Shown one piece after another: positions 1-64,000 of a stretch of 64,000 bases of DNA. Made by a program: the position numbers and the translations under genes. The notes beneath the pieces were generated by a model. The model was not told where the DNA came from and made no database searches. It saw only the letters and a program-made list of their open reading frames with translations. How positions within the stretch are numbered: the first letter of the stretch is position 1; every line of letters begins with the position of its first letter. The DNA lies in the IMG/VR virus record IMGVR_UViG_3300046457_000175, positions 32,001-96,000 of that record, one strand, 5' to 3'. The DNA comes from a virus.

Positions 1-35
1 TGCGCGCTCGCCATGAAGTTCTTGAAAAAGCTCAT
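1..35 (-). CDS. 5' end of a leftward gene (partial, MSFFKNFMASA...)
   Basis: ATG at 35, GAAAGGAAA RBS upstream, runs off window. Confidence 0.5.
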   Translation of the reverse strand, partial: MSFFKNFMASA

Positions 36-150
36 CTGATTTCCTTTCGATTTGCAGGCTTCCGGCCTGCACGGTTTGCATTCATGCGCCGCACAGCGCA
101 TGGGTAGTCGGCCGGACCCGTAGATCCGGCTGTCTCGTTGACTGCGACGA

Positions 151-275
151 TCACATGTCGTGGATGCCGTAGTCGTTCTTGCCGCAGCGCGGGCAGGTCC
201 AGCCATACCCGCCCCAGCTGTCGTCGCCGATCCGCTTGTGATCAAAGACGATGCAGAGCAAACGCCTGAGCCACC

Positions 276-279
<4 letters not shown>
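151..279 (-). CDS. 42-aa Cys/His microprotein, DUF1660-like
   Basis: [17 protein letters not shown]...WTCPRCG; ATGA overlap with nrdJ stop. Confidence 0.6.
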
Positions 280-3707
<3,428 letters not shown>

Positions 3708-3710
3708 TCG

Positions 3711-3995
3711 TCACTCGTCTTTCGGGAGGAAAACACAGTACGGCCAGTCAGCCGGGATCGGGTCGTACTCGGACGTCGGCCGTGAAGGCGGCGCCCAATC
3801 ATTGATGCGGTAGATGTTGCCGGTCGCGGTCCGGAAGACGTTCGGCTCGATCTCCTCCACCACCTTCGCGGTGTAGATGAACCAGCCGTCGCTATACTGG
3901 CTCTTGATGTCGCCCCAGATCGTGCCGCGCAGCGAGAAGCCGCCGCCCGGAATGGAGACGCGCTGGGCCTTCTTCAGCGTGCCGCGGACCTGCAT
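3711..3995 (-). CDS. hypothetical phage protein
   Basis: 94-aa ORF packed against nrdJ and upstream ORF. Confidence 0.7.
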   Translation of the reverse strand: MQVRGTLKKAQRVSIPGGGFSLRGTIWGDIKSQYSDGWFIYTAKVVEEIEPNVFRTATGNIYRINDWAPPSRPTSEYDPIPADWPYCVFLPKDE

Positions 3996-4337
3996 TTACC
4001 CGCCCCGCTTCTTGGATCGGTAGGGATAGGTCTTCGAGTACTCGACGCGCTGCTCGCGCTTCCTCGGGACGAACTTGATCGGATGCTTGGCCAGCTCCTT
4101 GAAGAGGGCTTCGATCTCGACCTTGTTGTTCTCGTCGCGGGGGTCGATCGCATTGAGCTTGCCAACGATGGTGTCGACGGCAGCCGCCTCGGCCTTGCGC
4201 AGGCAGCGACTGGTGTGGATAGCGTTGCCGATCGAGCTGTAGGTCCGCTTCCGCTTGACCTGACTGCCCTTCGACTGCTGCTGCACGAGCAAGCCGAACG
4301 CTCGCAAAATCCCGTCCTCGGTGCTTCTGACTTCCAT
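3996..4337 (-). CDS. hypothetical basic protein
   Basis: ATG at 4337 after GGAGAAGATAGGA, downstream of a TTGC box. Confidence 0.7.
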   Translation of the reverse strand: MEVRSTEDGILRAFGLLVQQQSKGSQVKRKRTYSSIGNAIHTSRCLRKAEAAAVDTIVGKLNAIDPRDENNKVEIEALFKELAKHPIKFVPRKREQRVEYSKTYPYRSKKRGG

Positions 4338-4372
4338 GGTCCTATCTTCTCCGGTTTGCATTCAAGCAAGCT

Positions 4373-4594
4373 TCACGACATGTCTCGAATGCGGCGTCTA
4401 ATCTGTTGTCGTGCGTAGTTGGACGAGTACGGGGTCCGTGGGGACACGGCGACTGGCACCGACATCCAAATTCCCCTGACTCGAAACTCTATGAGGTGGT
4501 GCTTTTTGTCGCGGCCGAATGTGAAGGCGTCGATCTCCCCCGCATCCTTCAGCTCCTCAGCTACCTTCTTCACCTCTCGAACGTGATTTCGCAT
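4373..4594 (-). CDS. HicA-like small protein
   Basis: 73 aa; helix-GRDKKHHLIEF-strand-VPVAVSP-helix pattern resembles the HicA dsRBD-like fold. Confidence 0.45.
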   Translation of the reverse strand: MRNHVREVKKVAEELKDAGEIDAFTFGRDKKHHLIEFRVRGIWMSVPVAVSPRTPYSSNYARQQIRRRIRDMS

Positions 4595-5048
4595 CTTGCT
4601 TGCCCCGCTTTGGAAATGGCCTTGATTGCCACTTCTTCTTGCGCCGAGGCTGCTCAGGCGCCTCCGCTTCGGGGTCACCTTTGGCCAGCATTCGACGTCG
4701 AAAATCTTCGGTGTCTCTCGCTATCCGCTTGGTGCGGGCGATCTCCTGCACGTCACCGCGCGTCAGCTCCTCGCGGGAGCCGAACGTTTTCTTCGCGTGA
4801 CAATCTGTGTGCTTGGCAAAGATGAACTCCGGATCGTTGGACCGCGGAGTGACGTCCTTGGCTTCAGCGTCCCAGCACCTCAGCTGGATTGCGGGGACGT
4901 GGTCGAATTGGGTGTCGTCGAGCTTGCCCAGTCGCTGACCGCATTGGGTGCAGAGGCTGTGCTGTCTGATCACCACCTCAAGCTTCACGGTGACCGGGAT
5001 GGCCTTCCGGAAGCCTGTAGGAGGGGCAAGGTCGAGGACGCTGGGCAT
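4557..5048 (-). CDS. HNH-type Zn-binding endonuclease
   Basis: CTQC...FDHVP...N...KHTDCH pattern. Confidence 0.7.
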   Translation of the reverse strand: MPSVLDLAPPTGFRKAIPVTVKLEVVIRQHSLCTQCGQRLGKLDDTQFDHVPAIQLRCWDAEAKDVTPRSNDPEFIFAKHTDCHAKKTFGSREELTRGDVQEIARTKRIARDTEDFRRRMLAKGDPEAEAPEQPRRKKKWQSRPFPKRGKQDAKSRSRGEEGS

Positions 5049-5091
5049 TTGCTTTTCCTATTTGCATTCGAGCAAAAGGTCAAGCAAATGT

Positions 5092-5343
5092 TTAGCCCTT
5101 CTTCAGTGCGGCTATCCGAGGATGGACTTTCGCCCCGTTCCGCCTGGCGACCTTCACCGCTGTCTCAAACGGCTCGGGCAGGGGGAGCGGAACTCTGCCG
5201 AGGCAGCCGTCCGGCGTCGGCTGATCTTGCTCCCAGCCTTTCTCGCGAGCACAGCCGTAGCTTTTCGGGCAGCCCTCGGGAGGGCAGTGCTTGCTGCCGT
5301 CCCTGTGGCAGAGCCATATGGTCCAATCATCTGCCTCAGCCAT
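5092..5343 (-). CDS. hypothetical Cys-rich protein
   Basis: 83-aa ORF, overlaps the stop of the upstream gene. Confidence 0.55.
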   Translation of the reverse strand: MAEADDWTIWLCHRDGSKHCPPEGCPKSYGCAREKGWEQDQPTPDGCLGRVPLPLPEPFETAVKVARRNGAKVHPRIAALKKG

Positions 5344-5779
5344 CGCGGCGCTCCGGATCGATATAGAGCCGGTACTCCAGACCTTCGCGGTGCCACTGGC
5401 CGTCGCACACGGCGATGACCTTGTTGGCAGCGAGGAAATCCTCGTCGGTCATATCGTCGTATTCGTACAGCTCGCGCAGCTCCTTGGCCGGAACCAGGTC
5501 GCTGGTCCATTCCAGCTCAGCGTTACCGACCTTGATCCTGGCCATGTCGGTCAGGCTGTTCTCGACCTGCGAGATCGCGTGACGCAAGTCTGCAATCTCC
5601 GACAGGAGCAGAGCCGCATTGTTCGCGCCACCATTGGGATGGGCACTCAGGAAGCCGAAGCGGTCGACCTTACCCTTGGCTCTCAGGACTCTGCCGATGA
5701 CCTCGACAACCTCGCCGGCTTCTTCACCGAGGCGGTCGACCTTGCCTTGAGGCGTGGTGGGTAGGAGGTGCGGGTTCAA
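5336..5779 (-). CDS. MazG-like nucleoside triphosphate pyrophosphohydrolase
   Basis: LGEEAGEVVE...SEIADL acidic motif pair typical of the all-alpha NTP-PPase fold. Confidence 0.65.
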   Translation of the reverse strand: MNPHLLPTTPQGKVDRLGEEAGEVVEVIGRVLRAKGKVDRFGFLSAHPNGGANNAALLLSEIADLRHAISQVENSLTDMARIKVGNAELEWTSDLVPAKELRELYEYDDMTDEDFLAANKVIAVCDGQWHREGLEYRLYIDPERRDG

Positions 5780-5997
5780 CGGACTTTCCTTTCCTTAATG
5801 CGAACAGAGATCGGCCAGCGAACATTGATCCGCCATTCGTGGCGCCAGCAGCGCCAATCGCCGAGCGGCTTGCACTCACCCCAATTCCACGTCACCCCCC
5901 AATCCCGATGGCTGATGTCTGGACCGATGATCACGACCCAGCCATCTCCATAGAACAGGTGGTGTGTGGCTCGATGCCATAGCAATTTCCAGTTCAT
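5776..5997 (-). CDS. hypothetical Trp-rich protein
   Basis: 4-nt overlaps at both ends. Confidence 0.6.
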   Translation of the reverse strand: MNWKLLWHRATHHLFYGDGWVVIIGPDISHRDWGVTWNWGECKPLGDWRCWRHEWRINVRWPISVRIKERKVR

Positions 5998-6539
5998 GCC
6001 CGTGCCACCTTCAGTGCGGTTTCGAGCGCCACATGGACGCGCCGGTCGATCTCGTCGTTGGTGATGGAGTTGATCTTGCGGTTGATACGCTCGTCGATGT
6101 TGGCCAGAGCTTTCTCTTGGATGCGCTCGAAGGCGGCCTGTGCTGCCGCTGCTACCATCTGCTCGCCCGTGATGGCATATTCCTTCATGAGGGCACTGGT
6201 CTGCGCGCTCAGAGCTTCGTCCAGTTTCTTCTTTGCCTCGGGCTTGAGGGTGTAGGAGTCGCCGCGCCAGGCGTCTTTCTTGACGTTGACCAGGGCGTTC
6301 TCGAACATCTTCTCGAAGCGAGCCTTGAAGGCCTCGTTCTCCTTGACCAGGTCGATCAGGGTGTTGGCCTCGCCGCCGAAGACGGCCTGAATGACCTTCA
6401 GCACGTCCTTGTTGATGTAATTCTCGAACAGGCGACGGCAGATCTCCGCAATGACAGCCTGCTGCAGGTCCAGCTTGGCTTCCTCGGAGGCGAACAGCGC
6501 AGAGACGGCGCCGGCATCAAGTTTCAGTGCAACGGTCAT
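5994..6539 (-). CDS. hypothetical helical protein
   Basis: ATG 6539 with AAGGAA RBS, ATGA coupling. Confidence 0.7.
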   Translation of the reverse strand: MTVALKLDAGAVSALFASEEAKLDLQQAVIAEICRRLFENYINKDVLKVIQAVFGGEANTLIDLVKENEAFKARFEKMFENALVNVKKDAWRGDSYTLKPEAKKKLDEALSAQTSALMKEYAITGEQMVAAAAQAAFERIQEKALANIDERINRKINSITNDEIDRRVHVALETALKVARA

Positions 6540-6790
6540 TTCAGTTCCTTCATTTCGATGTCGACGAGTCCGTTGCCGGCGAGCCAAGCAAGGACGTTCA
6601 TGGCATTGAAGTGCCAGACCCTGGTGCCGTCTGGCTTGACGACGTTGAGCCTGCCTCGCGGAAATCGGGGAGGCGGCTTCCAGCCCTTCGGCGTGGTGAG
6701 CAAGATGCCAGCCTCCTTAGCCGGCATCTTGTTGGTGGTGTAGAAGTTGATGTTGTCGGCGCACTGCTTGGCGAGATCAGCGGGGTTCAT
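6536..6790 (-). CDS. hypothetical protein
   Basis: 84 aa, coupled ORF. Confidence 0.7.
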   Translation of the reverse strand: MNPADLAKQCADNINFYTTNKMPAKEAGILLTTPKGWKPPPRFPRGRLNVVKPDGTRVWHFNAMNVLAWLAGNGLVDIEMKELK

Positions 6791-7242
6791 GCCGCGTCCT
6801 GCTTTGGAAAGCGCACCGCCAGCTCCGCCTTGACCCGGTCGATGACGCGGCCGGAGAAGTTGTCGGGATGGCGCGGATCGGTGATGAAGCCATCCGTCAG
6901 CTCGGCATCCTCAGCCTCGGTGTGCGGATTGTTCGCATGCCACATGCCGTAGTAGTTCCGGATCGACATCGGGGAGAACAGCAGACATCCGGCGTTCTCT
7001 GGAACATCGACCTTCGGCGCGAACGGCATCTGGCGATCCCCGATCGGCGGGAAGCGCCAGCTCCACGGATCGAGCCAGTTCCTCACGGCGACTGGATCGG
7101 CTGTGACGCGCTTGAGCACGTCGGCAACGATGCCGTCCTCGTCGAGGTACGAGCCGAACCACGGCTCTTTCTGCGGTTTTTCTTTCTTCCCGAGACCCCG
7201 CATCAGGTTCGAGAGCTTCAGAAGGGTGGCCAATACCATCAC
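6787..7242 (-). CDS. hypothetical protein
   Basis: 151 aa, coupled ORF. Confidence 0.7.
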   Translation of the reverse strand: MMVLATLLKLSNLMRGLGKKEKPQKEPWFGSYLDEDGIVADVLKRVTADPVAVRNWLDPWSWRFPPIGDRQMPFAPKVDVPENAGCLLFSPMSIRNYYGMWHANNPHTEAEDAELTDGFITDPRHPDNFSGRVIDRVKAELAVRFPKQDAA

Positions 7243-7736
7243 GCTACCTCTTTGTTCTGCCGCTCGTCGTTGTCGTTGGCGGCGTCCTTGTAGTTGGACT
7301 GGGCCCGGGCTTCCTTGAGCAGCTCGTCGAGATCGAGCCCGGGGATGATGACCGACGCGACGATTTCCATCGCCCGATCGAAGTAGATCTTGAACTCCTC
7401 CTCCGGCATCGCGTCGAACGCGGTGGAGGAGGGGACGTAGATGAACTCGCCCTCGGTCGTGAGGATGGGCTCAGTCACGTTGCAGGCCAGCAGCAGCGTT
7501 TTGTGGAGCGCGTCCTCGGTCGAGAACTTGTCGGTGTTGTTGACGATGATCCGCAGCGTCACCCGATACAGGCGATGCCGCGGGCCGCTGCGTGGCTGGG
7601 CGAGCTGGATCCGGAGGGGGACGTTCTCCGGGTAGCGCTCGAACATCTCGACGTCGAACGGTGCGTGAGGGATCAGCGAGCCCTCGACCTTTCTGACGAG
7701 AATCCACTGGCTCTTGGACTTGTTGGTCTTGCTCAT
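7239..7736 (-). CDS. DUF1367/NinB-like recombination-associated protein
   Basis: PRSGPRHRLY...PSSTAFDAMPEEEF..YF pattern. Confidence 0.7.
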   Translation of the reverse strand: MSKTNKSKSQWILVRKVEGSLIPHAPFDVEMFERYPENVPLRIQLAQPRSGPRHRLYRVTLRIIVNNTDKFSTEDALHKTLLLACNVTEPILTTEGEFIYVPSSTAFDAMPEEEFKIYFDRAMEIVASVIIPGLDLDELLKEARAQSNYKDAANDNDERQNKEVA

Positions 7737-7742
7737 GACACC

Positions 7743-8045
7743 TCAGATCAGGGCTAATTGCCGCGGCGGCTTCTTCTTCGGCTGCGGCTGCTGGGGAGCT
7801 TCCTTGGCAAGTTCGCCGAGGCTCCGGACGTGATCGCGGCAGGCGTTAGCCAGCATGTCGATCTGCTCCTGAGACAGCTCGTACTGTTCCCGGTGGGCGG
7901 ATTCCTCCACCCACCAGGCACGGAGACTGCCGGCGCTGCCTGCGATTTTGATCCCAAACAGCGCCAGCTCGCAGTACGCCTCAGCTGGGGTCATGCCACT
8001 TGCCGAGGAATCTGGCGGCACCCTCGTAAAACTCCATCCAGTCAC
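7743..8045 (-). CDS. hypothetical protein
   Basis: 100-aa ORF in recombination operon. Confidence 0.55.
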   Translation of the reverse strand: MTGWSFTRVPPDSSASGMTPAEAYCELALFGIKIAGSAGSLRAWWVEESAHREQYELSQEQIDMLANACRDHVRSLGELAKEAPQQPQPKKKPPRQLALI

Positions 8046-8131
8046 CCTTGAACGTCGTGTTCTGGTTGGCCTTCAGGAAGTTGCGATGGAGCTTTTTCGC
8101 CAGCTCCACCGCCTCGGGGTTGAACGTCGTA

Positions 8132-8974
8132 TCAGCCACTCGCGGCCTCCTTGTCCTGCCTGGCCGGCTTGCTCCAGCCCAGCTTCTTCAGGCAATCCGT
8201 GGCAAAGCCGCGGAGGTCGGCGACCGCGTCTTTCGACATCTCGCCCATCATCTCCTTCACGTCCTTGCTGTTCATGAACTCCGTGACTTCCTTGATCGAC
8301 TTGCAGTTCCGGAGGTCCGTCTCTGCCTTGATGATCATGTCGTCGTGCCGGTTGCCGCCGCGCTTGTCGCCACCGTCATTGTCACGACGGTTGTCGTTAT
8401 CCTGGCGGTTGTCGTTGCTGGCCTGATCGCGACTATCGTCACGGCGATCATCGCCACGGTTGTCACGGTCGTCGCTCCGGGGTGCGGTCTTGAAGTCGTC
8501 GGCCTCCTCGGACGAGTAGGCATCGCCGTGCAGGTCGGCGAGCTTGAGGATCACGCGATCCTTGGCGCGCTTCTCAGCCATGGCGTACGGGTAGGCAGCC
8601 TGGGAGCCGCTGACGATGTAGTTGCCGAAGCAGCCATCCTTCGGCTCCTTGATCTCCTTGCCCCAGTTGTTCTTCTTGCCGGTGCCGACCAGCTGAGTGA
8701 TCTTGGCTTCGCCGATCGACCACTCCATTTTGTCGCCGACGCTGCCGAACACGATGATCACGGCCTCATCCGCCTCAGCGCGGATGATCTGGGGCTTGTC
8801 GTAGCGGATGCCCATAGCAGCACCGAGACGCTCGACGTCCTTGTGCTTGACGACTGGAGTCCCTTGGACCTCCCAGATCGCATCTTTGTCGATGTCGACC
8901 TTGTGCTTGTCGAAGACGTCGTAGATCTTGTCGAGCCGGGCGCGATTGTTGCCGTTGTTGTTCTGGCGAGCCAT
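8132..8974 (-). CDS. putative single-strand annealing protein (SSAP)
   Basis: AYPYAMAEKRAKDRVILKL motif, R/D/N-rich linker, directly downstream of the YqaJ exonuclease. Confidence 0.55.
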   Translation of the reverse strand: MARQNNNGNNRARLDKIYDVFDKHKVDIDKDAIWEVQGTPVVKHKDVERLGAAMGIRYDKPQIIRAEADEAVIIVFGSVGDKMEWSIGEAKITQLVGTGKKNNWGKEIKEPKDGCFGNYIVSGSQAAYPYAMAEKRAKDRVILKLADLHGDAYSSEEADDFKTAPRSDDRDNRGDDRRDDSRDQASNDNRQDNDNRRDNDGGDKRGGNRHDDMIIKAETDLRNCKSIKEVTEFMNSKDVKEMMGEMSKDAVADLRGFATDCLKKLGWSKPARQDKEAASG

Positions 8975-8986
8975 TTTTGCCTCCGA

Positions 8987-9934
8987 TTATGCCGCTTCTT
9001 CAGCGGCGGGTTTGTCGTTGCTATTCGCGGGTTTCTTGCGCGGCGCCCGGGTCTTCGTTGCCGCTTCTTTTGCCGGTTCCTCTGCCGGTGCCGGCGGCCG
9101 GTTGGCTGCCTCTGCGACAGCCTCCTTGATGGCCTCCTCGTCGAACTTGATCAGCTGCTTGCCGTCCTTCGACAGGTTGATGGCGATACCCTTGCCGGCA
9201 GCGGATTTGGCATCCGCGGGGAACAGCTTCTTGATCGCCTTCTTGGCCTTGTCGTGCTTCTCGACAGCCGGCTTGGTGCTGAGCAGCGTGAAGGCCAGAT
9301 CGCACCACTCGTTGTTGGTGCTCATGTCGTGGATCTTGATGCGCTCTGCGATCGGGATGTCGATCTTCGGAGCACCAGGCACGCGGCCGGTCTCGACGCA
9401 GTCCCAGAAGTCCTTCTCCGCTTCGAGCAGGGCGATCTGGTAGAACAGGTCCGCCTCGACATCGAGGATGACGTGCTGAGCTGCACCAGTCAGAATCGAC
9501 AGGTAGCCCTTCGGCAAATCCGTCACCATCATGTTGTGCTGGACCTGCGGGTAATACTTCTCGTACGCCTCCTGCTTGTTGAAGCCGAAGGGGAACATGA
9601 ACTTGAACTCGACGATCGCGATCGGGTCCGACTCCGGTGTCCTGCGCACCAGACCGTCGAGTGTGGTGTGAGCCAGCTCCCAGGCGTAGTAGTGGACCTT
9701 CTTCTGCTCGTCGGTGACGACCAGATCCATCTCGTCCTCGAACAGGTCTGCGTTCAGAGGTTCGGTCAGGTTGCCGAGATTGATCAGGATCACCTCGTCG
9801 AGGTTCTCCGGAACAGCCTCGCCACGCTTCTCCAACCACAGGCGCTCGATCGCCTCTTGATCGCCGGACATGATGATCTTGGCGTCAGATCCGCCGATAG
9901 ACTTCATGCGGGCGGCACGAGCCTCTTCGCTCAT
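8987..9934 (-). CDS. YqaJ/lambda-exonuclease-family 5'-3' exonuclease
   Basis: RMKSIGGSDA, TLDG, EFK, QVQHNM motifs. Confidence 0.88.
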   Translation of the reverse strand: MSEEARAARMKSIGGSDAKIIMSGDQEAIERLWLEKRGEAVPENLDEVILINLGNLTEPLNADLFEDEMDLVVTDEQKKVHYYAWELAHTTLDGLVRRTPESDPIAIVEFKFMFPFGFNKQEAYEKYYPQVQHNMMVTDLPKGYLSILTGAAQHVILDVEADLFYQIALLEAEKDFWDCVETGRVPGAPKIDIPIAERIKIHDMSTNNEWCDLAFTLLSTKPAVEKHDKAKKAIKKLFPADAKSAAGKGIAINLSKDGKQLIKFDEEAIKEAVAEAANRPPAPAEEPAKEAATKTRAPRKKPANSNDKPAAEEAA

Positions 9935-9990
9935 GCCAATGTGTCCAGTTCGCTTCCTCATTGTGCAAATCCTTGCATTCAAACAAATGG

Positions 9991-10665
9991 TTAGACGTAC
10001 TGACGCCAGATGGCCTTGTCGCCGAGGGTCTCGACGAAGGCTCTGTGGGCCGCACGATCCTCATTGGTGATGGGGCTCGGCAGCGGCGTTGGCCGCTGCA
10101 GAGTCTTTGGTGCGTCGAAGACTTCCTGCACGGCCTCGGAGGCCAGCGACATGCCGAACTGCCGGCCGCCGCACAGCTCCACGTAGACCTGAGCCAGAAG
10201 CTCGGAGTCGAGAAGGGCTCCGTGCGTTATTCGTCTCGACGAGTCGATGTCGTAGAGCGAGCAGAGTGCATCCAGGGTGTGCCGGCGACGCGGATGGACC
10301 GCCTTCGCCAGCTCCAGGGTGTCGACCACTTCGTTCTCAAGCGGGTTGATGCCGAGCCGGTCCAGCTCCTCATTGATCATGCCCATATCGAAAGCTGCGT
10401 TGTGGATGACCAGACGGGCTCCTTCGATGAAGTTCAGGAACCGGTTATGAATCCGCTTGAACGTCGGCTTCGTGCGGAGAAACACGTCGCTCAGACCGTG
10501 GACCTTGTAGGCTTCCCTGTGAACAGGATGCAGCGGGTTGCAGTACTGATGGTACGTGTTCCCTGTGGGGATCATGTCGATCATCTCGACACAGCCGATC
10601 TCACAGATCCGATCGACTTTGCGATCGAGCCCGGTCGTCTCCGTGTCGAGAATGATCTCACGCAT
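9991..10665 (-). CDS. dnaQ: DNA polymerase III epsilon-like 3'-5' exonuclease
   Basis: ILDTETTG, HNAAFD, HGALLDS (DEDDh). Confidence 0.95.
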   Translation of the reverse strand: MREIILDTETTGLDRKVDRICEIGCVEMIDMIPTGNTYHQYCNPLHPVHREAYKVHGLSDVFLRTKPTFKRIHNRFLNFIEGARLVIHNAAFDMGMINEELDRLGINPLENEVVDTLELAKAVHPRRRHTLDALCSLYDIDSSRRITHGALLDSELLAQVYVELCGGRQFGMSLASEAVQEVFDAPKTLQRPTPLPSPITNEDRAAHRAFVETLGDKAIWRQYV

Positions 10666-11632
10666 TCGTCAGTTCTTCCATAAGTGGCTCGGTCACCGTC
10701 TGGTACCGCTGCATCCGGGTGATTGCCTTGACCTCATCGACGGAGATCTCGAACTCGGCTGCGATGTTGCGCAGACCATCGTCCGGGATGAAGTCTTTCC
10801 AACCACGGCTCAGCTTCCAGTAGCGCTTGAACACGCCTGGCACATAATCAGGTGCTGAGGGCTTGGACGTGGATGCTGCCGGCGTCATCGTGATTGCCGT
10901 ATCGACGTCGATACGCTTGGTGGCAACGGGGGCCGGAGCGGTCGCAACGGGAGCCGGGGCTGGCTTGGTCGCCGCGATATACGGCTTCCTACGGCCCGGC
11001 TTGGGCTTCCACTTGCGCAAGCACTTCGCGTTTTCGCCTGATCCGAACGCCTGTTCCCACAGATCGTCCAACTTCCAGTCACCACGCACGCTATCCTTGA
11101 ACAGCGAGACGTACGGATACGGCCCGTTCGTGTTGACCTTCAGCTCCTGACCTGCTTGCCGGCGGCCTTCCTCCGTGTCCTTGCGTTCCACCACACGATC
11201 GAGACTGCGCACCCGACGATCCGAGGAAATCTCGTAGAAGCCTCGATATAGACGGATTGGCTTCCACTTCACGACCTCGCCCCGAGCGTCGCTCTCAACC
11301 TTTTCCGTTTTCGCCGGGTTGCGCTCATTCTTCCAGAGAGGGATCGCCATCGCGCCGCCCCCGAACTCCTGCTCCATCAGGTCATCGACAGTGAAGCACA
11401 TCTCCTCGCGAAGCCGGAAAAGCGTGACGCGCTCTTCACCTGACGCGGTGATCCTCTTCTGCTTGATGCGCTCGGGGACTGTCGTCATATCGCCTCGGCT
11501 CCCCATTCGCGGGACGAAGCGCTCGACGCCCTTGATTCTGCGCAAGCTCGAGATCTGGTAGTCACCGTTGAAGCCCTGGATATCTTTCCAGTCCTCGGTC
11601 TGATTGATCGGTAGTTCGTGCTGCTCGTTCAT
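10658..11632 (-). CDS. protein with two NUMOD4-like domains, no recognisable HNH
   Basis: EDWKDIQGFNGDYQISS and VKWKPIRLYRGFYEISSDRRVRS. Confidence 0.65.
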   Translation of the reverse strand: MNEQHELPINQTEDWKDIQGFNGDYQISSLRRIKGVERFVPRMGSRGDMTTVPERIKQKRITASGEERVTLFRLREEMCFTVDDLMEQEFGGGAMAIPLWKNERNPAKTEKVESDARGEVVKWKPIRLYRGFYEISSDRRVRSLDRVVERKDTEEGRRQAGQELKVNTNGPYPYVSLFKDSVRGDWKLDDLWEQAFGSGENAKCLRKWKPKPGRRKPYIAATKPAPAPVATAPAPVATKRIDVDTAITMTPAASTSKPSAPDYVPGVFKRYWKLSRGWKDFIPDDGLRNIAAEFEISVDEVKAITRMQRYQTVTEPLMEELTNA

Positions 11633-11838
11633 CGCCGTATCGGTCTCCTGGTAAATGGGTCGATGCCGTCTTCACGGATCTGGATGTTGAGTTGTTCGTG
11701 CGCCCGGTCCAGGACGGCCTCGGACGCAGAGTGGTAGGCGGACCTCGCGAGATCGATTTCGTGCGGCGATGCCCCCGAAAGGATTGCCGCCCGAAACCGC
11801 TCCAGCGTCGAGAGCTGAACATGCAGGGCTGAGTGCAT
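11629..11838 (-). CDS. hypothetical protein
   Basis: coupled ORF; start uncertain. Confidence 0.5.
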   Translation of the reverse strand: MHSALHVQLSTLERFRAAILSGASPHEIDLARSAYHSASEAVLDRAHEQLNIQIREDGIDPFTRRPIRR

Positions 11839-11866
11839 GTTCAGGTGAGCCTCAGCCCCTTCTTGG

Positions 11867-12499
11867 CTACGCCGCGTCACGGAGCCAGGTCTTCCGGAAG
11901 GTGATGCCGGTGCGTTCCTCGAACCGGCGCAGCAAGGCGACCACTTCGTCGGCATTGAACTTGGTGTAGAGACCATCGAGCGACGGCGCGGCGTCCTTGA
12001 AGAAGGTCGAAGTCGGCTTCTCGATCGGGTAGATGTCCTCGAACTGCTGCAGCATCAGGACGGTCTCGTTGCCAGCGATGCGGATGGTGTGCAGGTCGTC
12101 AGCCTGCATGTAGTAGGACTCGCCATTGGTGAACCGACTGCGGTTCGCCTCGAACAGCATCTCCTCACCAGCGAAAGTGAAACCGTCGCCGCCGTTCATC
12201 GGCGTCCGATACTCGAACCAGTTGTAGATCTTGCCCAGCTCGTCATTCATGGTGCGACGGAACCAGACGTTCTCGACAGCGCCGGCTGCGACGAAGGTCT
12301 CGAAGTCGTAGCGGTGGTCGTGAGGCGCAACGACCTCGGGCAGCTTGTTGACGTCGCCGTCGAAGAAGTGCAGCCGAACCGTCTCCGTCTCCGAGCGCTT
12401 CAGGCAGAGATAATGGAAACCCTTGACGTGCATGTCCTTGAACGAGTGCTCAACGATCTGGTCGATGTCGAGTCTGGCCGGCAGCGGAAGGCTATTCAT
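11867..12499 (-). CDS. cupin-like (double-stranded beta-helix) protein
   Basis: PHDHRYDF...DDLHTI His triad spacing. Confidence 0.5.
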   Translation of the reverse strand: MNSLPLPARLDIDQIVEHSFKDMHVKGFHYLCLKRSETETVRLHFFDGDVNKLPEVVAPHDHRYDFETFVAAGAVENVWFRRTMNDELGKIYNWFEYRTPMNGGDGFTFAGEEMLFEANRSRFTNGESYYMQADDLHTIRIAGNETVLMLQQFEDIYPIEKPTSTFFKDAAPSLDGLYTKFNADEVVALLRRFEERTGITFRKTWLRDAA

Positions 12500-13089
12500 T
12501 GGGTGTAAACCTCTTTGAAGGTGATGCCGTCTCCCGGGATGATGCCCAGGGTTCGCTTGAGACCGGTCGAGATGAAGCCGACCGTCCTCGTTCGGATGTC
12601 GTAAGCGACCTGCCGATCCCGGCTGCGCGGGGAGGTGGGCAGGTAAATTTTGTGAACCAGTTCGGAGTCACCGCCGCGTGCGAGTGCGACTGCTGCCTTG
12701 GTCAGCCGATCTGGAATGCGAGCGCTCACGCAAAACCGCATCCACGCCAGGACACCGAGAGCGCGATCGACGTCATCCCGTTGGGGCATGACCTTGGTGT
12801 TGCCGTCGAATGGCTTCATGGCGCTGAGCAGGCGGATCTTCTCGATCACAACCAGCTCGGCGCGGGTCATGCCGACCATGTTCCAGCCGCCGGATCTATG
12901 ACCGGACGTGAGCCAGCGGCGCTCCTGGTCAGGTGTCTTTTCGATGACCTCGACGGCCTCGACGAGCAGCTGCCAGATAACATCTGAGTGGCGGGCCTGA
13001 TTGCCTCGGAGGGCCACGGCCAGCTCGCCACCATGGGCGAGCCAGCCGAGAGCCTTCGTACGGTCCTCAAGCGGTGACGAGATTGTCAT
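12496..13089 (-). CDS. hypothetical protein (DUF6362-like)
   Basis: LVEAVEVIEKTPD..., DVDRALGVLAWM. Confidence 0.5.
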   Translation of the reverse strand: MTISSPLEDRTKALGWLAHGGELAVALRGNQARHSDVIWQLLVEAVEVIEKTPDQERRWLTSGHRSGGWNMVGMTRAELVVIEKIRLLSAMKPFDGNTKVMPQRDDVDRALGVLAWMRFCVSARIPDRLTKAAVALARGGDSELVHKIYLPTSPRSRDRQVAYDIRTRTVGFISTGLKRTLGIIPGDGITFKEVYTQ

Positions 13090-13417
13090 TCCGGATACCT
13101 GAGACCGTGGGTTGGCCGCCGGAGATCCGGCGACGGGTTGCGCGGTATTCGAAGAGGTTCTCGCCGATACGGAGCTGCGTCAGGTGAAGCAGTCCGTGCT
13201 TGGTGTCCTGAAGGACACGGCTGGCGACGAAGTTAAGCGCTTCGATGCGAGAGCGCTCGGACGACCGGAGCACGTCATCGACCGGCACTTTGATCTGGCG
13301 GTCGTACTGGAGGTCACCCTGCCAGTAGACCAGGACGTCGCCATTGGCGGCATCCTTGATCCAGTCGTAGTACTCAGCGATAGCGCCCGGGCCGATCTCC
13401 AGGACGGTTCTTGCCAT
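13067..13417 (-). CDS. hypothetical protein
   Basis: ATG 13417 immediately after the upstream stop. Confidence 0.65.
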   Translation of the reverse strand: MARTVLEIGPGAIAEYYDWIKDAANGDVLVYWQGDLQYDRQIKVPVDDVLRSSERSRIEALNFVASRVLQDTKHGLLHLTQLRIGENLFEYRATRRRISGGQPTVSGIRNDNLVTA

Positions 13418-13418
13418 A

Positions 13419-13871
13419 TTAGGCCACCAGATCCTGCAGAAGCTTCGCATGGATCTCAACGACGGTCGTGAGACCCTCGATGATGCGACCGAGTTGAGCG
13501 ACAGCCTCGACCTTGTCTTCCATGGGCAGCTCGTCGGACAGTTCGAAATCCGGATCGAACACGACCTCGAAGTCGTCGTCGTTGTCGTCCTCGTCCTCTT
13601 CGTCCGGATCATTCTCGTCACCGCCGTCGCTGGCGAGGTCGAGACCGAAGACGGCGTTCACGAGGGCGTCGAGGGAGTTGTACTCGCCGAGCGCCTTGGA
13701 GAACTCGTCCTGCGGACCGAGGCAGATGCCGGGCGGGCAGTCGCAGAGCGCAGCCGGCGGCTCGCCGATGGAGCCCAGTACAGTCAGCATGGCGATCAGG
13801 TCGATCGGCAGCCCGGTCTGCATCAGGGCCTCGCCGATCTCGCGATCGTCCAGGGAAACTTTGGATGTCAT
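13419..13871 (-). CDS. highly acidic hypothetical protein
   Basis: D/E-rich tract; GGAG RBS after a TTGC box. Confidence 0.7.
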   Translation of the reverse strand: MTSKVSLDDREIGEALMQTGLPIDLIAMLTVLGSIGEPPAALCDCPPGICLGPQDEFSKALGEYNSLDALVNAVFGLDLASDGGDENDPDEEDEDDNDDDFEVVFDPDFELSDELPMEDKVEAVAQLGRIIEGLTTVVEIHAKLLQDLVA

Positions 13872-14024
13872 TCTAGCTCCGTTTGCAATCGTGCAAATGA
13901 TAAGATGTGAAAAGGGGCGCCCCAGCACGCACAACCAATGGAGCGCCCCTCGATTTCCCCGCTCAACGGGGAAGCTCAGATAAACTCACCGCACCTCATG
14001 CGGGTGAGGACGTCAGTCGGACGA

Positions 14025-14681
14025 TCAAAACGGAATGTCGTCATCCATGTCGTTGTTGCGACCGCCGCCGTTGTTGGCGTTGCCGCCGCGGCTGCTGCCA
14101 CGGTCATTGCCACCACGGTCATCGCGATCGTCACGGCCACGGTTGCCACCACGGCTTGCGCCACGATCATCGCCGCCGCGGTCGTCGTCGCGAGAGTTTC
14201 CACGGCTCGACGAGCTACGGCTTCCGCGGTCATCGTTGCCACCGCGATCGTCACGGTCGCGGCTGTTGCCGCTGCTGCGGGAGCTGCCACGGCTATCGCT
14301 GCCACGGTCGTTCTTGTTGTCGTTGTCGAACGACAGCTTCATCAGCGCATCGATCGGAGCGAAGGCGGGGATGACGATCTCGGTCGAGTAGCGATCGACG
14401 CCGTCCTTGTCTTCCCACTTGCGGGTCTGGATCTTGCCTTCCAGACGGACCAAGTCGCCCTTATGGACGTAGTCCTCGACGAACTTGATCGTGTTCTCGT
14501 TCCAGACGACGATATTGTGCCACTCGGTCTTCTCCTGCTTCTCGCCGGAGCGCTTGTCCTTCCAGGTCTCACTGGTAGCGACGCTGAAGTTCGCGACCTT
14601 GGAACCGTTGGACAGGGATTTCACTTCGGGGTCTTTACCGAGCCGCCCGATCAGCTCAACTTTGTTCAGACTTGATGCCAT
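14025..14681 (-). CDS. ssb: single-stranded DNA-binding protein
   Basis: LNKVELIGRLGKDPE, KTEWHNIV, EGKIQTRKW, C-terminal MDDDIPF. Confidence 0.97.
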   Translation of the reverse strand: MASSLNKVELIGRLGKDPEVKSLSNGSKVANFSVATSETWKDKRSGEKQEKTEWHNIVVWNENTIKFVEDYVHKGDLVRLEGKIQTRKWEDKDGVDRYSTEIVIPAFAPIDALMKLSFDNDNKNDRGSDSRGSSRSSGNSRDRDDRGGNDDRGSRSSSSRGNSRDDDRGGDDRGASRGGNRGRDDRDDRGGNDRGSSRGGNANNGGGRNNDMDDDIPF

Positions 14682-14738
14682 TGGTCTCTCCTTCTGTGTT
14701 TGCATTAGCATTTCGTTTGCATTCAAGCAAGCGAAAAG

Positions 14739-16292
14739 TTACGTGAAAGGCGCAACAAATAGTCCGGTCCGCTCGTCGAAGGACAGGATCGAGATGCCGG
14801 TGTTGCCGGCGAGCCGCTTGAGGCGGACCTTTGCGATGTTGATCTCGCGATCGTTGGGGCTGTCTTCATTGCCGCCGTGAACCAGAATGCCGAGGTCGGC
14901 CTTGTTCGCCCAGTGCGCGGAGTCCGAGATGTTGTAGAGCCCCGGCTTCTGCCCAGCATCCAGCTTCGTCGGGTGAGCCACCACGATGACGCAGACACCA
15001 AACTGCTTCGCGAACCGCTTGAGCATCTTGATCGCCTTTCCAACGTACTCCGTCAGCGACATGTTGGCCGGACGGTTGTGCTCCAGCTCGTTCCAGGGGT
15101 CGACGACCATGCACTTCACGCCATCGCGGAACACCGCGACCATTGCCGTGTCGATCAGGAACTTGACGTCGATCTCAAAGTCTTTGCCTTCATCGTAGTC
15201 GATGAACTGGAAGTATCTCTGGACGAACGCCTCGGCTTTCTTCTTCTCCTCGAACGTCCATGTCTTGCGCTCCTTTTCCAGGAAGGCGGTCATCAGCTCG
15301 TGTGCGAGGAACGGCTTGACGTCCTTCTCACCCGAGAAGATGGCGATCGGCCACTTGTGCTTCTTCGCCAGCAGCACTGCGACCTGGTTGATCAGCGTCG
15401 ACTTGCCGACGTTGGGCGTGCCGGTGCAGACCACGAACTGGCCGGGGTAGAACTTCATCAGGCCGTCCAGCTCCGCGGACAGACCGATCTCGCACATAGC
15501 CGGCACTTCCAGCTCCGGATAGTCGGAGAGGCGGAACAGACCCTTGACCGGCCATGGCTTGGCCGCCTGGATCATATCCGTCACCGCCTTGGCGCCGAGA
15601 TATTGCCTGACCTCGTTGAGATCCTTGGGGGCTCTGAGTTTGTTCCTGTTCTTCTTGTCCGGAACGACCTCGTCCGTGGGGTACTCGACCCAGAAACACT
15701 TGGCCGCACCGAGACGTCTGACCAACTCCTTGGCCAGGCGCTGGCCTGGCTCGTCAGCGTCGGTGCAGATGATGTGGTGCTTGACCTCCATGATCTGGTG
15801 CATCAGCCGGCCCATGAACGCGAACTTGTCGTCGTCCTCGGGGTCGATATCGCTGTCGTCGTCGGGCACATCGATCAGCCGACCCTTGGCGTCGCGGGCT
15901 GGCGGCGCACCATCGGGGACCGAGACGATGGTCTCGTAGCTGCACTCCTTGCCGGCGAGCACGTCGAACTCGCCCTCGACCCAGATCAGCGACTCATCGC
16001 CCTGGCGAAGTGCGTCCATCAGTGCCGGGTGGAATAGCACTTCCGCATTGTACAGCGTCTTGACCGCGTCCTTGCGCTGCATGAAGCGGCGCTGTCCGTC
16101 CTGCGACCACCGGTATTTGGTGTTCACCTCGACGCCATGCTCGAAGTAGGGGAAGCAGAGGATGTTGCCACGCTCGTCAGCTTCGATTGACCCATCGTGC
16201 GAGCGACGCCCGCTGTAGAGCCCCATAGCCGCCGCCGTTTCGACGCTCAGGCCGCGGTCCTCGATCCCCCGTGCGTGCTTCTCGTTTAGCAT
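14739..16292 (-). CDS. TOPRIM primase / SF4 helicase (T7 gp4/Twinkle-like) lacking the N-terminal Zn domain
   Basis: WVEGEFD, DADEPG TOPRIM motifs; TGTPNVGKS Walker A; VVDPWN; VAHPTK. Confidence 0.9.
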   Translation of the reverse strand: MLNEKHARGIEDRGLSVETAAAMGLYSGRRSHDGSIEADERGNILCFPYFEHGVEVNTKYRWSQDGQRRFMQRKDAVKTLYNAEVLFHPALMDALRQGDESLIWVEGEFDVLAGKECSYETIVSVPDGAPPARDAKGRLIDVPDDDSDIDPEDDDKFAFMGRLMHQIMEVKHHIICTDADEPGQRLAKELVRRLGAAKCFWVEYPTDEVVPDKKNRNKLRAPKDLNEVRQYLGAKAVTDMIQAAKPWPVKGLFRLSDYPELEVPAMCEIGLSAELDGLMKFYPGQFVVCTGTPNVGKSTLINQVAVLLAKKHKWPIAIFSGEKDVKPFLAHELMTAFLEKERKTWTFEEKKKAEAFVQRYFQFIDYDEGKDFEIDVKFLIDTAMVAVFRDGVKCMVVDPWNELEHNRPANMSLTEYVGKAIKMLKRFAKQFGVCVIVVAHPTKLDAGQKPGLYNISDSAHWANKADLGILVHGGNEDSPNDREINIAKVRLKRLAGNTGISILSFDERTGLFVAPFT

Positions 16293-16497
16293 TCTCTGAT
16301 CCAACCCATCCACAGTTCTTGCAATTCCAGACGACCCCGCTGACATCGATCTTCACCGATAGGCAGCGGATTTTCTTGTGAGCGCCCTTCCGCTTGTGCG
16401 AACACTGCGGACAGGTCGAATACTGATTTCCGAATTTGATGGACCGCAGCTTGATCCCCTCTTCGGACAGGACCTTCTCGATATCCACACTGGCCAT
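16177..16497 (-). CDS. stand-alone primase Zn-binding domain
   Basis: TCPQCSHKR...CLSVKI...WNCKNCGW; 3' part overlaps the primase start in another frame. Confidence 0.75.
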   Translation of the reverse strand: MASVDIEKVLSEEGIKLRSIKFGNQYSTCPQCSHKRKGAHKKIRCLSVKIDVSGVVWNCKNCGWVGSENAKREARTGDRGPRPERRNGGGYGALQRASLARWVNRS

Positions 16498-16498
16498 G

Positions 16499-17326
16499 TC
16501 AGATCGCCACCTTCATCTTTCCCGGCATGCCTCGGGGCTTGATCGGCGCCTCCTCGGTCTCCCACCTGGCGTTGTTGATCCAGACGCTGGCTGCCGCGAT
16601 GAACTTGACGTTCCTCGGATCAGCCTTCACGTCGGCGTTCATGCGCTCGGCGTAGAAGCCAAGACCTTTCAGGATGTCCTCGAACTCGACCTCGTCGTCG
16701 CGCTCCAGCTTCTCCAGCTTGGTGTAGGCTGCCTTGCGGCTGTCACCCGGCTTCTTCGGATAGAGGGCCCAGAACTGCTTCCGGTAATCATCCGGCCAAG
16801 CCTTCGTCTTGCGGGGCTTGCTGGTTCTAGCTTTCGGTTCAGGTGATGGTTTTAAGTGATGGTTTAAGGTGTCATCCTGGTTGACACCCCTATGTCGCTT
16901 CGGTTGACGCCCGGTGTCGTCCAGGGTCTCACCAGCGTCGTCCTGGTTGCCACCCCTGTCATCCTGGTTGACACCCCCCGTGTCATCCTCGTTGACACCC
17001 TCTTCCTCGGCCGGGACCGGGCCGTCGTAGAGGTTGAGGACGTCCATGTGGATCGTGTACTCGGATGACCGGGTGCTGCCGTCAGGACGGACGCGAGCCT
17101 CGGCGGTGAGGATGCCGATCTCTTCCATCAGCTTGAGGTTCTTGTTCACGCAAGCCCTGCTCAAGCCGGTGATCCGGGCAATGGTGTTCTGGCGCGGATA
17201 GGCGCTGTCCTCGTCGCCGGCAAAATTGGCCAGGATCGTTAGGATGTGCCGCATGGTGGGGGTGACCCGCTTCGGACTGACGTCGACGAAGGACTCGATC
17301 ACCCAGTTGATCGCTCTGATGCTCAT
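16499..17326 (-). CDS. replication initiator with N-terminal winged HTH (lambda O-like)
   Basis: MSIRAINW...LANFA...AYPRQNTIARITGLSR; internal iterons; C-terminal FWALYPKK. Confidence 0.85.
   Translation of the reverse strand: MSIRAINWVIESFVDVSPKRVTPTMRHILTILANFAGDEDSAYPRQNTIARITGLSRACVNKNLKLMEEIGILTAEARVRPDGSTRSSEYTIHMDVLNLYDGPVPAEEEGVNEDDTGGVNQDDRGGNQDDAGETLDDTGRQPKRHRGVNQDDTLNHHLKPSPEPKARTSKPRKTKAWPDDYRKQFWALYPKKPGDSRKAAYTKLEKLERDDEVEFEDILKGLGFYAERMNADVKADPRNVKFIAAASVWINNARWETEEAPIKPRGMPGKMKVAI
16836..16998. repeat. iteron array / probable replication origin inside the initiator gene
   Basis: five copies (3 near-perfect) of GTGTCA-TCCTGGT-TGACAC at 16869, 16914, 16935, 16956, 16980, plus adjacent AACCATCAC repeats on the - strand. 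Confidence 0.8.
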
Positions 17327-17353
17327 GATGTTCCGTTGAATTTGCCCGCCGGT

Positions 17354-17393
17354 TTGACACCGTCGCGCGGCCGGTGTATTTGCACGAATGCAA
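17354..17393 (+). promoter_or_regulatory. putative sigma70 promoter overlapped by a TTGC-N6-GCAA box
   Basis: TTGACA-17bp-TATTTG; TTGCACGAATGCAA at 17380-17393. Confidence 0.45.
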
Positions 17394-17452
17394 ACTAAAA
17401 TGCAAGCCACGAGATGTGGTTGCTGCGACTTTCGAGTCACACCAGGGAACTC

Positions 17453-18064
17453 ATGAGCAAAATCCTCGTCGCCGGCCTCGATCCGGCTTTCGCCGCCTTT
17501 GGCATCAGCAGATTCTGGCTCGACCTGAACACCCTGGAGTTCACGTTCGACCGGTTCCGGACCATCTGGACCGAGAAACTGGCCGGCAAGAAGAAGGTTG
17601 TGCGCCAGAACTCCGACGACCTGCGCCGGGCCACTGAGCTGCATGACGCGCTCCACGAGGAGCTGGAAGGCTGCATGGTAGCCTTCGGTGAGATCCCGTC
17701 AGGATCCCAGCGCGCCCGGGCCGCCTTTGCTTTCGGCGCCGCGGTTGGCATCCTCGCATCGGTCAAGATCCCGTTGATCCAGGTTATGCCCCTGGAGACG
17801 AAGCTGGCGTCCGTGGGGAGCAAGACGGCCGAGAAGCCAGAGATCATCGCCTGGGCCGCCGAGCGCTTCCCTGAGGCTCCCTGGCAGCGCTACGAGGCCG
17901 ATACGAAGAACAAGAAGGGCGAGATCATCAACCGGGCAGGGGGTTTGCACGTTGACAATGAGCACGTCGCGGACGCCTGCGCGGTGCCGTACGCCGGCAT
18001 TCGAACTCCCGAGTTCAAGTCACTGCTTGCACTCTGGAAGGCGACCCAAATAAATCATCGTTGA
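17453..18064 (+). CDS. RuvC-like Holliday junction resolvase
   Basis: ILVAGLDP, GEIPSGSQ, PLETK, HVADAC RNase H-fold motifs. Confidence 0.8.
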   Translation: MSKILVAGLDPAFAAFGISRFWLDLNTLEFTFDRFRTIWTEKLAGKKKVVRQNSDDLRRATELHDALHEELEGCMVAFGEIPSGSQRARAAFAFGAAVGILASVKIPLIQVMPLETKLASVGSKTAEKPEIIAWAAERFPEAPWQRYEADTKNKKGEIINRAGGLHVDNEHVADACAVPYAGIRTPEFKSLLALWKATQINHR

Positions 18065-18340
18065 TATAGAGGGGCCCAGCGCCCCTCGTAAGCCATTGTT
18101 TCTGCTTCATTTCGCGATACTTCCGGGACGAAACCGGAACAAAAAAACATTTGCAATCACGCGAAACCTATCGTATTTGCCGTTGTTAGCATCCACGCAA
18201 ACGGATGGACATGGGCAACGATGACTGCAAACACTTTACCCCTTTTCAGAATTTGCTGACTGTTCAGTATTGCACACAAGGGCCCCGCCTGGGGCTCACT
18301 AAGAACTTGTTATGCGAACCATGATAATGGAGGATCGCAA

Positions 18341-19054
18341 ATGGCATTGGCAGCGAGTCAAATGAAGAAGCAGACCCCGAAGGAGATCGTGATCGAATGG
18401 ATCGATCACATCCTCGATCGAAAGAAGTGGACTGGAACCGACCTCGCGCGGCACGCCGAGCTGGCTCCGTCAACGATTCTGCGTCTCCTCAACAACCCGA
18501 AGCATCCCTTCATCCCTACAGTCTCTACCCTGCGGAAGATCGCCGATGGCTCGGGTTACCCGATCCCGAAGAAGGTGATGGCCGCGCTCGGAGCTGAGGG
18601 TGAGATGGCGTCGTCCGCTGAGATGGAGCCCGATAACGTTCGTCGCCTCCACGTTCGTACGGCTCGGTCCGCCACGGTCGAGCTGCGCCATGTGTCGTCG
18701 CTGCCGGCCGCTCTGCAGTCCGCGGCGAACCCGCAGCGTGAGGGCTACGTGCCGGCTCCGCCCCAGCTTGAGGGGGACGAGACTGCCTTCGCCTTCCACA
18801 TGCCCGACAACTCGTTCGGCATGTGGTTCAAGACCGGCGGCCTGATGTACGCGACCAAGCGGCGCGATCCTCTGCCTGGCGACATGGTGATGGTCACGGA
18901 CAAGAACGGGAAGACCCGGGTTCGTCTGCTGATGGATATCACAGAGAACGGCCTGAAACTGACGAAGTCGATGCCGGAGAAGGAAGACGAAATCCTGACC
19001 TTTGACCAGGTCGCCGAGATCGCCATCGTCATCGTGACGGTTCGGCAGATATAA
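18341..19054 (+). CDS. XRE-HTH / S24-like domain transcriptional regulator
   Basis: N-terminal HTH (TDLARHAELAPSTILRLL); C-terminal S24-like fold (DNSFG...PGDMVMV...RVRLL). Confidence 0.8.
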   Translation: MALAASQMKKQTPKEIVIEWIDHILDRKKWTGTDLARHAELAPSTILRLLNNPKHPFIPTVSTLRKIADGSGYPIPKKVMAALGAEGEMASSAEMEPDNVRRLHVRTARSATVELRHVSSLPAALQSAANPQREGYVPAPPQLEGDETAFAFHMPDNSFGMWFKTGGLMYATKRRDPLPGDMVMVTDKNGKTRVRLLMDITENGLKLTKSMPEKEDEILTFDQVAEIAIVIVTVRQI

Positions 19055-19078
19055 TCGGGGGTCGCCTGTCGGCGGCCC

Positions 19079-19456
19079 TCACACCTCGAACAACTTCTCG
19101 ACCCGCTTTAGCATCATCCGGATCGTCTGCGGTGGCGATGTCATAACATCGACATTGAAGTCTTCTTCCAGCTGAGTGAGCTGCTTCAGCCATTCTTCAG
19201 CTTCCCGAACAGCGGGGAGATCGACCTGCGGCTCCCACCGCAGCCTCTGGATCTCAAGCGCTGTCTTCTGGATTTCGAAGTCCAGATAGTCGAGAAACTC
19301 TCGCAGCTGAACAGTCAGTCGTTCAACCGCCGGCTCTATCACCATCAAGGACTCGCAGATGTCCGACATGATGCCAGGAAGGCGATCCTTGAACTTTGGG
19401 TTAATTGGACGCGGCACCGTTTCCGGCATCGCCGCAACACTGTTCTTCATCGTCAT
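19079..19456 (-). CDS. hypothetical protein
   Basis: 125 aa, coupled to the HTH gene. Confidence 0.65.
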   Translation of the reverse strand: MTMKNSVAAMPETVPRPINPKFKDRLPGIMSDICESLMVIEPAVERLTVQLREFLDYLDFEIQKTALEIQRLRWEPQVDLPAVREAEEWLKQLTQLEEDFNVDVMTSPPQTIRMMLKRVEKLFEV

Positions 19457-19758
19457 GCGTCCACCTTATTACGCAGTTTTTTGCGACGCTCCCGGCCCTC
19501 GACAGCATTGAGGTCAGACTTCGTCGGCTTGAACGGCTGCAATCCTCGATCGATTGCCGACAGCGCGAGCGCCGTGGCTTTCGTTACGCCACGTTGCTCG
19601 TACATGCCGACCGCCTGAGTCGTCAGACCAAGCCAGTCAGCCAGGTCTGATTGCGTGAGACTTCGCGAAATCCGGAACGCTTTTACTTCCTCGCCAGTGA
19701 GGTACTTCTTCGATGCGTTGCGACTGAGCGCCATTGCTGACCTCTTCCTAAAAGGCAC
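19453..19758 (-). CDS. Cro/XRE-type HTH protein
   Basis: VKAFRISRSLTQSDLADWLGLTTQAVGMYE. Confidence 0.8.
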   Translation of the reverse strand: MPFRKRSAMALSRNASKKYLTGEEVKAFRISRSLTQSDLADWLGLTTQAVGMYEQRGVTKATALALSAIDRGLQPFKPTKSDLNAVEGRERRKKLRNKVDA

Positions 19759-19793
19759 GACAAAATTGCATTCCTACCGGACAGGCCGGGTAC

Positions 19794-20081
19794 TCACTCC
19801 ACACACACTGGCAGCGGCCGAATGCCTACTCCGCAGGCGGGACACCATCTCCTGGCGCTTCCCCTGTTTTTCAGCTTTCGTTCGAAGGTTCTCGACGCTC
19901 CCGGGAAAAATGTGGCGACATGCACGCGGCTGCCAGCTGCTACAGCAGCCTTTACCAGCGGCGAGCCGCGCCCCGCGAGATGCTGCTGAAGTCTTCGTTC
20001 AGGCGTTTCATCCTCGCAGAATCCGATGTAGTGTCCAGCATGCTGATAGCTGGGATCGAAGTGCAGTAGATAGACACTCAT
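19794..20081 (-). CDS. small GIY-YIG nuclease
   Basis: VYLLHF...HYIG...RRLQQH...FERKLKN...CPAC. Confidence 0.75.
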   Translation of the reverse strand: MSVYLLHFDPSYQHAGHYIGFCEDETPERRLQQHLAGRGSPLVKAAVAAGSRVHVATFFPGASRTFERKLKNRGSARRWCPACGVGIRPLPVCVE

Positions 20082-20284
20082 TTGCTTTCTCGCAACGTCG
20101 GCGTGGGCAGTGTCTCTGCCTTTGGCGCAGGCCTGATCCGCGCCAGATGCTTCAATTTCCACTGATCGCGAACAATTAGGACCAGTTCGGACCGAGGTGC
20201 TGGCTCAGATACCGCTCGCCACCGCGGGCCAGGACTTGTGAGCGCCCAGACGACGTACAGCGCGGGCATCGGCTTCGGCTTCAT
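20078..20284 (-). CDS. hypothetical protein
   Basis: AAGGAGG RBS, coupled. Confidence 0.55.
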   Translation of the reverse strand: MKPKPMPALYVVWALTSPGPRWRAVSEPAPRSELVLIVRDQWKLKHLARIRPAPKAETLPTPTLRESK

Positions 20285-20577
20285 GTTGCCTCCTTTATTT
20301 TGATGAAGTTGGTGATTGGGCCGTCGCCCTCGTCGAACACATTGACGATGCCGCGACCCTCCAACTCGTTGATGGGAATCCACATCGTGAAGGTGAGGCC
20401 CTGAGGCGGGGCTACGTGCTCGATGCACTCGATGAGTCCGTCAGCACCGGGGAGGGTGGTCTGCTCGTTGTCATCGTGATCGGCGCCTGTGCAGGCACCG
20501 AGCATCGTCACACGCTGGCCGACCTTGAAGCCCTCGGCTTCCGGCAGACCATGGCGGTGGTCGAGCTGCCTATCCAT
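20281..20577 (-). CDS. hypothetical protein
   Basis: coupled ORF. Confidence 0.55.
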   Translation of the reverse strand: MDRQLDHRHGLPEAEGFKVGQRVTMLGACTGADHDDNEQTTLPGADGLIECIEHVAPPQGLTFTMWIPINELEGRGIVNVFDEGDGPITNFIKIKEAT

Positions 20578-20953
20578 AGACGATGTCCCCGAGCACGCAG
20601 GCCTGGAGGAAGACGTCTGCTGTCTCGGCGTCGCCGGTCTCCTTGACGATCTCCTCGATGCGATCGAGGTGATTGTCGGCGAGCCACTGCAAGCCCTTCT
20701 GCAGAGACTCCGGCGTGAAGAAGAGCTTCGTGCCGTCCTCTGCATCAGCGACCTCGATCCTGAAGTCGCCAGCCCAGATCGTCTCGTCGTCGTACCAGGG
20801 GCTGACCTTGGTCTTGATCTTCCTTCCGTCCGCTGGCTTGAAGCTACCGCACCAGTAGCCGGAGCCGCCCTCGATCGCCGTCACGATCTGGTCGGTGATC
20901 TTGCGCCAGGTGAGCCCGTTGATGGTCAGCGGGATTGTCGTTGTGTCAGTCAT
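20570..20953 (-). CDS. hypothetical phage protein
   Basis: GSGYW...DAETADVFLQACVLGDIVYG; GAGG RBS. Confidence 0.7.
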   Translation of the reverse strand: MTDTTTIPLTINGLTWRKITDQIVTAIEGGSGYWCGSFKPADGRKIKTKVSPWYDDETIWAGDFRIEVADAEDGTKLFFTPESLQKGLQWLADNHLDRIEEIVKETGDAETADVFLQACVLGDIVYG

Positions 20954-20962
20954 GTGTACCTC

Positions 20963-21160
20963 TCAGGCGAAGTCGAGTTCGCCGTATCCATCTTCTGTGA
21001 AACGGTTGGATCGTCGGTGCTCCCCGGATCGTCGGGGCGAAGATCTCCGCTCACCTCTGCTGGTGGTGATGACCTCGGAGACACTCGCCTCGTCGAACTC
21101 CTCGTCGAGGAGCGTGACGGTGTCCCAGCTGAAGTCGCCTGGGCGTCGGGGGTTTTTCAT
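20963..21160 (-). CDS. hypothetical protein
   Basis: AAGGAGG RBS, ATGA coupling. Confidence 0.5.
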   Translation of the reverse strand: MKNPRRPGDFSWDTVTLLDEEFDEASVSEVITTSRGERRSSPRRSGEHRRSNRFTEDGYGELDFA

Positions 21161-21915
21161 GCTGCCTCCTTGGCGCGCTCGAAGTTCTTCGCGCCGACGC
21201 CGTGTGCGATGATGGTGATGTCCGATTTGGCCTTGGTCCGAGCGCCCCCGCAGAGGAGGCACTGCGCGCACTGCGTCGCCTTGCCCATCTCCTTGCTCGC
21301 CGGGCAGTGGCCTTCGCCGCTCAGCTTCGGTTCGTCCTTGCCGCGGACACGAAAGGTCCGGAAGCCGAGAGCCTTGGCTTCTTCGCGATCCTGCTCGCTG
21401 TCGCAGGACGCCATGCAGAATGCCGACAGCGTCGGATACTGGCGCCACAGATGCGTGTAGCCAGACAGCTCGGTCACGAGATCGAGGGACTGCTCCCAGA
21501 CGTGGAAGGGGACAGCGCCGGGATCGCCATAGGCGCCCAGCCGAACCCGCCTGTGAGCCAGCAGCTTGCGTGCCTTGGCCAGGGGGACATCGGGATAGAT
21601 GCCACGGGAGAACGCATCCCAGACCACGCGCGGGCCCTGGAATAGGGTCACGTAGCAGGACCGGCCGACGTTCTTGCGCTCGCCAGTCTTCAGGTCGGTG
21701 ACGATCTTGCCGCGATGGCCGCAGCCGCCGCAGATCGACACATCGTCGCCAGTCTGCACCGCCTTGAGCGGGCTCTGGTCAGCCCGCATGATGTAGACCT
21801 GGATCATGTGGCCGGTTTTGGAATTGTTGCCACCGGTCATCAGGCCGGTTGCGATCACGATGATCGGCTGCTCGTCGATCACTGATGGGCCACGGTAAAG
21901 AACGAAACCGTTCAT
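21157..21915 (-). CDS. conserved Cys-rich phage protein, possible metal/Fe-S enzyme
   Basis: N.KTG.MIQ, CGGCGHR, CYV, RLGAYGDP, GYTH.W, CAQCLLC. Confidence 0.7.
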   Translation of the reverse strand: MNGFVLYRGPSVIDEQPIIVIATGLMTGGNNSKTGHMIQVYIMRADQSPLKAVQTGDDVSICGGCGHRGKIVTDLKTGERKNVGRSCYVTLFQGPRVVWDAFSRGIYPDVPLAKARKLLAHRRVRLGAYGDPGAVPFHVWEQSLDLVTELSGYTHLWRQYPTLSAFCMASCDSEQDREEAKALGFRTFRVRGKDEPKLSGEGHCPASKEMGKATQCAQCLLCGGARTKAKSDITIIAHGVGAKNFERAKEAA

Positions 21916-21935
21916 GGGTCTCTCCTCGTTTGTAT

Positions 21936-22307
21936 TCATGCAAAGCTCGGGACAAGCCGATCCAGCGGATGCGGCTCAGTGAGCGACAGCTCAATCTGCG
22001 CTCGGCGGAGCTGGTTGGTGACGATGCGGATTTGCTTGCGCTTGCGGGCCTTGAAGTCGTTGATCGCGTCTTCTTCGGTCTCCGAAAACTTTTTCTTGAA
22101 TGCGGTGAGCAGTTGGAACTCACCGCACACCCAGGCGCCTTTCGGCGTCCGGCGATCGACGGGGTACCACCGCAACTCCAGGCGCGGGGCGGTGAACCCG
22201 TACTGCTCGCGATCGGCATCGATGATGTAGGAGTAGCTCTGGGCCTCGCACCGCCAGAGAGCGTCGACTCCCTCTGGCGGTTTGCCGTGCGGATGGTGCA
22301 GCCTCAC
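21936..22307 (-). CDS. hypothetical protein
   Basis: GTG start overlapping the helicase stop. Confidence 0.6.
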   Translation of the reverse strand: MRLHHPHGKPPEGVDALWRCEAQSYSYIIDADREQYGFTAPRLELRWYPVDRRTPKGAWVCGEFQLLTAFKKKFSETEEDAINDFKARKRKQIRIVTNQLRRAQIELSLTEPHPLDRLVPSFA

Positions 22308-23890
22308 GCTGCCTTCTCCTTCGGCTGCTTCACGTTGTCGTTGACAGCCTTCTGCTTCGGCATCGGCGGCAGCAGGTCGATCAGCTCGCCCATGGAGCGG
22401 GTGGCTGCGACATACTGAAGGTGCTTCTCCTGCTCCATTTCCCAGTCCATCGAGGCATACTTCGAAGGGCAGGTGTTGAACCGATCGAGCCAGAAGACCC
22501 GCTTCCATTCACGTCCCTTGGCTCGATGGATGGTCGACAGCGTCAGGATGCCGGTCACGTTGTCGGCGAAGATGTTGTCGATGTAGGCGACGACATCCGT
22601 GATCCTGTGGAGCTTGGCCTCACGGCAGGCATCCATCACGACCTTGAGCGTCTCGACCTTGTCCTCGGCCTCCTGGACCTTGGACATTTTCTTCTTGGGC
22701 AGCCACTTCGCCCGCTCTTTCTCCAGCCATTCCTCGAGTTTTTCTTCGAGGGCCGAGATGTTGGCGATCGACTTCCATCGGGTAGCCAGCTTCTTCAGCT
22801 GCTCGCCGATGTCCCGGCCTTCGATCCGGCAGGGGATCTTGGCGCGGATCAGTGCGAATGCCGCGGTGACCAACGGTCGAGTGTTACGGCAGAGGATCGA
22901 GGAGTCGCCGTCCAGGCGGGCCGGATTGAGCATCATCTGCTCGAAGCCCTCCAGAGTGACTGACCCCTCCGGCGCGGACTCGTGAGCCTGGATGTGGTTG
23001 ACCCACGTCTGAGCCATCTTGACCACCGCCTTGGGGCACCGGTAGGTGACCGTCAGCGGCATCTCCTTGGCATTGAAGTCCTGCTTGATGATCTCGATGC
23101 TGTCGTTGTCGGCGCCCGTGAAGCCGTAGATGGCCTGATGGGGATCACCGACCGCGAACAGTCGAGCGCGGGGCTTCATCAGGGCCTTCGCCAGCAGCCG
23201 GCGCACCGTGTTGGTGTCCTGCGCCTCGTCGATCCAGACGTTGTCGTATTGGAAGAACCTGATCTGGTAGATCAGGGGCAAGTAGATCATGTCGTCGAAG
23301 TCGATGATCTCCGGCTCGGAGTTCGATGCCTTCAACACCTCGATCGACAGGTCGATGAGAGCGTCGGCCTTCTTTGCCAGCTCCTCGCTGTCGAACAGAT
23401 CGAAGTGCTCGACGATGTCCTCCCAGATGGAGGTGTCGTCGATGTGGCCGTAACCCTGGATACCGACGCCGCTCTGCTTGGCGAGCGAGACCAGATGGCA
23501 GACGACGGAAGCGTGGAACGCCAGGTCGGAGCCGATCTTGCCGGACTCGATCCAGCCCTCGGTGATGTTGGCGACCTTCTCCTTCACCGTGCGGACCTTG
23601 GGGAACGCCTTGCGGTAGTTCCGGAAGCCGATGGAGTGTACGGTTGCGGCCTCGGCCTTCTTCCAGTCGATGCCGGCCTGCTGAAGCTTGCCCTTGATCT
23701 CCTCGGCAATCTTCTTGTTGAAGGACAGGATGATGGAGGAGCCCCGCATGCGCTCCACCGTCTTGATGATGGTGGTGGTCTTGCCGGCGCCGGCCACGGC
23801 GATCAGCACCAGGGAGCTGGTACCGTTCCAGGCTTCGTGCTGGAACGCCGCCTGCTGCGGGGATGGAACCCAAATTGATGGAGCTTGCAT
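22304..23890 (-). CDS. UvrD/Rep-like SF1 helicase
   Basis: AVAGAGKTT, DEAQD, VGDPHQAIYGFTGA, TYRCP, STIHRAKGREW. Confidence 0.93.
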   Translation of the reverse strand: MQAPSIWVPSPQQAAFQHEAWNGTSSLVLIAVAGAGKTTTIIKTVERMRGSSIILSFNKKIAEEIKGKLQQAGIDWKKAEAATVHSIGFRNYRKAFPKVRTVKEKVANITEGWIESGKIGSDLAFHASVVCHLVSLAKQSGVGIQGYGHIDDTSIWEDIVEHFDLFDSEELAKKADALIDLSIEVLKASNSEPEIIDFDDMIYLPLIYQIRFFQYDNVWIDEAQDTNTVRRLLAKALMKPRARLFAVGDPHQAIYGFTGADNDSIEIIKQDFNAKEMPLTVTYRCPKAVVKMAQTWVNHIQAHESAPEGSVTLEGFEQMMLNPARLDGDSSILCRNTRPLVTAAFALIRAKIPCRIEGRDIGEQLKKLATRWKSIANISALEEKLEEWLEKERAKWLPKKKMSKVQEAEDKVETLKVVMDACREAKLHRITDVVAYIDNIFADNVTGILTLSTIHRAKGREWKRVFWLDRFNTCPSKYASMDWEMEQEKHLQYVAATRSMGELIDLLPPMPKQKAVNDNVKQPKEKAA

Positions 23891-23955
23891 GGTCCTCGTC
23901 TCGGTCTTTGGTGGGGGACGGTTAGCATTGCGTTTGCATTCAAGCAAACAAAAAA

Positions 23956-24375
23956 TCAAACGTCGACGGTCTCATTGGTCAGGGCGACGTCTAGCTGTGC
24001 CGGCGACAGGCTGGCGACCATGCCGGGCATCTCGATCGCCCGGAGAGCCTTCAGAGCCTTGACGATGCGGTTGGCCTTCTCCTCGGAGCGAGGCTTGGCG
24101 ATCAGCTCGCGGCCCTCGAAGATCAGCCAGCAGTTGTCGTAGATGTCCTGGATCGCGAACACCTCGTCGTTCTCGCCGAAGAAGATGGTCTTGATCTCCG
24201 GAGTGAGGTACTGCGACTGGACCATCGACGCATAGCAGTGCTTGTCGAGCAGCCCTTTGTTGATCAGGCTTTTCGCCGAATTGACGTAGCCCTTGGACAG
24301 ATACAGCGTGTTCATTGGCTCGGCGATCACACGAGCGATGATGCGCTCTTGCAGCTTAGTGAGGGTCTTGGCCAT
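23956..24375 (-). CDS. hypothetical protein
   Basis: AAGGAGG RBS after the palindromic box at 24393. Confidence 0.7.
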   Translation of the reverse strand: MAKTLTKLQERIIARVIAEPMNTLYLSKGYVNSAKSLINKGLLDKHCYASMVQSQYLTPEIKTIFFGENDEVFAIQDIYDNCWLIFEGRELIAKPRSEEKANRIVKALKALRAIEMPGMVASLSPAQLDVALTNETVDV

Positions 24376-24442
24376 TTCAATCCTCCTTGTCTTTGCATGC
24401 ATGCAAGTGGCCGGGCAGCGTGAGCCACCCGGCCAGATGCGA

Positions 24443-24850
24443 TTACAGCTCGGCGGCGAGCTTGCGGAGTTCCTCCAGGGACGACCCGCCCAGCTTCTCG
24501 GCCTCCTTGGCGGCGATCAGCGCCAGGATCTGCTGCTTCTTCTCGCGGTTCGACGCGGTCTCGGCAGCCTTCTCGGCCTCGCCCTGCTTCGTCTCGACGA
24601 CGTACTTGACGATGTCGAAGGCGAGCTGCGTCTCGTTGTCGGCTTTGCGGCCGGAGCTGAGGAACGGCAGATCGTCGTCGCTGCTGTCCTTCAGCCGGCG
24701 GTTCAGCTCACGCGCGATGCTGGCAAGATCATTGCCGGCCTTCGCCTTGGTGGTGATGGGCAGATCCCACAGCTGCTCCGCCGTGATGCCGCCGACCGCC
24801 GCCGGGAAACGGATCTTGAGGCGCGCGGCCTTCTCGAACAAGTCTGACAT
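24443..24850 (-). CDS. conserved coiled-coil phage protein
   Basis: LFEKAARLKIRF...EQLWDLP...SLEELRK; follows the 687-aa gene. Confidence 0.75.
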   Translation of the reverse strand: MSDLFEKAARLKIRFPAAVGGITAEQLWDLPITTKAKAGNDLASIARELNRRLKDSSDDDLPFLSSGRKADNETQLAFDIVKYVVETKQGEAEKAAETASNREKKQQILALIAAKEAEKLGGSSLEELRKLAAEL

Positions 24851-24864
24851 TTTAGTCCTTTCGC

Positions 24865-26928
24865 TTAGAAGATGACCTTGACGGTCCGGTTGAAACTGCC
24901 CTTCACTTTGACCAGGAGTTCGTTCCGCTGTGTGCTGGAGAACCCGAGACCGCTGATCTGGTCGGCCGACGACTCGGCCTTCATCTTCGAGCCGACCAGC
25001 TCGATGACCTTCCGATGCTTGTCGAGTTCTGCCCTGAGAAACTCATTGTAGAACCCGCGCGCCTGCCCGTCGTTGAGGCAGCCGTCCAGCATGAAGAAGT
25101 AGTGCTTGTTGCCGACGCCGTGCCCGTTCCAGAAGTTCGGGGACAGCATCATCATGTCGACCTTGTGGAATGCCTGCGTCTGCAGACCCCAGCTGGTCTT
25201 GGTTGTCTGCGAAGTCGGGAGCATCTCCAGGACCTTGAACTGGCCCTTCTTCAGCTCGATCTTCGCGACCGTGACCCACTCCTTTTGCTTGAGCGCGGCG
25301 GGGTACTCGAACTCGTAGAGGTTACCGCCGCACTCGATCTCGGCGCTGAACCCGGAATCCGTGGGAGGGCGCCGCGACCAGTTGTGGATCTTGAAGGTGT
25401 AGACACCCTCAGGCATTTTGCTCAGGCTCGGGAACGTGATGTTCTCGACCGGGACATAGCCCGCCGGCGCCGCATCGACGTAGTCGACGTCCTGGATGCC
25501 GCCAGAGATATGGTCCTTGCGGTTATTCCATCCCACTCGGCGTCCGGCCGGATAGCGGTCGCTGCATCCGCCGGCATGCTCTGACGAGCCCGGCATGAAC
25601 ACATGCAGGTCCATCAGGCTGGCGTTGCGGCCGATGTGGTTCCACATGTGGGTGAACCGCAGCACGCCATCGACGCGGCCACCACGCTGCTGCACCTTCT
25701 GCCGCATCGAGTCCGCGATGTCGCCGTTGTAGGACCACGAGAAGTTGTTGTCCCACTTGAACAGCGGAGCTGCTGTCGGATCGACCGGAGCAACCAGGCT
25801 GACCAGGTTGTTGATGTGCTGGTTCTCCAGCATCACCTCGATCGACTCGGCGTTCGGAACGATCTGCGAGATGAACTTCTCGATCGGCACTTCCTCGACC
25901 TTGTCGAGCTTGCGGGTCGAGGGCTTCTTGGTCGGGATCGTATCGAACACGTCGCCGGTCATGACCTTGCGGACTGCGCCATCGACGAACAGGATGTTCT
26001 CGACCGAGATGTCCGTCTTCGCTGCGTACCGGCGCTCCAGGGCGGACGTCAGCCCCAGCTCGACGATGGTCTCCTTGGCCTTGGCGACCATGGCCGGCGT
26101 GACCAGGGCGGTGCTGCGCTTGTAGTTCTCCGGGGCAACGACAGCCTCGAACTTGCCGACAGCCTTCTCGAGTTCCATGCCCTCCGACAGGTCGACCAGC
26201 AGGGTGCCGATCGCGGTGTTGCGGATCTTGGAGACGGCGCCCGGCAGCGTCTTGATCTGAGACCACACGAACGCATCGCGGTCGGCGACCGGCAGCTCGT
26301 CGAAGGCCGCCTTGACCTTACGGAAGGTGTCGACTGCGAACTTCTGCTCGGTGCCGCGGTACAGCGAGTTCTGAGCGATCAGGTCCAGGACCGTATCGAC
26401 AGCATCCATCGCCAGCTCGTTGCAGCTGCGCAGCAGAACGTCGTGGAGCGCACGGGTGTCGCCATGACGAGGCCCGATCTTGTCGCCAGCGAGGACACTG
26501 GCGGGCGGGATGCGGACGAAGAAGTGGTCCCAGGTCTTGACCTGGCCGAGGACGTCCTCGAAGTTCTTGTCGGTGCCTGCGGTGGCCTCGGTGTAGAGGA
26601 ACTCGTTGTCGATCGGCTTCGATTTGACCAGCGCGGCCATGGCATCGGACACGATCTGGTAGTTCGGGTCGCCGACCTTGCCGTCCCAGATCGTTACGAT
26701 CTTGCCCTCGACGATCGACACGACGTTGCCGACCGCGCGGATGAACTGGCGGCAGCAGCTGCAATCATGCTCGGCGCGCTCGCGGTAGGTCTGGTTGGTG
26801 CCTTCGGGAAAGCTGCCGAGGTAGGCGGCATAGAGGTCATCCTTCTCGACGGTGGTGCAGAACAGCGCACCCTTGCTCATCTTGGCGAACTGCTTCGCGA
26901 CGGCGTTCTTGAACAGACAGAAGTCCAT
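24865..26928 (-). CDS. large conserved phage protein with a YfaP/DUF2135-like module
   Basis: MDLHVFMP...DVDY...PVENITF...GVYTFKIHNW; 687 aa. Confidence 0.7.
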   Translation of the reverse strand: MDFCLFKNAVAKQFAKMSKGALFCTTVEKDDLYAAYLGSFPEGTNQTYRERAEHDCSCCRQFIRAVGNVVSIVEGKIVTIWDGKVGDPNYQIVSDAMAALVKSKPIDNEFLYTEATAGTDKNFEDVLGQVKTWDHFFVRIPPASVLAGDKIGPRHGDTRALHDVLLRSCNELAMDAVDTVLDLIAQNSLYRGTEQKFAVDTFRKVKAAFDELPVADRDAFVWSQIKTLPGAVSKIRNTAIGTLLVDLSEGMELEKAVGKFEAVVAPENYKRSTALVTPAMVAKAKETIVELGLTSALERRYAAKTDISVENILFVDGAVRKVMTGDVFDTIPTKKPSTRKLDKVEEVPIEKFISQIVPNAESIEVMLENQHINNLVSLVAPVDPTAAPLFKWDNNFSWSYNGDIADSMRQKVQQRGGRVDGVLRFTHMWNHIGRNASLMDLHVFMPGSSEHAGGCSDRYPAGRRVGWNNRKDHISGGIQDVDYVDAAPAGYVPVENITFPSLSKMPEGVYTFKIHNWSRRPPTDSGFSAEIECGGNLYEFEYPAALKQKEWVTVAKIELKKGQFKVLEMLPTSQTTKTSWGLQTQAFHKVDMMMLSPNFWNGHGVGNKHYFFMLDGCLNDGQARGFYNEFLRAELDKHRKVIELVGSKMKAESSADQISGLGFSSTQRNELLVKVKGSFNRTVKVIF

Positions 26929-26935
26929 GGTGGCT

Positions 26936-27400
26936 TTAATCCTTGATGATTTCTTTGATGGAGGTGTTGGCGACGAAGCCGAAGAAGCCTTCCTCGGACT
27001 CGACCATGATCGTCTTGTCGGTATCCTCACGGTCGGAGTCGCCGACCACATAGATGCCGTCCGGAGCGTCCTCGTCTCCCTCGACACGGACCTTGTCGCC
27101 GGGATTGACGACAAGAACCCGCATCGCATCGGGAGTTGATGCAGCCTTGTCGTGCCAGACCGAAGACAGCTGCTCGCCGTCCAGGAACAGGCCATCCTCG
27201 CTGAGGACGGCCCGCCCATCGGTGGCGTCGTTCACCGCCACGCGAACGTCCGTGAGGCGGACGACCTCATCTTCATCCTCGCACCCAGCAGCAAGGCGAG
27301 TTTTCACCAGGTCGAAAGCCGGGTGATCCACCGCCAAGGTCCAGGGACGGCCCTTGGCGATGAAGAAGATTGACGTGTCGGTGATGACGCTGGCGATCAT
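26936..27400 (-). CDS. rIIB-like protein, N-terminal part only
   Basis: follows rIIA; DHPAFDLV...GLFLDGEQL resembles the rIIB N-terminus; conserved core absent. Confidence 0.55.
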   Translation of the reverse strand: MIASVITDTSIFFIAKGRPWTLAVDHPAFDLVKTRLAAGCEDEDEVVRLTDVRVAVNDATDGRAVLSEDGLFLDGEQLSSVWHDKAASTPDAMRVLVVNPGDKVRVEGDEDAPDGIYVVGDSDREDTDKTIMVESEEGFFGFVANTSIKEIIKD

Positions 27401-27417
27401 GTTGAGCTCCGGTTGGA

Positions 27418-29544
27418 TCAGGCGGCGAGGTCGAAGTCTTCGACGAGGTCTTCGACGCAGCCGTCCTCGTCGTTGTCGTTCGCGGCTTCGGGTCGGGCGA
27501 GAAGCGAGAAGTAGTGCTTCAGCTTCGCCGCCTTCTCCTGACCACGGTGGCTGTACTCGTACGCTTCGACGATCGTCTTCAGCAGCAGGTATTCATTGCA
27601 GAGAAGATTGAAGCGCGCTTCGATCGCCTGGATCGGACACGTCACTTCCGGCGTGTCGATCTGAACGCCGATCTTTTTCAGTGCCGAATAGGCCTTGTCG
27701 CTCTCGGTTGCTGCGGTCGAGTTGTTTTGCAACGAGCGATAGAGGGTCTTGAGATCACGCATGAATGCGAGAACGTCCTCCGGAGCCTGACGGATCCGGA
27801 TCGTCGCCACTTGCTGAAGGTTGGAGTTCAGGTTGTGGATCGTCTTCTTGTGCAGACCCGTGAACTCAGCGACGTTCACTCGCCCCTTCAGTTCCTCGAC
27901 CATGTCGTTGGCCAGCATGGTCCAGTCGCCCGGAACGTCCTGGTCGCTCGACTTGACGAGGATGACGGTGCCGACCTCGATCAGCTCGAACTCCACCATC
28001 GACCTGATGAAGCTCTCGGTTGAGTTGAAGTCCATCGAGCCGGCCTGGGCATCGTGTAGCCGGTACCAGTCACTCCCGCCGCGACGGCGACGGTACGTCC
28101 CCGGCATGCTCTCGACCATCACGCCGCCCTCGGCCAGGTCAACGTCTTGGGTGAGACGTTGCAGACCGTGGTTGGTGACGACCAAGGTCTTGCGCTTGCG
28201 GATCGTCTTGCTGACCCGTTTGGCGACTGGCACCTTGAAGGTGTCGAGATCGATGACCTCGGGATTGCCGAGCGCATTGAGCACTTCGTCGCGAAACACA
28301 CGCTTGCAGCGCACCCAGAGCACCTTCTGACCGACCAGCTCAGCCATGTGGAAGCGGCTGAGCGAGTAGCTCGGATTGTGCTCGATCACGATCTTGGCGT
28401 CGGCGGCCCACTTCGTGCGGACGCCCTTGTCCTCGAACTTCTCGAACTGTTGCCAGCCTTCCTGGAGCATGTCCGTCTTGAAGTTTGCCTTGACCAGCAT
28501 CGCCGGGATGTAGGCGTCGCGCCACCTCACCACGTCGCGAAGCCGGCCTTGCCGGGTGGCGCCCAGCATGTCGGTCTCGTCGTCGAAGATTTCGGCGGCT
28601 TCGAACAGGGTCTCGGCGGCATCCAGCTTGTCGCGGAGCTGGTCGAGGAAGCTGTCCTCGTACTGCTTGACCAGGTTCTTCAGCGTGGTCCGGGTCGTGT
28701 CATCATAGGCCAGTTCCTCGCGGGACAGCGTGACCTTGAGCGAGCCGATGGGAGCGTCGAACAGAACCTCGTCGCTGACATCGAGGAAGCCGCTGTTCTC
28801 GATCTGGCGCAGGTCGAAGGGATACATGACGCAGCCCATGCGAACGCGCGGACCTTGGAACGGCACGGTGCCGGTCTTGAACTTGGTCCAGTTATCGCCC
28901 TCGCTTTCGACGACCGGCTCCTTCCAGGTGATCGCGTCCCGGGGGAAAATCTTCGGGCGCGGATGGAAGGACCACAGGATGGAGCGAGCGCCACCGACGA
29001 AGTGGTCAATGTCTTCGCGGCGGACGGCGAACGAGACGTCCAGCCCGTTCCGCTCCTCGGTTGGGACGGTGGCCATCAGGCGCATGACCGGAGCGCCGTC
29101 CTGAGCCAGCGAGAGCACATAGGAGCGCATCACGCCGTCATGGTAGGACGTCACGTAGTAGGAGCCGGCGCCGCTGTCCCCGATCAGATAGGCGAACGGG
29201 CTCTTGGAGCCGAGGCCCCAGCCGCCGACCTGCTCGTTGGTGCCGCGCTTGGTCGAGGCGTAGAGACGAGCATAGACGTTGACCATCTGGTCGTGGCTCA
29301 TGCCGGAGCCGTAGTCGCGAACCCGGAACACCGGGTTGAGTCGGGTCGGAAGATGGACCTCGAAGTCGCCGCGGGAAGCGTCCCAGGCGTTGGTGGACAG
29401 CTCCCGGATCGGATACTTGATCTTGTCCTTGGCGAGACCGGAGATCTGGGCGTAGAACGCCACACTGTTCGCCTCGAAGGCGATCTTGATCTCGTCCTGC
29501 ACGCCGGTTGCGACGTCAACGTGGTCCTTCATTCCGAGCTGCAT
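27418..29544 (-). CDS. rIIA: rIIA-like protein with GHKL ATPase domain
   Basis: IRELSTNAWDA, VRDYGSGM, STKRGTNEQVGGWGLGSKSPFAY. Confidence 0.88.
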   Translation of the reverse strand: MQLGMKDHVDVATGVQDEIKIAFEANSVAFYAQISGLAKDKIKYPIRELSTNAWDASRGDFEVHLPTRLNPVFRVRDYGSGMSHDQMVNVYARLYASTKRGTNEQVGGWGLGSKSPFAYLIGDSGAGSYYVTSYHDGVMRSYVLSLAQDGAPVMRLMATVPTEERNGLDVSFAVRREDIDHFVGGARSILWSFHPRPKIFPRDAITWKEPVVESEGDNWTKFKTGTVPFQGPRVRMGCVMYPFDLRQIENSGFLDVSDEVLFDAPIGSLKVTLSREELAYDDTTRTTLKNLVKQYEDSFLDQLRDKLDAAETLFEAAEIFDDETDMLGATRQGRLRDVVRWRDAYIPAMLVKANFKTDMLQEGWQQFEKFEDKGVRTKWAADAKIVIEHNPSYSLSRFHMAELVGQKVLWVRCKRVFRDEVLNALGNPEVIDLDTFKVPVAKRVSKTIRKRKTLVVTNHGLQRLTQDVDLAEGGVMVESMPGTYRRRRGGSDWYRLHDAQAGSMDFNSTESFIRSMVEFELIEVGTVILVKSSDQDVPGDWTMLANDMVEELKGRVNVAEFTGLHKKTIHNLNSNLQQVATIRIRQAPEDVLAFMRDLKTLYRSLQNNSTAATESDKAYSALKKIGVQIDTPEVTCPIQAIEARFNLLCNEYLLLKTIVEAYEYSHRGQEKAAKLKHYFSLLARPEAANDNDEDGCVEDLVEDFDLAA

Positions 29545-29580
29545 TGTCAGTTCCTTCTTGAATGTCTGTGTTGGTTGTGA

Positions 29581-30558
29581 TCAGGAGGCGGCGCTGAACA
29601 GATCGTCGATGTCATCGAAGATGCTGGGCCGGTTGGGTTGCTTCTGCGACTCGGCTTTGCCGTGGACTGCGTCGTGGAGCTGGTCGAAGGTGACGCCGCT
29701 ATTCTCCAGGAAGGCGGCAACCTTGTCGGCGTGGTGCCAGACGATGTCACGAAGGGTCTCCTCGCGACGGTAGCGAAGGCCGCCGAACGAAGCTCCAGAA
29801 CCCTTCGTCGCCTTGAACTTCGGCTTGGCAAAAGGGTCGCGTTCGATCACCAGCTTTGACTGGTCGATCTTGACCATCCAGTTGCGCAGCTCGATCAGGT
29901 GGCCGACATCGAGCGCCTCCTGGGGGCGATGCTCGTTGTAGTAGCCGACCGAAATGTTGGTGCATTCCGCAACCAGGTTTCGGTACTGTTTGGTGTCGGT
30001 CAGCACCCCGGTGTCGTCCAGCTTGAAGCGTGACGGCAGCTGAGCCACCATTGAGTTGCCGAACGTGTCGGAGCAGGTGCGCTGCCCCTGGTGGGTGATG
30101 ACAGAGCCGGTGCCCTTGCGATCGAATGCGATGGCAGCCTGAATGCCGGCGAGCAGCTCGGGCTCCTTCTCGACGATGGCCCGCGATCCCACGCAACCGA
30201 TCTCCTCGGCGAAGTGGAACAAGTAGAGGCCAGGCACCTTCGCCTTGATCATTTCCGCCATGATCCAGACGCCTGCAGCGCAGTCCGCGCCGAGGCAGTT
30301 CGACTTCGAATTGACGGGCAGGGAGATGTACTTCCCGTCATAGTCGACCTTCTGGTAGCCCTCCTTGGAGTGGACGCTGTCGGTGTGCGACGACCACAGG
30401 ACAGCAGGAGCTTCCCCGATCTTCAGTCGCCAGTTGCCGTGCTTGTCCATCTTCGCGCCGAGCGGGATGATGAACCTCTTGATGAACTCCATCTCACTGG
30501 CCGAGCCAGCCGGACGGCGATAAGAGAGCATCGAGATGATGGTTTCGAGATCAGACAT
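29581..30558 (-). CDS. M28-family Zn peptidase
   Basis: SSHTDSVH, LGADCAAGV, FAEEIG, AFDRKG, NISVGYYNEH. Confidence 0.85.
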   Translation of the reverse strand: MSDLETIISMLSYRRPAGSASEMEFIKRFIIPLGAKMDKHGNWRLKIGEAPAVLWSSHTDSVHSKEGYQKVDYDGKYISLPVNSKSNCLGADCAAGVWIMAEMIKAKVPGLYLFHFAEEIGCVGSRAIVEKEPELLAGIQAAIAFDRKGTGSVITHQGQRTCSDTFGNSMVAQLPSRFKLDDTGVLTDTKQYRNLVAECTNISVGYYNEHRPQEALDVGHLIELRNWMVKIDQSKLVIERDPFAKPKFKATKGSGASFGGLRYRREETLRDIVWHHADKVAAFLENSGVTFDQLHDAVHGKAESQKQPNRPSIFDDIDDLFSAAS

Positions 30559-30567
30559 GAGGTTTCC

Positions 30568-32031
30568 TTAAGCAACCCGGCGGTGGCGAGTGAGGATGAG
30601 TTCGTTGATGTTGGGGTGACCAGGGCGATCGATGTCATCGACGATGAACATGTCTGCACTCTTGCCGCTGATCTTTGAGAGGACGGTCATGTCGTCCGAG
30701 CCGACGTCGAAGCCGGTGAAAGCCTTGCGACGACCGCGAGGCTTCTTCTGGGGCTGGATCTCCGTGAACTCGTTGCCGTCCTCGTCGTAGAGATCGGCGA
30801 CGCTACGATGCATCCGCTTGTCGCCCTTCTGGACCATCTCGCTCTTGGGCCAGTTCCGTCCCGTGAAGATGCAGTGCTCGCCATGCTCTGCGAACCACTC
30901 CTTGGACCACTGCACTTGGCGGTTCTGAGAGCCGTGACCCAGGAGCACCCTGCAATCGCGGTCCCAAAGCTTTCCGCTGCCAGCGCAGGTGAAGGCGTAC
31001 TGGTCGATCGCATGGGTAGACCACAGTTGATCGGCGCCGTGGACGTACCGCATGTTGCTGACCGGATAGGCGGAGCCGATCTTTGGGCAGCGAGCCTGTA
31101 GGACCGAATGGCCGGACGACGAGCTGGTGACGTACTTCGGGCCAGCCTCTGTCGGAGCGGCAGCAGCCGTCACGAAGTGGTCGCCCATGTCGATGCCGAC
31201 GCCGATGTCGTCGAAGTAAGGCATGACGAACTCGTGTTCGTCGTCTTCGGTCGGGATCTTCAGGAGTCGAGCACCGACGAACGTGTCCTGCTTGTTGCCT
31301 GTCCCCTTGCGGAGATCGTCGTAGCCTTCGTTGGCGAGGGCAGACCGCATCGCTTCGACCGCGCCATAGCATCGGCCATGAAGCTTCTTCTCCGGCCAGC
31401 AGAGCGCGCGTGACTGGATGCGGCCCTTGCTGTTCTTGGTGTAGGCGACTGCCAGGTCGCCAGCGCCGTAAGGAGCGACCGGCCATTCCGGGAGATCGTG
31501 GAAGTCGTGAGCGCCATCCATGCACGACGACGGGCCGTGCTTGTAGACGTAGACGATCTCCTCCGGCGTCGTCGCATAGAAGACCTCGCCGCTCGGATCG
31601 ATGGCAGCGATCAGCTCGCGACGGCGCTTGTCGACCATCTTCCTGTCGTCGGTCTCGTAGAACCGGCTGATGTAGCGGCCCGGAGTGAGGGCGGTCAGCT
31701 TCTGGATGATCCCGTGATCCTCGCTCTCGATGAACGCGATCTTGCTGATGTCGGGAGCCCACAGATGGGCGAAGTGATCTTTGATCGGTTCCAGGTCCCA
31801 CTTCTTTGGCAGCAGTGTCAGCTCGCCCGAATCCAGGCGCTTCTGCATCGCAGCTCGCCAGTCGCCTGCCTGAGCAATGCGTCGGCACTGGACCTTGAGG
31901 CCGCTCGAAGCAGCTACTGTTTTGGAAGCCTTTGCTGCATCGGCTCCCTTGTCGAACGTTCCGCAGTCCGGCAGAGGCGTCTCAACGAGATTGCCGTCTG
32001 CGTCGCGGTCCAACCTGACCAGGTAGAACAT
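30568..32031 (-). CDS. hypothetical protein (peptidase-associated)
   Basis: 487 aa; GPSSCMDG, RALCW, PYFDD; GGAG RBS after a box. Confidence 0.75.
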   Translation of the reverse strand: MFYLVRLDRDADGNLVETPLPDCGTFDKGADAAKASKTVAASSGLKVQCRRIAQAGDWRAAMQKRLDSGELTLLPKKWDLEPIKDHFAHLWAPDISKIAFIESEDHGIIQKLTALTPGRYISRFYETDDRKMVDKRRRELIAAIDPSGEVFYATTPEEIVYVYKHGPSSCMDGAHDFHDLPEWPVAPYGAGDLAVAYTKNSKGRIQSRALCWPEKKLHGRCYGAVEAMRSALANEGYDDLRKGTGNKQDTFVGARLLKIPTEDDEHEFVMPYFDDIGVGIDMGDHFVTAAAAPTEAGPKYVTSSSSGHSVLQARCPKIGSAYPVSNMRYVHGADQLWSTHAIDQYAFTCAGSGKLWDRDCRVLLGHGSQNRQVQWSKEWFAEHGEHCIFTGRNWPKSEMVQKGDKRMHRSVADLYDEDGNEFTEIQPQKKPRGRRKAFTGFDVGSDDMTVLSKISGKSADMFIVDDIDRPGHPNINELILTRHRRVA

Positions 32032-32393
32032 ATTTGCTCCGTTTGCATTCAAGCATGCCGGCAGGCATGGCTTTCCCTTGGATGGCCCGCGGAACCTGAA
32101 TTGGTCCCGCGAACCGCGACAGCTCTTATTTGCATTCAAGCAAGCAGAAGAGCAAGTGAAATTTCAGCCCCCAATTGGGCATTTAGTGCAGGTCTATCTC
32201 GCGAATTAAAAAGGCGAAGCCAGATGACAGCCTCGCCGCATTTGAGAACGATCATTTTTGACGCCCTTACTGTTACTCTTTTGGGGTTCTGTCCGCCCCG
32301 TCATAGCCAAAAGAGGTCTTTGCAATGTGATGCTTTCAGTCAGTCATTTCAGATGCAGTCGCCGGCTCTACCGCGTCGGCCAGCTCTCCTGGT

Positions 32394-32585
32394 TCAGTCC
32401 TCCTTGTCCACGTAGTCGATGATGAAAGATGCAAGGCCATCCTCGTGAGCTGCATCGCAGACCGCGTCGATGTTCTTGTACTGGCCGTGCCAGCGTTTTC
32501 CGGGCCACTTCGCCCGGAGTGTGGTCCCGTTCAGCCTGGCGCAGAGCACAGGCTTGCCGGCTTGTTCGTCAGAGTCATCGGCCAT
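32394..32585 (-). CDS. hypothetical protein
   Basis: GAAGGA RBS. Confidence 0.55.
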   Translation of the reverse strand: MADDSDEQAGKPVLCARLNGTTLRAKWPGKRWHGQYKNIDAVCDAAHEDGLASFIIDYVDKED

Positions 32586-32587
32586 GA

Positions 32588-33316
32588 TCACTCGTCCTTC
32601 CAGTCGATGGTGATGGTCCCATCGGGACCGGTTACAAGCTCGGCCTCGAAGAACTCGACGGCCTTGCGAATGGCGGGCATGTAAGGGCCTGTCCCGCGCC
32701 TTGCGCGATGGGCGGCCACGTTGGTGAAGTATGCGGATGTTCCCAGCTCGCAGTCGAGACCGCGGATGGAGAATCCGTCTTCCCTTGCCCGTGTTCTGAT
32801 GGCGTCCGCCAGCGGCTCACCGATGATGGCAAGCGGCTTTTCGTGGTATCGAAACAGCTCGATCCCGAGTGCCTTGGCGTGCTGCTTGATCTCGTGGCAT
32901 GTTCGATGCGGTAGGATGTGATGGATGCGGTTCACGCCCATGGTTGGCGCAGCCCGTCTGAGTTCCTCGTCCTCTCCGGCGGTCCATGGCAGGCGGCGAA
33001 AGCCTAGCCCTGGTGTCGTGTCGCGCTTGTTCTGGAGAGAGTTTCTCGATCTGTCAGGCGGCAACAATTGTTGCAGCTGTGCCGTCTTCAGGTGTCGATT
33101 GCGCCGAATGATGTCCAGCTCGCCGGATGTCCAGGCGTTGCCATTCCTGACAAAGAAGGTGCTATCGAACTTCTCGGCACCAGAACTTCTGGAGGCAGTC
33201 CGGACACTCGATGGCCTCGACTGACTTGTCTCCCTCTTCGTCGAAGTGGAAGTTGCAGTAGGGGCAGTCGAAGTGGGTTCGGAGAGAACCGATGATGTGT
33301 TCTTCATAGTTGTCAC
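32588..33316 (-). CDS. protein with two Myb/SANT-like repeats and an HTH-like C-terminus (start uncertain)
   Basis: WTSGELDII and WTAGEDEEL repeats. Confidence 0.6.
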   Translation of the reverse strand: MTTMKNTSSVLSEPTSTAPTATSTSTKRETSQSRPSSVRTASRSSGAEKFDSTFFVRNGNAWTSGELDIIRRNRHLKTAQLQQLLPPDRSRNSLQNKRDTTPGLGFRRLPWTAGEDEELRRAAPTMGVNRIHHILPHRTCHEIKQHAKALGIELFRYHEKPLAIIGEPLADAIRTRAREDGFSIRGLDCELGTSAYFTNVAAHRARRGTGPYMPAIRKAVEFFEAELVTGPDGTITIDWKDE

Positions 33317-33326
33317 GCTCGCTCAC
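33162..33326 (-). CDS. Zn-ribbon microprotein
   Basis: CPYC...CPDC. Confidence 0.6.
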   Translation of the reverse strand: MSERDNYEEHIIGSLRTHFDCPYCNFHFDEEGDKSVEAIECPDCLQKFWCREVR

Positions 33327-33526
33327 GCAAATGCTCGCTTGTTGGCGTCGATGAAGCGCCGCTCGCTGCGACGCTCCAGTCCTCGCCACGTCTTTGCGAA
33401 TGGTTCATGGTGGCGCTTCCAGGTGCTGGCTTCCATGAGGAAGCGGAACGCAGCACCCAGCTTGCGCTGTGCCGGCGACCCCTTATCGCAAGGGTGCCGC
33501 CACCTCCGGCGCCGGAGCCGCTTCAT
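33323..33526 (-). CDS. hypothetical basic protein
   Basis: coupled ORF. Confidence 0.5.
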   Translation of the reverse strand: MKRLRRRRWRHPCDKGSPAQRKLGAAFRFLMEASTWKRHHEPFAKTWRGLERRSERRFIDANKRAFA

Positions 33527-33792
33527 GCGATAGCCTTCCGCTTCATCGTGTCGACGATGCAGTCGTACTCGATCGGATTGTGATCCTTGAGGAACTGCAG
33601 CGCGCTCTGGTGGTATTCGCTACCGGCTTCGGCGACGTCGACGACGAACCGCCATGCCTCGATGTCGGTCTTGAAGACGTCCTGCTCGTCGCACTTCTGC
33701 AACTGCCACGGACCGTTCTCGCTGCCGTGGCATTCGGAAATACACCAGCCCTCATCGGCAGCCGGGTCGTTGTTGAACGCCGGCCCGGTCAT
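33523..33792 (-). CDS. hypothetical protein
   Basis: coupled ORF, AAGGTGG RBS. Confidence 0.65.
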   Translation of the reverse strand: MTGPAFNNDPAADEGWCISECHGSENGPWQLQKCDEQDVFKTDIEAWRFVVDVAEAGSEYHQSALQFLKDHNPIEYDCIVDTMKRKAIA

Positions 33793-34178
33793 GCTGCCAC
33801 CTTGTAGAGGACCTCGTGACGGTAGAACTGAGGTTTCGGAGCCTCGTACCAGAACGCCACCCGGGGCGGCTCCTCGAAGACGGAGATCACGATCGGGTTG
33901 ACCGTGTGATAGAGGCGGGCCGCCTTGCGCAGGGTCCGCCCGCTTTCGCGAGCAGTGTCGATGATCAGAAGCCGGAATTTCGAGGGGCAGTGCTGACCGT
34001 ACGGGATGTACGGGATGTGCAGCATGTGCGAGGTGTAGACCGCGGCGACCGAGCCGGACCGGCCTGGGCCTGTGACTGCGCCGATGTCGTCGAGCTGATG
34101 CTGCTGCAGGACGATACGCAGCTGGGAGGCAAACTCTTCTTCGCTGACGATGCGGATGGATTTTCTGGGCTCAGTCAT
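33789..34178 (-). CDS. type I phosphoribosyltransferase-like protein
   Basis: VTGPGRSG and LLIIDTARESGRTL PRPP-binding-like motif. Confidence 0.6.
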   Translation of the reverse strand: MTEPRKSIRIVSEEEFASQLRIVLQQHQLDDIGAVTGPGRSGSVAAVYTSHMLHIPYIPYGQHCPSKFRLLIIDTARESGRTLRKAARLYHTVNPIVISVFEEPPRVAFWYEAPKPQFYRHEVLYKVAA

Positions 34179-34395
34179 GGTGCTGCTCCTGGTCTGCGTT
34201 GAGTTCGTTGACGAGAACACGTTCCGGAAAGTCGGGAGGCAGGCCGAACGCTTGCAGCGCCAGCTCGACAATCGGTTGAAATTCTGTGGGCACATCGCCC
34301 TGGTGGTCGCAGACGAGATTGACCAACCGTCTCGCAGCCTCGAAGGCGCGGAAGGCTTCCTTGATCTGGGCATCGTCACCCAATCGTCTCGGCAT
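34171..34395 (-). CDS. hypothetical protein
   Basis: GGGAG RBS. Confidence 0.55.
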   Translation of the reverse strand: MPRRLGDDAQIKEAFRAFEAARRLVNLVCDHQGDVPTEFQPIVELALQAFGLPPDFPERVLVNELNADQEQHHD

Positions 34396-34418
34396 GTTCG
34401 TCTCCCGTGGTAGGGCGA

Positions 34419-34440
34419 CCCGTCCCCCGAAGGAGACGGG
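34419..34440 (-). terminator. C(UUCG)G hairpin 3' of the 305-aa gene (no U tract)
   Basis: CCCGTCTCC-TTCG-GGGGACGGG. Confidence 0.45.
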
Positions 34441-34453
34441 CCGCTTTGCTGGC

Positions 34454-35371
34454 TCAGCCGTAACGGACGTTCTTGTTCAGCGCCCAGTAGGGGCCGTTGC
34501 CGTCCCTCGGATCGAGGTACAGCGACTTCTGGCTGTCACGACGCAGCTTCACGATCGTGCAGGCGCGGATGCCGAAGCCCTGACGCGAGGCGTAGACGGT
34601 CTGACCGACGCGGCGGGTCTGGCCGGCGACGTACATCTCGGTCGGAGCGTCGGTGGAGGGCGCAGCGACCGGGGCGACCGAAGCCACCTCGTCCTCCTGC
34701 TCCTCATCACCGTCCTCGTTGTTGCCGTCGAGAGCTTCTGCGAGCTGGCCGATATCTTCCGAAGCGATCGGCTCGGCAACCTTCGGCGCCTCGATCACCA
34801 GCGCGAATACGCCGGCAACTTCGTCGACGTCGGTTTCAGCACGGGCTGCATCCTCGGAGGCGTACAGCTCCTCGTCGATGGTCAGCTTGCGACCGTCGCG
34901 GCCGATGACCACGTAGATGGTCCGCGGATACGGCTGGTCCTGCTCGACCTTGTGATCGCCGGAAGCCGAGTCGCCGTCCGTGTCGAACTGGTCGATGCAC
35001 TGCTCGCCGTGCTTCCAGAAGGTGATTACGACCGGATGCAGGCTGCCCTTCAGCACGGTGACGATCTTGGCTTCGTCGAAGGCCTCGTCGTTGTAGTCCG
35101 CGCTGTCGAGCACGACGATCGGCAGGTTGAAGTCGATCAGGCCGATCGGGTACTGCGGGATGGTCGGCGGGGTCTCGGGAGCGGGGAGGGCCAGCGCCAC
35201 TTCGGGCGGGAGGATCTCACCGTTCAGCGGAGCCTCGTCATTCACAGCCACGAAGACGACGGGCTCGGGCTGGGGCTCAGGAGTCGGCGCCGGCTGCTGA
35301 TCTTCGATCGGTGCCGCGGCGATTGCGGTGGCGGCGTAGAGGTAGGGACGGTCTTGGCTGGGATCGCTCAT
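34454..35371 (-). CDS. acidic Pro/Glu-rich hypothetical protein
   Basis: 305 aa, GAAGGAAA RBS. Confidence 0.75.
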   Translation of the reverse strand: MSDPSQDRPYLYAATAIAAAPIEDQQPAPTPEPQPEPVVFVAVNDEAPLNGEILPPEVALALPAPETPPTIPQYPIGLIDFNLPIVVLDSADYNDEAFDEAKIVTVLKGSLHPVVITFWKHGEQCIDQFDTDGDSASGDHKVEQDQPYPRTIYVVIGRDGRKLTIDEELYASEDAARAETDVDEVAGVFALVIEAPKVAEPIASEDIGQLAEALDGNNEDGDEEQEDEVASVAPVAAPSTDAPTEMYVAGQTRRVGQTVYASRQGFGIRACTIVKLRRDSQKSLYLDPRDGNGPYWALNKNVRYG

Positions 35372-35488
35372 CTAGTTTCCTTCGGTGGTTGCGGGCCGGT
35401 TGAAACTCACCCCCGTTCGTGAGGGCGGCGCGCGGGTTCAGAACGGGGGTGTGCAAAGGCTTGCATTCAAGCAAGCGAGAAGGCATGG

Positions 35489-35935
35489 CTACGCCAGGCG
35501 GACTTGGTCCAGGCCGCAGGCGGTGGCCCAGTTGACCTCGCCGGTTGTCAGGAACATGTCGATCGCGGCGAGCGCGGCGCCCGGCGTGATGTCGTCGTAC
35601 GCCATGTCGTCGATCTGTTCGAGATCGGGGTAGTAGAGCGGCTTGAGCGCGTCGGCGTAGCCTTCGTTGACATAGCGACCAGCGCTCGGGCTCGTCGTCG
35701 TGCGGTCCCGGCTCATGACGTGCCAGACCCAGCCGCCGATGCAGCAGGTCGTGCCGCACTTGGACGCCTTCTCGGCGAAATTCATGTTGAAACCGTCCGG
35801 ATGCTCGACGTCGCTGTTCGGGTCGTGTTTGAACGTGCCCTTTGCGAACAGCTCACGGACCTCCAGCAGCGCCCGATGCTCGCCGGACGTGATCTCCAGG
35901 GCTGCCGCCGGAAGAAACTCTCTGTCGTTGCTCAT
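35489..35935 (-). CDS. hypothetical protein
   Basis: CGTTCCIGGW motif; GGAG RBS. Confidence 0.7.
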   Translation of the reverse strand: MSNDREFLPAAALEITSGEHRALLEVRELFAKGTFKHDPNSDVEHPDGFNMNFAEKASKCGTTCCIGGWVWHVMSRDRTTTSPSAGRYVNEGYADALKPLYYPDLEQIDDMAYDDITPGAALAAIDMFLTTGEVNWATACGLDQVRLA

Positions 35936-36035
35936 CTCAAAATCTCCGTGTTGGGCTCGCCTCGAATAGAGGGCGTTTGCAGGAACTGCAAGCACAAATT
36001 TGCAGGAATGCAAATTATCTGCTAGAGCATGTGGC

Positions 36036-36473
36036 ATGCAGCGAACCGAGATTTTTTACGGACTCCCTTGGCTTCAGACGAAGCCGGAACTCAAAATCTT
36101 CAAGGAACTCGGCTTCGCTTGTGTCTATGCGGTCGGCCCTTCCGGGGGTCGGCCGCTTAAGATCAGCTGGTCACGTCAGTTCCGGGAGAAGCTGATCGAG
36201 CTTCAGGGCGGCAACTGGAATGCACTCCAGGTCCATGACGTTGCCTGGATGTCTGGCGACCTCGTGGCCATGCGGACGGTCAGTGATATGACTGCCATCC
36301 TCGACAAGGCGAAGCGCAGGCTGATTGGGGACTGGTTCGATGTGACACCAGAACTCGCCAAGCAAACGCTGCGCCTCGCCACGGATAAGGCCGGCATCCC
36401 GACTTTCACCCATGTCGAAATGCTCGACAAGGTGAAGAAGGAACGGAACCGTCGGATCGCCGTATTGCAGTGA
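36036..36473 (+). CDS. degenerate T5orf172/GIY-YIG-like protein
   Basis: CVYAVG...PLKISWS...LQGGN resembles Y-x-KIG-x-RL..LQTG. Confidence 0.5.
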   Translation: MQRTEIFYGLPWLQTKPELKIFKELGFACVYAVGPSGGRPLKISWSRQFREKLIELQGGNWNALQVHDVAWMSGDLVAMRTVSDMTAILDKAKRRLIGDWFDVTPELAKQTLRLATDKAGIPTFTHVEMLDKVKKERNRRIAVLQ

Positions 36474-36479
36474 GCACGC

Positions 36480-36725
36480 CTAACGCTGCCGCTTGACGTA
36501 AGGGTGACTGCACTCGCTGCCGTCGAGGAAGCGATAGTGGACGCGACTGCCGCGGATCAGAGTTGCCTCAGCCGGGACGTTGAACGCCGAGACATTGGCG
36601 ACCCTCTCCAGGTGGAGCGTGGCCATGGTGCGGCCGGTCTGGTTCGCTTCTCGTTGCAGCATTGTGGCGTGCCAGCCGCGAGCCCAGCCGTTGGCGTTGA
36701 TCCGGTCGATCTCTTTCTGCGCCAT
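36480..36725 (-). CDS. hypothetical protein
   Basis: GAGGAAG RBS. Confidence 0.6.
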   Translation of the reverse strand: MAQKEIDRINANGWARGWHATMLQREANQTGRTMATLHLERVANVSAFNVPAEATLIRGSRVHYRFLDGSECSHPYVKRQR

Positions 36726-36732
36726 GTCTTCC

Positions 36733-37044
36733 TCAGTTGCCGGTTAAGAAGTCCATGAGACGATCCTTCACGTCGTGATCGTCGCACTGGATGGTGATCT
36801 CGGTGCCGGTACACGAGACGGTGGCAGCGAGCAGGTCGGGATGCGGAAGCTGCAGAACGGCGTCGCGCCTTGCCCTGCACCTACGCGCTTTGACCTGGTC
36901 GATCTGCTTCTGTGCCTCGGTCAGCGACTTCTTGCGACGAAACTCCATCGCCGACTTGAAGTTGATGCCCTTGCCGCTGTAGCTGACCCAACACGGTGGA
37001 TCGATCGTGTAGGCCAGCTGCTTTACGTCTTGCTCGTAAGGCAT
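36733..37044 (-). CDS. hypothetical protein
   Basis: GGAG RBS. Confidence 0.6.
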   Translation of the reverse strand: MPYEQDVKQLAYTIDPPCWVSYSGKGINFKSAMEFRRKKSLTEAQKQIDQVKARRCRARRDAVLQLPHPDLLAATVSCTGTEITIQCDDHDVKDRLMDFLTGN

Positions 37045-37556
37045 TTCTCGATCTCCTTGATGAAGTCGAGCAGGGCGCCCGTGGTGATCGCGTAACCGCC
37101 TTCGTACGTCGCGGTCTCTCGGTAGAGCTTCTTCATTTGCTCCAGGACGCGACGCAGATCCTTCGACGGATCACGTCCGCAGTCCTCGAAGGCCACCTCG
37201 CGGCAGCGCCGCATCATGAACTCGTAGGCGCCTTCGCCATCGTCGTTCCAGCCCAGAGACCGCGCGACCTTCAGGAGGTATTCTCCTGTCCGACGCTCTC
37301 GCTCTGGCTCGTCCACGAGTTTCATGTCGACGTGCTGAGCAATCTCGTTCGGGTCGACGCGACGCCGCTCGCCGTCCTTCTCGTCGGACATGACGATGAA
37401 GTTGCCGTTTCGGGTGTCGATCCGGATGTTGACGTATTTGAACTCCGCCTTCTTGATCCAGGCGAAATGCTTCAATACGCTGATGAAGCGGCCGAGACCG
37501 GTGTACCAGCGGTTGAACTCGACGCCGTTGCTCGGCCACTCTCGTTGCTCAGACAT
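37023..37556 (-). CDS. hypothetical protein
   Basis: GGAGG RBS, TGATG coupling. Confidence 0.7.
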   Translation of the reverse strand: MSEQREWPSNGVEFNRWYTGLGRFISVLKHFAWIKKAEFKYVNIRIDTRNGNFIVMSDEKDGERRRVDPNEIAQHVDMKLVDEPERERRTGEYLLKVARSLGWNDDGEGAYEFMMRRCREVAFEDCGRDPSKDLRRVLEQMKKLYRETATYEGGYAITTGALLDFIKEIEKCLTSKT

Positions 37557-37729
37557 CAGTCCTCCAAAATTACCCGAACGCGCTTGACGGTGTGGCTGCG
37601 AAGCTGGTGGTATTCGGTAATGTAGAATTGAGCATCGCGCTTCGTGATGCAGACCGAGTCCACCTGGATCGTCCCGCGTTTGTTGACGATGGCGTAGCCG
37701 AGCTGGCCCTTCTTCTTACTTCGCGGCAT
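37556..37729 (-). CDS. 57-aa basic protein
   Basis: MPRSKKKGQLGYAIV...; coupled both sides. Confidence 0.55.
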   Translation of the reverse strand: MPRSKKKGQLGYAIVNKRGTIQVDSVCITKRDAQFYITEYHQLRSHTVKRVRVILED

Positions 37730-38261
37730 TCATCAGCTCCTGCTCGGCTCTGGCAACGCCTTCCCAGGCCTCCTGCCAGATGCCGAAGCAGTACTGGCGG
37801 ACGTTCGTGAGCACCGGCATCAGCAACAGCTTCTCAGGGATGTAGAGCTTGCGCGCAAAGCTGGGGTTGTTCGCGACGATGTCGCGGGTGTTGCTGATGG
37901 TGTCGGCACACTTGACCATTTGACCGCGCCAGGACGCGCCGGCCAGGTATTGCCGATCGAGCCGCTTCCGCCTGCCGCGAAGGCCATGCTCTGGCCGGCT
38001 GACGTCCGTCACCTCCAGCACCATCTCGGCGATGTCGTTCCCGAACTCGCGGGAGACAGCGTTGTAATCGCTATCGGTGTCTTCGAGGACGTCGTGCAAC
38101 CACCCAGCAGCAACCACGTCTGCGGTCGCCGAGTATCGCAGGAGAATGGAAGCGACCTCCTCAAGGTGGTGCCAATAGGGGATGTCGCCGTAGTCGCGCT
38201 TCTGGTCGCCGTGCGCCTTGATTGCGAAGTCCTTAGCGGCGTGGATCAGTCCGAGGTCCAT
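37716..38261 (-). CDS. HD-domain (p)ppGpp hydrolase-like protein (Mesh1/SAH type)
   Basis: FAIKAHGDQKR...PYWHHL.EV...WLHDVLEDT...EVTD...VKCADTISN. Confidence 0.85.
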   Translation of the reverse strand: MDLGLIHAAKDFAIKAHGDQKRDYGDIPYWHHLEEVASILLRYSATADVVAAGWLHDVLEDTDSDYNAVSREFGNDIAEMVLEVTDVSRPEHGLRGRRKRLDRQYLAGASWRGQMVKCADTISNTRDIVANNPSFARKLYIPEKLLLMPVLTNVRQYCFGIWQEAWEGVARAEQELMNAAK

Positions 38262-38458
38262 CAGGCGGCTCTCTGGTTGTCGTTGTTGGCGGCGCGGACT
38301 TCATCCAGGCTCATGGAGGGGACGCTGATGCTGAGTTGCATCGGTTCCTTCCAGGAGAAGCCGGCGTAGTCGCGGTGGGTGTGAATGTGCTTGAACTGGT
38401 GGACCACGAAGGTCTCGAACGGGAGCCGGTACTCGGGGCCGGTTACGAATGCGAACAT
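38261..38458 (-). CDS. hypothetical protein
   Basis: TGATG coupling. Confidence 0.6.
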   Translation of the reverse strand: MFAFVTGPEYRLPFETFVVHQFKHIHTHRDYAGFSWKEPMQLSISVPSMSLDEVRAANNDNQRAA

Positions 38459-38697
38459 CAGATCCTCATCAGTTTGCGGCGCTGCGTGGTGCTCATGCCG
38501 AGCAGCAGGCAGGCTAGTTCGTGGCCCTCGGTGTCACCGCGTTCGAGTGCGCTCTCGATGCAGCCCTTGACGTGGACGTCGCGGACATTGCCGTCGTCGA
38601 GGACGACGTGGAGCGCGCCCCAGGAAGGATTGGCCTCGCGATAGGCGCGGAACCGATCGACGACCTGGGGCACGGAGAGGGAGTTGCTGGGCTTCAT
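38458..38697 (-). CDS. hypothetical protein
   Basis: WGALHVVLDDGN motif; AAGGA RBS downstream of a box. Confidence 0.65.
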   Translation of the reverse strand: MKPSNSLSVPQVVDRFRAYREANPSWGALHVVLDDGNVRDVHVKGCIESALERGDTEGHELACLLLGMSTTQRRKLMRI

Positions 38698-38863
38698 TTG
38701 CGTAATCCTTGCACGAAAGTCAGTTGCATTCAAGCAAAGATTATGGCACACCAGACCAGCGCCGAGATCGCCAGAGCGGTCACTACTGTCTTTGCGCGGA
38801 TGAACTCGGTCGCTGGAGCCTGGAGCATGTTGCTTTCCTTGTTGATGATGCTGGTGGGGACGA

Positions 38864-39046
38864 TCAGGCGAAACCTGCGACCTCGCCAGACTTCATGAGG
38901 ATTGCGACGAACCCGAAGTCGAAGGTCCGGTCGTCGTTGCGCTGACGCCGCGGCTTGACACGGAAGGCGTCGGCTCGCTTCTCCTCCACTGCCTTCTGGG
39001 CGGCGGAACGTGCGGATCGCTCGGAGATGTAGAGATTCTTGTCCAT
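38864..39046 (-). CDS. hypothetical protein
   Basis: GAGG RBS. Confidence 0.55.
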   Translation of the reverse strand: MDKNLYISERSARSAAQKAVEEKRADAFRVKPRRQRNDDRTFDFGFVAILMKSGEVAGFA

Positions 39047-39054
39047 GGGGTTCC

Positions 39055-39456
39055 TCACTTCTTCTTCATGAAGCCGACGTTGATCATCGTGGTGCCGTAC
39101 TTCTGACAGAAGAAGCCGTTGCCCTTTTTGAGTTCGTCCAGCAGGACCTCCAAGTTGGTCCGGACCCGCTGTGTCACGGCTGGAATGAGCTTGGTGCGGT
39201 CGTACTCCAGGCCGAACGTCACCTGGATCGCAGCCTGGATGGCCGGGGCCAGAGTATCGAAGTCGGCACCGACCTGATCGGCGGCCTGTTGGGCTCCGCC
39301 GTCGATGAAGTCGTATTTGTCGCACTTCATCGCGACCACGAATGCGATGGATTCGAGATTGACGAAGTCCGAGTCGGTCTTGTTGAAGGCCTCGGCAGGA
39401 GAGGAGAAGGCAAGCGCCAGCGTCACCGCCGACGCCATGATGGCGTGCAGTTTCAT
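39055..39456 (-). CDS. exported protein with signal peptide
   Basis: MKLHAIMASAVTLALAFSSPAEA; two Cys. Confidence 0.75.
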   Translation of the reverse strand: MKLHAIMASAVTLALAFSSPAEAFNKTDSDFVNLESIAFVVAMKCDKYDFIDGGAQQAADQVGADFDTLAPAIQAAIQVTFGLEYDRTKLIPAVTQRVRTNLEVLLDELKKGNGFFCQKYGTTMINVGFMKKK

Positions 39457-39486
39457 AGTCGTAGTCCTTGTGGTGGGGTTCGAAGG

Positions 39487-39648
39487 TTAGCGGGAGAGGC
39501 CGAGCGCCTCGCGGCGATCAGCTTCGTTCAAGACCTTGTTAATCTCGGCCATTTCGATGTGCGCCTCGCGAGGGACCGAGGCCGTCCAGTGGATGCCGTA
39601 TCGGGCAACCAGCCGCTTGAAGCGCTCGATTGCTTCGTCTTTGGTCAT
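39487..39648 (-). CDS. hypothetical protein
   Basis: GGAG RBS. Confidence 0.55.
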   Translation of the reverse strand: MTKDEAIERFKRLVARYGIHWTASVPREAHIEMAEINKVLNEADRREALGLSR

Positions 39649-39845
39649 TGGACATCTCCGCATCCGTTGCAGACGTAGACGCTCTGTTCGGCGCTCCAGT
39701 CCCATTCCGACTCAATGCCGGCCTCGGTGCATTGGCAGCCAATATCCTCAGCCTCGCACACCGGCTCGGCCTCGTCGTCAGGTGGGTTCAGGAGGTTCTG
39801 CCTACGTTGTTGCAGCTTGGCCAGCTCCTTGTCGGTCGGGCTCAT
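39645..39845 (-). CDS. Zn-binding microprotein
   Basis: CQC...CNGC. Confidence 0.6.
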   Translation of the reverse strand: MSPTDKELAKLQQRRQNLLNPPDDEAEPVCEAEDIGCQCTEAGIESEWDWSAEQSVYVCNGCGDVQ

Positions 39846-40210
39846 AGCTCGTAGCTCCTCTGTCCGGCGACATCGCGGGCGACAGCAACGTGCAACTCGC
39901 TGATCTCCGGCGCGCTGTATGTTCGGTTCATCCAGGCCACGGACTGGTCGTAGCTTTTGGACTCGAAGACATCCTTCTCGCCCTCGAAGCCCGCATTTTG
40001 CACCACGACGAACATCGGGACGCGAGACCGAGCGTCCGCGAATTTCAGCAACGCCTGGTCGAGATTGTCTCGCAGGTTGCGGGCCTGGAGGGGGGTGAGC
40101 ATGGAGTACCTGCCGCCACCCCGCGGACCGATGAGTGCAAGCGCGACCCGTTCCTCGTCGGTGTAGTCAAGGGCTTGCGATGAGACGAAACCGGAAACAT
40201 ATTCCCTCAT
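39842..40210 (-). CDS. hypothetical protein
   Basis: ATGA coupling. Confidence 0.65.
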   Translation of the reverse strand: MREYVSGFVSSQALDYTDEERVALALIGPRGGGRYSMLTPLQARNLRDNLDQALLKFADARSRVPMFVVVQNAGFEGEKDVFESKSYDQSVAWMNRTYSAPEISELHVAVARDVAGQRSYEL

Positions 40211-40464
40211 GACCCGATCACCTTGTGCTCGCTCACTTCGACGCGAGGCATGGAGTTAAAGAGGTCTGCGTATTCGACGACAGCCTCTTCAAGCCGTCGC
40301 TCCCAGTTGTCAGGCGCAATGCCTTCGCATCCGCCCGCGACATCATTCACGATGATGCCCACCAAGTCGGATGCTTCGAGGTCGGCGAGCGTCTTGGAAG
40401 CGCACACCTTGACGATGATGCCGGGCACCGCGTGGTGCTCACCCTCAACTATCCAGACTTTCAT
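40207..40464 (-). CDS. hypothetical protein
   Basis: GAGGAGG RBS. Confidence 0.65.
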   Translation of the reverse strand: MKVWIVEGEHHAVPGIIVKVCASKTLADLEASDLVGIIVNDVAGGCEGIAPDNWERRLEEAVVEYADLFNSMPRVEVSEHKVIGS

Positions 40465-40714
40465 CGCCGTCCTCCTCTTCTTCGTCGTCAGCCGGCTTGA
40501 GCTGATCGAACGTCCACTCGGCGCCGTTCTCGTCGAGGAAGATCATCTTGCCTTCCAGCGTCTCGGTGACCTGGTCGTCGTAGAAGATCTCGGTGCTTCC
40601 CTGGTAGACGGGCTCGCCGTTGTCCTCGATGCCCGTGATCTCGGCGCGGCCGGTCAGCAGCTCCTTGGTGCCGAGGATCGGCGAGCCGGTGGGGGAAACG
40701 TATTCCTTGCTCAT
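40445..40714 (-). CDS. acidic hypothetical protein
   Basis: 89 aa, D/E-rich. Confidence 0.65.
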   Translation of the reverse strand: MSKEYVSPTGSPILGTKELLTGRAEITGIEDNGEPVYQGSTEIFYDDQVTETLEGKMIFLDENGAEWTFDQLKPADDEEEEDGDESLDS

Positions 40715-40983
40715 TGGATCACCATCATTGTTGTCGAAAGGCTTTCGTTGTGGGCGCCGAGAACTTCCGCCCAGTCCTCGATTACGCCAACCAGTGCATC
40801 GACCAGAGGCGTGGGGACGTAGACCGTGGCGGGGTAGGTCTCGACTGCCTCCATGGTCTCCAGGAGGAAGTCGATGGCTTCGAAGCGGACTTCGAGCGTA
40901 ACGTCGTCGGGATGGTCGTGAAGCCACGCCGCCAGATCGCTCAGCTCTTCCTCGCTGGCGGCAACGAGACGACCCGACCTCAT
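40711..40983 (-). CDS. acidic hypothetical protein
   Basis: coupled ORF. Confidence 0.6.
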   Translation of the reverse strand: MRSGRLVAASEEELSDLAAWLHDHPDDVTLEVRFEAIDFLLETMEAVETYPATVYVPTPLVDALVGVIEDWAEVLGAHNESLSTTMMVIQ

Positions 40984-41588
40984 TTGGTAGGTCCGAAGTC
41001 GAGTAGCTCAAGTTCCTCGCCAAGCGCCTTGACGAACTCGGCCGGCTTTTCCTTCGCCTCGAAGGCCCGCTGCACCGCTTCCTGGTGGTCGCTGATCAGA
41101 TCAGCGTAGCACCACTGCTCCTCGGCTTCGTCGCGGCAGTCCTGGATGAAGCTGTCGCGCTCCCTCGTGGAGGGCGGACACTTGCTGACGAACGCTTTGC
41201 ACCGATCTCGAGACGTTCGGTACAGAGCGCGGAGCTTGTCGGAGCCCTCGACCACCGGCTTGATGTCTTCGTCGGTGAAGTTGAGGCAATAGAGCATGAA
41301 CTGCGGAACGAACTCGAAGTCCCAGCAGACCTCGCCGTCCTTCTCGTCCTCGGTCATGCCGCTCCAGACGTCCTCGATGATCGGCGCCATCTGCCACGCC
41401 GCACTGCGCATTCCGCGAGCGCCGTAGTCCTCGCCGTATTTGGTCATCTGCCGCTCGGCATCCTTGAAGGGATGATCGTCGGGCAGCGTGGTGCCGATGA
41501 TGAGCCGGGTGTCTTCTAGAACCGCGTAGGCAGCCAGCGCGGTCTCGATGATGAGGTAGTTGGTGGTGATGATCTCGGGCGTCTTCAT
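40980..41588 (-). CDS. hypothetical protein
   Basis: 202 aa, AAGGAAA RBS. Confidence 0.7.
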   Translation of the reverse strand: MKTPEIITTNYLIIETALAAYAVLEDTRLIIGTTLPDDHPFKDAERQMTKYGEDYGARGMRSAAWQMAPIIEDVWSGMTEDEKDGEVCWDFEFVPQFMLYCLNFTDEDIKPVVEGSDKLRALYRTSRDRCKAFVSKCPPSTRERDSFIQDCRDEAEEQWCYADLISDHQEAVQRAFEAKEKPAEFVKALGEELELLDFGPTK

Positions 41589-41591
41589 AAG

Positions 41592-41807
41592 TCAGTTTCC
41601 TTGCGCATTCCGGACGATCTCACGCAGCTCGAAGAAGATTTCGTTGCGAGCTGGGTCGTCCGGGCCGACGTTCTCGATGAACCACCAGGAGAGGTCTAGC
41701 GCTCGCTTTGTTGCGAACGGGTCCGGCGTGATGGACGGCGAGCGGTGCGTCTCGTCGAAGAAAGCCGCGGCTTGGCGGAACTGGGCGTGTGTCTTCTTGA
41801 GCGCCAT
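41592..41807 (-). CDS. hypothetical protein
   Basis: TGATG coupling. Confidence 0.65.
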   Translation of the reverse strand: MALKKTHAQFRQAAAFFDETHRSPSITPDPFATKRALDLSWWFIENVGPDDPARNEIFFELREIVRNAQGN

Positions 41808-42028
41808 CAGCCCATCCTCGCGTTCAGCTTGTCTTGGATCTCCTTGGCGACGCCAACCCAGGCCTGGCCGCTGATCAGCCCGGTGTCGACCTCATTCGGA
41901 GCGGCCTTTGAGACCTTCTCCGACCACTTGTCGAGTGCATCGAGCACGAACAGCTGGGCGAGGGCGCCGTACTGGCTGTGGTTCATCAGGTCGCGGACGA
42001 ACGCGATGTTGTCCTGTCGCTTAGGCAT
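41807..42028 (-). CDS. hypothetical protein
   Basis: GAGGA RBS. Confidence 0.65.
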   Translation of the reverse strand: MPKRQDNIAFVRDLMNHSQYGALAQLFVLDALDKWSEKVSKAAPNEVDTGLISGQAWVGVAKEIQDKLNARMG

Positions 42029-42302
42029 TGACGGTATCCTCAGTGCAGCGGATCGGCATGGCGAATTGCTTGTCCGCACGGGTGAATGCTCGGGCGCAGT
42101 CCCTGCAGTAGTAGAGACGCGCGTCGGTGAAGAACTCGTGGTCCCGCATGTAGAACTGCCTCTGGCCTTCGAGGGGACGCAGGCAGCCGGACCGGTTGCA
42201 GTGACCATCCTTCAGACCCTTGTCCTCGGGATAGCCGTCCTTGTTGTTGCGCATCCGCTTCTGCTGCTCGAACCAGCTCATCTCGGCGAACTTCGTGGTC
42301 AT
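42021..42302 (-). CDS. Zn-binding hypothetical protein
   Basis: CNRSGC...CRDC. Confidence 0.65.
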   Translation of the reverse strand: MTTKFAEMSWFEQQKRMRNNKDGYPEDKGLKDGHCNRSGCLRPLEGQRQFYMRDHEFFTDARLYYCRDCARAFTRADKQFAMPIRCTEDTVNA

Positions 42303-42464
42303 GGTTCGCAGGGCTCCCCATTGCTATCGATCCAACCCAGGTCCAGGCAGACCGGGCATTCGTCGACTGTGTGGTGCTGAGTGCAGCGCCGACAGCCGGC
42401 CTCACGCATCAGGGATGCGGTGATCTCGTCGCTCAGCGCTGCATTGAAGGCGTCGTCCGCGGCA

Positions 42465-42716
42465 TCACCCATTGGGGATGTCCTCCAGAACGTCGTCGCT
42501 CACCCAGATGTAGTGGTAGGTGCTGTCGTGAAGAAACAGCGCCTGCGTGCTGGTCAACAGCTCCACGCTGTGCCGATGCACCGTGTAGCGGGGACCGTAT
42601 CCTGTGGTGCGCTTCTCCACGCGGGTGCCGGCCTTAACTGCCAGGCGATGAATGTCCTGGAAGTTGATGATGATGTCGCGGCTGAGCCGCTTCCACTGCG
42701 GTGGGACCTTGCTCAT
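42465..42716 (-). CDS. hypothetical protein
   Basis: ATGA coupling. Confidence 0.55.
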   Translation of the reverse strand: MSKVPPQWKRLSRDIIINFQDIHRLAVKAGTRVEKRTTGYGPRYTVHRHSVELLTSTQALFLHDSTYHYIWVSDDVLEDIPNG

Positions 42717-42916
42717 TTGGCGTCCGAGCAGATCATGTGGGCGGCCTTTTCGAGCGTCTTGGCGTCGGCATCCCATGCCTTGGCGGTGATGCCGTCCTGC
42801 CAGCTGTGCCGGATGTGCTCGGCCTTCTCGGAGCAGATCAGCGACAGGCCGGTGACGAGATGCGTCAGGCCGTGCCGGTCGATCATGCCTTCGAGGATCT
42901 CGGTGACGTTTTCCAT
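42713..42916 (-). CDS. hypothetical protein
   Basis: GCAGGA RBS. Confidence 0.6.
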   Translation of the reverse strand: MENVTEILEGMIDRHGLTHLVTGLSLICSEKAEHIRHSWQDGITAKAWDADAKTLEKAAHMICSDAK

Positions 42917-42918
42917 GA

Positions 42919-43095
42919 TCAGTCCTGCGGAAAAAGGAGGGCGATTGCTTCGAGTTGTGAGCAGAGGGTGTGGTGGCCGACCGTTTGGCCGAACTGCCAC
43001 CACACCCACTGGAAGGTGAAGGGGAGATGCGGGCATGCATCGTCACCCTCCAGGCCAGCTGCATAACCAGCGTCGTAGAACTCGAACGGGTTCAT
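42919..43095 (-). CDS. Rmf/CrpP-like microprotein
   Basis: YDAGYAAGLEG...CPH...WWQFG resembles Rmf GY.AG..G...CPY...W.GW; GAGGG RBS. Confidence 0.5.
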   Translation of the reverse strand: MNPFEFYDAGYAAGLEGDDACPHLPFTFQWVWWQFGQTVGHHTLCSQLEAIALLFPQD

Positions 43096-43307
43096 CCCTC
43101 ACGCCTTGCTGTTGAAGTAGATGAGGGTCTCAACCTTGTTGCAGGCCTCGACCTGACGATTGTGCTCGTCGATGTCATCGTGCTCGCTGATGACGTTCTG
43201 CCGTCCGAGATCGAGGACGATCCTCAGGGCTTCGAGCGTTTCGCTGTCCATTTGCATTTGCCTTCAAGCAAGGCCCAAGGCACACCTCGGGCATGGGGTT
43301 GATCGGT

Positions 43308-43565
43308 TCAGTTGTTCAGGCCGGCGTACTTGCTCTGGTCGTCCCAGGACTCATCCCACACGGCCCGCAGCTGGTTGCCGTTCTCCAACACCGTGACGCG
43401 CTGCACTCGTCCGCCGCTGTAGCTGATGCCGTTGCGGTAGAAGTCCTGCGCGTCCACGAAGGATCGGAAGTCGTGGATGCCCCATGATCCGTTGGCGAAG
43501 AGGATGGCCACATTGTAGCGGTTCGTCACTATCGTCTCCTGAAACATCCCCCACCGTGTCCGCAT
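43308..43565 (-). CDS. hypothetical protein
   Basis: 85-aa ORF; true start may be the second Met. Confidence 0.6.
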   Translation of the reverse strand: MRTRWGMFQETIVTNRYNVAILFANGSWGIHDFRSFVDAQDFYRNGISYSGGRVQRVTVLENGNQLRAVWDESWDDQSKYAGLNN

Positions 43566-43736
43566 GTGCGGCGTGCCGTATCACGCAAGGCAGGCGCTAC
43601 ACGGCGGGGGACGAAAAGCTCCAGCGGATTTGTTGGCACGCCGCTGGTCGTGCAGTGCGTCCGGTCGCTCGCGGCTTCACCGGTCCAAAAAGAAAAGTCC
43701 TCGGTCGTTGATCACAGGGGTTAAAGCCGTCTCGGG

Positions 43737-43880
43737 TTACTTCATTGGGGCATCTCCATCGTTGAAGCTCGGGACCTTCGCCTTGTGCTTCTTGTTCGGC
43801 ACAATGCGAGGCTTGTACTTCGGCGTCCGCAGATCACGGGCGATCGGCGAGCGCCTGCTCAGCTTCTTTCGCTTCTTCAT
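43737..43880 (-). CDS. 47-aa basic peptide with ArfA-like N-terminal motif
   Basis: SPIARDLRTPKYKPRIVPNKK; AAGGAG RBS. Confidence 0.55.
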   Translation of the reverse strand: MKKRKKLSRRSPIARDLRTPKYKPRIVPNKKHKAKVPSFNDGDAPMK

Positions 43881-44118
43881 GTCTGAGACTCCTTGAAATG
43901 AGTTGGCCGGATAGCGCCGGCCTCGCCACTGCGTTCGGGTCGCAGCAACCAAATATGATTCCCGATTTCTCCCGGGACGCAAACGCACCAGTCCTGTCAT
44001 GGGTGGCTATCCTGGCCAGGCGCGGACCATGGGCGCCTATAGCTAAGCCGTTTGATGAGTGGCCCTGCGGATTTTCCCTGCCTTCAGGTGCAGACCGCTT
44101 TACTGCACCACCGGGACC

Positions 44119-44391
44119 TCAAAGCGTCGTGTATTTGCTGTCGAGCAGCTTCCGCCGGATATCCTGGGCGACCCGCTGATTGAAGGCTTCGATGACCGTG
44201 CTGCGCCCGACATTCTCCCGGCCGACGACGATGGCGAAGTCCGCCATCTTCACCGCCGCGAAGGAGTCGGAGGCATCCTGAGAGCGGCCATCCTCCACCC
44301 AGCGATTGGTCCGATAGTAGAGATCGGACTCGCACCACTGGCGGTCGCTGACCCGGACCCGGGCCAGCATCTCTTCGTGCTCTCGGCTCAT
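44119..44391 (-). CDS. hypothetical protein
   Basis: GGAGG RBS, coupled. Confidence 0.55.
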   Translation of the reverse strand: MSREHEEMLARVRVSDRQWCESDLYYRTNRWVEDGRSQDASDSFAAVKMADFAIVVGRENVGRSTVIEAFNQRVAQDIRRKLLDSKYTTL

Positions 44392-44570
44392 CCCAAGTGC
44401 CTCCAGTGCGTCGGCGTGTAGTAGACGTAGGTGGACTCGTCTTCGTGCCACCAGAGCCGACCCTTGCGGATCAGCACCTGAGTATTGCGGACGCCGTTCT
44501 CGTCATCGATCTTGGTCATGACGGGCACATTGGGAGGCGCTGACTCGATCGTGAACCACGGAGGCATCAC
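44388..44570 (-). CDS. hypothetical protein
   Basis: YYTPTHWR C-terminus, coupled. Confidence 0.6.
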   Translation of the reverse strand: MMPPWFTIESAPPNVPVMTKIDDENGVRNTQVLIRKGRLWWHEDESTYVYYTPTHWRHLG

Positions 44571-44764
44571 AGCCGCCAGTGGTTGATGCGAGCACGCTCC
44601 GCCTCGCGGTTGTCGTTGCTGGCCGACGTCTCGACGTAGTCCTCCTTGTCGATCAGGCCAATGAAGTCCGGATCGATATCGACCTTCAGGCCGCCCATGG
44701 GGAGCGAGCAGGGCAGTCTGGCGGCGCAGCGGTAGGCCTCGTCTGTCTTTGCGGTGAGGATCAT
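44567..44764 (-). CDS. hypothetical protein
   Basis: coupled ORF. Confidence 0.55.
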   Translation of the reverse strand: MILTAKTDEAYRCAARLPCSLPMGGLKVDIDPDFIGLIDKEDYVETSASNDNREAERARINHWRL

Positions 44765-45012
44765 GTAATCAGACCTTGTTCCTTGGCGAGATTGTAGAGA
44801 CGGGCGAACTCCTGGACCTTGTCGAAGTCATCGAGTTCAGCCTGCGCCTCGTTGGCGATGAGGATGTCGTCGTCGCGCTTGGCCTGCTCCCAACCTTCGG
44901 TCCAGGCCCGGCGATCGTATGAGTCCGGAGCATACGGATTGATGAGTTCGGGATCGCCGCCACGGAAGAACGCTTCACGACCTCGTCGACGGATGCGGGA
45001 TGGCGAGGTCAT
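44761..45012 (-). CDS. Rmf/CrpP-like protein
   Basis: GREAFFRG...NPY...AWTEGWEQA. Confidence 0.55.
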   Translation of the reverse strand: MTSPSRIRRRGREAFFRGGDPELINPYAPDSYDRRAWTEGWEQAKRDDDILIANEAQAELDDFDKVQEFARLYNLAKEQGLIT

Positions 45013-45275
45013 GCGGCTTCCTTCGCTTCGACGAGTGTCAGCTGGTCCTCGGTGCGGAGCCACTTCACGCGGTCACCATCGCGGACAATGTATTCGCCCT
45101 TGCTGGTGCCGACGATCTGCCCGACGAAGGAGCCCTTCTCCTTGTAACGGGCAGACCGCACCCACTGCTTGACCTTGAACTTCATCGGCGCCGCCTCTTG
45201 AGTTCGCTCCATGCGATGCCGGTCAGGACCGCGAGCATATTGATGATCAGCACGATCACGATGATCTGGGCGACG

Positions 45276-45548
45276 CTAGGCACGACCCACCTCGCACCAG
45301 TGCAGATCGAGCGCGCGAACCATGTGCGCCGACGTGAAGGCGACGAAGGTGTCGAACAGCATGCAACGGGCGGCAGTTGCCCGGTTGACCACGTAGTGCC
45401 GGCCACCGTCGTCCTTGAACTCGAACGCATCCATGCCGCTCTCGCAGAACGTCCGCGTCATCTTCGCAGCCCGGTGCTGGCTTTCGATGATGGTCGGGTC
45501 GGTCTGGAACGGGTCTGCGGGATGGAATGGAAGAGATGTCAGCATCAA
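45276..45548 (-). CDS. hypothetical protein
   Basis: GGGAGG RBS. Confidence 0.55.
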   Translation of the reverse strand: MMLTSLPFHPADPFQTDPTIIESQHRAAKMTRTFCESGMDAFEFKDDGGRHYVVNRATAARCMLFDTFVAFTSAHMVRALDLHWCEVGRA

Positions 45549-45750
45549 CGCCTCCCGACGTGCAGGGTGGTGGTTTCAGGGGTGAGGATGGCGCGAATGC
45601 CATTCACCAGCTCGATGTCGTCCGCGCCGTTCTCGATCAACTTCTCGGCGTGGGCGTAGACCCTCGTGATCGAGGTCATGGGGATCAGGATGCCGGTCAC
45701 CGCCCGCTGGATGCGGGTAGCGTCGATGTCCTTCTGCTTCTTGGTGCGCT

Positions 45751-46251
45751 TCACGACACGCCGCCTTCCACCGACTGCCAGCCGGACGGCACATGACGTG
45801 CCTTGACCTGCTCGACAGCCCACGGGTTGAGTTCGAGAGAAGTGGCGATGCGAGACAGCATGTCCGCCACGGCACCGTAGTTCCAGCCTTGGTGGTCCAT
45901 GGTCCAGTTGTGGGTGCCGTCGTGGATCGCTTGCAGCGACTTGAGCAAAGCCAGGTGCTGGCCGAACCAAGCCGGCAGCTTGTCGCTGAAGTAGACGAGC
46001 AGGTTTTGGATGCCGGAGCCGCCGCCCTTGTAATGGTGGAGCAGGCTCAGCTGATCCATCGCGGGATCGTAGCTATCGTCCGGGATGAAGTGCCCGGCGA
46101 TGCACTCGCGGCCGGTCTGCTTCTGGCGATACTGACAGGCGTCGCCATAGGACTTCTTCTGGGCGGAGGGGCCTTCGGTGGTGGCGAAGTAGACGCAGGC
46201 GACGTCGAAGATTTCCTGCTTGGTCGGAGTGTGGTCGAAAACGTGTGGCAT
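45751..46251 (-). CDS. hypothetical protein
   Basis: CQYR...CIAG...LQAIHD; GGAAGG RBS. Confidence 0.65.
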   Translation of the reverse strand: MPHVFDHTPTKQEIFDVACVYFATTEGPSAQKKSYGDACQYRQKQTGRECIAGHFIPDDSYDPAMDQLSLLHHYKGGGSGIQNLLVYFSDKLPAWFGQHLALLKSLQAIHDGTHNWTMDHQGWNYGAVADMLSRIATSLELNPWAVEQVKARHVPSGWQSVEGGVS

Positions 46252-46399
46252 TAGGATTTGGCCTTCCATTCGTGCTTCGGGCAGTACTGCCAGCACTTCG
46301 GTTCGAGCGTGTCCTCGGCGCGGATGGCTTCCGCCTTCTCGTCGGAGACGCGGATCACCTCGTCGGTGAGGAGATGTTTCAGGCACTTCATGGGGTCAC

Positions 46400-46597
46400 C
46401 TACTCGGTTGCGGCGAAACGGAGCAGGAGCCCCGCGAACTGGGCGCACTCGTCCCTGCTGAGGGCGAATTGGATGTCGTTCTCGGGACGCTGGACCTTGA
46501 TGCTCAGCGTGTAGGGGTTGGGGATGGCGACGATCCGAACGAAGCCGGTGCTAAATGCTTCCGGCTCGGTCAGTGGCTTCGGCGGCTGCAGGCCCAT
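46400..46597 (-). CDS. hypothetical protein
   Basis: GGAGG RBS. Confidence 0.55.
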   Translation of the reverse strand: MGLQPPKPLTEPEAFSTGFVRIVAIPNPYTLSIKVQRPENDIQFALSRDECAQFAGLLLRFAATE

Positions 46598-46925
46598 GGC
46601 TCACCTCCACATTGCGAAGACGGCGCGGTAGTTGCCGCCGTCCGCGACTTGGTTGAGGGAGAAGGCTGCTTCCCGGGCGATCCGCAGCGAGCGCATGCGG
46701 ACCTTGTTGACCGTCCCGTCACGCAGGACGATGAACAGGGTGGGGATCGGGCGAGGGACTCGTCTCACGACTGCACCTCGCGGACCGGCCGGACCAGGAA
46801 CAGGACGCGGCACATCATGCGGTAGAAGCGACGCTGGGCGTGCTGGTCGGTGCAGGCGCGCCAACGGCGAGCGAGGCGCTGATGCAGTTCGGAGATCTGC
46901 TCGGCGGACAGGAAGGACAGCGTCC

Positions 46926-47108
46926 TCATTGCCGCACCTCGGCGCTCTTGTCGGCCATGTCGTGGGCGACCAGCAGCAGGTCCGCGATCAGGTCGTGCAG
47001 CTCGGCGCGGGTCATGCTCGGTGCCGGCTTGAACGTGATGCCGACCGTCGACTTCCCGTGGTCCGGTCTGTGGTAGATCGTGTGGTCGAAGAACTTGGAG
47101 ACCGTCAT
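46926..47108 (-). CDS. hypothetical protein
   Basis: GGAG RBS after the box at 47136. Confidence 0.55.
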   Translation of the reverse strand: MTVSKFFDHTIYHRPDHGKSTVGITFKPAPSMTRAELHDLIADLLLVAHDMADKSAEVRQ

Positions 47109-47200
47109 GGTCGACTCCGTTTGCGTTTGCGCTGTTTGCATTCAAGCAAGGACAAAGGCAAGCGCAAATTGCCATGTCCGTAGAACTGCGGATGATGAGA

Positions 47201-47296
47201 TGGCTGCACGAGTGGGCCTCGAACCCACCCCTTTAGTGAAATAATTTCACGTCCACCGGGTCTGCCGGTGCGCTCTACCAGCTGAGCTACCGTGCA
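47201..47296 (-). tRNA. atypical class-II-like tRNA (nominal anticodon AGA, Ser-like) or tRNA mimic
   Basis: acceptor TGCACGG/TCGTGCA + G + CCA; D arm GCTC-AGCTGGTA-GAGC; stem CACCG/CGGTG with loop GCAGACC; 25-nt variable region; T arm GTGGG-TTCGAGG-CCCAC. Confidence 0.75.
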
Positions 47297-47324
47297 GCCA
47301 TCACGCCATCCAAGGGGGCAACCC

Positions 47325-47353
47325 CTTGATTTCCATTTGCATTTGTGCTATAG
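47325..47353 (+). promoter_or_regulatory. rhizobial-type sigma70 promoter
   Basis: CTTGAT-17bp-CTATAG matches the rhizobial consensus CTTGAC-N17-CTATAT. Confidence 0.6.
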
Positions 47354-47361
47354 AAAAGCCA

Positions 47362-47481
47362 ATGGATATCCCGTCTCCGGCCCAGATCGCGGGCCTTCTT
47401 GCCGCCCTCAGCGCCGCCATTTTCGCAGCGCATCTGGTACAGGCATACCGCGACATCAGGGTCGGGGAAATTCCAGAATAA
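47362..47481 (+). CDS. 39-aa single-TM peptide, probably leaderless
   Basis: MDIPSPAQIAGLLAALSAAIFAAHLVQAYRDIRVGEIPE; ATG 8 nt after the -10 box. Confidence 0.5.
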   Translation: MDIPSPAQIAGLLAALSAAIFAAHLVQAYRDIRVGEIPE

Positions 47482-47746
47482 TTCCCGGAATATTGGCCGC
47501 CGGGGGATTTATCGGTCCCGGTTTTCGAATTTCGAAGGCCGCCTCCAGCTCGACGATCGTGGCTTCGATCACGTCGACCGAGACACGGGGGGAGAAGAGG
47601 ACCGAGAACGACTCGGCCAGGATCGCCGCCTGCTTCACGGTCAGGCCGGTACGCCCCTGATGGGCGGCATAGAGGACCCTTAGCCGGTCCCGAGCGTTCC
47701 CGGGCCGCATGGCCAGAGTGACGCCAAACCCTACAAATCCAGACAT
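47456..47746 (-). CDS. hypothetical protein
   Basis: GGAGGAG RBS. Confidence 0.5.
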   Translation of the reverse strand: MSGFVGFGVTLAMRPGNARDRLRVLYAAHQGRTGLTVKQAAILAESFSVLFSPRVSVDVIEATIVELEAAFEIRKPGPINPPAANIPGIILEFPRP

Positions 47747-48144
47747 CAGACGCGCTCCTCCATTCGTGGGCCGCCGGTTAGGCACACCCTCAAGATTGAA
47801 CTACGCTAGGGGGTACAGAGAGAGGGGGAGAGAGGACGAGCCAGTGCTTGAGCCTGATCTCGTATCCTCTCCAGACGATCGCCTGAGGCACACAGAGGGC
47901 GCCTACAGCCGGTCAAAACCACCAGATCGAGGCCAGAACCATGAAAGTTCGTCGTTTCGACCTTTCGCTTCCCATAAAAGCAAATTTCCAATTTCGGACT
48001 GAAATCGACCAAACGGGCCTCTCAGAACACCATATGTAGTGCCCAAGAGGCCCAAAATGACCCCAAAAGGGGGGTCTAGACACCTGAAATGAGGTGGGAC
48101 CTACTAGATATTGATTTTGTCCTTGGTCCGAGGACGACGGACAC

Positions 48145-48294
48145 CTATCTGGTGAGGGCTTCGAGCCGGGAGATTTGCATCTCCAGACCGGATGCCGAGG
48201 CTTTGCCGGCGAGATGCCAGCCAGCCCATGCAAACGCACAAAGAAAAACAAACGCGACGGGGAGGGGGATGATGATGCTCGACAGTCTTCTCAT
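48145..48294 (-). CDS. single-TM microprotein
   Basis: CAGGAG RBS; hydrophobic IIIPLPVAFVFLCAFAW. Confidence 0.55.
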   Translation of the reverse strand: MRRLSSIIIPLPVAFVFLCAFAWAGWHLAGKASASGLEMQISRLEALTR

Positions 48295-48395
48295 GACGTA
48301 CTCCTGTTTACTGTTTGGTCCCTGGGGTTGATCGCCATCCGGACGCTCAGGCGGGGGTCCGGCTCCCCATGCCCCGGGTTGATCCCGGGTTGCAT

Positions 48396-48623
48396 TCATG
48401 CAAAGCCAAAGGCACGACGAACGGTGACGTCGAGCGGCATGGTTGCCCTCATACGGGAGCCGGTGATGACGGCGTCCTCGAGGTCGTCGGTGTAGTAGGC
48501 ACTCGGCTCGGCTGCGGCGTAGCCAAGCTCGGCGTATGAGACGCGGAACTCGCGGTCTTTGCGGCTGATCCGCATTGCGGACATGGCCAGGCGCTGACGA
48601 GCCTCGGTGAGGGTGATCGACAT
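48396..48623 (-). CDS. hypothetical protein
   Basis: 75 aa; YYTDDLEDA motif. Confidence 0.65.
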   Translation of the reverse strand: MSITLTEARQRLAMSAMRISRKDREFRVSYAELGYAAAEPSAYYTDDLEDAVITGSRMRATMPLDVTVRRAFGFA

Positions 48624-48650
48624 GGTGGTTCTCGCGATGTGGGGTGTGGG

Positions 48651-49196
48651 TTACTTGGGCAGATGGCGGAGGCGATCGGGGCGATCGATCAGGCCGGACC
48701 CGCCGACGCGGATGCGCTTACTGAACTGATTGACCTCGATGGCGCCCACGGCTCGGCCATGGGCATCCTCGATCGTGTAGGTCTTGGTGGTGCGGTACTC
48801 GGGCAGCTCGCAGTCGTCGCTGACTGCGTAGGGGTCGCGTCCCTTGCGCTTCTTCGGCGCCTCACGGCGGATGCGGGAGGGTGGCGCGGGGTCGTAGATC
48901 GACTTCGGCTCATAGTGGCCGGTCTTGCCCAGCGGGTCCGGGGTCTCGTTGTGGTCGTCCATGGCCTCGAAGCGCTTGAACTGGGCGTACTCGGCTTTGT
49001 CGCGGAGGTCAGAGACAGACAGGCGCTCATGCATGGCCGGCACCTTGGGCACTGGGGCGAAGTTGCCAGCCAGCCAGCTGTCGGCGCTCTCACGCTTGGC
49101 GTCGTAGTCGTTCTGCCGGATCTCGCGGAGGACCCGGCGCTCGGCCTCGGTCATGATTTGGCGCGCAGTTGGGCGTTCGATGAAGCGCTTGGCCAT
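48651..49196 (-). CDS. hypothetical protein
   Basis: GAGAG RBS, open 181 codons. Confidence 0.65.
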   Translation of the reverse strand: MAKRFIERPTARQIMTEAERRVLREIRQNDYDAKRESADSWLAGNFAPVPKVPAMHERLSVSDLRDKAEYAQFKRFEAMDDHNETPDPLGKTGHYEPKSIYDPAPPSRIRREAPKKRKGRDPYAVSDDCELPEYRTTKTYTIEDAHGRAVGAIEVNQFSKRIRVGGSGLIDRPDRLRHLPK

Positions 49197-49379
49197 CGCA
49201 AAATCTCTCAAGATAGGGGTGGGGGTGTTTTGCCCTGAGGGCGAAGGTCGGATTTTGTCGAGGCGCGCTCACGTCCGGGCGCCCGGAGAAAAGCCGAAAA
49301 AAAGCCAGCCGAAAGGCCCCCCGGGGATTACCCGGGAGGTCTCAGGCCGTTGGGTGGTTGAGGGGTAGGCGAGAGGGGC

Positions 49380-50174
49380 TTACGCCGCCTCCGCCATTTC
49401 CTCCAGTTCCGCCGGGATCAGGGTGGCAGCTTCCGCCGTGGTTTCGCCGAATGCTTCATCGACGTCCGCCGCGACGCTTGCCCGCTCGAGTCGCACGCCT
49501 TCCAGCTTGGCGATCAAGAGAGTGAGTTCCGCATCGGTCAAGTCCATGGCCTTTTTGACCATGCCGTCAACCACGTCCGCCTTTTCCTTTTCGGTCGCGG
49601 GCTTGGAAAGCCGCTGTGTCAGCTTGGCGAACGAGTCGCCATAGGTGGCCTTCACAAATTCGCGGAAGTGTTCCGCTTGTGCCTGCCCGTCCGCGCCGCT
49701 GGCCTTCAATGCCAGAATGTCGCGGATTGCACCGGCATGATTGGTGCAGACGTCCGACATGAGGCGGAAGGACCATGTCCGGAGCTTGGCCAGCCCGTCG
49801 ACGAGTCGCGCCTTGTCGGGCTTGGCAAAGTCCGCGTTGGCAGTTTTGCCGCCGTCGACATAGTCCGAAATGGCCTTTTCGCGGTCCTTGCCCTTTTGCG
49901 CCATGCAGCGTCCAAGGATATCATCCGAGTCGCGCCACACAGTGTTGCCCTTGACGGCATACTTTTTCAGGAAGTGGCGGAAGGTGGCCTTATTCGCCTT
50001 TTCCGTAATTTCCTTGTCGGTTTCGGCGCGCTCGACTTGGCGGTTTGCCATGACGAGTCCAAGGGCAACGGTCGCGGTGAAAGCCGCGCTATCGTCCTCT
50101 TTAACCGCCTTGATCGCGGCGGAAAGGGCAATTTCGCCCAGTGTCTTTGCCGTGGTTGCAGTTGCGGTAGTCAT
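49380..50174 (-). CDS. Ala/Lys-rich hypothetical protein, first gene after the long non-coding region
   Basis: 264 aa, AAAGGAA RBS. Confidence 0.75.
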   Translation of the reverse strand: MTTATATTAKTLGEIALSAAIKAVKEDDSAAFTATVALGLVMANRQVERAETDKEITEKANKATFRHFLKKYAVKGNTVWRDSDDILGRCMAQKGKDREKAISDYVDGGKTANADFAKPDKARLVDGLAKLRTWSFRLMSDVCTNHAGAIRDILALKASGADGQAQAEHFREFVKATYGDSFAKLTQRLSKPATEKEKADVVDGMVKKAMDLTDAELTLLIAKLEGVRLERASVAADVDEAFGETTAEAATLIPAELEEMAEAA

Positions 50175-51067
50175 TTGGTCGGTTCCTTTTCAGTTTTCCG
50201 GAGGCCCGGAGGTTTTTGGAGATTTGAACACGGCTCTCCCGTGCTCTGGGAACACTTGGTTCCAGAGACTTCACGAGTCAGAAGACTCGCGCGTGAGAAG
50301 AGAGCAGTTCCAAAACCTCCGTTTGCATTTCCAGTACCCACAACATACTCAATACAAACATCGTTGGGTGAGAAATAAATTCATCAATGATTTCAATAAC
50401 TTACATACATCGAAAATCCGAAATCAAAATCGAGGCCTTGGAAATCGAGCACGAAAAACGCTGTGTTTTCAATGGCTTAGCAGGAATGCAAACGAGTCTG
50501 TCTTCGGCCTTCCCGAAATGATGCAGGAAAATCCGAAGTCTCCTAGCGAATCACCTTGTCAAGCCCTTGTTTCACTCTCTGTTCTCATCCTTTAGTCTAA
50601 GACAATCATTCATCAAGCGGAGAATTTTCTTCCTTTGTTTCCAAAAAAAGAGAATAATTTTTTATTGCATAGGCCCCCCATGTCGGCTGACCCCTCAAAA
50701 CTTCGAACCGCTAAAAGGGCCTTTTCCCAACGAGGGCAGGGACATGGGGCGAAACCCCTCGGCATCAGGGAGGCACAGGGGCTGTGTGCGTTAAAACGGG
50801 CGGCCCGTGCATCGGGAGCCTGGACTGGCAGGCCGCTCCTGGGGCTTCCCTGGCCGTTTGCATCGGGGAGGGCTGTCCGCAAAACGTATACAAACTCGGG
50901 ACAGGCCTGGCGTAAGAGATCCGGCGCAGATTTCTTACAGGGGGTGGCCTCGGAAATCGGGCGGCCCTGTTTTGGGGCCCCACCTGCGCGCCGCATAATG
51001 CAAAAGGGTAATTGCAGCGAGCGCTCCGCGCTGGTAGTGCAAACGCCAACCGTGCCGGGAGGGACAA

Positions 51068-51292
51068 TTGGACAAACGCTACATCGTGCTGGCCGCCGTG
51101 CTGGCGGCATTCGGGGCCACCTATCTGCTCTTCACGACGATGAACCCGCCCGACCTCGCCACACGAGCTGAGCAGGCCTGCCGCAAGGAGTACGGCAACA
51201 GCCCAGGCGTTGGATCATGCACGGTCGACCTCATCATGCGCGGGTCGAACGATCGAGAGCGGACCAACAACGCCTATCGGAACATGCGCTGA
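51068..51292 (+). CDS. membrane-anchored small protein
   Basis: TTG start, GGGAGG RBS, N-terminal TM, two Cys. Confidence 0.65.
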   Translation: MDKRYIVLAAVLAAFGATYLLFTTMNPPDLATRAEQACRKEYGNSPGVGSCTVDLIMRGSNDRERTNNAYRNMR

Positions 51293-51455
51293 CGGCGCCC
51301 GTGGGTAGCGAGGGCTCCGCCCTGATCTACAGACAGACCATGTGGCCCCTGGCGGCCCGCCCATGGATCAACCGGTCGCATACGACCACTTCAACGGAGC
51401 AGCAGGTCACATATGACCAGATGCCCGGGTCAGATGCAGGCGTGGGTAGCGAGCG

Positions 51456-51707
51456 CTACGCGCTGACCGGCACGACTATCCGGATCGGCATCGTCGCCGC
51501 GGCGATCGTCGCGAGCTGGCGGATGATGTGGCGGACCTCGTCGTGCATCGGGCGGACCGCCACGTTGAAGTCGCGCCAGATCCGGGCCGCCTCGTCCTGG
51601 TCACGGGACCGGTCCATGGCTCGGCGCATCTTGATCTCCTCGGCCGCGATCCGGGTGCGGAGGAGGTGGAGCAGCTCACGAGCTGCCGGTGGGGTCTCGA
51701 AAGTCAT
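51456..51707 (-). CDS. hypothetical protein
   Basis: GGAG in the hairpin motif serves as RBS. Confidence 0.6.
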   Translation of the reverse strand: MTFETPPAARELLHLLRTRIAAEEIKMRRAMDRSRDQDEAARIWRDFNVAVRPMHDEVRHIIRQLATIAAATMPIRIVVPVSA

Positions 51708-51732
51708 GGCCGGCGAGCGCTCCGCGCTAGAC

Positions 51733-52035
51733 TCATAGATTGCCACCGCAGTGTCGGCACTGGCGGTGCTCGACCGGCATGAAGGCGTCCTTGATCGGAT
51801 GATCCGGGTCCTCGTACAGACCGCCGCTGACGACGCTGATGTTGGTGTCGACGTCTGGGTGCCGCCAGTCCTTGCGGGCCGTGTGCGCGTAGCGGGCGCC
51901 CGGGAAGATGGGCTCTCCCTTCGGGGCCGGCTGCTCCGCGGTGCAGACCGGCTTCTTCGCTTCGATGTCGCGGAGGATCTGCTCGGCCGTGCTGCCGGCG
52001 ACGCCTCTGTTGCATAGCAGGACGTGTCGCTTCAT
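51733..52035 (-). CDS. hypothetical Cys-containing protein
   Basis: CRHC C-terminus, GAGGAG RBS. Confidence 0.6.
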   Translation of the reverse strand: MKRHVLLCNRGVAGSTAEQILRDIEAKKPVCTAEQPAPKGEPIFPGARYAHTARKDWRHPDVDTNISVVSGGLYEDPDHPIKDAFMPVEHRQCRHCGGNL

Positions 52036-52280
52036 TGGCCTTCTCCTCGGCTCGGGCGGCGCAGGCGGCCGGGCTCGTTGAGCCGCAGCTTCAGCACCAG
52101 CTCGCGCACGCGGTCTTCCTTCGCCACCCGTTCCTTGGCCGCCTGATGGCGCTCAGCCTGGCGCTCGCGGATCTTCCGCAGGGTTTCCTGCAGCTGGGCC
52201 GCCTCGGCCTCACTGACCTGGCGCGGGCCGCGGCTTTCCCACAGTGGTCCCTCGAAGGGGATATAGTCGTCATCGTCCAT
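52032..52280 (-). CDS. hypothetical protein
   Basis: coupled ORF. Confidence 0.55.
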   Translation of the reverse strand: MDDDDYIPFEGPLWESRGPRQVSEAEAAQLQETLRKIRERQAERHQAAKERVAKEDRVRELVLKLRLNEPGRLRRPSRGEGQ

Positions 52281-52397
52281 GGGTAGCGAGCGCTCCGCGC
52301 TAGAGAAGAACACACAGGACCGCGGCCACGATCCAGATCAAGCCGATCGGGTACACTGTCACCCGGATGGTGCGCGGGCCTACGCGCTTGACACTGA

Positions 52398-52670
52398 TCA
52401 CAGCCGCACCACGATCAGGTCGTCGACCGAGAAGCCGTCCGTCCAGCCGTGCCGATTGACGATCTCGTCGTCGCTGGCGATGCCGACGTTGATCTCGTGG
52501 CCGCTGCCGTCCTGGTATTCCCAGACCATGGACACGACGACGTACTCGGCGGGCCACTCCGCGGCATACTGGGCGGCCGGCGACACGGTCACGCGGCTGC
52601 CGACACGGATCGGGGCGACCTCGATCATCTGGCGCATCAGGATTTCGTGGCGGGGCAGGGCGGCGTTCAT
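52398..52670 (-). CDS. hypothetical protein
   Basis: GAGAG RBS. Confidence 0.6.
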   Translation of the reverse strand: MNAALPRHEILMRQMIEVAPIRVGSRVTVSPAAQYAAEWPAEYVVVSMVWEYQDGSGHEINVGIASDDEIVNRHGWTDGFSVDDLIVVRL

Positions 52671-52799
52671 CAGGTCACTCTCCGGAGAAATACCAGTCGG
52701 CCGCCTTGCGGAGGAGGCCAGTGTTGTTGGCGATGACGAGGCTGCCGATCAGCGCCAGCGCCACGACGATGCCGGTGAAGGCAGCGGTCCTGATCGCCA

Positions 52800-53120
52800 T
52801 CACGGCAGCTCCGTGGGCCGCTTGGTCAGCAGGCCTTGTCGGATCCGCCACCACAGGCCGGCCCCGCTCTCGCATTCCGAGACTGGCGGCACTGCATCGA
52901 GGCCGTGCTTGCGCTGAAGCAGCTTGCCGGTGTCGTGATCGCCGTCCCGCCAGGTGGCTCCCTGGCTCAGCCGGTGAAGCACGAAGGGCCGCGCCAGCTC
53001 GGGAGCATCCCTGAGGGCCGCCATGAGTCCGAACTGGAACTCGAGAGCGTCGACCAGCTCGCGGCGCAGCTCCGCGATCGAGAGCCGGTTGATGTAGGAC
53101 TCGTCGACGAGGTCGCTCAC
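52800..53120 (-). CDS. hypothetical protein
   Basis: GTGA coupling. Confidence 0.6.
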   Translation of the reverse strand: MSDLVDESYINRLSIAELRRELVDALEFQFGLMAALRDAPELARPFVLHRLSQGATWRDGDHDTGKLLQRKHGLDAVPPVSECESGAGLWWRIRQGLLTKRPTELP

Positions 53121-53467
53121 ATGTGGTCTCCCAGGTTACGCTTGAACTCGCGCAGGAAGGCGTTCGCCTCGTTGAGATCGGCCGGCAGGTCGGTCGCCCA
53201 CGACACCGAGACTCGAGCGATCGGCGTCGGGATCATGCGGAAGAGCCAGAGGAACTGGCGGCGGCTCTGGAACGGACGGAAGGTCCGGCCACGGATCTTG
53301 CGCTGCTCACCGGGGAGGGGATGTCGCCACTGGCGGCTGCTGAGTTGGGCGCCGAAGCCACCGATCCAGGTGTAGAGCCGGCCGCTCAGCCAGTAGAACC
53401 GGTCGTCGAAGTAGGGCGACGCGAGTCCGTGGCCGTTGCCGAAGATCAGATGGTCGAGGAAAAGCAT
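53117..53467 (-). CDS. hypothetical Trp/Arg-rich protein
   Basis: first ORF left of the box at 53478. Confidence 0.6.
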   Translation of the reverse strand: MLFLDHLIFGNGHGLASPYFDDRFYWLSGRLYTWIGGFGAQLSSRQWRHPLPGEQRKIRGRTFRPFQSRRQFLWLFRMIPTPIARVSVSWATDLPADLNEANAFLREFKRNLGDHM

Positions 53468-53560
53468 CCGGCTTGACTAGCACGAATGCAAATGCGATGC
53501 AAATATTCGCGGGGCCGGCGGGCGCTTCGCGCCAGAGTCATAACCAAACCGCCCGCGGCG

Positions 53561-53833
53561 TCACCCGTCGCGGAGGTTCATCGCTTTGTAGGCCTTGAGC
53601 AGCTGGTCCGGAGGCGTCCTGGCTTTCAGGGCTTCCCAGGCCGTCTTGAAGTCGACCTTCGCCTGGTCGAGGCTGCCGGCCGTGCCGATGGGGAGACCTC
53701 CGGTGAGGTGGACGATGACGTTCCAGATCCAGATCCCGGGCGTGCGCTCGCTAGCGTATCTGATCCGGCCGACCATCTGCTTGTCGTCGAGCACGGAATA
53801 GTCGCGGCGTCCGATCGGTCGCAGGCTGAGCAC
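53561..53833 (-). CDS. Bradyrhizobium-type small hypothetical protein
   Basis: GRIRYASERTPGIWIWNV...AKVDFKTAW, a pattern I associate with Bradyrhizobiaceae hypotheticals (recall, not searched). Confidence 0.65.
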   Translation of the reverse strand: MLSLRPIGRRDYSVLDDKQMVGRIRYASERTPGIWIWNVIVHLTGGLPIGTAGSLDQAKVDFKTAWEALKARTPPDQLLKAYKAMNLRDG

Positions 53834-53850
53834 GAAATCGGCCTCGTGAG

Positions 53851-53974
53851 GGGGGTGTCAACCAGGATGACAGGGGGGGTGTAATCCTGGTTGACAGGGG
53901 TGTCATCCGAGTTGACAGGGGTGTCATCCGAGTTGACACCTTAAACCACCACTATAACCACCACTTGAACCACC
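53851..53974. repeat. second iteron array homologous to the one in the initiator gene
   Basis: four GTGTCA-N7-TGACA(G/C) units at 53855, 53879, 53900, 53921 followed by CTTAAACCACCACTATAACCACCACTTGAACC. Confidence 0.85.
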
Positions 53975-54370
53975 AACTCTTAGACTCTCGTCCCTTTTCG
54001 GGCCGAGGCGCTGGCTTTTGGCTTCGGCCGCAGGTTCCGGTCAGGAACTCCAGCCGGCAAGTTTCCACAGTTCGGGCGGAAAAGGTGCCCAGGTGTTGAA
54101 ACCGGGAACCCATTTGCATTTTTGCAGGGAACAACCAGAGAGGGGTTGACAGAACGGGGGTACCTACTGTAGGACTTGCTGTAGCGTTAGCATTCGTGCA
54201 AACGTAACCAAGCCCCCAGGATGCGGCCCGGACAATCAGCCGGGACATTGGGCGGTGCCCGGACCCACTAACCCCATGCTGCGACCCCCGCCTCAGGCGG
54301 CGGCGCCCGGCCAGGCGATAGGAGTTCGGCGTGTCCAGGGGCTTGCTTGAATGCAAACGGAGGAACGCGC

Positions 54371-54496
54371 GTGAGCCATGAGCTGATCCAGTATCTCGCC
54401 TATGTGGCCGCGATCGTCCTGACCCCTGCAGTCGGCTTTGCCGTCCTCGGCCTGTTCTGGTGCGTCCGATCCCTGAAGGAGATCGTCTGGCCATGA
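54371..54496 (+). CDS. single-TM microprotein
   Basis: GGAGGA RBS after the box at 54343; hydrophobic core. Confidence 0.6.
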   Translation: MSHELIQYLAYVAAIVLTPAVGFAVLGLFWCVRSLKEIVWP

Positions 54497-54627
54497 CTGC
54501 TGACATCGAATTTCTCGCCGTGCTCAGCAGAGCCATCCTCGCATTGATGATCCTGAGCGGCGGCGCCATCGCAACGATCCTGGTCGTGATCCTCATCCTG
54601 AAGCTCTTTGGGTGCCTCGATGACTGA
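54493..54627 (+). CDS. single-TM microprotein
   Basis: AAGGAG RBS, ATGA coupling. Confidence 0.55.
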   Translation: MTADIEFLAVLSRAILALMILSGGAIATILVVILILKLFGCLDD

Positions 54628-54904
54628 CCGCGCAGACGAAATCATCGCTGCCGCCGAGCAGGCGCTGCGTGAGCGACGCGGGCGCTCCGCGCCAGAGACA
54701 AACCAAACAGCTCCCGACTGGGGCCCGCTGTACCGCTACCTGCAAGGTGTGGTGCTCGGCTGCGTCGCCGGCCTGATCATCGGCTACATCTGCGGCGCCT
54801 TCATCGGACCGGGTCGTGACACCTGCAAGGTGCGCGCCTCCACGGCTCGCATGGCGGTCTGTCTCGATGACTCGATCGCAAAAGCCAAGGGGCTGATGCG
54901 GTGA
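54620..54904 (+). CDS. membrane protein
   Basis: TM VVLGCVAGLIIGYICGAFI. Confidence 0.65.
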   Translation: MTDRADEIIAAAEQALRERRGRSAPETNQTAPDWGPLYRYLQGVVLGCVAGLIIGYICGAFIGPGRDTCKVRASTARMAVCLDDSIAKAKGLMR

Positions 54905-55239
54905 GCGAGAACCCTGGGAAGTGGCGAGACATCGAACAGCACGCTGACAGCATGACGCTCTTCGGCCGCGACTTCACGCTGCTGGTCGACGGCAAGCCGC
55001 TCGACAGCATCCCGACGAAGCTCTTCGTCAACGAGATCGACGTCGTGACCGGCGCGATCACTGAGGTCACCTACACGACCCAGCTCGCGATCGACGAGCC
55101 GATCGAGCCGCTCAGCGAGACAGAGCAGAAGCTCTGCGATTGGTGGGCCAAGCGGATCGAGGAAGATCTGCTCCGCCAGCTCTGCGGCGCGTCCAGTGAA
55201 TACGAACAAAGCCTGCGTGCGGCAGGCGCCAAAGTTTAA
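54901..55239 (+). CDS. hypothetical protein
   Basis: GTGA coupling. Confidence 0.65.
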   Translation: MSENPGKWRDIEQHADSMTLFGRDFTLLVDGKPLDSIPTKLFVNEIDVVTGAITEVTYTTQLAIDEPIEPLSETEQKLCDWWAKRIEEDLLRQLCGASSEYEQSLRAAGAKV

Positions 55240-55291
55240 CCAGAGCCCGTGGTCTGCCCCAGGCAGCACGGCTCACCCTTTCGAGGCCGGA

Positions 55292-55603
55292 ATGTCCAAG
55301 ATCGTGCCCGACCAGCTCGTTGACCTCGCGCTCGAACATCTCGACGACGAAGTCAAGCGCTGGCGGCGCGTGCCTTGGGCTCCGGGATACATCCGCCTGA
55401 TGCGGTGCCCCGACATGCCGGGCCCGGCAGAGATCACCGCTCAAGCGATGGAACAGGAGATCGTCTGCCACGACGTGCCGGCCGCTCTCGCCGACGACAT
55501 GATCGTCCGCTTCGCGATGGAGAAGGCCATTGAGGCCGTCATCGGTGCCATCTCGCTCGCAGTGCCGGCGCCGAAGCCGCGCAAGCGAAAGGCCAAGTCG
55601 TGA
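55292..55603 (+). CDS. hypothetical protein
   Basis: GAGG RBS, coupled to the next ORF. Confidence 0.55.
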   Translation: MSKIVPDQLVDLALEHLDDEVKRWRRVPWAPGYIRLMRCPDMPGPAEITAQAMEQEIVCHDVPAALADDMIVRFAMEKAIEAVIGAISLAVPAPKPRKRKAKS

Positions 55604-55845
55604 TCGAGTTCATCGGGCTCGCCTGCTTCTCGCTCGGCGTCGCCACGCTCTACGCCACATGGCGGCTGTGGCTCGACGAGCCTCGCCAGATCCGTTTCAC
55701 GGACAAGCTGGCAGAGGCTCTGGAAATGCCACGCTACGTCCAGCGGGCGCAGATGTACTGCCGGCTCTACGGCTATCCCGAGAGCGAGTGGGAACGGTTT
55801 CAACACCGCGCCATCGCCGACATCATCATGGAGGCGTACCGCTAA
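55600..55845 (+). CDS. membrane-anchored hypothetical protein
   Basis: N-terminal TM. Confidence 0.6.
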   Translation: MIEFIGLACFSLGVATLYATWRLWLDEPRQIRFTDKLAEALEMPRYVQRAQMYCRLYGYPESEWERFQHRAIADIIMEAYR

Positions 55846-56039
55846 TGGAGCAGCTCTTCAGCGCGGCCCACGCCGCATCGCGGATGTACGCCAGTAGCTG
55901 GCGCCGTGGAAACATCGTCCGCGCCCAGAACCAGCTTCGCAAGAACCTGCAGAGCAAGCGCCTCGTGGACTTCTACCTCGACGAAATCGAGCGCGAAGTC
56001 GACTTCATCATCTTCGAGAAAGACTTCGATGCCGCCTGA
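55845..56039 (+). CDS. hypothetical protein
   Basis: GGAGG RBS, TAATG coupling. Confidence 0.55.
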   Translation: MEQLFSAAHAASRMYASSWRRGNIVRAQNQLRKNLQSKRLVDFYLDEIEREVDFIIFEKDFDAA

Positions 56040-56112
56040 GATCGCCCAAATCCTGATCAGTATCGCGATCTCGATCGCTTTCATGGTCATCGTTGCCGGG
56101 GAGGCCTGAGAC

Positions 56113-56292
56113 ATGCCCAAGAAAATTGCTGAGAAGTCCGCCGCCATCATTACGATCAAGGATGCGCCGGAGATGACCAAGCGCGGCCGGCGCCAGATCG
56201 CCGAGTGGATGCGCAAGCAGGCGGACTTCCTGGAGTTCGAGGGTAAGGCGCTCTCGAAGCGCTTCACCGCCCGGTACCTGTACCGCGACTGA
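56113..56292 (+). CDS. 59-aa basic protein
   Basis: GGAGG RBS, TGATG coupling. Confidence 0.55.
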   Translation: MPKKIAEKSAAIITIKDAPEMTKRGRRQIAEWMRKQADFLEFEGKALSKRFTARYLYRD

Positions 56293-56546
56293 TGGTTACT
56301 GACCCGATCTCAACCAGCCCGAAGGCCATGATCGCCTTCGAGCTGATGAAAATTCTGGACCCGCTCGTCGGTGTTGCTGAGGCCGCATTCTTCATGCAGC
56401 GCAGCAACGACCTCCTCGGCGGCACGACCCCTGTCACGGCAATCAAGGATGGCCGGATCGACGAGGTGCGCCGTGCCGTCCAGGCGGTCGCGATGGAGAA
56501 GGGCGTTTTCGGCGAGCCATGGCTGCCGCCGAAGACCCGACGCTGA
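56292..56546 (+). CDS. MbcA/ParS/Xre (DUF2384)-like antitoxin C-terminal domain
   Basis: FFMQRSNDLLGGTTPVTAIKDGRIDEV matches the W/F..N..LGG.TP...G..EV pattern. Confidence 0.6.
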   Translation: MVTDPISTSPKAMIAFELMKILDPLVGVAEAAFFMQRSNDLLGGTTPVTAIKDGRIDEVRRAVQAVAMEKGVFGEPWLPPKTRR

Positions 56547-56550
56547 AATT

Positions 56551-56626
56551 GCTGGGGTAGCTCAGATGGTAGAGCGCCGGATTTCCAATCCGTTGGTCGT
56601 GGGTTCGAACCCCACCCCTCGCTCCA
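56551..56626 (+). tRNA. tRNA-Gly (anticodon TCC)
   Basis: 76 nt cloverleaf, loop TT-TCC-AA, GGTTCGAA T loop, U73, encoded CCA. Confidence 0.92.
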
Positions 56627-56638
56627 AAGGAACCGAAC

Positions 56639-56920
56639 ATGGGTGAATACGACTACGTCCGCCTTGAGCGGGCAAAGCCGAACGTCATCGTCGCCTACAG
56701 CCGCGACGTCGCGATCCAGTACCGCGAGGCGTTCAACCTCGACGCCAGCCAGTGGGCCTGTCTTGGATATGGCGAGCGTCTTCCAGGCAAGTGGTGGCAG
56801 CGCATCGTGATGATGCGACCGCACTGGGCGCAGTCTGTGTCTGAAGCAATCGACTTCGAGATGCGTGTGGATGACTGGCGATGCGCCACGGTCACCGACA
56901 GCGTCTTCAAGCTCATCTGA
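56639..56920 (+). CDS. hypothetical protein
   Basis: AAGGA RBS, TGATG coupling. Confidence 0.6.
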   Translation: MGEYDYVRLERAKPNVIVAYSRDVAIQYREAFNLDASQWACLGYGERLPGKWWQRIVMMRPHWAQSVSEAIDFEMRVDDWRCATVTDSVFKLI

Positions 56921-57042
56921 TGCTGCGCCTGGCCTGCATCTACATCACGGTCGCACTCGCAGCTGCGACCATCTTCTTCGTCGTCGCCACCGCTTGGTGG
57001 GAACTGACCACATCGCCTCACGGCCTGCCGCCGGGTTGGTAA
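56920..57042 (+). CDS. single-TM microprotein
   Basis: MLRLACIYITVALAAATIFFVVATAWW. Confidence 0.55.
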   Translation: MLRLACIYITVALAAATIFFVVATAWWELTTSPHGLPPGW

Positions 57043-57052
57043 AGGACATCCA

Positions 57053-57238
57053 ATGCCGTTTCGCGCTCGCGTTCTTCTCTTTCAGTTCAGCTGCATGATG
57101 GTCGCGTTCTGCGCCTGGCTGACCCACGTCGTCACCTGCATCCAGTCAGGTCGCTTCCTGCTGCTCATCGCGGGTGCCATCGCCTTTCCGATCGGCGTGA
57201 TCCACGGCTGGGGCATCTGGCTCGGCTTTTGGCCGTGA
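57053..57238 (+). CDS. two-TM microprotein
   Basis: AAGGA RBS; two hydrophobic segments. Confidence 0.65.
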   Translation: MPFRARVLLFQFSCMMVAFCAWLTHVVTCIQSGRFLLLIAGAIAFPIGVIHGWGIWLGFWP

Positions 57239-57375
57239 TTAGCTGGGACGCAATACTCATCGTTGCCGCCATCATCGCCGCGTCGGCGATCATCTCCAAC
57301 ACCATCGAGAACGTCGTGTGCGACTTCGCCGAAGACCTCTTCGAGCGATGGGACGCCATGGATGACGAGGACTGA
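57235..57375 (+). CDS. single-TM microprotein with acidic tail
   Basis: GTGA coupling. Confidence 0.5.
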   Translation: MISWDAILIVAAIIAASAIISNTIENVVCDFAEDLFERWDAMDDED

Positions 57376-57588
57376 ATGCCGTTTCCCTTCTGCTTCCTGA
57401 TGTTCAGCTATGCCATCTGGCAGGCGTCCATCGAGCGGGCTTTCGATTTGAACCCGTTCGAGGTGCGCTATGAGGACAAGAACCTTTGATCTAGTCCTGG
57501 TGCCCGTGCTGTTCGTCATCTTCCTCGTTGCGATGGCGCACCTCTTTACCTGACGACCAGCCGGCTCCCAAAAAACCCGAGCACGAAA

Positions 57589-58071
57589 ATGAAGGCTCTC
57601 AAAGCACTGGCCCTTGCGGGCCTGGTGATGATCTCTGCTGTGTCGCCATCACACGCACTGGTCATCACAGACGATCCCGGCGGTGTCATCGTCAACTTCG
57701 TCAAGAAGTATGCAGACATCCGAGACAGCGGAGAGAAGGTTGTTGTCGACGGCGAGTGCGACTCGTCCTGCACGCTCTTCCTCGGCCTCGTTCCGCCGAA
57801 GAATTATTGCATCACGCTGAATGCGAAGCTTGGCTTCCACACGGCGTCGCTCAAGGTGCCTCAGTCGGATGGCACCGCCAAATACACTCACGCCGCCGAG
57901 TTCTCGGAGCTGATGTGGAACATCTACCCCGGCAACATCCGCGCGCTCATCAAGCGCATCGGCTGGAACGGTGACGATCCCAACCTCGCGCACCCGCAGA
58001 TCGTCTACGTCGGCCCTCGCCAGTTGCACAAGGCCGGCGTGCGTTACTGCGAACCGGGAGACTTATCGTGA
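57589..58071 (+). CDS. exported protein, possible ClpP/crotonase-like fold
   Basis: signal peptide; DDPGG.I...VVDGECDSSCT...LGFHTA. Confidence 0.65.
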   Translation: MKALKALALAGLVMISAVSPSHALVITDDPGGVIVNFVKKYADIRDSGEKVVVDGECDSSCTLFLGLVPPKNYCITLNAKLGFHTASLKVPQSDGTAKYTHAAEFSELMWNIYPGNIRALIKRIGWNGDDPNLAHPQIVYVGPRQLHKAGVRYCEPGDLS

Positions 58072-58418
58072 GCCGGAAGCTGCGTGATCGAACCAAGCTT
58101 CCGAAGATCATCAAGATCGGGGTCCACGAGTACGAACTGATCCACCTTGATCCAGTCGTGGCGGAAGAGAAGGAGGTCTTCGGCCTCTGCAACCGCATGA
58201 CGCTGAAAATCTCAGTCCGGTCAGATCTGCCGGACTCTTCGTTCGCCGAGACCCTTGAACACGAGATCAACCATGGCTGCTGGCATGCAGCCTCTCTCGG
58301 TGACGAAGAGACGGAAGAAGAAGTCGTCCTCCGTCTGACGCCCATCATGATCATGGCGCGCCGCGACAACCCGGAAATCTACGCCTGGATCGACCGGGCT
58401 ATCGCCCAGAAAGACTGA
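58068..58418 (+). CDS. small HExxH metalloprotein
   Basis: ETLEHEINHG. Confidence 0.65.
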   Translation: MSRKLRDRTKLPKIIKIGVHEYELIHLDPVVAEEKEVFGLCNRMTLKISVRSDLPDSSFAETLEHEINHGCWHAASLGDEETEEEVVLRLTPIMIMARRDNPEIYAWIDRAIAQKD

Positions 58419-58420
58419 CC

Positions 58421-58684
58421 ATGCTCAACGCAATGGTTGCCGCCACCAAGCGGCAAGCAGAGGCGATGATTGCCCTGCTCAAACTCAACCCGCACGAATG
58501 GCAGGCCGTCACGTACGGCCAGCCGATCAAGCAACTCTTCGGCCACGCCAAACTCATCCGCCCAAGCGAGGGCGTCGAGAAGTCGCACTGCGACTGGGTG
58601 TTGGGGAGTCTCGTCCCAAACCTGTGCCTGACGGTGACCACGGTGCCCCCGCACTGGAAGATCCCGCAAGAGCACGTCGACTAA
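58421..58684 (+). CDS. hypothetical protein
   Basis: packed ORF. Confidence 0.6.
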   Translation: MLNAMVAATKRQAEAMIALLKLNPHEWQAVTYGQPIKQLFGHAKLIRPSEGVEKSHCDWVLGSLVPNLCLTVTTVPPHWKIPQEHVD

Positions 58685-58706
58685 TCAAAAAAAAGAAAGA
58701 ACAGAC

Positions 58707-59999
58707 GTGACCAGCAAAGCTCGCGACCTCGTCAAGCGGCTCGGCCGCCTTGGCGTTCCTACCAACTTGCGCCGTCATCCGAACACTGTCGTCGCCCTCG
58801 GCGATAGCCGCGCCGCCCAGATCCATGCGGATGGCATCTTCAAGAACAAGTCCGGCTACAACCACTTCAGTGTGGGCAACGCGCTGGCCGGCAACCGCGC
58901 CATTCTTCTGAAGAATTTCGGCGTCAGCGGCGATCGCTCCGACCAGATCCTCACCCGGCTCAAGCCGGCGATCGATACTGGCGCCTACGTCCTCTACATC
59001 ATCGCTGGCGTCAACGACATCGCCCAGAACTATCCGACCGCGACCACGTCCGGTGTCACCGCCTTCGCGAACATCAAGACGATGATCGACGCTGGCGTCT
59101 CGAACGGCATGCTGCCGCTCGTCGTCCTGGATCCCGGCGCCAACAACATGACGCCGGCCCAGATCGCCCAGCTCTACATCTTGCAGGAGTTGCTGCGAGA
59201 GTACGCTGAGATCTGCCCGCACATGGTCCTCTTCGACCTGCCGTCTGCGATCTACAACATGGCCGCCACGTCGACGACTGCGCTGGCCCTGATTGGCACG
59301 ATCGACGGCGTCCATGAGGGCAGCCTTGGCGGCTATCTCGGCGGGAAGTTGTTCGCCCAGATCTTGATGGCGATCATGCCCCCGCGACCGCACGGCTTCC
59401 GCAGTGCTGTCGAGAACCCGACCACCTCGCTCATCAACCTGACCGCCAATCCGATGTTCACGGGCGGAGAGACCGGCACGGTCGGCACTGGGTTCACCGG
59501 CAAGATCGCGACAAGCTTCGTCGGCGCTCGATCTGGCGCGGCGACTGCTGTCGGATCTGTGGCGCTGTCCAATGACGGCTCCGGTCTCTGGGAGCAAGTG
59601 CTGCAGTGTACGTTCGCGGCGGCCGGCGACGAGGTCAACCTCCACCAGGATATCCCGACCACTCTTTGGAACGCGGGCGATGTCCTTCAGTCTCACGCGG
59701 AAGTCGTCGTCGACGCCGGCAGTGTGAACCTCTGTGGTGCCTACCTCTACCTGCAGGCTAACGGCACGATTGGCGGTTCGAGCGTCGCTACCACCGCGAT
59801 GGACGGTTACGTCAACGGCACGCAGCATGGTGTCACGACCACCGAGGGCTTCAAGCTCAACTACTCGACCGAGAAGCTCTTGGTTCCGAACTACGACGTG
59901 AAGAGCTGGGTCACCGCCCATGTCAAGGTCGTCGGCGCTGGCATTGGGTCGGCAACCGTCCGTGTTCGACGCTTCGGTGTCCGCAAGCGGTTCGCCTAA
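58707..59999 (+). CDS. SGNH/GDSL esterase with C-terminal beta-rich domain, probably virion/tail associated
   Basis: ALGDS, FGVSG, AGVND, DGVH blocks I, II, III, V. Confidence 0.85.
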   Translation: MTSKARDLVKRLGRLGVPTNLRRHPNTVVALGDSRAAQIHADGIFKNKSGYNHFSVGNALAGNRAILLKNFGVSGDRSDQILTRLKPAIDTGAYVLYIIAGVNDIAQNYPTATTSGVTAFANIKTMIDAGVSNGMLPLVVLDPGANNMTPAQIAQLYILQELLREYAEICPHMVLFDLPSAIYNMAATSTTALALIGTIDGVHEGSLGGYLGGKLFAQILMAIMPPRPHGFRSAVENPTTSLINLTANPMFTGGETGTVGTGFTGKIATSFVGARSGAATAVGSVALSNDGSGLWEQVLQCTFAAAGDEVNLHQDIPTTLWNAGDVLQSHAEVVVDAGSVNLCGAYLYLQANGTIGGSSVATTAMDGYVNGTQHGVTTTEGFKLNYSTEKLLVPNYDVKSWVTAHVKVVGAGIGSATVRVRRFGVRKRFA

Positions 60000-60002
60000 G
60001 CC

Positions 60003-60200
60003 ATGGCGAAGAAGTGGACCCGTCGCATGTGGACCGCGATGCGGATCCACGAACATAACCAAAAGCGCCGTGCGGCCATCGCGCCAACGCCACCGGTTGG
60101 GCACTTCTCACTGTACGTGAGCCCCAGCGAGGGGACGAAAGTAATCCTGCGCGGAAAGGCCACTGACGGCACCTACTTCACCCTGGTCGGGCACCAATGA
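60003..60200 (+). CDS. small protein, paralogue of the next ORF
   Basis: C-terminal PPVGHF...ILRGKATDGTYFTL. Confidence 0.65.
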   Translation: MAKKWTRRMWTAMRIHEHNQKRRAAIAPTPPVGHFSLYVSPSEGTKVILRGKATDGTYFTLVGHQ

Positions 60201-60472
60201 GCTCTCGATCTCGGGTGAAGCTGTCGACGCAGCTCGATCCGACGCACGCGACATATCGCAAGAAGTCGCTTGACGTCGCCTTTCGCAGTCCGGGCAGGCC
60301 GATGCAGCTGCAGTTCTACCAGCTGAAATACCCATTCCCCATCCCCGACCAGAACCCAGTCGCCCCAGTCGGGCGCGTGTTCCTGGTCGGGAGGAATGCG
60401 GACGGCTCCGCAACAATCTTCAGGGGCAAGACCTCTGACAACACCTACACGAAGATTTCAGGAAAAAAATGA
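60197..60472 (+). CDS. small protein, paralogue of the previous ORF
   Basis: C-terminal APVGRV...IFRGKTSDNTYTKI. Confidence 0.7.
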   Translation: MSSRSRVKLSTQLDPTHATYRKKSLDVAFRSPGRPMQLQFYQLKYPFPIPDQNPVAPVGRVFLVGRNADGSATIFRGKTSDNTYTKISGKK

Positions 60473-63400
60473 CAGGTGAAATCGAACTGCTTCCGGTTCG
60501 CTCGCTCGACTATGTGGTCGGGCATGATGCGACCGGGCTCGCCGGTCGTCAGTGGCGCACCGACTTCCAGACCATCTACAACGCAAAGCGATATGGCGCC
60601 ATCGGCGACGGCGCGGCACATCCGCTCAGCGAGCGATATGCGACGCTTTCCCTCGCGCAGGTAGACTATCCGAGGGCTACCGCTCTGACGGAGTCGATCG
60701 ATTGGCACGCTCACCAGAAGGCGATCGACGCTGCCACCTCTGATACGGGCGGTAATCTGTATACGCCTCGCGGCAAGTACATCATGTCGCCCTGTCCCGG
60801 GCCGCTGAAGTTCCCCCTTTCGAGGGACGAAGCGCTCACGGCGTACGGTTCGAACAACGCCCAGGTCAACTGGATGGGCGACGGAGATCTGGTCTCTGTC
60901 CTCCAGTGGACGCAGGACATGGGCTCGACGCCGAACTCTGCTTACGCCGTCATGTGCGGTCAGCAGGCGGGTGATCCCAGCAATTTGCAGGCTGATAGCC
61001 GGTACGGTACCACCAACGCGAACGTCAGCTCTGGTTGGTTCAGCGGTATCTCGCTGGTCGGCCCGGCTTACACGCTCCTCGGCGGTGTTCATCGAGTCGG
61101 TCAGACCGGATGCAACATGAGCGCCATCTGCTGGGCGTCTCACCGCATGCTGATCGATGTGAAGATCTCTTGGTTCTATGCCGGCCTCGATATCGTTGGC
61201 GATCACACTGCGCTGAACCACGTTCAGCTCAATCGCAACTATTACGGCATCTATATGAACCACAACTCGCCGTACCTCTACGGCGACTTGACCATCGGCA
61301 ACAAGTTCTCGAATGCCAACAATCGGTTCGCTTGTGTTGGTTTTGCCTACGGCGGCGCGATGGGTACCTGGCACATCCAGGGCCGGCCGTTCTTCGGCAC
61401 CTCGCCGTTCGTCTTCTTCAAGGAGGCGACGCCGTCCAACTGGGCGTCCGGCATGCCGGTACCCCAGTCGAGCTTCCTGTCCGGACTTCAGGCCGACAGC
61501 CTGTTCACCGAGAACGTCGGCAATGCCTTCATCTGGGACGACAATATCCGCGCCTACGGATCGACCAACACCTCGACCATCGACAAGTGCAGCTTCAAGC
61601 ACCTGACGCTGCCGGGCTGGAGCGATTCTCTGCGTCTGCCCGGCTACGATCGCTGCTTCATTCTCGTTTGCAACCTCAATGGCACGGTCTTTGAGAACGT
61701 GACGAAGTGGGAAGCGACGGGTTGCACCAGGCCGCTGATCGACGTCACCGGCACGATGTATGGTGAGAGCAAGATCACGGGCGATGTCGAAGCCCTGATC
61801 ACGAGCGCGACCAACTCCGGCCAGGCAGTTCTTTACGCCACTGTCGCAAACGGAGGTTCAGGCCACGCCGTTGGAGACGTGCTGCCCATCGCGGGCGGTA
61901 CGCCTTATTCGGCGGCCACGGTTGCGACCCTGAAGGTGACCAGCGTCACCGCGGGCGTCATCACCGGCATCTCCGTGCTCAGCAACGGAAACTACTCCGC
62001 TTCGCCGGCAGCAACGTCGGGCCAGGGCACCAGCTCTGGAGCGGGAACCGGTGCGACCTTCAATCTGACCATGGCTGCGCAGCAGATCTTCCGCGCTTCG
62101 ACCGACTCGAACCTGAAGCGCATGGTGGTCGAGCACACCCATGGTGACGGCAGCGTCGGCTGCTGGAAGGGCCGCTTCTACAGCGTCTACAACGGCAACC
62201 CTGTTGTGGCCGGTCACGCCCTGACCGAGGTCTTCAACGGCGCCAAGCCGGCGCGCGAGAGCGACACCACCCCATTCTTGGGAATGTGCCGCATCACCGC
62301 GACCAGCCCGACCAGCGCGATCAACATCTCGACGATCGCGGCGGAGGAGGGCGAGGATCTGCCGTACTTCCCGGGTGGTCCGTCGTCACTTCAGACGCTC
62401 CACAAGCTGACCGAGGTCGGCGGCTGTCTCGCCAACGCCCAGAACATGGGCGACGGTCGTGTGGTCGCGTATCGAACCGGCGGACAGCTGTCTGTCGGAA
62501 AGGGCTACCGCGGAACGTCGTCCATCAACGGCAGGCCGCGAACGGTCGAAATCCAGGGCGGCGTTTCCTATACGCTCGTCAGCAATGACCGCGGCAAGAT
62601 CAAGCGCCTGAACAGCGCATCGGTGCAGGTCGCAGGTGGCGGCTTGGGATCTGGTGGAACCGGTCATTCGGCCGGAGACATTCTGACTGTTGTCGGAGGC
62701 ACGCTTGCTTCTGGCGGTACGGCTGCGACCCTCGTGGTCAAGACGGTTTCTGCTGGAGTCGTGACCGAGACGGCTGTCCTCAGCCCCGGAAACTACACTG
62801 CGTTGCCTGCCAACCCGGCTGCAACGACCAGCTCCGGTGCAGGAACCGGCGCAACCATCTTCCTGGTGTCGGAATCTGCTCCGATTGTCGTCACGCTGCC
62901 GTCAACCTTCCTGGCCGGTTTCGAAGCCGAGCTGTGGCAGGGCTATCTTGGCTCGGTGAGCTGGGTCGGGGCGGCCGGAGCGACAGTTACGGCTGCGGCT
63001 GGCGTCACCTCGACCGATGGTACGAACACGTCAGTGATCGCGACCGTGGTGAACTACGGTGTCGCAGGCATCACGATCGTCAACGGCGGCAGCGGTCACG
63101 CTGTCAACGATATCGTGACGATCGGCGGCGGCCTTCTGGCTCTGAACGGCGTGGCCGCACAGGGCAAGGTGACGAGCGTCAGTGGCGGTGTGATCACCGG
63201 CATCGTTCCCTACACGATGGGCAATTACTGGACTGGACCGACCGGAACCGTCGCGCAGTCCGCGACGACTGGTTCGGGCACGGGCTTCACCTGCACGGTG
63301 ACGCTGGGCAACGAGTGGTTCATCCGCCCGTCAGCTCCGCGTCGACGGACGGTTAACAACCAGACCGCGCCCTACACGCTGCAGCTGGCTGACGATGCCA

Positions 63401-63648
63401 ACACGGTCAACGTGACCGTGGCAGCCGCGGCCAAGGTCTACGTTCGTCAGGACGCTCCGGTCGGGTTCAAGGTAACGATCATCCAGGGCGGCACAGGACA
63501 GATTACGCCTGCGCTGGTCAACGGTGGCTCGATCGTGAGCTACTCGGGTCTGACGAAGACTGCCGGCCAGTACGCCAAGATCGAACTGGAAGTCTTGAGC
63601 AACCCCGGCTCCGCGCCGGTTGTCCAGATTTCCGGGCAGCTCGCCTAA
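60469..63648 (+). CDS. tail fibre/tailspike with pectate-lyase-like N-terminal region and repeated Gly-rich modules
   Basis: AKRYGAIGDG...QKAIDAA...LYTPRGKY tailspike start; three NGGSGH/GNY modules; C-terminal YTL..D repeats. Confidence 0.85.
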   Translation: MTGEIELLPVRSLDYVVGHDATGLAGRQWRTDFQTIYNAKRYGAIGDGAAHPLSERYATLSLAQVDYPRATALTESIDWHAHQKAIDAATSDTGGNLYTPRGKYIMSPCPGPLKFPLSRDEALTAYGSNNAQVNWMGDGDLVSVLQWTQDMGSTPNSAYAVMCGQQAGDPSNLQADSRYGTTNANVSSGWFSGISLVGPAYTLLGGVHRVGQTGCNMSAICWASHRMLIDVKISWFYAGLDIVGDHTALNHVQLNRNYYGIYMNHNSPYLYGDLTIGNKFSNANNRFACVGFAYGGAMGTWHIQGRPFFGTSPFVFFKEATPSNWASGMPVPQSSFLSGLQADSLFTENVGNAFIWDDNIRAYGSTNTSTIDKCSFKHLTLPGWSDSLRLPGYDRCFILVCNLNGTVFENVTKWEATGCTRPLIDVTGTMYGESKITGDVEALITSATNSGQAVLYATVANGGSGHAVGDVLPIAGGTPYSAATVATLKVTSVTAGVITGISVLSNGNYSASPAATSGQGTSSGAGTGATFNLTMAAQQIFRASTDSNLKRMVVEHTHGDGSVGCWKGRFYSVYNGNPVVAGHALTEVFNGAKPARESDTTPFLGMCRITATSPTSAINISTIAAEEGEDLPYFPGGPSSLQTLHKLTEVGGCLANAQNMGDGRVVAYRTGGQLSVGKGYRGTSSINGRPRTVEIQGGVSYTLVSNDRGKIKRLNSASVQVAGGGLGSGGTGHSAGDILTVVGGTLASGGTAATLVVKTVSAGVVTETAVLSPGNYTALPANPAATTSSGAGTGATIFLVSESAPIVVTLPSTFLAGFEAELWQGYLGSVSWVGAAGATVTAAAGVTSTDGTNTSVIATVVNYGVAGITIVNGGSGHAVNDIVTIGGGLLALNGVAAQGKVTSVSGGVITGIVPYTMGNYWTGPTGTVAQSATTGSGTGFTCTVTLGNEWFIRPSAPRRRTVNNQTAPYTLQLADDANTVNVTVAAAAKVYVRQDAPVGFKVTIIQGGTGQITPALVNGGSIVSYSGLTKTAGQYAKIELEVLSNPGSAPVVQISGQLA

Positions 63649-63653
63649 CGGCA

Positions 63654-63761
63654 ATGGCCAAGAAGCAGAAGCACGTCAAGCAGGTGTCTAAGAACACCAA
63701 GCTGACCGAGCTGCGGCTTGAGCGCAAGCGGCGACGCAAGCGCAAAGCCGCGGCCGGCTAA
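63654..63761 (+). CDS. 35-aa very basic peptide
   Basis: MAKKQKHVKQVSKNTKLTELRLERKRRRKRKAAAG. Confidence 0.45.
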   Translation: MAKKQKHVKQVSKNTKLTELRLERKRRRKRKAAAG

Positions 63762-64000
63762 CCACACCATCCCGGAGTACAGAACAGGGAGCAGGGTAAT
63801 GAAGCCCTGACCGTCTGCTAGGCCCGGTTGCCAGCGGGGAGTTTCCCTCCTTTCCTTCCCGCTGGCGCCCGACGACAAATCAGCAAGCTGCAAAACGTCG
63901 GGCCACTTTTCATTTCACATGCACGAAAGGCCCAGGGCCAATGAAACTCCAATACCTCATCACTCCTGTTGCAGGTCCATCCATTGCCAATCGCTGGATC

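Follow-up and report, generated by a model that had tools for sequence, protein, structure and literature searches.

A tRNA-shaped element with an aberrant anticodon loop, possibly a non-decoding tRNA mimic, in a relative of Bradyrhizobium phage BDU-MI-1

The window analyzed here, a stretch of 64,000 nt, comprises bases 32001–96000 of a 119,289-bp IMG/VR virus record (98% complete); of all deposited phages, only Bradyrhizobium phage BDU-MI-1 is related to it. Genes from ~14 to 86 kb run leftward and include those for a class II ribonucleotide reductase, a protein with a YqaJ-like recombinase domain, a primase-helicase and a UvrD helicase. The tRNA-shaped element under study, termed type A hereafter, is located among small leftward genes of unassigned family in this early leftward region, whereas five ordinary tRNAs (Gly, Met, Trp, Cys, and Asn) are called by ARAGORN on the opposite strand, within a rightward block. 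Genes neighboring type A yielded no match to known families, and neither Ro60/TROVE nor any tRNA-repair or tRNA-end enzyme (CCA-adding enzyme, RtcB, RNA ligase) was detected in the phage. The locus was compared with BDU-MI-1 and with two further viral genomes, G001 (IMGVR_UViG_2524023228_000003) and G403 (IMGVR_UViG_2927464213_000002), at the “slot”, defined as the interval between homologues of the upstream 96-aa gene and of the downstream regulatory block. In leftward order, the locus holds the following features:

47456–47746, minus strand: upstream 96-aa gene, used as synteny anchor; homologues precede the slot in G001 and G403
47335–47362, minus strand: promoter/operator-like motif 5′ of the RNA, with a −35-like hexamer at 47362–47357 and a GCAAAT box at 47340–47335
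47311–47328, minus strand: 5′ hairpin of 7 bp with a 4-nt loop at the predicted transcript start; counterparts in G001 (similar sequence) and G403 (different sequence)
47297–47311, minus strand: leader strand of an outer helix, pairing with G73, CCA, and trailer
47201–47296, minus strand: tRNA-shaped body, type A, called by ARAGORN; fold z-score −5.3, Rfam tRNA model negative
47190–47204, minus strand: trailer strand of the outer helix (G73, CCA, and 11 more bases), pairing with the leader
47150–47179, minus strand: two-part terminator-like hairpin 3′ of the RNA, its tail only moderately U-rich
47134–47161, minus strand: second promoter/operator-like motif, before the next gene, conserved in G001 and G403
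46926–47108, minus strand: downstream 60-aa gene; homologues (four found) with 85–95% identity, neither Pfam nor PHROG matching

On the plus strand between the upstream gene and the RNA (47362–47481), there is a potential hydrophobic ORF of 39 aa that may not be a gene; the shorter spacer of G001 lacks it.

ARAGORN folds the minus strand from 47296 to 47201 into a 96-nt cloverleaf labeled tRNA-Ser(aga). Its arms as delimited by the program, together with the 3′ end, are:

47296–47290 paired with 47211–47205, minus strand: acceptor stem
47287–47272, minus strand: D arm
47270–47254, minus strand: hairpin 1, the pseudo-anticodon arm
47250–47236, minus strand: hairpin 2, inside the variable region
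47228–47212, minus strand: T arm
47204, minus strand: G73
47203–47201, minus strand: encoded CCA

The cloverleaf is real, beyond chance: the minimum free energy of its fold has a z-score of −5.3 with 0 of 200 shuffles folding equally well, and a second fold z-score obtained for the element is −4.7. All 22 cloverleaf stem pairs form, as do all 6 in hairpin 2, and just one of them is a G·U. Acceptor stem (7 bp), D stem (4 bp), and T stem (5 bp) have the canonical tRNA lengths, the acceptor branch is the normal 7/5, and the elbow nucleotides U8, A14, G18 G19, and the T-loop consensus are present as a full set. With its 4-bp stem and 8-nt loop, the D arm is of the class-I type, a form it has in common with the phage tRNA-Gly and many host tRNAs, and not of the class-II type seen in Ser, Leu or Tyr tRNAs. 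The closest match to the type A D and T arms is found in the phage tRNA-Gly(TCC), with 18/19 and 15/17 identical positions, respectively, and the anticodon-stem CCGG is common to both genes. This tRNA-Gly(TCC), at window positions 56551–56626, itself carries a U3·C70 mismatch in the acceptor stem.

Departures from a canonical tRNA are found in the anticodon and variable regions. The 7-nt loop of hairpin 1 has C33 and C37 in place of U33 and a purine at position 37, and no alternative register provides a loop with both. Positions 32 and 38 are G and C, and their pairing, according to the energy model, extends the stem to 6 bp and leaves a loop of 5 nt. The variable region spans 25 nt and contains a palindromic, AT-rich hairpin of 6 bp with a 3-nt loop, flanked by unpaired bases, 3 of them 5′ and 7 of them 3′ of the hairpin. 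ARAGORN and direct reading of the sequence thus bear out the structural part of a preliminary description of this locus, namely a 96-nt cloverleaf with intact D, T, and acceptor arms, U1-A72, G73, and encoded CCA, a loop without U33 and with a pyrimidine at 37 that can close, and a long variable region with a palindromic hairpin.

Unlike the true tRNAs of the phage, type A is enclosed in an outer helix, which the preliminary description did not mention. One strand is the 5′ leader, the other G73, CCA, and the trailer; past the acceptor stem they form 6 contiguous Watson–Crick pairs (chance ~2e-4) and, after two mismatches, 7 more pairs, so that including the acceptor stem a helix of ~20 bp is capped by the tRNA-like body. 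Each of the five true tRNAs has at most 2 contiguous leader/trailer pairs, making the helix unique to type A among the six tRNA-type genes. As the leader pairs with the CCA, the encoded 3′ end would not be free in the predicted primary transcript. Upstream, a copy of the motif TTGSNT-N15-18-GCAAAB ends 7 bases before the 7-bp hairpin, which directly precedes the leader; a second copy stands after the two-part terminator-like hairpin. The genome contains 9 copies of this motif vs about 1 expected, and it is likewise enriched in two relatives, G001 and BDU-MI-1 (8 vs 1 and 11 vs 1 expected). Many copies are accompanied by a repeated ATGCAAA and most lie 5′ of leftward genes; further ones in the window are found at 5062–5087, 17405, and elsewhere. 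The motif is partly palindromic and may therefore be an operator instead of a promoter, or both. The upstream motif block of the type A gene is 91% conserved in G001, where the terminator-like hairpin has different letters, with stems that are still complementary. Judged by their order, these flanking signals suggest a separate, predicted transcript of about 180 nt.

Can such an RNA read codons? In class II tRNA-Ser the long variable arm leaves the core with at most 1–2 unpaired bases, and the D arm is of the class-II type. Type A has the G73 discriminator of that class, but its hairpin is flanked by 3 + 7 unpaired bases and its D arm is class I. Codon usage gives no hint of need either: across 126 predicted phage genes, only 7.9% of Ser codons are TCT, and there is therefore no evident demand for a tRNA-Ser(AGA). 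The loop, the class-I body, the placement of the hairpin, and codon usage therefore make “Ser” a formal reading of three mid-loop bases. An identity as decoding tRNA-Ser(AGA), the exotic working tRNA envisaged in the preliminary description, is not supported. Comparison with tRNA models, also proposed there, gives a divided answer: ARAGORN calls the cloverleaf, but the Rfam tRNA covariance model RF00005 (gathering threshold 29 bits) failed to detect type A in both the window and a whole-genome search. The latter did find all five ordinary tRNAs, four of them at 46–66 bits and tRNA-Trp at 21.7 bits, below threshold.

Several further identities were considered and rejected. The best Rfam match of type A is tRNA-Sec (RF01852, a family with an 8/5 fold and a UCA anticodon), which scores 22 bits against a gathering score of 47 (E = 0.088), and type A has no UCA anticodon. 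An intron-interrupted tRNA is contradicted by ARAGORN, which returns the identical structure when introns are allowed. Allo-tRNAs have an 8/4 or 9/3 branch, and shifting the 7/5 branch of type A to 8/4 creates a U·C mismatch. ARAGORN found no tmRNA in its tmRNA mode, and pair 3-70 is C-G, not the G3·U70 of tmRNAs, which also contain a tag reading frame. For YrlA and other Y RNAs, whose genes neighbor that of Ro60, there is no TROVE/Ro60 match in the phage, no Rfam match of the RNA, and type A ends at its acceptor. A peptide-coding, tRNA-like mRNA of the xtpA kind is not apparent, as AUG-started frames in the predicted transcript have just 2 and 4 codons. Neither type A hairpin recurs in the genome, arguing against a repeated protein-binding hairpin.

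Comparison of the slot between relatives revealed that its content is variable. No tRNA-like element is present in the slot of BDU-MI-1, which is empty, and the cassette is therefore dispensable. In G001, the slot contains a different element, termed type B, in which a 7-bp acceptor stem is joined to a consensus T arm, and the same type B element occupies the slot of G403, a 122-kb genome classed as provirus with 100% completeness; accordingly, the BDU-MI-1-like group may include temperate members. ARAGORN needs lowered thresholds to call type B of G001; for the G403 copy its default thresholds suffice once introns are permitted, and the program reads it as a tRNA-Gly(gcc) whose canonical loop is split by an insert of 21 nt. 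This insert precedes the anticodon loop and is accompanied by a long extra region in both copies (L008:3378-3492 in G001; L245, G403:50564-50674). Type A was absent from G001, G403, and BDU-MI-1, and type B from the genome of the window. Type B lacks both an encoded CCA and a helix between leader and trailer, and the two types thus need not mature or act alike.

The two type B copies are 96.4% identical (107/111), and one of their four differences turns an A·A mismatch in the insert-bearing stem into a U-A pair. Their flanks have diverged to 51% identity over 100 upstream bases, the level of shuffled sequence, and to 65% over 100 downstream bases, and the remaining 3-kb neighborhood is either unalignable or 73–85% identical. 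Type B is therefore an island of conservation, maintained by selection or spread by recent exchange of exactly that cassette; the latter could, in place of selection, account for such sharp conservation. The cassette of G403 is located at 50.5 kb of 122 kb and not at a genome end. In BDU-MI-1, ~380 nt without annotated gene and with several hairpins lie 5′ of the gene preceding the empty slot (L001:4880-5270, minus strand).

Exact-pattern scans and a T-arm plus 3′-acceptor pattern found no copy of type A in the viral, metagenome or genome collections, and the stop-to-stop frame spanning the RNA, used as a protein query, retrieved no variant contigs. Alignment of the downstream protein likewise returned nothing from the metagenome or viral contig collections, and the pseudo-anticodon hairpin pattern gave three chance matches in coding DNA. 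Type A is nevertheless present in at least three other rhizosphere metagenome runs, on contigs with 0 or 1 difference across the gene; recovery of the same sequence from other runs means that it is not a sequencing or assembly error, a possibility raised at the outset. A diverged metagenome lineage, present in three runs, carries among its listed differences one well-supported change inside the RNA, at 47211, converting G7·U66 to G7-C66 and thereby improving the stem, and on one contig its similarity stops 3 bases 5′ of the 5′ end of the RNA. The listed changes in this lineage may weakly favor selection. On one metagenome contig 47291 is fused to 47526, and a lineage in which the 5′ end and promoter are deleted may therefore exist. 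Look-alikes were also encountered. A viral scan for class-I D arms with 36–66 extra bases gave more than 119 matches, nearly all of them intron-type tRNAs on giant-virus contigs and not relatives. A few IMG/VR contigs from that scan (L026, L040, L099, L119, and L124) differ from these in having high GC content and class-I bodies with hairpin inserts or aberrant anticodon arms. A Bradyrhizobium genome contains a partial tRNA cluster (L233, G058:C55:38678-41700, at ~1440–1700) with two 3′ ends and a truncated 5′ half, which resembles an integration hot spot and whose parts ARAGORN fuses into a 90-nt “tRNA-Asn”.

We weighed several explanations for type A against each other. A recently disabled tRNA, perhaps a copy of tRNA-Gly that became functionless when a small part of its anticodon loop was deleted and a palindrome was inserted into its variable loop, would account for the aberrant loop, the negative Rfam result, and the likeness of D arm (18/19), T arm (15/17), and CCGG to the phage tRNA-Gly(TCC). 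Absence of the cassette from BDU-MI-1, lack of distant relatives, and the contig that may hold a 5′-truncated copy fit such a pseudogene as well. Yet there is no decay outside the anticodon and variable regions, every stem pair and tertiary nucleotide being intact, the two abnormal parts each form a perfect hairpin, pairing between leader and trailer is a gain and not a loss, the known variant improves a stem, and the analogous RNA of the relatives is the best-conserved segment of its neighborhood. A relative with a normal loop, which the preliminary description had linked to a decaying pseudo-tRNA, was not found at the type A gene. On balance, we consider a pseudogene unlikely, but a serious contender. 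A cis-acting processing or stability element, with an RNase P/RNase Z (or RNase III) site setting the ends of early mRNAs and no role in trans, is improbable. Both cassette types do retain just what RNase P/Z minimally require, a T arm with the acceptor stem stacked onto it, the interrupted helix of ~20 bp resembles a processing stem, and the neighboring genes are all on the same strand. However, the RNA lies between a promoter/operator-like motif and a terminator-like hairpin, with a second motif after it, so that no read-through transcript would need to be processed, and the conservation of the D arm and the type B interior exceeds what a cutting signal needs.

Two other explanations lose more ground to the evidence. 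A DNA-level element, either an attP core copying part of a host tRNA or a mobile cassette with a 12-bp inverted repeat, is suggested by a slot that holds unrelated cassettes or nothing, by similarity that breaks exactly at the 5′ border of the RNA, and by the provirus classification of G403. An attP copy of the 3′ half of a host tRNA is disfavored, as that half had no exact match among genomes of 185,579 species and in 401 Bradyrhizobium genomes BLAST aligned no more of type A than ~23 bases from its D arm. The cassette of the G403 provirus is internal, neither the hairpins nor the inverted repeat have another copy in the genome, and 7 of the 12 repeat pairs are merely the acceptor stem, leaving a DNA-level role very improbable. 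Scarcely tenable, finally, is a genuine charged tRNA-Ser(AGA) or other adaptor that translates and resists anticodon nucleases. The ARAGORN label, the encoded CCA, and the long extra hairpin speak for it, as do G73, G2-C71, and C11-G24, which are shared with the identity elements of E. coli tRNA-Ser; it is opposed by a loop without U33 or purine 37 that closes to 5 nt, by the class-I D arm and the distant hairpin, and by a CCA buried in a helix, the rarity of TCT, and the negative Rfam result.

We tentatively favor, at somewhat below even confidence, the explanation that type A is a non-decoding tRNA mimic with predicted early expression. Decay would be expected to hit everywhere, yet the odd parts are perfect helices, a helix has been added, and type B is conserved, which favors a mimic. 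Type A has no distant relative, so selection is deduced from type B and from the one structure-improving change. The gene would have arisen from a class-I tRNA and encode a small RNA with a transcript of its own, in which the parts of the L-shape and the acceptor/T-arm minihelix are kept and codon reading is lost. Its RNA may be made early in infection from its own promoter, with the 5′ hairpin probably protective, and would engage its recognizer via the acceptor/T/D half while taking no part in decoding. Candidate recognizers are host or phage factors that read tRNA shape, such as RNase P, CCA-adding or modification enzymes, or a tRNA-directed defense or toxin; as a counterpoint, no partner protein is encoded nearby. 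Types A and B might represent alternative versions of one accessory function that is missing from BDU-MI-1. The mimic or decoy suggested in the preliminary description is compatible with all findings and gains from the conserved, different RNA in the slot of the relatives, whereas a decoy of RelA or of anticodon nucleases, also named there, is hard to reconcile with the missing anticodon loop.

A broader proposal, which we put forward as speculative and rather doubtful, is that BDU-MI-1-like Bradyrhizobium phages have a dedicated early-region slot for interchangeable, independently transcribed, non-decoding tRNA-shaped RNAs that serve to decoy or hijack a host factor recognizing tRNA shape, for example a tRNA-directed defense toxin. 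If true, slot RNAs would constitute a new class of phage counter-defense RNA with variants tracking host strains. A slot with two unrelated tRNA-shaped cassettes had no prior description in the literature searched. Odd phage tRNA calls are usually dismissed as pseudogenes or named by their mid-loop bases; for type A the label “tRNA-Ser(AGA)” would be wrong, and the relatives demonstrate that a tRNA-shaped RNA at this slot can be the best-conserved segment of its neighborhood. Should the RNAs be mimics, two natural variants and a natural empty site would offer a simple system for the benefit that an anticodon-less tRNA body brings to a phage.

Type B shares with type A the slot and its two neighboring genes; both are preceded by a 5′ hairpin and followed by one resembling a terminator, and each has an acceptor stem of 7 bp and a T arm that fits the consensus. 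The two are unrelated in sequence, and type B is tRNA-Gly(GCC)-like and lacks CCA and outer helix. Phage-encoded tRNAs with altered anticodon loops have been proposed to escape host anticodon nucleases; these retain U33 and R37 in a loop of 7 nt and remain able to decode. Type A resembles them in being carried by a large phage that also has ordinary tRNAs, and in its full cloverleaf and encoded CCA, but differs in its 5-nt loop, extra hairpin, and buried CCA, and in its separate early-region site on the opposite strand. Plant-mitochondrial t-elements and mascRNA-type signals combine a degenerate anticodon region with a preserved acceptor/T half and are parts of longer transcripts. The acceptor/T half of type A is likewise preserved, so that RNase P/Z could recognize it; in contrast, type A appears to have promoter-like and terminator-like signals of its own, and its D arm is complete.

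Allo-tRNAs reportedly keep a functional anticodon loop. Their cloverleaves are non-canonical, with an 8/4 or 9/3 acceptor branch (PMC5389517), and similar to type A they are tRNA-shaped RNAs with long extra arms in bacteria and their phages that are missed by standard models (PMC5389517). The branch of type A is 7/5, and an 8/4 reading breaks pairs. YrlA and bacterial Y RNAs are non-decoding Ro60 partners that mimic tRNA and occur also in phages (PMC4201824), and, like type A, YrlA has D and T arms resembling those of tRNA as well as an acceptor-like stem. In YrlA that stem is closed by a loop (PMC4201824), whereas type A ends at its acceptor. Of the systems compared, YrlA and t-elements, as tRNA mimics, may come closest to type A in the way it works, with an ordinary cloverleaf topology as its scaffold.

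Follow-up and report, generated by a model that had tools for sequence, protein, structure and literature searches.

The early region of this Bradyrhizobium phage, a 119-kb myovirus-type genome and not a schitovirus, contains four GTGTCA-N7-TGACAC units at positions 53855–53974 of the window, by which we mean the whole 64,000-nucleotide stretch that was analysed. This iteron or operator array, which is homologous in BDU-MI-1 and G001, marks the point where leftward and rightward early genes diverge and is flanked by two of seven hairpins, each composed of a 5-bp G+C stem and a G-N-A loop on the - strand. On re-scanning, all seven were recovered with the positions, stems and loops that an earlier note had listed. 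The two flanking copies belong to class II and have in common a T-rich run ahead of the hairpin (gene sense). Copy 6 (53510–53548; hairpin GGCGC-GAA-GCGCC, 53521–53533) separates the first leftward gene from a promoter-like TTGCAT-N16-CTAGTC sequence on the - strand just downstream of the hairpin (53475–53502). Copy 7 (54670–54708; GGCGC-GGA-GCGCC, 54681–54693) is antisense within a rightward gene (54620–54904), as are its counterparts in BDU-MI-1 and G002. A second promoter-like sequence, TTGACA-N17/18-TAGGAC (54146–54175, + strand), heads the rightward early genes. Both putative promoters come from reading the sequence; a consensus promoter scan gave no match for the site at 53475–53502, which ends 7 nt before an ATG (53467) and would thus predict a leaderless gene.

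Further left, the hairpins lie among small genes. Copy 5 (52278–52301, - strand; AGCGC-GGA-GCGCT, 52289–52301) is a full unit: the TAG stop codon of a preceding small ORF overlaps its first stem base, and the spacer (52281–52288) leads to the ATG (52278–52280) of gene A, a cassette gene (52032–52280, - strand; 82 aa, N-terminus MDDDDYIPFEG) that starts at this +8 position without a Shine-Dalgarno sequence in the spacer. Gene B follows (51733–52035, - strand; 100 aa, C-terminal CxxC), with a ribosome site of its own, GAGGAGAAGG, and a TGA stop codon 4 nt ahead of the stem of copy 4 (51705–51728, - strand; AGCGC-GGA-GCGCT, 51716–51728). This second full unit continues through the spacer CGCCGGCC to the ATG (51705–51707) of gene C (51456–51707, - strand; 83 aa), the cassette between copies 4 and 3, whose stop codon is formed by the loop TA and the first G of the 3' arm of copy 3 (51441–51464, - strand; AGCGC-GTA-GCGCT, 51452–51464). 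Here the spacer, CGCTACCC, is followed by ACG and not ATG; a spacer and ACG also follow copy 2 (51300–51323, - strand; AGGGC-GGA-GCCCT, 51311–51323), a compensatory stem variant located 19 nt past the stop codon of an opposite-strand ORF. This ORF (51068–51292, + strand; 74 aa), between copies 1 and 2, has a GGGAGGG ribosome site, a TTG start and a hydrophobic N-terminus, and a family search returned no match for it. Copy 1 (51009–51032, - strand; AGCGC-GGA-GCGCT, 51020–51032), the last of the array, borders on its left a non-coding stretch of about 640 bp without a convincing ORF (50380–51008), made up of an A+T-rich part (50380–50680) and a G+C-rich part with a AAAAGGCC-type repeat.

A pattern admitting all variants matched seven times in the 64-kb window against 0.42 expected (maximum of 2 among 100 shuffles), and no other copy turned up anywhere in the 119,289-bp genome, whether exact matches were required or as many as 3 mismatches in 16 nt allowed. 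Read on the + strand, the copies give stem-TNC-stem, which puts the G-N-A loop on the - strand; at six of the seven copies this is the coding strand of the neighbouring genes. Similar arrays occur in at least five related Bradyrhizobium phages or prophages, BDU-MI-1 among them, each with 5–7 co-oriented copies in the same early region. BDU-MI-1 has seven and two IMG/VR relatives six and seven, clustered and on a single strand in each, and a reversed control pattern yielded no match in these three genomes. Orientation at the genome level is uniform (27/27 copies, four genomes), and the hairpins are restricted to one region of 3.7–6 kb per genome rather than dispersed. The element belongs to this phage group alone, and there to a single early region.

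Alignment of 42 copies, on which the stem, loop and flank statistics are based, shows that the conserved unit is longer than the motif first described. In gene sense it consists of one or more stop codons, AGCGC-GNA-GCGCT, CGCYRCCC and, in about a third of copies, ATG, the junction element being about 24–33 nt long. The flanks agree with the earlier note, GCG standing on the 5' side of all seven copies and AGA on the 3' side of four (+ strand), but conservation reaches further: in gene sense the hairpin is followed by CGCYRCCC, with CGC directly after the stem in 42/42 copies and a position 11 nt from the loop centre that is always a purine. In about half of the copies a GTAG tetranucleotide also stands on the + strand, 2 nt away from the stem. 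The loop begins with G in 41/42 copies and ends with A in all 42. Stem positions are paired in 199 of 200 cases, two of the five pairs show double compensatory changes and none a one-sided change, G.T wobble pairs are absent from the 200 stem cells, and the covariation score was reached by none of 500 shuffles. The proposal that the stem variants co-vary is thus upheld, and pairing is kept in the homologous regions of relatives. These observations support a structure-constrained, strand-specific hairpin and not a plain sequence repeat. A dimeric phage regulator that binds the duplex AGCGC-N3-GCGCT and represses or activates each cassette would suit a perfect 5+5 palindrome that recurs within a single regulatory region beside an immunity- or origin-like array, but we consider such an operator very improbable: the asymmetric centre (G-N-A on one strand only in the 42 copies) and the single conserved flank are not predicted by a symmetric dimer site, and changes that always affect both arms together are demanded by base pairing, not by dimer binding.

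It is also unlikely that the copies are functionless REP- or MITE-like palindromic insertions, spread or gene-converted and tolerated only at gene junctions. Such a selfish or neutral repeat would account for the gain and loss of copies, junction by junction, between close relatives, and gene conversion could have produced copy 7, a 21-nt island that matches BDU-MI-1 perfectly and is better conserved than any other 21 nt of its gene, whose protein is just 40% identical. Bradyrhizobium hosts carry REP families, including GTAG-tagged ones (PMC3733652) that resemble the phage motif in being short, strand-specific G+C palindromes at gene 3' ends with an adjacent GTAG, as in about half of the phage copies. 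The phage motif, however, is much shorter, is limited to one phage region without dispersal, keeps a strict register with stop codons and the next start codon, and has a single broken stem among 42 copies. It is not a host family either: four Bradyrhizobium/Afipia genomes contain about 2 loose matches per Mb, which are unclustered and in most cases have arms that do not pair, and neither a RAYT nor a Y1 transposase was found in the phage. A host REP family was excluded by this scarcity and lack of clustering in host genomes together with the lack of a Y1 transposase in the phage.

The earlier note had also pointed to N4 promoters, in which a G-N-A hairpin on the template strand is read by the virion RNA polymerase (PMC4496689). 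The likeness to N4 and d(GC-GNA-GC) hairpins extends to an identical core: a stem of 5 bp, closed by a C:G pair, carries a loop of 3 nt that begins with G and ends with A, and there is a G at the position equivalent to -8. The 13-nt hairpin with its purine 11 nt from the loop centre also reproduces the N4 promoter spacing. With this geometry, an unrecognised polymerase or factor could start at the conserved purine and produce near-leaderless messages (RCCC-AUG). The contiguous conservation of about 24 nt up to the gene start resembles the promoter of a single-subunit polymerase, no Shine-Dalgarno sequence is present in the spacer, and another gene of the operon (ATG 53467) looks leaderless. 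In N4, however, transcription leaves from the 5' side of the hairpin, whereas the conserved flank of the phage element is 3', its purine loop lies on the non-template strand (the coding strand at six of seven copies) and no virion polymerase was found; for these last two reasons an N4-type promoter is not supported. A T7/N4-like polymerase or sigma domain was not detected, a weak result because the PF00940 control was silent, and the large ORFs of the window (the longest at most 1143 aa) have other identities, namely ribonucleotide reductase, helicases and a tail protein. Moreover, no -10 or -35 boxes are conserved around the aligned copies, where the consensus promoter scan gave no matches, and many copies are not followed by a gene start, making a hairpin promoter of any kind distinctly improbable.

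Close inspection of the junctions reveals a register with the coding sequences. Upstream stop codons lie 0–10 nt before the hairpin or within it, and ATG follows at exactly +8 nt in 12 of the 42 copies and at +9 in a thirteenth (L124), ACG being about as frequent as ATG at +8; the 8-nt spacer contains no Shine-Dalgarno sequence. The N-termini of gene A align at the +8 ATG in three phages, the BDU-MI-1 homologue is annotated in GenBank from this codon, and in G001 a 142-aa ORF extends exactly from the +8 ATG of one hairpin to a stop just before the next. The suggestion that the GGAG of two copies serves as the ribosome-binding site of the next gene held in part: the copies at 52289 and 51716 do precede a genuine ATG at 8 nt, but GGAG lies 12 nt from it, farther than normal Shine-Dalgarno spacing, and is missing from GTA and GAA loops.

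Comparison of the related phages gave a new result, namely that the hairpin motif is a mosaic joint at which they swapped genes exactly. Among inter-genome hairpin pairs with any flank homology, 19 are homologous upstream only, 19 downstream only and 3 on both sides. The present phage (G000) and G002 are 99.5% identical over 5.7 kb, and the similarity ends right after a hairpin and its ATG; gene A sits behind different hairpins in the two genomes, and gene B in G002 starts at a hairpin +8 ATG instead of its own ribosome site. Homology breaks either at the 5' border of the stem or 10–24 nt into the motif, and gene exchange, insertion and reordering among the related phages have break points that lie within the element. 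Since homology between phages breaks at the hairpins, the shuffling role suggested earlier is borne out.

That the break points coincide with the hairpin would also be expected of a DNA-level signal, in which a replication or recombination protein reads the G-N-A mini-hairpin on a single-stranded or extruded - strand. We regard this as a possible but doubtful alternative, in one of two variants. The hairpin could signal priming or loading on the template of the lagging strand, for a fork that moves leftward from the iteron array, or it could be a recombination site recognised by its structure, cassette exchange then being active and attC-like. The C-GNA-G core with its sheared G.A pair follows the rule for hyperstable DNA mini-hairpins (PMC13037366), as in G4/ssiA priming sites and N4 promoters. 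The absence of G.T pairs and the conserved 3' flank, again as in G4/ssiA-type sites, fit as well, as do the uniform orientation, even where the local gene runs opposite, and the start of the array 60–360 nt from the iteron array in G000, BDU-MI-1 and G001. Such a signal nonetheless leaves the fixed 8-nt ATG distance and the upstream stop codons without reason, and six or seven priming signals within 3.7 kb would be unusual. The crossovers are scattered over the motif and not at one bond, which fits ordinary short-homology recombination, and no Y1/HUH transposase, RecT, ERF or RecA was found in the phage. Integron arrays are similar in that small genes, most of them without a promoter, stand in one orientation and each is bordered by a foldable, strand-specific site of exchange. 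Their attC sites are imperfect palindromes of 57–141 nt with defined core sites, cut by the adjacent integron integrase. The phage site, in contrast, measures 13–24 nt, has no single fixed crossover bond and comes with no identified dedicated recombinase.

The non-coding stretch to the left raises the possibility of a genome end near the array, where the hairpins would slow exonucleases or act in a Chi-like manner on the 3'-ending strand. This region, of which 300 bp are A+T-rich, is located 0.3 kb to the left of the last hairpin, three relatives have contigs that start in its homologue or beside it, and the hairpins run 5'-3' on the strand that ends 3' at that side, the orientation needed by a Chi-like signal. 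But G000 and L115 have an unbroken sequence through the region, the record of BDU-MI-1 is circular, and the contig breaks may just reflect a hypervariable array; Chi-type recognition, moreover, needs no compensatory stem changes, and the ATG register is left unexplained. End protection is accordingly the most improbable of the readings considered.

The reading we prefer, tentatively and at somewhat less than an even chance, is that a phage-group-specific element joins the small accessory genes, or 'cassettes', in the leftward early operon, acting as a start-associated intercistronic linker and also as a point of crossover by short homology. The element does not occur outside the neighbourhood of the operon, is always on one strand and keeps its stem by compensatory change. 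Transcribed within the leftward early message, the stop-hairpin-8 nt-AUG module would terminate translation of the upstream gene, and the next cassette would be translated without a Shine-Dalgarno sequence of its own, via re-initiation or a start-associated factor; the element may also cap processed message ends. Several observations speak against such a linker. Antisense copy 7 is unexplained as a leftward-RNA element unless the leftward transcript crosses it, the +8 ATG is present in only about a third of copies and rivalled by ACG, and the GGAG is distant from the ATG or absent. The strict triloop obeys the DNA mini-hairpin rule and is not a classic RNA loop (PMC13037366), and folding of 71-nt RNA segments did not predict the mini-hairpin as the minimum-energy structure or any fold better than shuffles. 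RecT-, ERF- and RecA-family recombinases, finally, were not found in the phage.

The closest published parallels, PeSLs and SAS, behave alike. The start-associated sequences (SAS/ESAS) of Cluster K mycobacteriophages (Pope et al. 2011, PMC3203893) are likewise 13-nt asymmetric sequences with symmetric outer bases and an internal GGAG, located a few nucleotides upstream of mostly ATG starts and sometimes overlapping the upstream stop codon; both are confined to the non-structural half, keep to one orientation except for one odd copy in each genome, do not occur in the host and accompany unrelated gene families. However, the AGGAG of SAS is at normal Shine-Dalgarno distance (3–7 nt) and not 12 nt from the ATG, their symmetric end is 3 bp and not a 5-bp stem with compensatory change and a triloop, GTA and GAA copies of the phage element lack GGAG, only about a third of its copies precede a start, and a mosaic-junction role is not described for SAS in the passages considered. 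The promoter-early stem-loop (PeSL) cassettes of T4-type phages (Arbiol et al. 2010, PMC2839356; Comeau et al. 2014, PMC4122927) also have a short conserved intergenic motif with a G+C stem-loop that flanks small ORFan genes in hyperplastic early regions, and close relatives diverge there by insertion, deletion and replacement, with crossovers inside the motif. Whereas a PeSL combines a sigma-70 consensus promoter with a terminator stem-loop, the motif of this phage, unrelated to T4 and with an alphaproteobacterial host, is a 13-nt G-N-A mini-hairpin 8 nt ahead of ATG, with neither -35/-10 boxes nor a U-tract after the stem. Because each cassette carries the same 24–30 bp, recombination between copies would shuffle the cassettes with their expression kept, the same logic as in the T4 PeSLs, by a different device.

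The genome that contains the window is a single viral contig of 119,289 bp with 61% G+C, and its sole relative in the phage collection is BDU-MI-1, a 121-kb phage of Bradyrhizobium diazoefficiens USDA110 annotated with a contractile tail, rIIA, a class II ribonucleotide reductase, a primase-helicase and an integrase. All seven hairpins described in the earlier note are present on the - strand, with AGCGC-GGA-GCGCT at 51020, 51716 and 52289, AGCGC-GTA-GCGCT at 51452 and AGGGC-GGA-GCCCT at 51311 (class I), and GGCGC-GAA-GCGCC at 53521 and GGCGC-GGA-GCGCC at 54681 (class II); we number them 1 (51020) to 7 (54681). A pattern covering all variants gave 7 matches against 0.42 expected, and no further copy was found in the whole genome, even with 3 mismatches in 16 nt. 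The clustering extends to the relatives: the homologous regions of BDU-MI-1 and of two IMG/VR genomes, G001 and G002, carry 7, 6 and 7 copies, respectively, clustered and all on the same strand, and a reversed control pattern gave 0 matches. Four more viral contigs and two Bradyrhizobium genomes hold additional members. When genome contigs were scanned with a 20-nt pattern, the matches were mostly single chance occurrences in G+C-rich bacteria, with family-like sites only at two Bradyrhizobium loci (L184 and L206).

Two other groups of hairpins emerged from the scans. An AGCGC-GAA-GCGCT stem with a long T-run, returned by the first viral scan from about ten unrelated IMG/VR contigs (L012, L020, L024, L026, L029, L069, L075, L083, L085, L086 and L113), was set aside as an ordinary intrinsic terminator unrelated to the motif; here the same stem is extended by 2 bp, followed by CAAA and 7-8 T, and lies beside a gene start. 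Two further viral loci, L017 (~3440-3520) and L063 (~720-1830), have G-A-A triloop hairpins in tandem, with other stems (ACGCC, ACGGC, AGGGC); each is preceded by GCT(A/C)GG and followed by CGCTAC or CGCTGC, and they may belong to the motif class as a more remote branch.

The hairpins occupy a region of small genes without known function that surrounds a divergence point, with leftward genes left of ~53,850 and rightward genes right of ~54,350. Between the divergent units lie four GTGTCA-N7-TGACAC units (53855-53974, an iteron/operator array) and promoter-like sites, a layout shared with BDU-MI-1, and the two class II copies, which combine GGCGC stems with a common T-rich 5' extension, flank this array. 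None of the ten small ORFs beside the hairpins matched Pfam, their PHROG matches were marginal and of unknown function, and no arginine-rich N-like peptide was obvious among them; a Pfam search of the genome for RNA_pol, Sigma70_r2, Y1_Tnp, RecT, ERF and RecA was negative throughout. Elsewhere in the window, 14739-16346 encodes the Toprim-DnaB protein of the phage. One + strand ORF of 74 aa (51068-51292), bracketed by the hairpins at 51020 and 51311 inside the leftward array, starts with TTG behind a GGGAGGG site of its own, contains two cysteines and a hydrophobic N-terminus, and looks like a moron. Further right, a TTGCAT-N16-CTAGTC site (53467-53502, - strand) ends 7 nt before the ATG of a 116-aa gene (53117-53467) that has no Shine-Dalgarno sequence, so a leaderless message is predicted. 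In its -10-like TAG..C this site is similar to the rightward promoter-like site at 54170, which has TAGGAC, and a box T(T/A)GCATTCGTGC, oriented with transcription in each case, is conserved in the leaders of the leftward and rightward early units (53484-53495, - strand; 54187-54199, + strand; ~7595-7610 in the viral locus L122; also in G001).

To define the conserved element, 42 copies (40 distinct) were aligned in the sense of the leftward genes, that is, the - strand of the window. The idea that structure is conserved over sequence was borne out: 199 of 200 stem cells are Watson-Crick paired with no wobble pairs, two of the five stem pairs change on both sides (A-T to G-C and C-G to G-C) with no one-sided changes, and the covariation score was reached by none of 500 shuffles. 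Arms that do not complement each other would also have matched the search pattern; the phages have no such combination and host genomes have many. The loop is kept on one strand only, with G at position 1 in 41 of 42 copies and A at position 3 in all 42, as fits a sheared G.A pair in a folded single strand and not a symmetric protein site; to a duplex operator, in which the double-stranded motif would be the protein target, we assign one of the smaller shares of probability. Taken on these sequence comparisons, formation of the hairpin in single-stranded nucleic acid is well supported. Folding energies are uninformative on this point because the energy models give G-N-A loops no bonus: as isolated 21-mers, RNA or DNA, the sequences adopt the hairpin at about -5 kcal/mol with insignificant z-scores, and other pairings win in RNA contexts of 71-86 nt.

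The conserved unit is longer than the hairpin, spanning 24-33 nt with its perfect 5-bp stem. It consists of approximately nine A+T-rich bases, the 13-nt hairpin, CGCYRCCC, and then ATG or ACG; no further conservation, and hence no -35/-10, was found upstream. The A+T-rich bases supply the stop codons of the upstream gene, the stop sometimes overlapping the first stem base or falling in the loop. An ATG lies 8 nt after the stem (+8) in 12 of 42 copies and at +9 in one more, with ACG in about as many. Where present, the +8 ATG is, as judged from gene alignments, a real start: the N-termini of cassette gene A (MDDDDYIPFEG...) align at this codon in three phages, the GenBank start of the BDU-MI-1 gene is identical, and in G001 a 142-aa ORF spans exactly from the +8 ATG of one hairpin to a stop just before the next. 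No Shine-Dalgarno sequence precedes these starts in the spacer. The loop GGAG, which the earlier note had taken for a ribosome-binding site in two copies, lies 12 nt from the ATG and is absent from the GTA and GAA copies; we rejected GGA for this role, as it occurs in 10 of 13 ATG-linked copies and 15 of 29 others and the association is not significant.

Additional structured elements accompany some copies. In one widely shared cassette (L121 ~620-664; L126 ~835-878; L127 ~690-732; L115 ~4314-4360; L206), a conserved structured leader follows the hairpin: it opens with another triloop hairpin, of 6 bp, a -10-like hexamer (TAnnAT) stands 21-24 nt from the first hairpin, and GAGGG immediately ahead of the ATG is sequestered by a third. 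Another G002 hairpin is followed 11 nt downstream, on the gene-sense strand, by a perfect canonical tRNA T-arm (L121 ~1085-1112; 5-bp stem, TTCGAAC loop), around which ARAGORN found no full tRNA; a weaker T-arm-like stretch lies at ~51420-51440 of the window. A tRNA or Rfam family at the hairpins themselves was rejected, since ARAGORN and Rfam (E up to 1) returned only a tRNA-Gly at 56551 and a tRNA-Ser-like gene at 47201.

The proposal that cassette boundaries between related phages fall at the hairpins, as sites of gene shuffling, held when the genomes were compared. The window genome and G002 share 99.5% identity along the 5.7 kb that lead to the hairpin at 52289, all similarity is gone directly after its ATG, and ~93% identity returns left of the last hairpin (51020), with the cassettes in between differing or reordered. 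Gene A stands behind the first class I hairpin in the window genome and the second in G002, and gene B starts from its own ribosome site in the former and from a hairpin ATG in the latter. Across nine genomes or contigs, inter-genome hairpin pairs with a homologous 87-90-nt flank (pairs that are not independent events) showed homology upstream only in 19 cases, downstream only in 19 and on both sides in 3, two of which belong to the near-identical pair of the window genome and G002. This is one-sided enough to say that the two flanks of a hairpin assort independently of each other. The breaks in homology lie at the first base of the stem or 10-24 nt inside the motif, and such variable crossover positions fit recombination on a shared 24-30 bp, not cleavage at one bond. 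Integron attC sites (imperfect palindromes of 57-141 nt with R/L core sites and an adjacent integrase) do not match a 24-33 nt unit with a perfect 5-bp stem; the ORFs beside the hairpins have no family matches, and the BDU-MI-1 integrase lies ~60 kb away. A host REP family was rejected. A high-copy REP/RAYT family is at odds with only 7, clustered copies; four host-type genomes contain ~2 loose matches per Mb (~20 per 4-10 Mb versus ~13 in the control), unclustered and mostly with unpaired arms; and PF01797, for the Y1 (IS200/IS605-type) transposase, is absent from the window genome, its control being positive in 7 of 14 genomes. A selfish repeat receives another of the smaller shares.

The earlier note had also likened the hairpins to the promoters of phage N4, in which a G-N-A hairpin on the template strand, its loop centred at -11 and the +1 position being a template C, is read by the virion polymerase, and which follow a rule of a 5-7 bp stem, a 3-nt loop with 5' G and 3' A, and a C:G closing pair (PMC4496689). 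All seven window copies conform to this rule, and a conserved purine lies 11 nt from the loop centre, an equal distance. In six of the seven, however, it is the coding strand of the adjacent genes that carries the purine loop, and the base found 5 nt 5' of the stem is usually T or A, compared with the N4 template C. Nor is such a polymerase evident: the largest ORFs in the window encode a ribonucleotide reductase (1143 aa) and a protein with tail-protein PHROGs (1059 aa) and not a giant virion RNA polymerase, BDU-MI-1 has no RNA polymerase among its annotated genes, and a PF00940 search was negative, with its control silent too. We therefore abandoned the N4-type promoter. Bacterial signals were likewise discarded: neither the motif nor the 70 nt upstream of it has a conserved -35/-10, no consensus sigma-70 site was found in 50000-55500, the A+T-rich 9 nt before the stem (a candidate -10 box) are the stop codons of upstream genes, and ECF-type and sigma-54-type patterns, checked by eye, give no fit; a novel promoter also takes a smaller share. 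An intrinsic terminator was excluded as well, for the stem is followed in gene sense by CGCYRCCC and on the other strand by an A-rich run, and none of five terminator-like matches is a hairpin copy.

Three known systems come closest, each in a different respect. In evolutionary behaviour it is the PeSLs of T4-type phages, conserved intergenic promoter/terminator units that flank ORFans and at which close relatives differ by insertion, deletion or replacement (PMC2839356, PMC4122927). Like PeSLs, the hairpins are a repeated motif of an early hyperplastic region that flanks ORFans and bounds inter-phage indels and replacements; unlike PeSLs, they contain no sigma-70-type early promoter, and the stem-loop has no U-run and so is not an intrinsic terminator. 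In placement, as a functional class and not by homology, it is the SAS of Cluster K mycobacteriophages, described in PMC3203893 as a phage-specific, asymmetric motif of 13 nt that contains GGAG and stands a few nt ahead of ATG starts; it is confined to the non-structural half, each genome has one copy in the odd orientation, and its function is given there as unknown. Orientation, phage specificity and region fit; of the 42 copies, only 13 have an ATG at +8/+9, and GGAG is spaced 12 nt from it. In structure, the closest are the DNA mini-hairpins of N4 promoters and G4/ssiA priming sites (PMC4496689, PMC13037366). The element fully shares the defining features of none of these and can thus be grouped with phage junction motifs of the PeSL/SAS kind, among which it is a new variant.

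The hairpins keep register with stop and start codons and are restricted to one operon in sense orientation, which argues that they help to express the leftward early message, and it is quite possible, though short of probable, that the hairpin acts as a linker within it. Such a portable 'stop - hairpin - 8 nt - AUG' adaptor would end upstream translation, would let the next cassette restart without a Shine-Dalgarno sequence, and may guard message ends after processing. Copy 7 is the main obstacle to this expression-linker reading: it lies antisense inside a rightward gene whose protein shares only 40% identity with the BDU-MI-1 homologue, yet over 21 nt at this hairpin the two phages match perfectly, third codon positions included. 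The same copy, the DNA-type C-GNA-G loop, the stems without wobble pairs and the position next to the iteron array leave room for a DNA-level signal, in which the folded - strand would be recognised in replication or recombination; we consider this rather unlikely, and end protection has a smaller share. More doubtful still, the G.A-closed mini-hairpin might mark an unrecognised structure-specific system for cassette exchange or expression, either a minimal attC-like or a 'start/stop adaptor' device with a dedicated phage or host factor, forming one widespread undescribed class.

Left of the last hairpin, ~640 bp (50380-51008) contain no convincing ORF and comprise a 300-bp A+T-rich part (50380-50680) and a G+C-rich part. 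The contigs of three relatives (G002 and those behind L126 and L127) begin in or beside the homologue of this stretch, whereas the sequence is continuous across it in the window genome and L115. A terminus, a prophage border, an origin-like unwinding region and an assembly break in a hypervariable region are the possible explanations. A quasi-palindromic AAAAGGCC(A/C)TTT box occurs twice per genome in this non-coding stretch (window ~50712-50727; L126 ~85-100 and ~300-315; L127 ~165-180 and ~430-445; L121 ~30-45 and ~285-300), and is also present 35-45 nt beyond the final hairpin in G001 and L127.

The phages that carry the motif form a group of temperate-looking rhizobiophages, and because the type member BDU-MI-1 can be cultivated on B. 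diazoefficiens USDA110, direct tests can address whether RNA or folded DNA acts in vivo, whether restart is Shine-Dalgarno-independent, and whether recombination exceeds the level expected for 24 bp of homology. The motif is also of practical use to annotators of these phages, as it marks the true starts of genes and the borders of cassettes. Early regions are where phages gain and lose most of their genes of unknown function, including those for host takeover and anti-defence, and the T4-type PeSLs are the only case known in detail of early genes being swapped while still expressed. The hairpins display the same evolutionary behaviour with a much smaller device of another kind, a G-N-A hairpin of 13 nt whose stem is kept by compensatory changes and whose register with stop and start codons is fixed.

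Follow-up and report, generated by a model that had tools for sequence, protein, structure and literature searches.

A second, non-coding copy of a putative lambda/SPP1-type origin module in a 119-kb temperate phage of soil bacteria

The genome considered here (record IMGVR_UViG_3300046457_000175, 119,289 bp) is that of a 119-kb temperate phage of soil bacteria, and it contains two arrays of the same palindromic unit. One lies inside the gene for the replication initiator and the other, inverted relative to the first, lies 37 kb away in DNA that encodes no protein. The question is why a phage would have a second set of sites so far from the initiator gene. The window referred to below is the whole stretch of DNA analyzed, i.e., 64,000 nt that correspond to record positions 32,001 to 96,000.

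The features around the initiator gene, in window coordinates, are:

16499..17326, - strand: replication initiator gene, 275 aa (PHROG 270, phrog_391, Pfam HTH_36; codon score +91, GC3 0.81)
16870..16998, - strand: array A, six in-phase 17-bp palindromic units (pattern scan; Tandem Repeats Finder)
16818..16868, - strand: tract A, a putative unwinding element within the coding sequence, four 12-13-bp AACC-type repeats (repeat layout, low stability)
14739..16346, - strand: primase/helicase gene, directly downstream of the initiator (Pfam Toprim and DnaB_C; phrog_239, E 1e-69)
14025..14726, - strand: single-strand DNA-binding protein (SSB) gene (phrog_44, E 4e-46)
18341..19054, + strand: Cro/CI-type HTH regulator, divergent from the replication module (Pfam HTH_26; phrog_1373 transcriptional regulator)

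The initiator product matches the PHROG 270 replication initiation protein (E 4e-28) and the O-like phrog_391 (E 2e-14), and its gene adjoins those for the primase/helicase and the SSB, which makes the three one replication module. HTH_36 is its only Pfam match; Phage_rep_O gives none, even at E values up to 10. A structure model consists of a winged-helix N-domain, a linker (residues 95-173) at pLDDT below 50 and a helical C-domain (low confidence, mean pLDDT 55), and a fold search with this model returned only generic winged-helix regulators, at E 0.047 or worse. A scan of the initiator region for promoters and terminators detected no promoter and one terminator-like site, which is no more than in shuffled sequences.

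The units of array A are spaced 24, 21, 21, 22 and 23 bp apart, and most of them are preceded by a G run. Units 1, 2 and 6 are canonical and units 3 to 5 are degenerate, with two to three core mismatches each. An earlier note on this DNA had described five units in the gene; these are present, but a sixth, degenerate unit (unit 5, 16893-16909), which occupies a 45-bp gap, had been missed. Array A covers the codons of about residues 110-153, and together with tract A it encodes the disordered linker of the initiator; it is therefore placed between the winged-helix domain and the C-domain, as in an intragenic origin of the lambda type. Tract A supplies the low-stability flank of such an origin and is among the least stable 0.25-0.3% of 40-60-bp windows genome-wide. 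The 22-23-bp spacings and the 12-13-bp repeats are out of phase with the codons, and so, these are repeats of the DNA and not of the protein.

The second array and its neighbors are:

53851..53939, + strand: array B, four 17-bp palindromic units, each with a G run before it, non-coding (pattern scan; Tandem Repeats Finder; codon scores; conservation)
53940..53985, + strand: tract B, a putative unwinding element, three to four 12-13-bp AACC-type repeats (Tandem Repeats Finder, stability, conservation)
53561..53833, - strand: first leftward-arm gene (codon score +27, GC3 0.88; GAGG ribosome site before a GTG start)
54371..54496, + strand: first small rightward-arm gene (codon score +11.5, GC3 0.80; TTGC-N6-GCAA box and ribosome site upstream)

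Pattern scans and Tandem Repeats Finder bear out the earlier description of this array at 53855-53974 with 24/21/21 spacing. Its four units (53855-53939) are better formed than those of array A, unit 2 having one core mismatch. Tract B is detected as a repeat of period 12 with 2.7 copies (53944-53975), and is among the least stable 0.24-0.45% of 40-60-bp windows in the genome; two or fewer G in 45 nt occur at only two other places genome-wide. The open reading frames that overlap array B have negative codon scores and a GC3 of 0.50-0.65, versus 0.78-0.88 in the neighboring genes, and so, we consider the array to be non-coding.

Array B sits in a 540-bp non-coding gap at a strand switch, between a leftward and a rightward arm of genes that diverge from it, and about 20 bp separate unit 1 from the start of the first leftward gene. 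On a crude codon-based map, the leftward arm runs from 17 kb to 86 kb of the genome and includes genes for a ribonucleotide reductase, a helicase, a RIIA-like protein, the initiator, the primase/helicase and the SSB. The rightward arm runs from 86 kb through the end of the record to 12 kb and leads to tail-like genes and the large terminase. Codon scores and this map agree with the claim that the second array is inverted, non-coding and next to a genome-scale strand switch. It had also been proposed that the array is linked to packaging or to the genome termini, for which we found no support: the large terminase gene is about 16 kb to the right and array B is internal to the record. Scans for sigma-70 promoters and terminators at array B detected nothing, no Rfam families were found around it, and the hairpins to its right are no more stable than those of shuffled sequences.

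The relationship between the two arrays is specific. Allowing at most one mismatch, GTGTCA-N7-TGACA has 13 matches in the window versus 0.97 +/- 1.22 in shuffled sequences, all of them within 16869-16998 or 53855-53939, and the whole 119,289-bp genome has no exact copy of the 17-bp palindromic unit, TGTCA-N7-TGACA, outside the two arrays. Tandem Repeats Finder reports periods of 24 and 21 at both. Each array passes directly into three or four G-poor 12-13-bp AACC-type repeats in the same order, the duplex instability of both tracts is about 3 SD above the genome mean, and the two modules have near-identical stretches of 21-37 nt in common. The imperfect dyad symmetry of each unit implies that a dimer binds it. 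As for the AACC repeats, they were compared by eye with the consensus sites of DnaA, CtrA and IHF and fit none of them.

The closest phage, Bradyrhizobium phage BDU-MI-1 (121 kb, about 70% identity), has both modules; the intergenic one is separated by about 38 kb of the circle from the one in the orthologous initiator gene. Both are also present, 33 kb apart, in a record of 127.6 kb that is classed as a provirus. The earlier note had asked whether relatives keep both arrays, and in these two array B is neither absent nor decayed. The inverted arrangement, a distance of 33-38 kb between the modules and an orientation of both tracts away from the short arc are common to the three genomes. The divergence node is the site of array B both in the window and in G001; in BDU-MI-1, three leftward genes separate it from the strand switch, and so, it is not always exactly at the node.

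The number of units varies as well. Source genome 2524023228 has an intragenic array that consists of a single unit plus tract, and a separate 74.9-kb contig has a five-unit intergenic array. A complete 63.5-kb phage with terminal repeats (L149, IMGVR_UViG_3300046517_000593) has only an intragenic array, with four perfect units of the same palindrome and AACC-type repeats inside the gene. Its initiator (5153-5965), which is followed by a primase/helicase gene, is only 27% identical to the window initiator, and this would imply that the recognition sequence is conserved far beyond the 120-kb clade. This distant phage also supports the view that array A alone can be sufficient. Judging from the genomes compared, the intragenic module is the widespread state and the intergenic second copy characterizes the 120-kb clade. 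Scans of viral contigs with junction and two-unit DNA patterns yielded mostly chance matches and seven contigs with true arrays, and a scan of representative bacterial genomes gave only a distant match in Prevotella. No study of BDU-MI-1 replication was found in the papers searched.

Some of this variation displays patterns of its own. The bases that join the last unit to the tract (TTA, TTG or ATA) match between arrays A and B within genomes and differ between genomes, a co-variation that is suggestive only, as it ranks second of 24 permutations; overall, each array groups with those of its own kind, intragenic or intergenic. Another initiator, from L012 (IMGVR_UViG_3300046507_000393, 3001-3837), has the N-domain and the array of the window protein, whereas its C-terminal domain is clearly another one; this suggests that domains have been exchanged at the linker that coincides with the origin.

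Both modules are maintained for their DNA sequence. In a four-genome alignment, the columns of array B and its tract (53862-53976) have an identity of 0.54-0.81 versus 0.2-0.45 in the flanks, and the tract alone has 0.63-0.81. Array B is thus a conservation island in diverged intergenic DNA and is under selection at the DNA level. For the initiator gene, we used the frequency of an identical codon where two sequences have the same amino acid:

Last unit of array A: 0.91
AACC tract A: 0.81
N-terminal folded domain of the initiator: 0.65
C-terminal folded domain of the initiator: 0.64

The last unit and the tract combined have a synonymous codon identity of 0.85 versus about 0.65, and on this measure the suppressed synonymous change in array A is likewise DNA-level selection.

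The layout resembles those of two well-studied phages. In SPP1, the closest precedent and one that the earlier note does not name, oriL is inside gene 38 and oriR is intergenic; both consist of repeats plus an AT-rich unwinding element and both are bound by gp38 (PMC6316719). For SPP1 itself, it has been proposed that oriR serves chiefly as a barrier with bound initiator and not as an early origin, with gp38-bound oriR blocking forks and so switching synthesis to concatemers (PMC3485210). The window phage has the same dual arrangement, i.e., one array inside the initiator gene and another in non-coding DNA kilobases away, each with repeats and an easily melted tract, and a helicase gene after the initiator (PMC6316719, PMC3485210). 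There are several differences. The window initiator has no detectable pairwise similarity to gp38 (BLASTP E = 11; best PHROGs 270 and 428, respectively), and the two proteins have one weak PHROG in common, in the C-terminal part. The SPP1 repeats are direct, whereas the units described here are palindromic, and the window phage lacks a separate loader gene between the initiator and the helicase, the latter being fused to a primase. Unlike SPP1, the phage is also a temperate, alphaproteobacterial one of 119 kb with array B at a node of divergent transcription. Since the initiator has no pairwise similarity to gp38, the common layout is analogous or at most very remotely related.

The lambda origin occupies the middle of gene O, where an AT-rich tract accompanies iterons that are imperfect inverted repeats and have G tracts (PMC7466680); two iterons plus the AT-rich tract are quoted there as the minimum for unwinding. 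Array A is likewise placed centrally in its gene, in the part that encodes the linker from the DNA-binding N-domain to the C-domain. As in lambda (PMC7466680), its units are inverted repeats of imperfect symmetry that carry G tracts, follow one another at about two helical turns and adjoin a low-stability tract, and a Cro/CI-type regulator is divergent nearby. Stx phages, which have six-iteron origins, group with the lambda ori for this comparison. In contrast, lambda has a single origin, the window initiator falls below Pfam Phage_rep_O and matches HTH_36 alone, and the melting tract consists of sequence-specific 12-13-mers in a 60% GC genome and not of plain AT-rich DNA. Taken together, the window phage is a clean, well-supported new example of the known SPP1 design.

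On balance, we predict that array B provides the phage with a second origin of the lambda/SPP1 type, complete in all its elements, that the winged-helix initiator binds it as well as array A, and that it probably fires at the divergence node. Of the three possibilities raised in the earlier note, a second origin is the best supported: array B has the full anatomy of an origin in the same order and orientation as array A, it is under selection and it is at the divergent node. Dimers of the winged-helix initiator would occupy the phased palindromic sites and form an O-some-like complex, the duplex would open at the adjacent G-poor 12-13-bp repeat tract, and the phage primase/helicase would be loaded there. 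Array A, inside the initiator gene, would be the ancestral, lambda-style copy of the module. Because array B is at the divergence node, forks that leave it in both directions would be co-directional with transcription of both arms. We infer, then, that the initiator binds both arrays, that the tracts melt and that array B fires. The ability to fire is considered probable because the melting tract is kept under selection, because the units are better formed than those of array A and because array B is the sole multi-unit array in one lineage, given the two-iteron minimum in lambda. Array B is possibly even the main origin in the clade.

The SPP1 parallel leads to a different reading, which we consider rather unlikely: array B would be an oriR-like bound site that does not fire early, and initiator held tightly there would stall forks from array A and so bring about the switch from theta to concatemer-forming replication. 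The layout matches that of SPP1, where oriR has been proposed to have this role (PMC3485210, PMC6316719), and both the orientation and the 33-38-kb spacing of the arrays are conserved. Cumulative GC skew has a local minimum about 4 kb from array A and its maximum at array B, and by the usual convention the maximum marks a terminus and not an origin. But the skew follows gene orientation and is confounded by it, and so, we rejected it as an origin marker; it does not choose between a firing origin and a barrier. Furthermore, binding sites alone suffice for a barrier, yet array B retains a melting tract under selection, and in one lineage array A has a single unit, too few for an origin under the two-iteron rule of lambda (PMC7466680). 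If array B serves chiefly as a transcriptional operator that lets the initiator control the operons diverging to the left and right, its place in the 540-bp non-coding node would be accounted for, and with the first leftward gene so close to unit 1, leftward transcription must start in or beyond the array. An operator has no need of a conserved 12-13-mer tract or of four to five phased units, no sigma-70-type promoter was detected at array B, and three genes separate the array from the node in BDU-MI-1; we judge this explanation to be very unlikely.

Copy control, also raised in the earlier note, is only slightly less improbable than an operator. Remote sets of an initiator's own sites, such as P1 incA and F incC, serve to control low-copy plasmids, and array B is a remote set of the sites predicted for its own initiator; it could titrate the initiator or handcuff to array A and so hold a plasmid-like prophage at low copy number. 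Pure control arrays of the P1 incA kind are not known to have a melting or unwinding tract, whereas array B keeps a conserved tract of 12-13-mers and thus is more than a set of sites. Control by handcuffing of one iteron array to another is well established (PMC5397158, PMC6090056), but the units of array B are palindromes for dimers, as in lambda, and not direct iterons of the monomer type. Unlike the P1 and F plasmids, the genome has a tyrosine integrase gene (a 426-aa open frame at G000:C1:23830-24285 of the whole-genome record, outside the window), and searches of the genome with ParB_N and AAA_31 profiles found neither ParA nor ParB, and so, the partition genes of an autonomous replicon are missing. 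This gene content points to an integrating temperate lifestyle, and the relatives are classed as integrated proviruses. The proposal of a plasmid-like prophage is therefore poorly supported. Lastly, the near-identical stretches of 21-37 nt common to the two modules might be what is expected if array B were a duplicated piece of the initiator gene without function or an error of assembly. Three independent assemblies with about 70% overall identity contain the same pair of arrays, which excludes the artefact that the earlier note had allowed for, and array B is more conserved than its flanks, with unit number and spacing varying while the design is kept. The explanation as a whole is hardly credible.

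Another reading is that arrays A and B work as a pair and not as two independent origins. Initiator complexes would bridge the conserved, inverted 33-38-kb interval, or array B would trap forks from array A, and this geometry would set the time at which one mode of replication gives way to another or prophage silence to lytic replication; the initiator would then make sequence-specific single-strand contacts with the AACC-type 12-13-mers. We hold this to be doubtful. Two separated arrays of one initiator's sites are known from satellite phage P4 (ori and crr) and from plasmid R6K (gamma with the alpha and beta origins), where they act in cis by looping. The second site of P4 is an enhancer a few kb away and not a full copy of the origin, and looping between arrays A and B is without support in the window phage. 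Should the paired reading be true, the AACC 12-13-mers would be an origin-opening code that is common down to the 27%-identical initiator of the 63-kb phage.

Whichever role array B has, these genomes provide the BDU-MI-1-like Bradyrhizobium phages, which include a cultured member, with a map of origins that can be tested. They also show that the design known from SPP1, an intragenic origin accompanied by a distant copy in non-coding DNA, is found again where the initiator lacks detectable pairwise similarity to gp38; this points to repeated independent evolution and hence to a general function of the second site. Nature has supplied a series for asking which copy fires and what the other one does: six units in array A and four in array B (the window phage), one and five (2524023228) and array A only (the 63.5-kb phage).

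A few other observations on this DNA deserve mention. In a 98.6%-identical relative (L031, IMGVR_UViG_3300046557_000419), the G runs beside unit 1 of array B differ in length (7 versus 6 and 10 versus 7; window 53849-53879), which alters the spacing between units 1 and 2 and is either real homopolymer variation or sequencing error. The least stable DNA of the whole genome is a 440-bp AT-rich non-coding island at 50175-50612, 3.3 kb to the left of array B. In both arms, the coding strand has more C than G throughout the genome, contrary to what is usual. The TTGC-N6-GCAA box is present in at least 14 copies, oriented with the downstream gene and often 2 nt ahead of the ribosome site. Copies in the window are at 4356, 5062, 14717, 23934, 32043, 32130, 35461, 38724, 43258, 47136 and 48390, with further ones at 54111-54126, 54187-54205 and 54342-54356. 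To the right of array B, two of the boxes are oriented leftward with no gene ahead of the array, and one rightward copy heads the first rightward gene.
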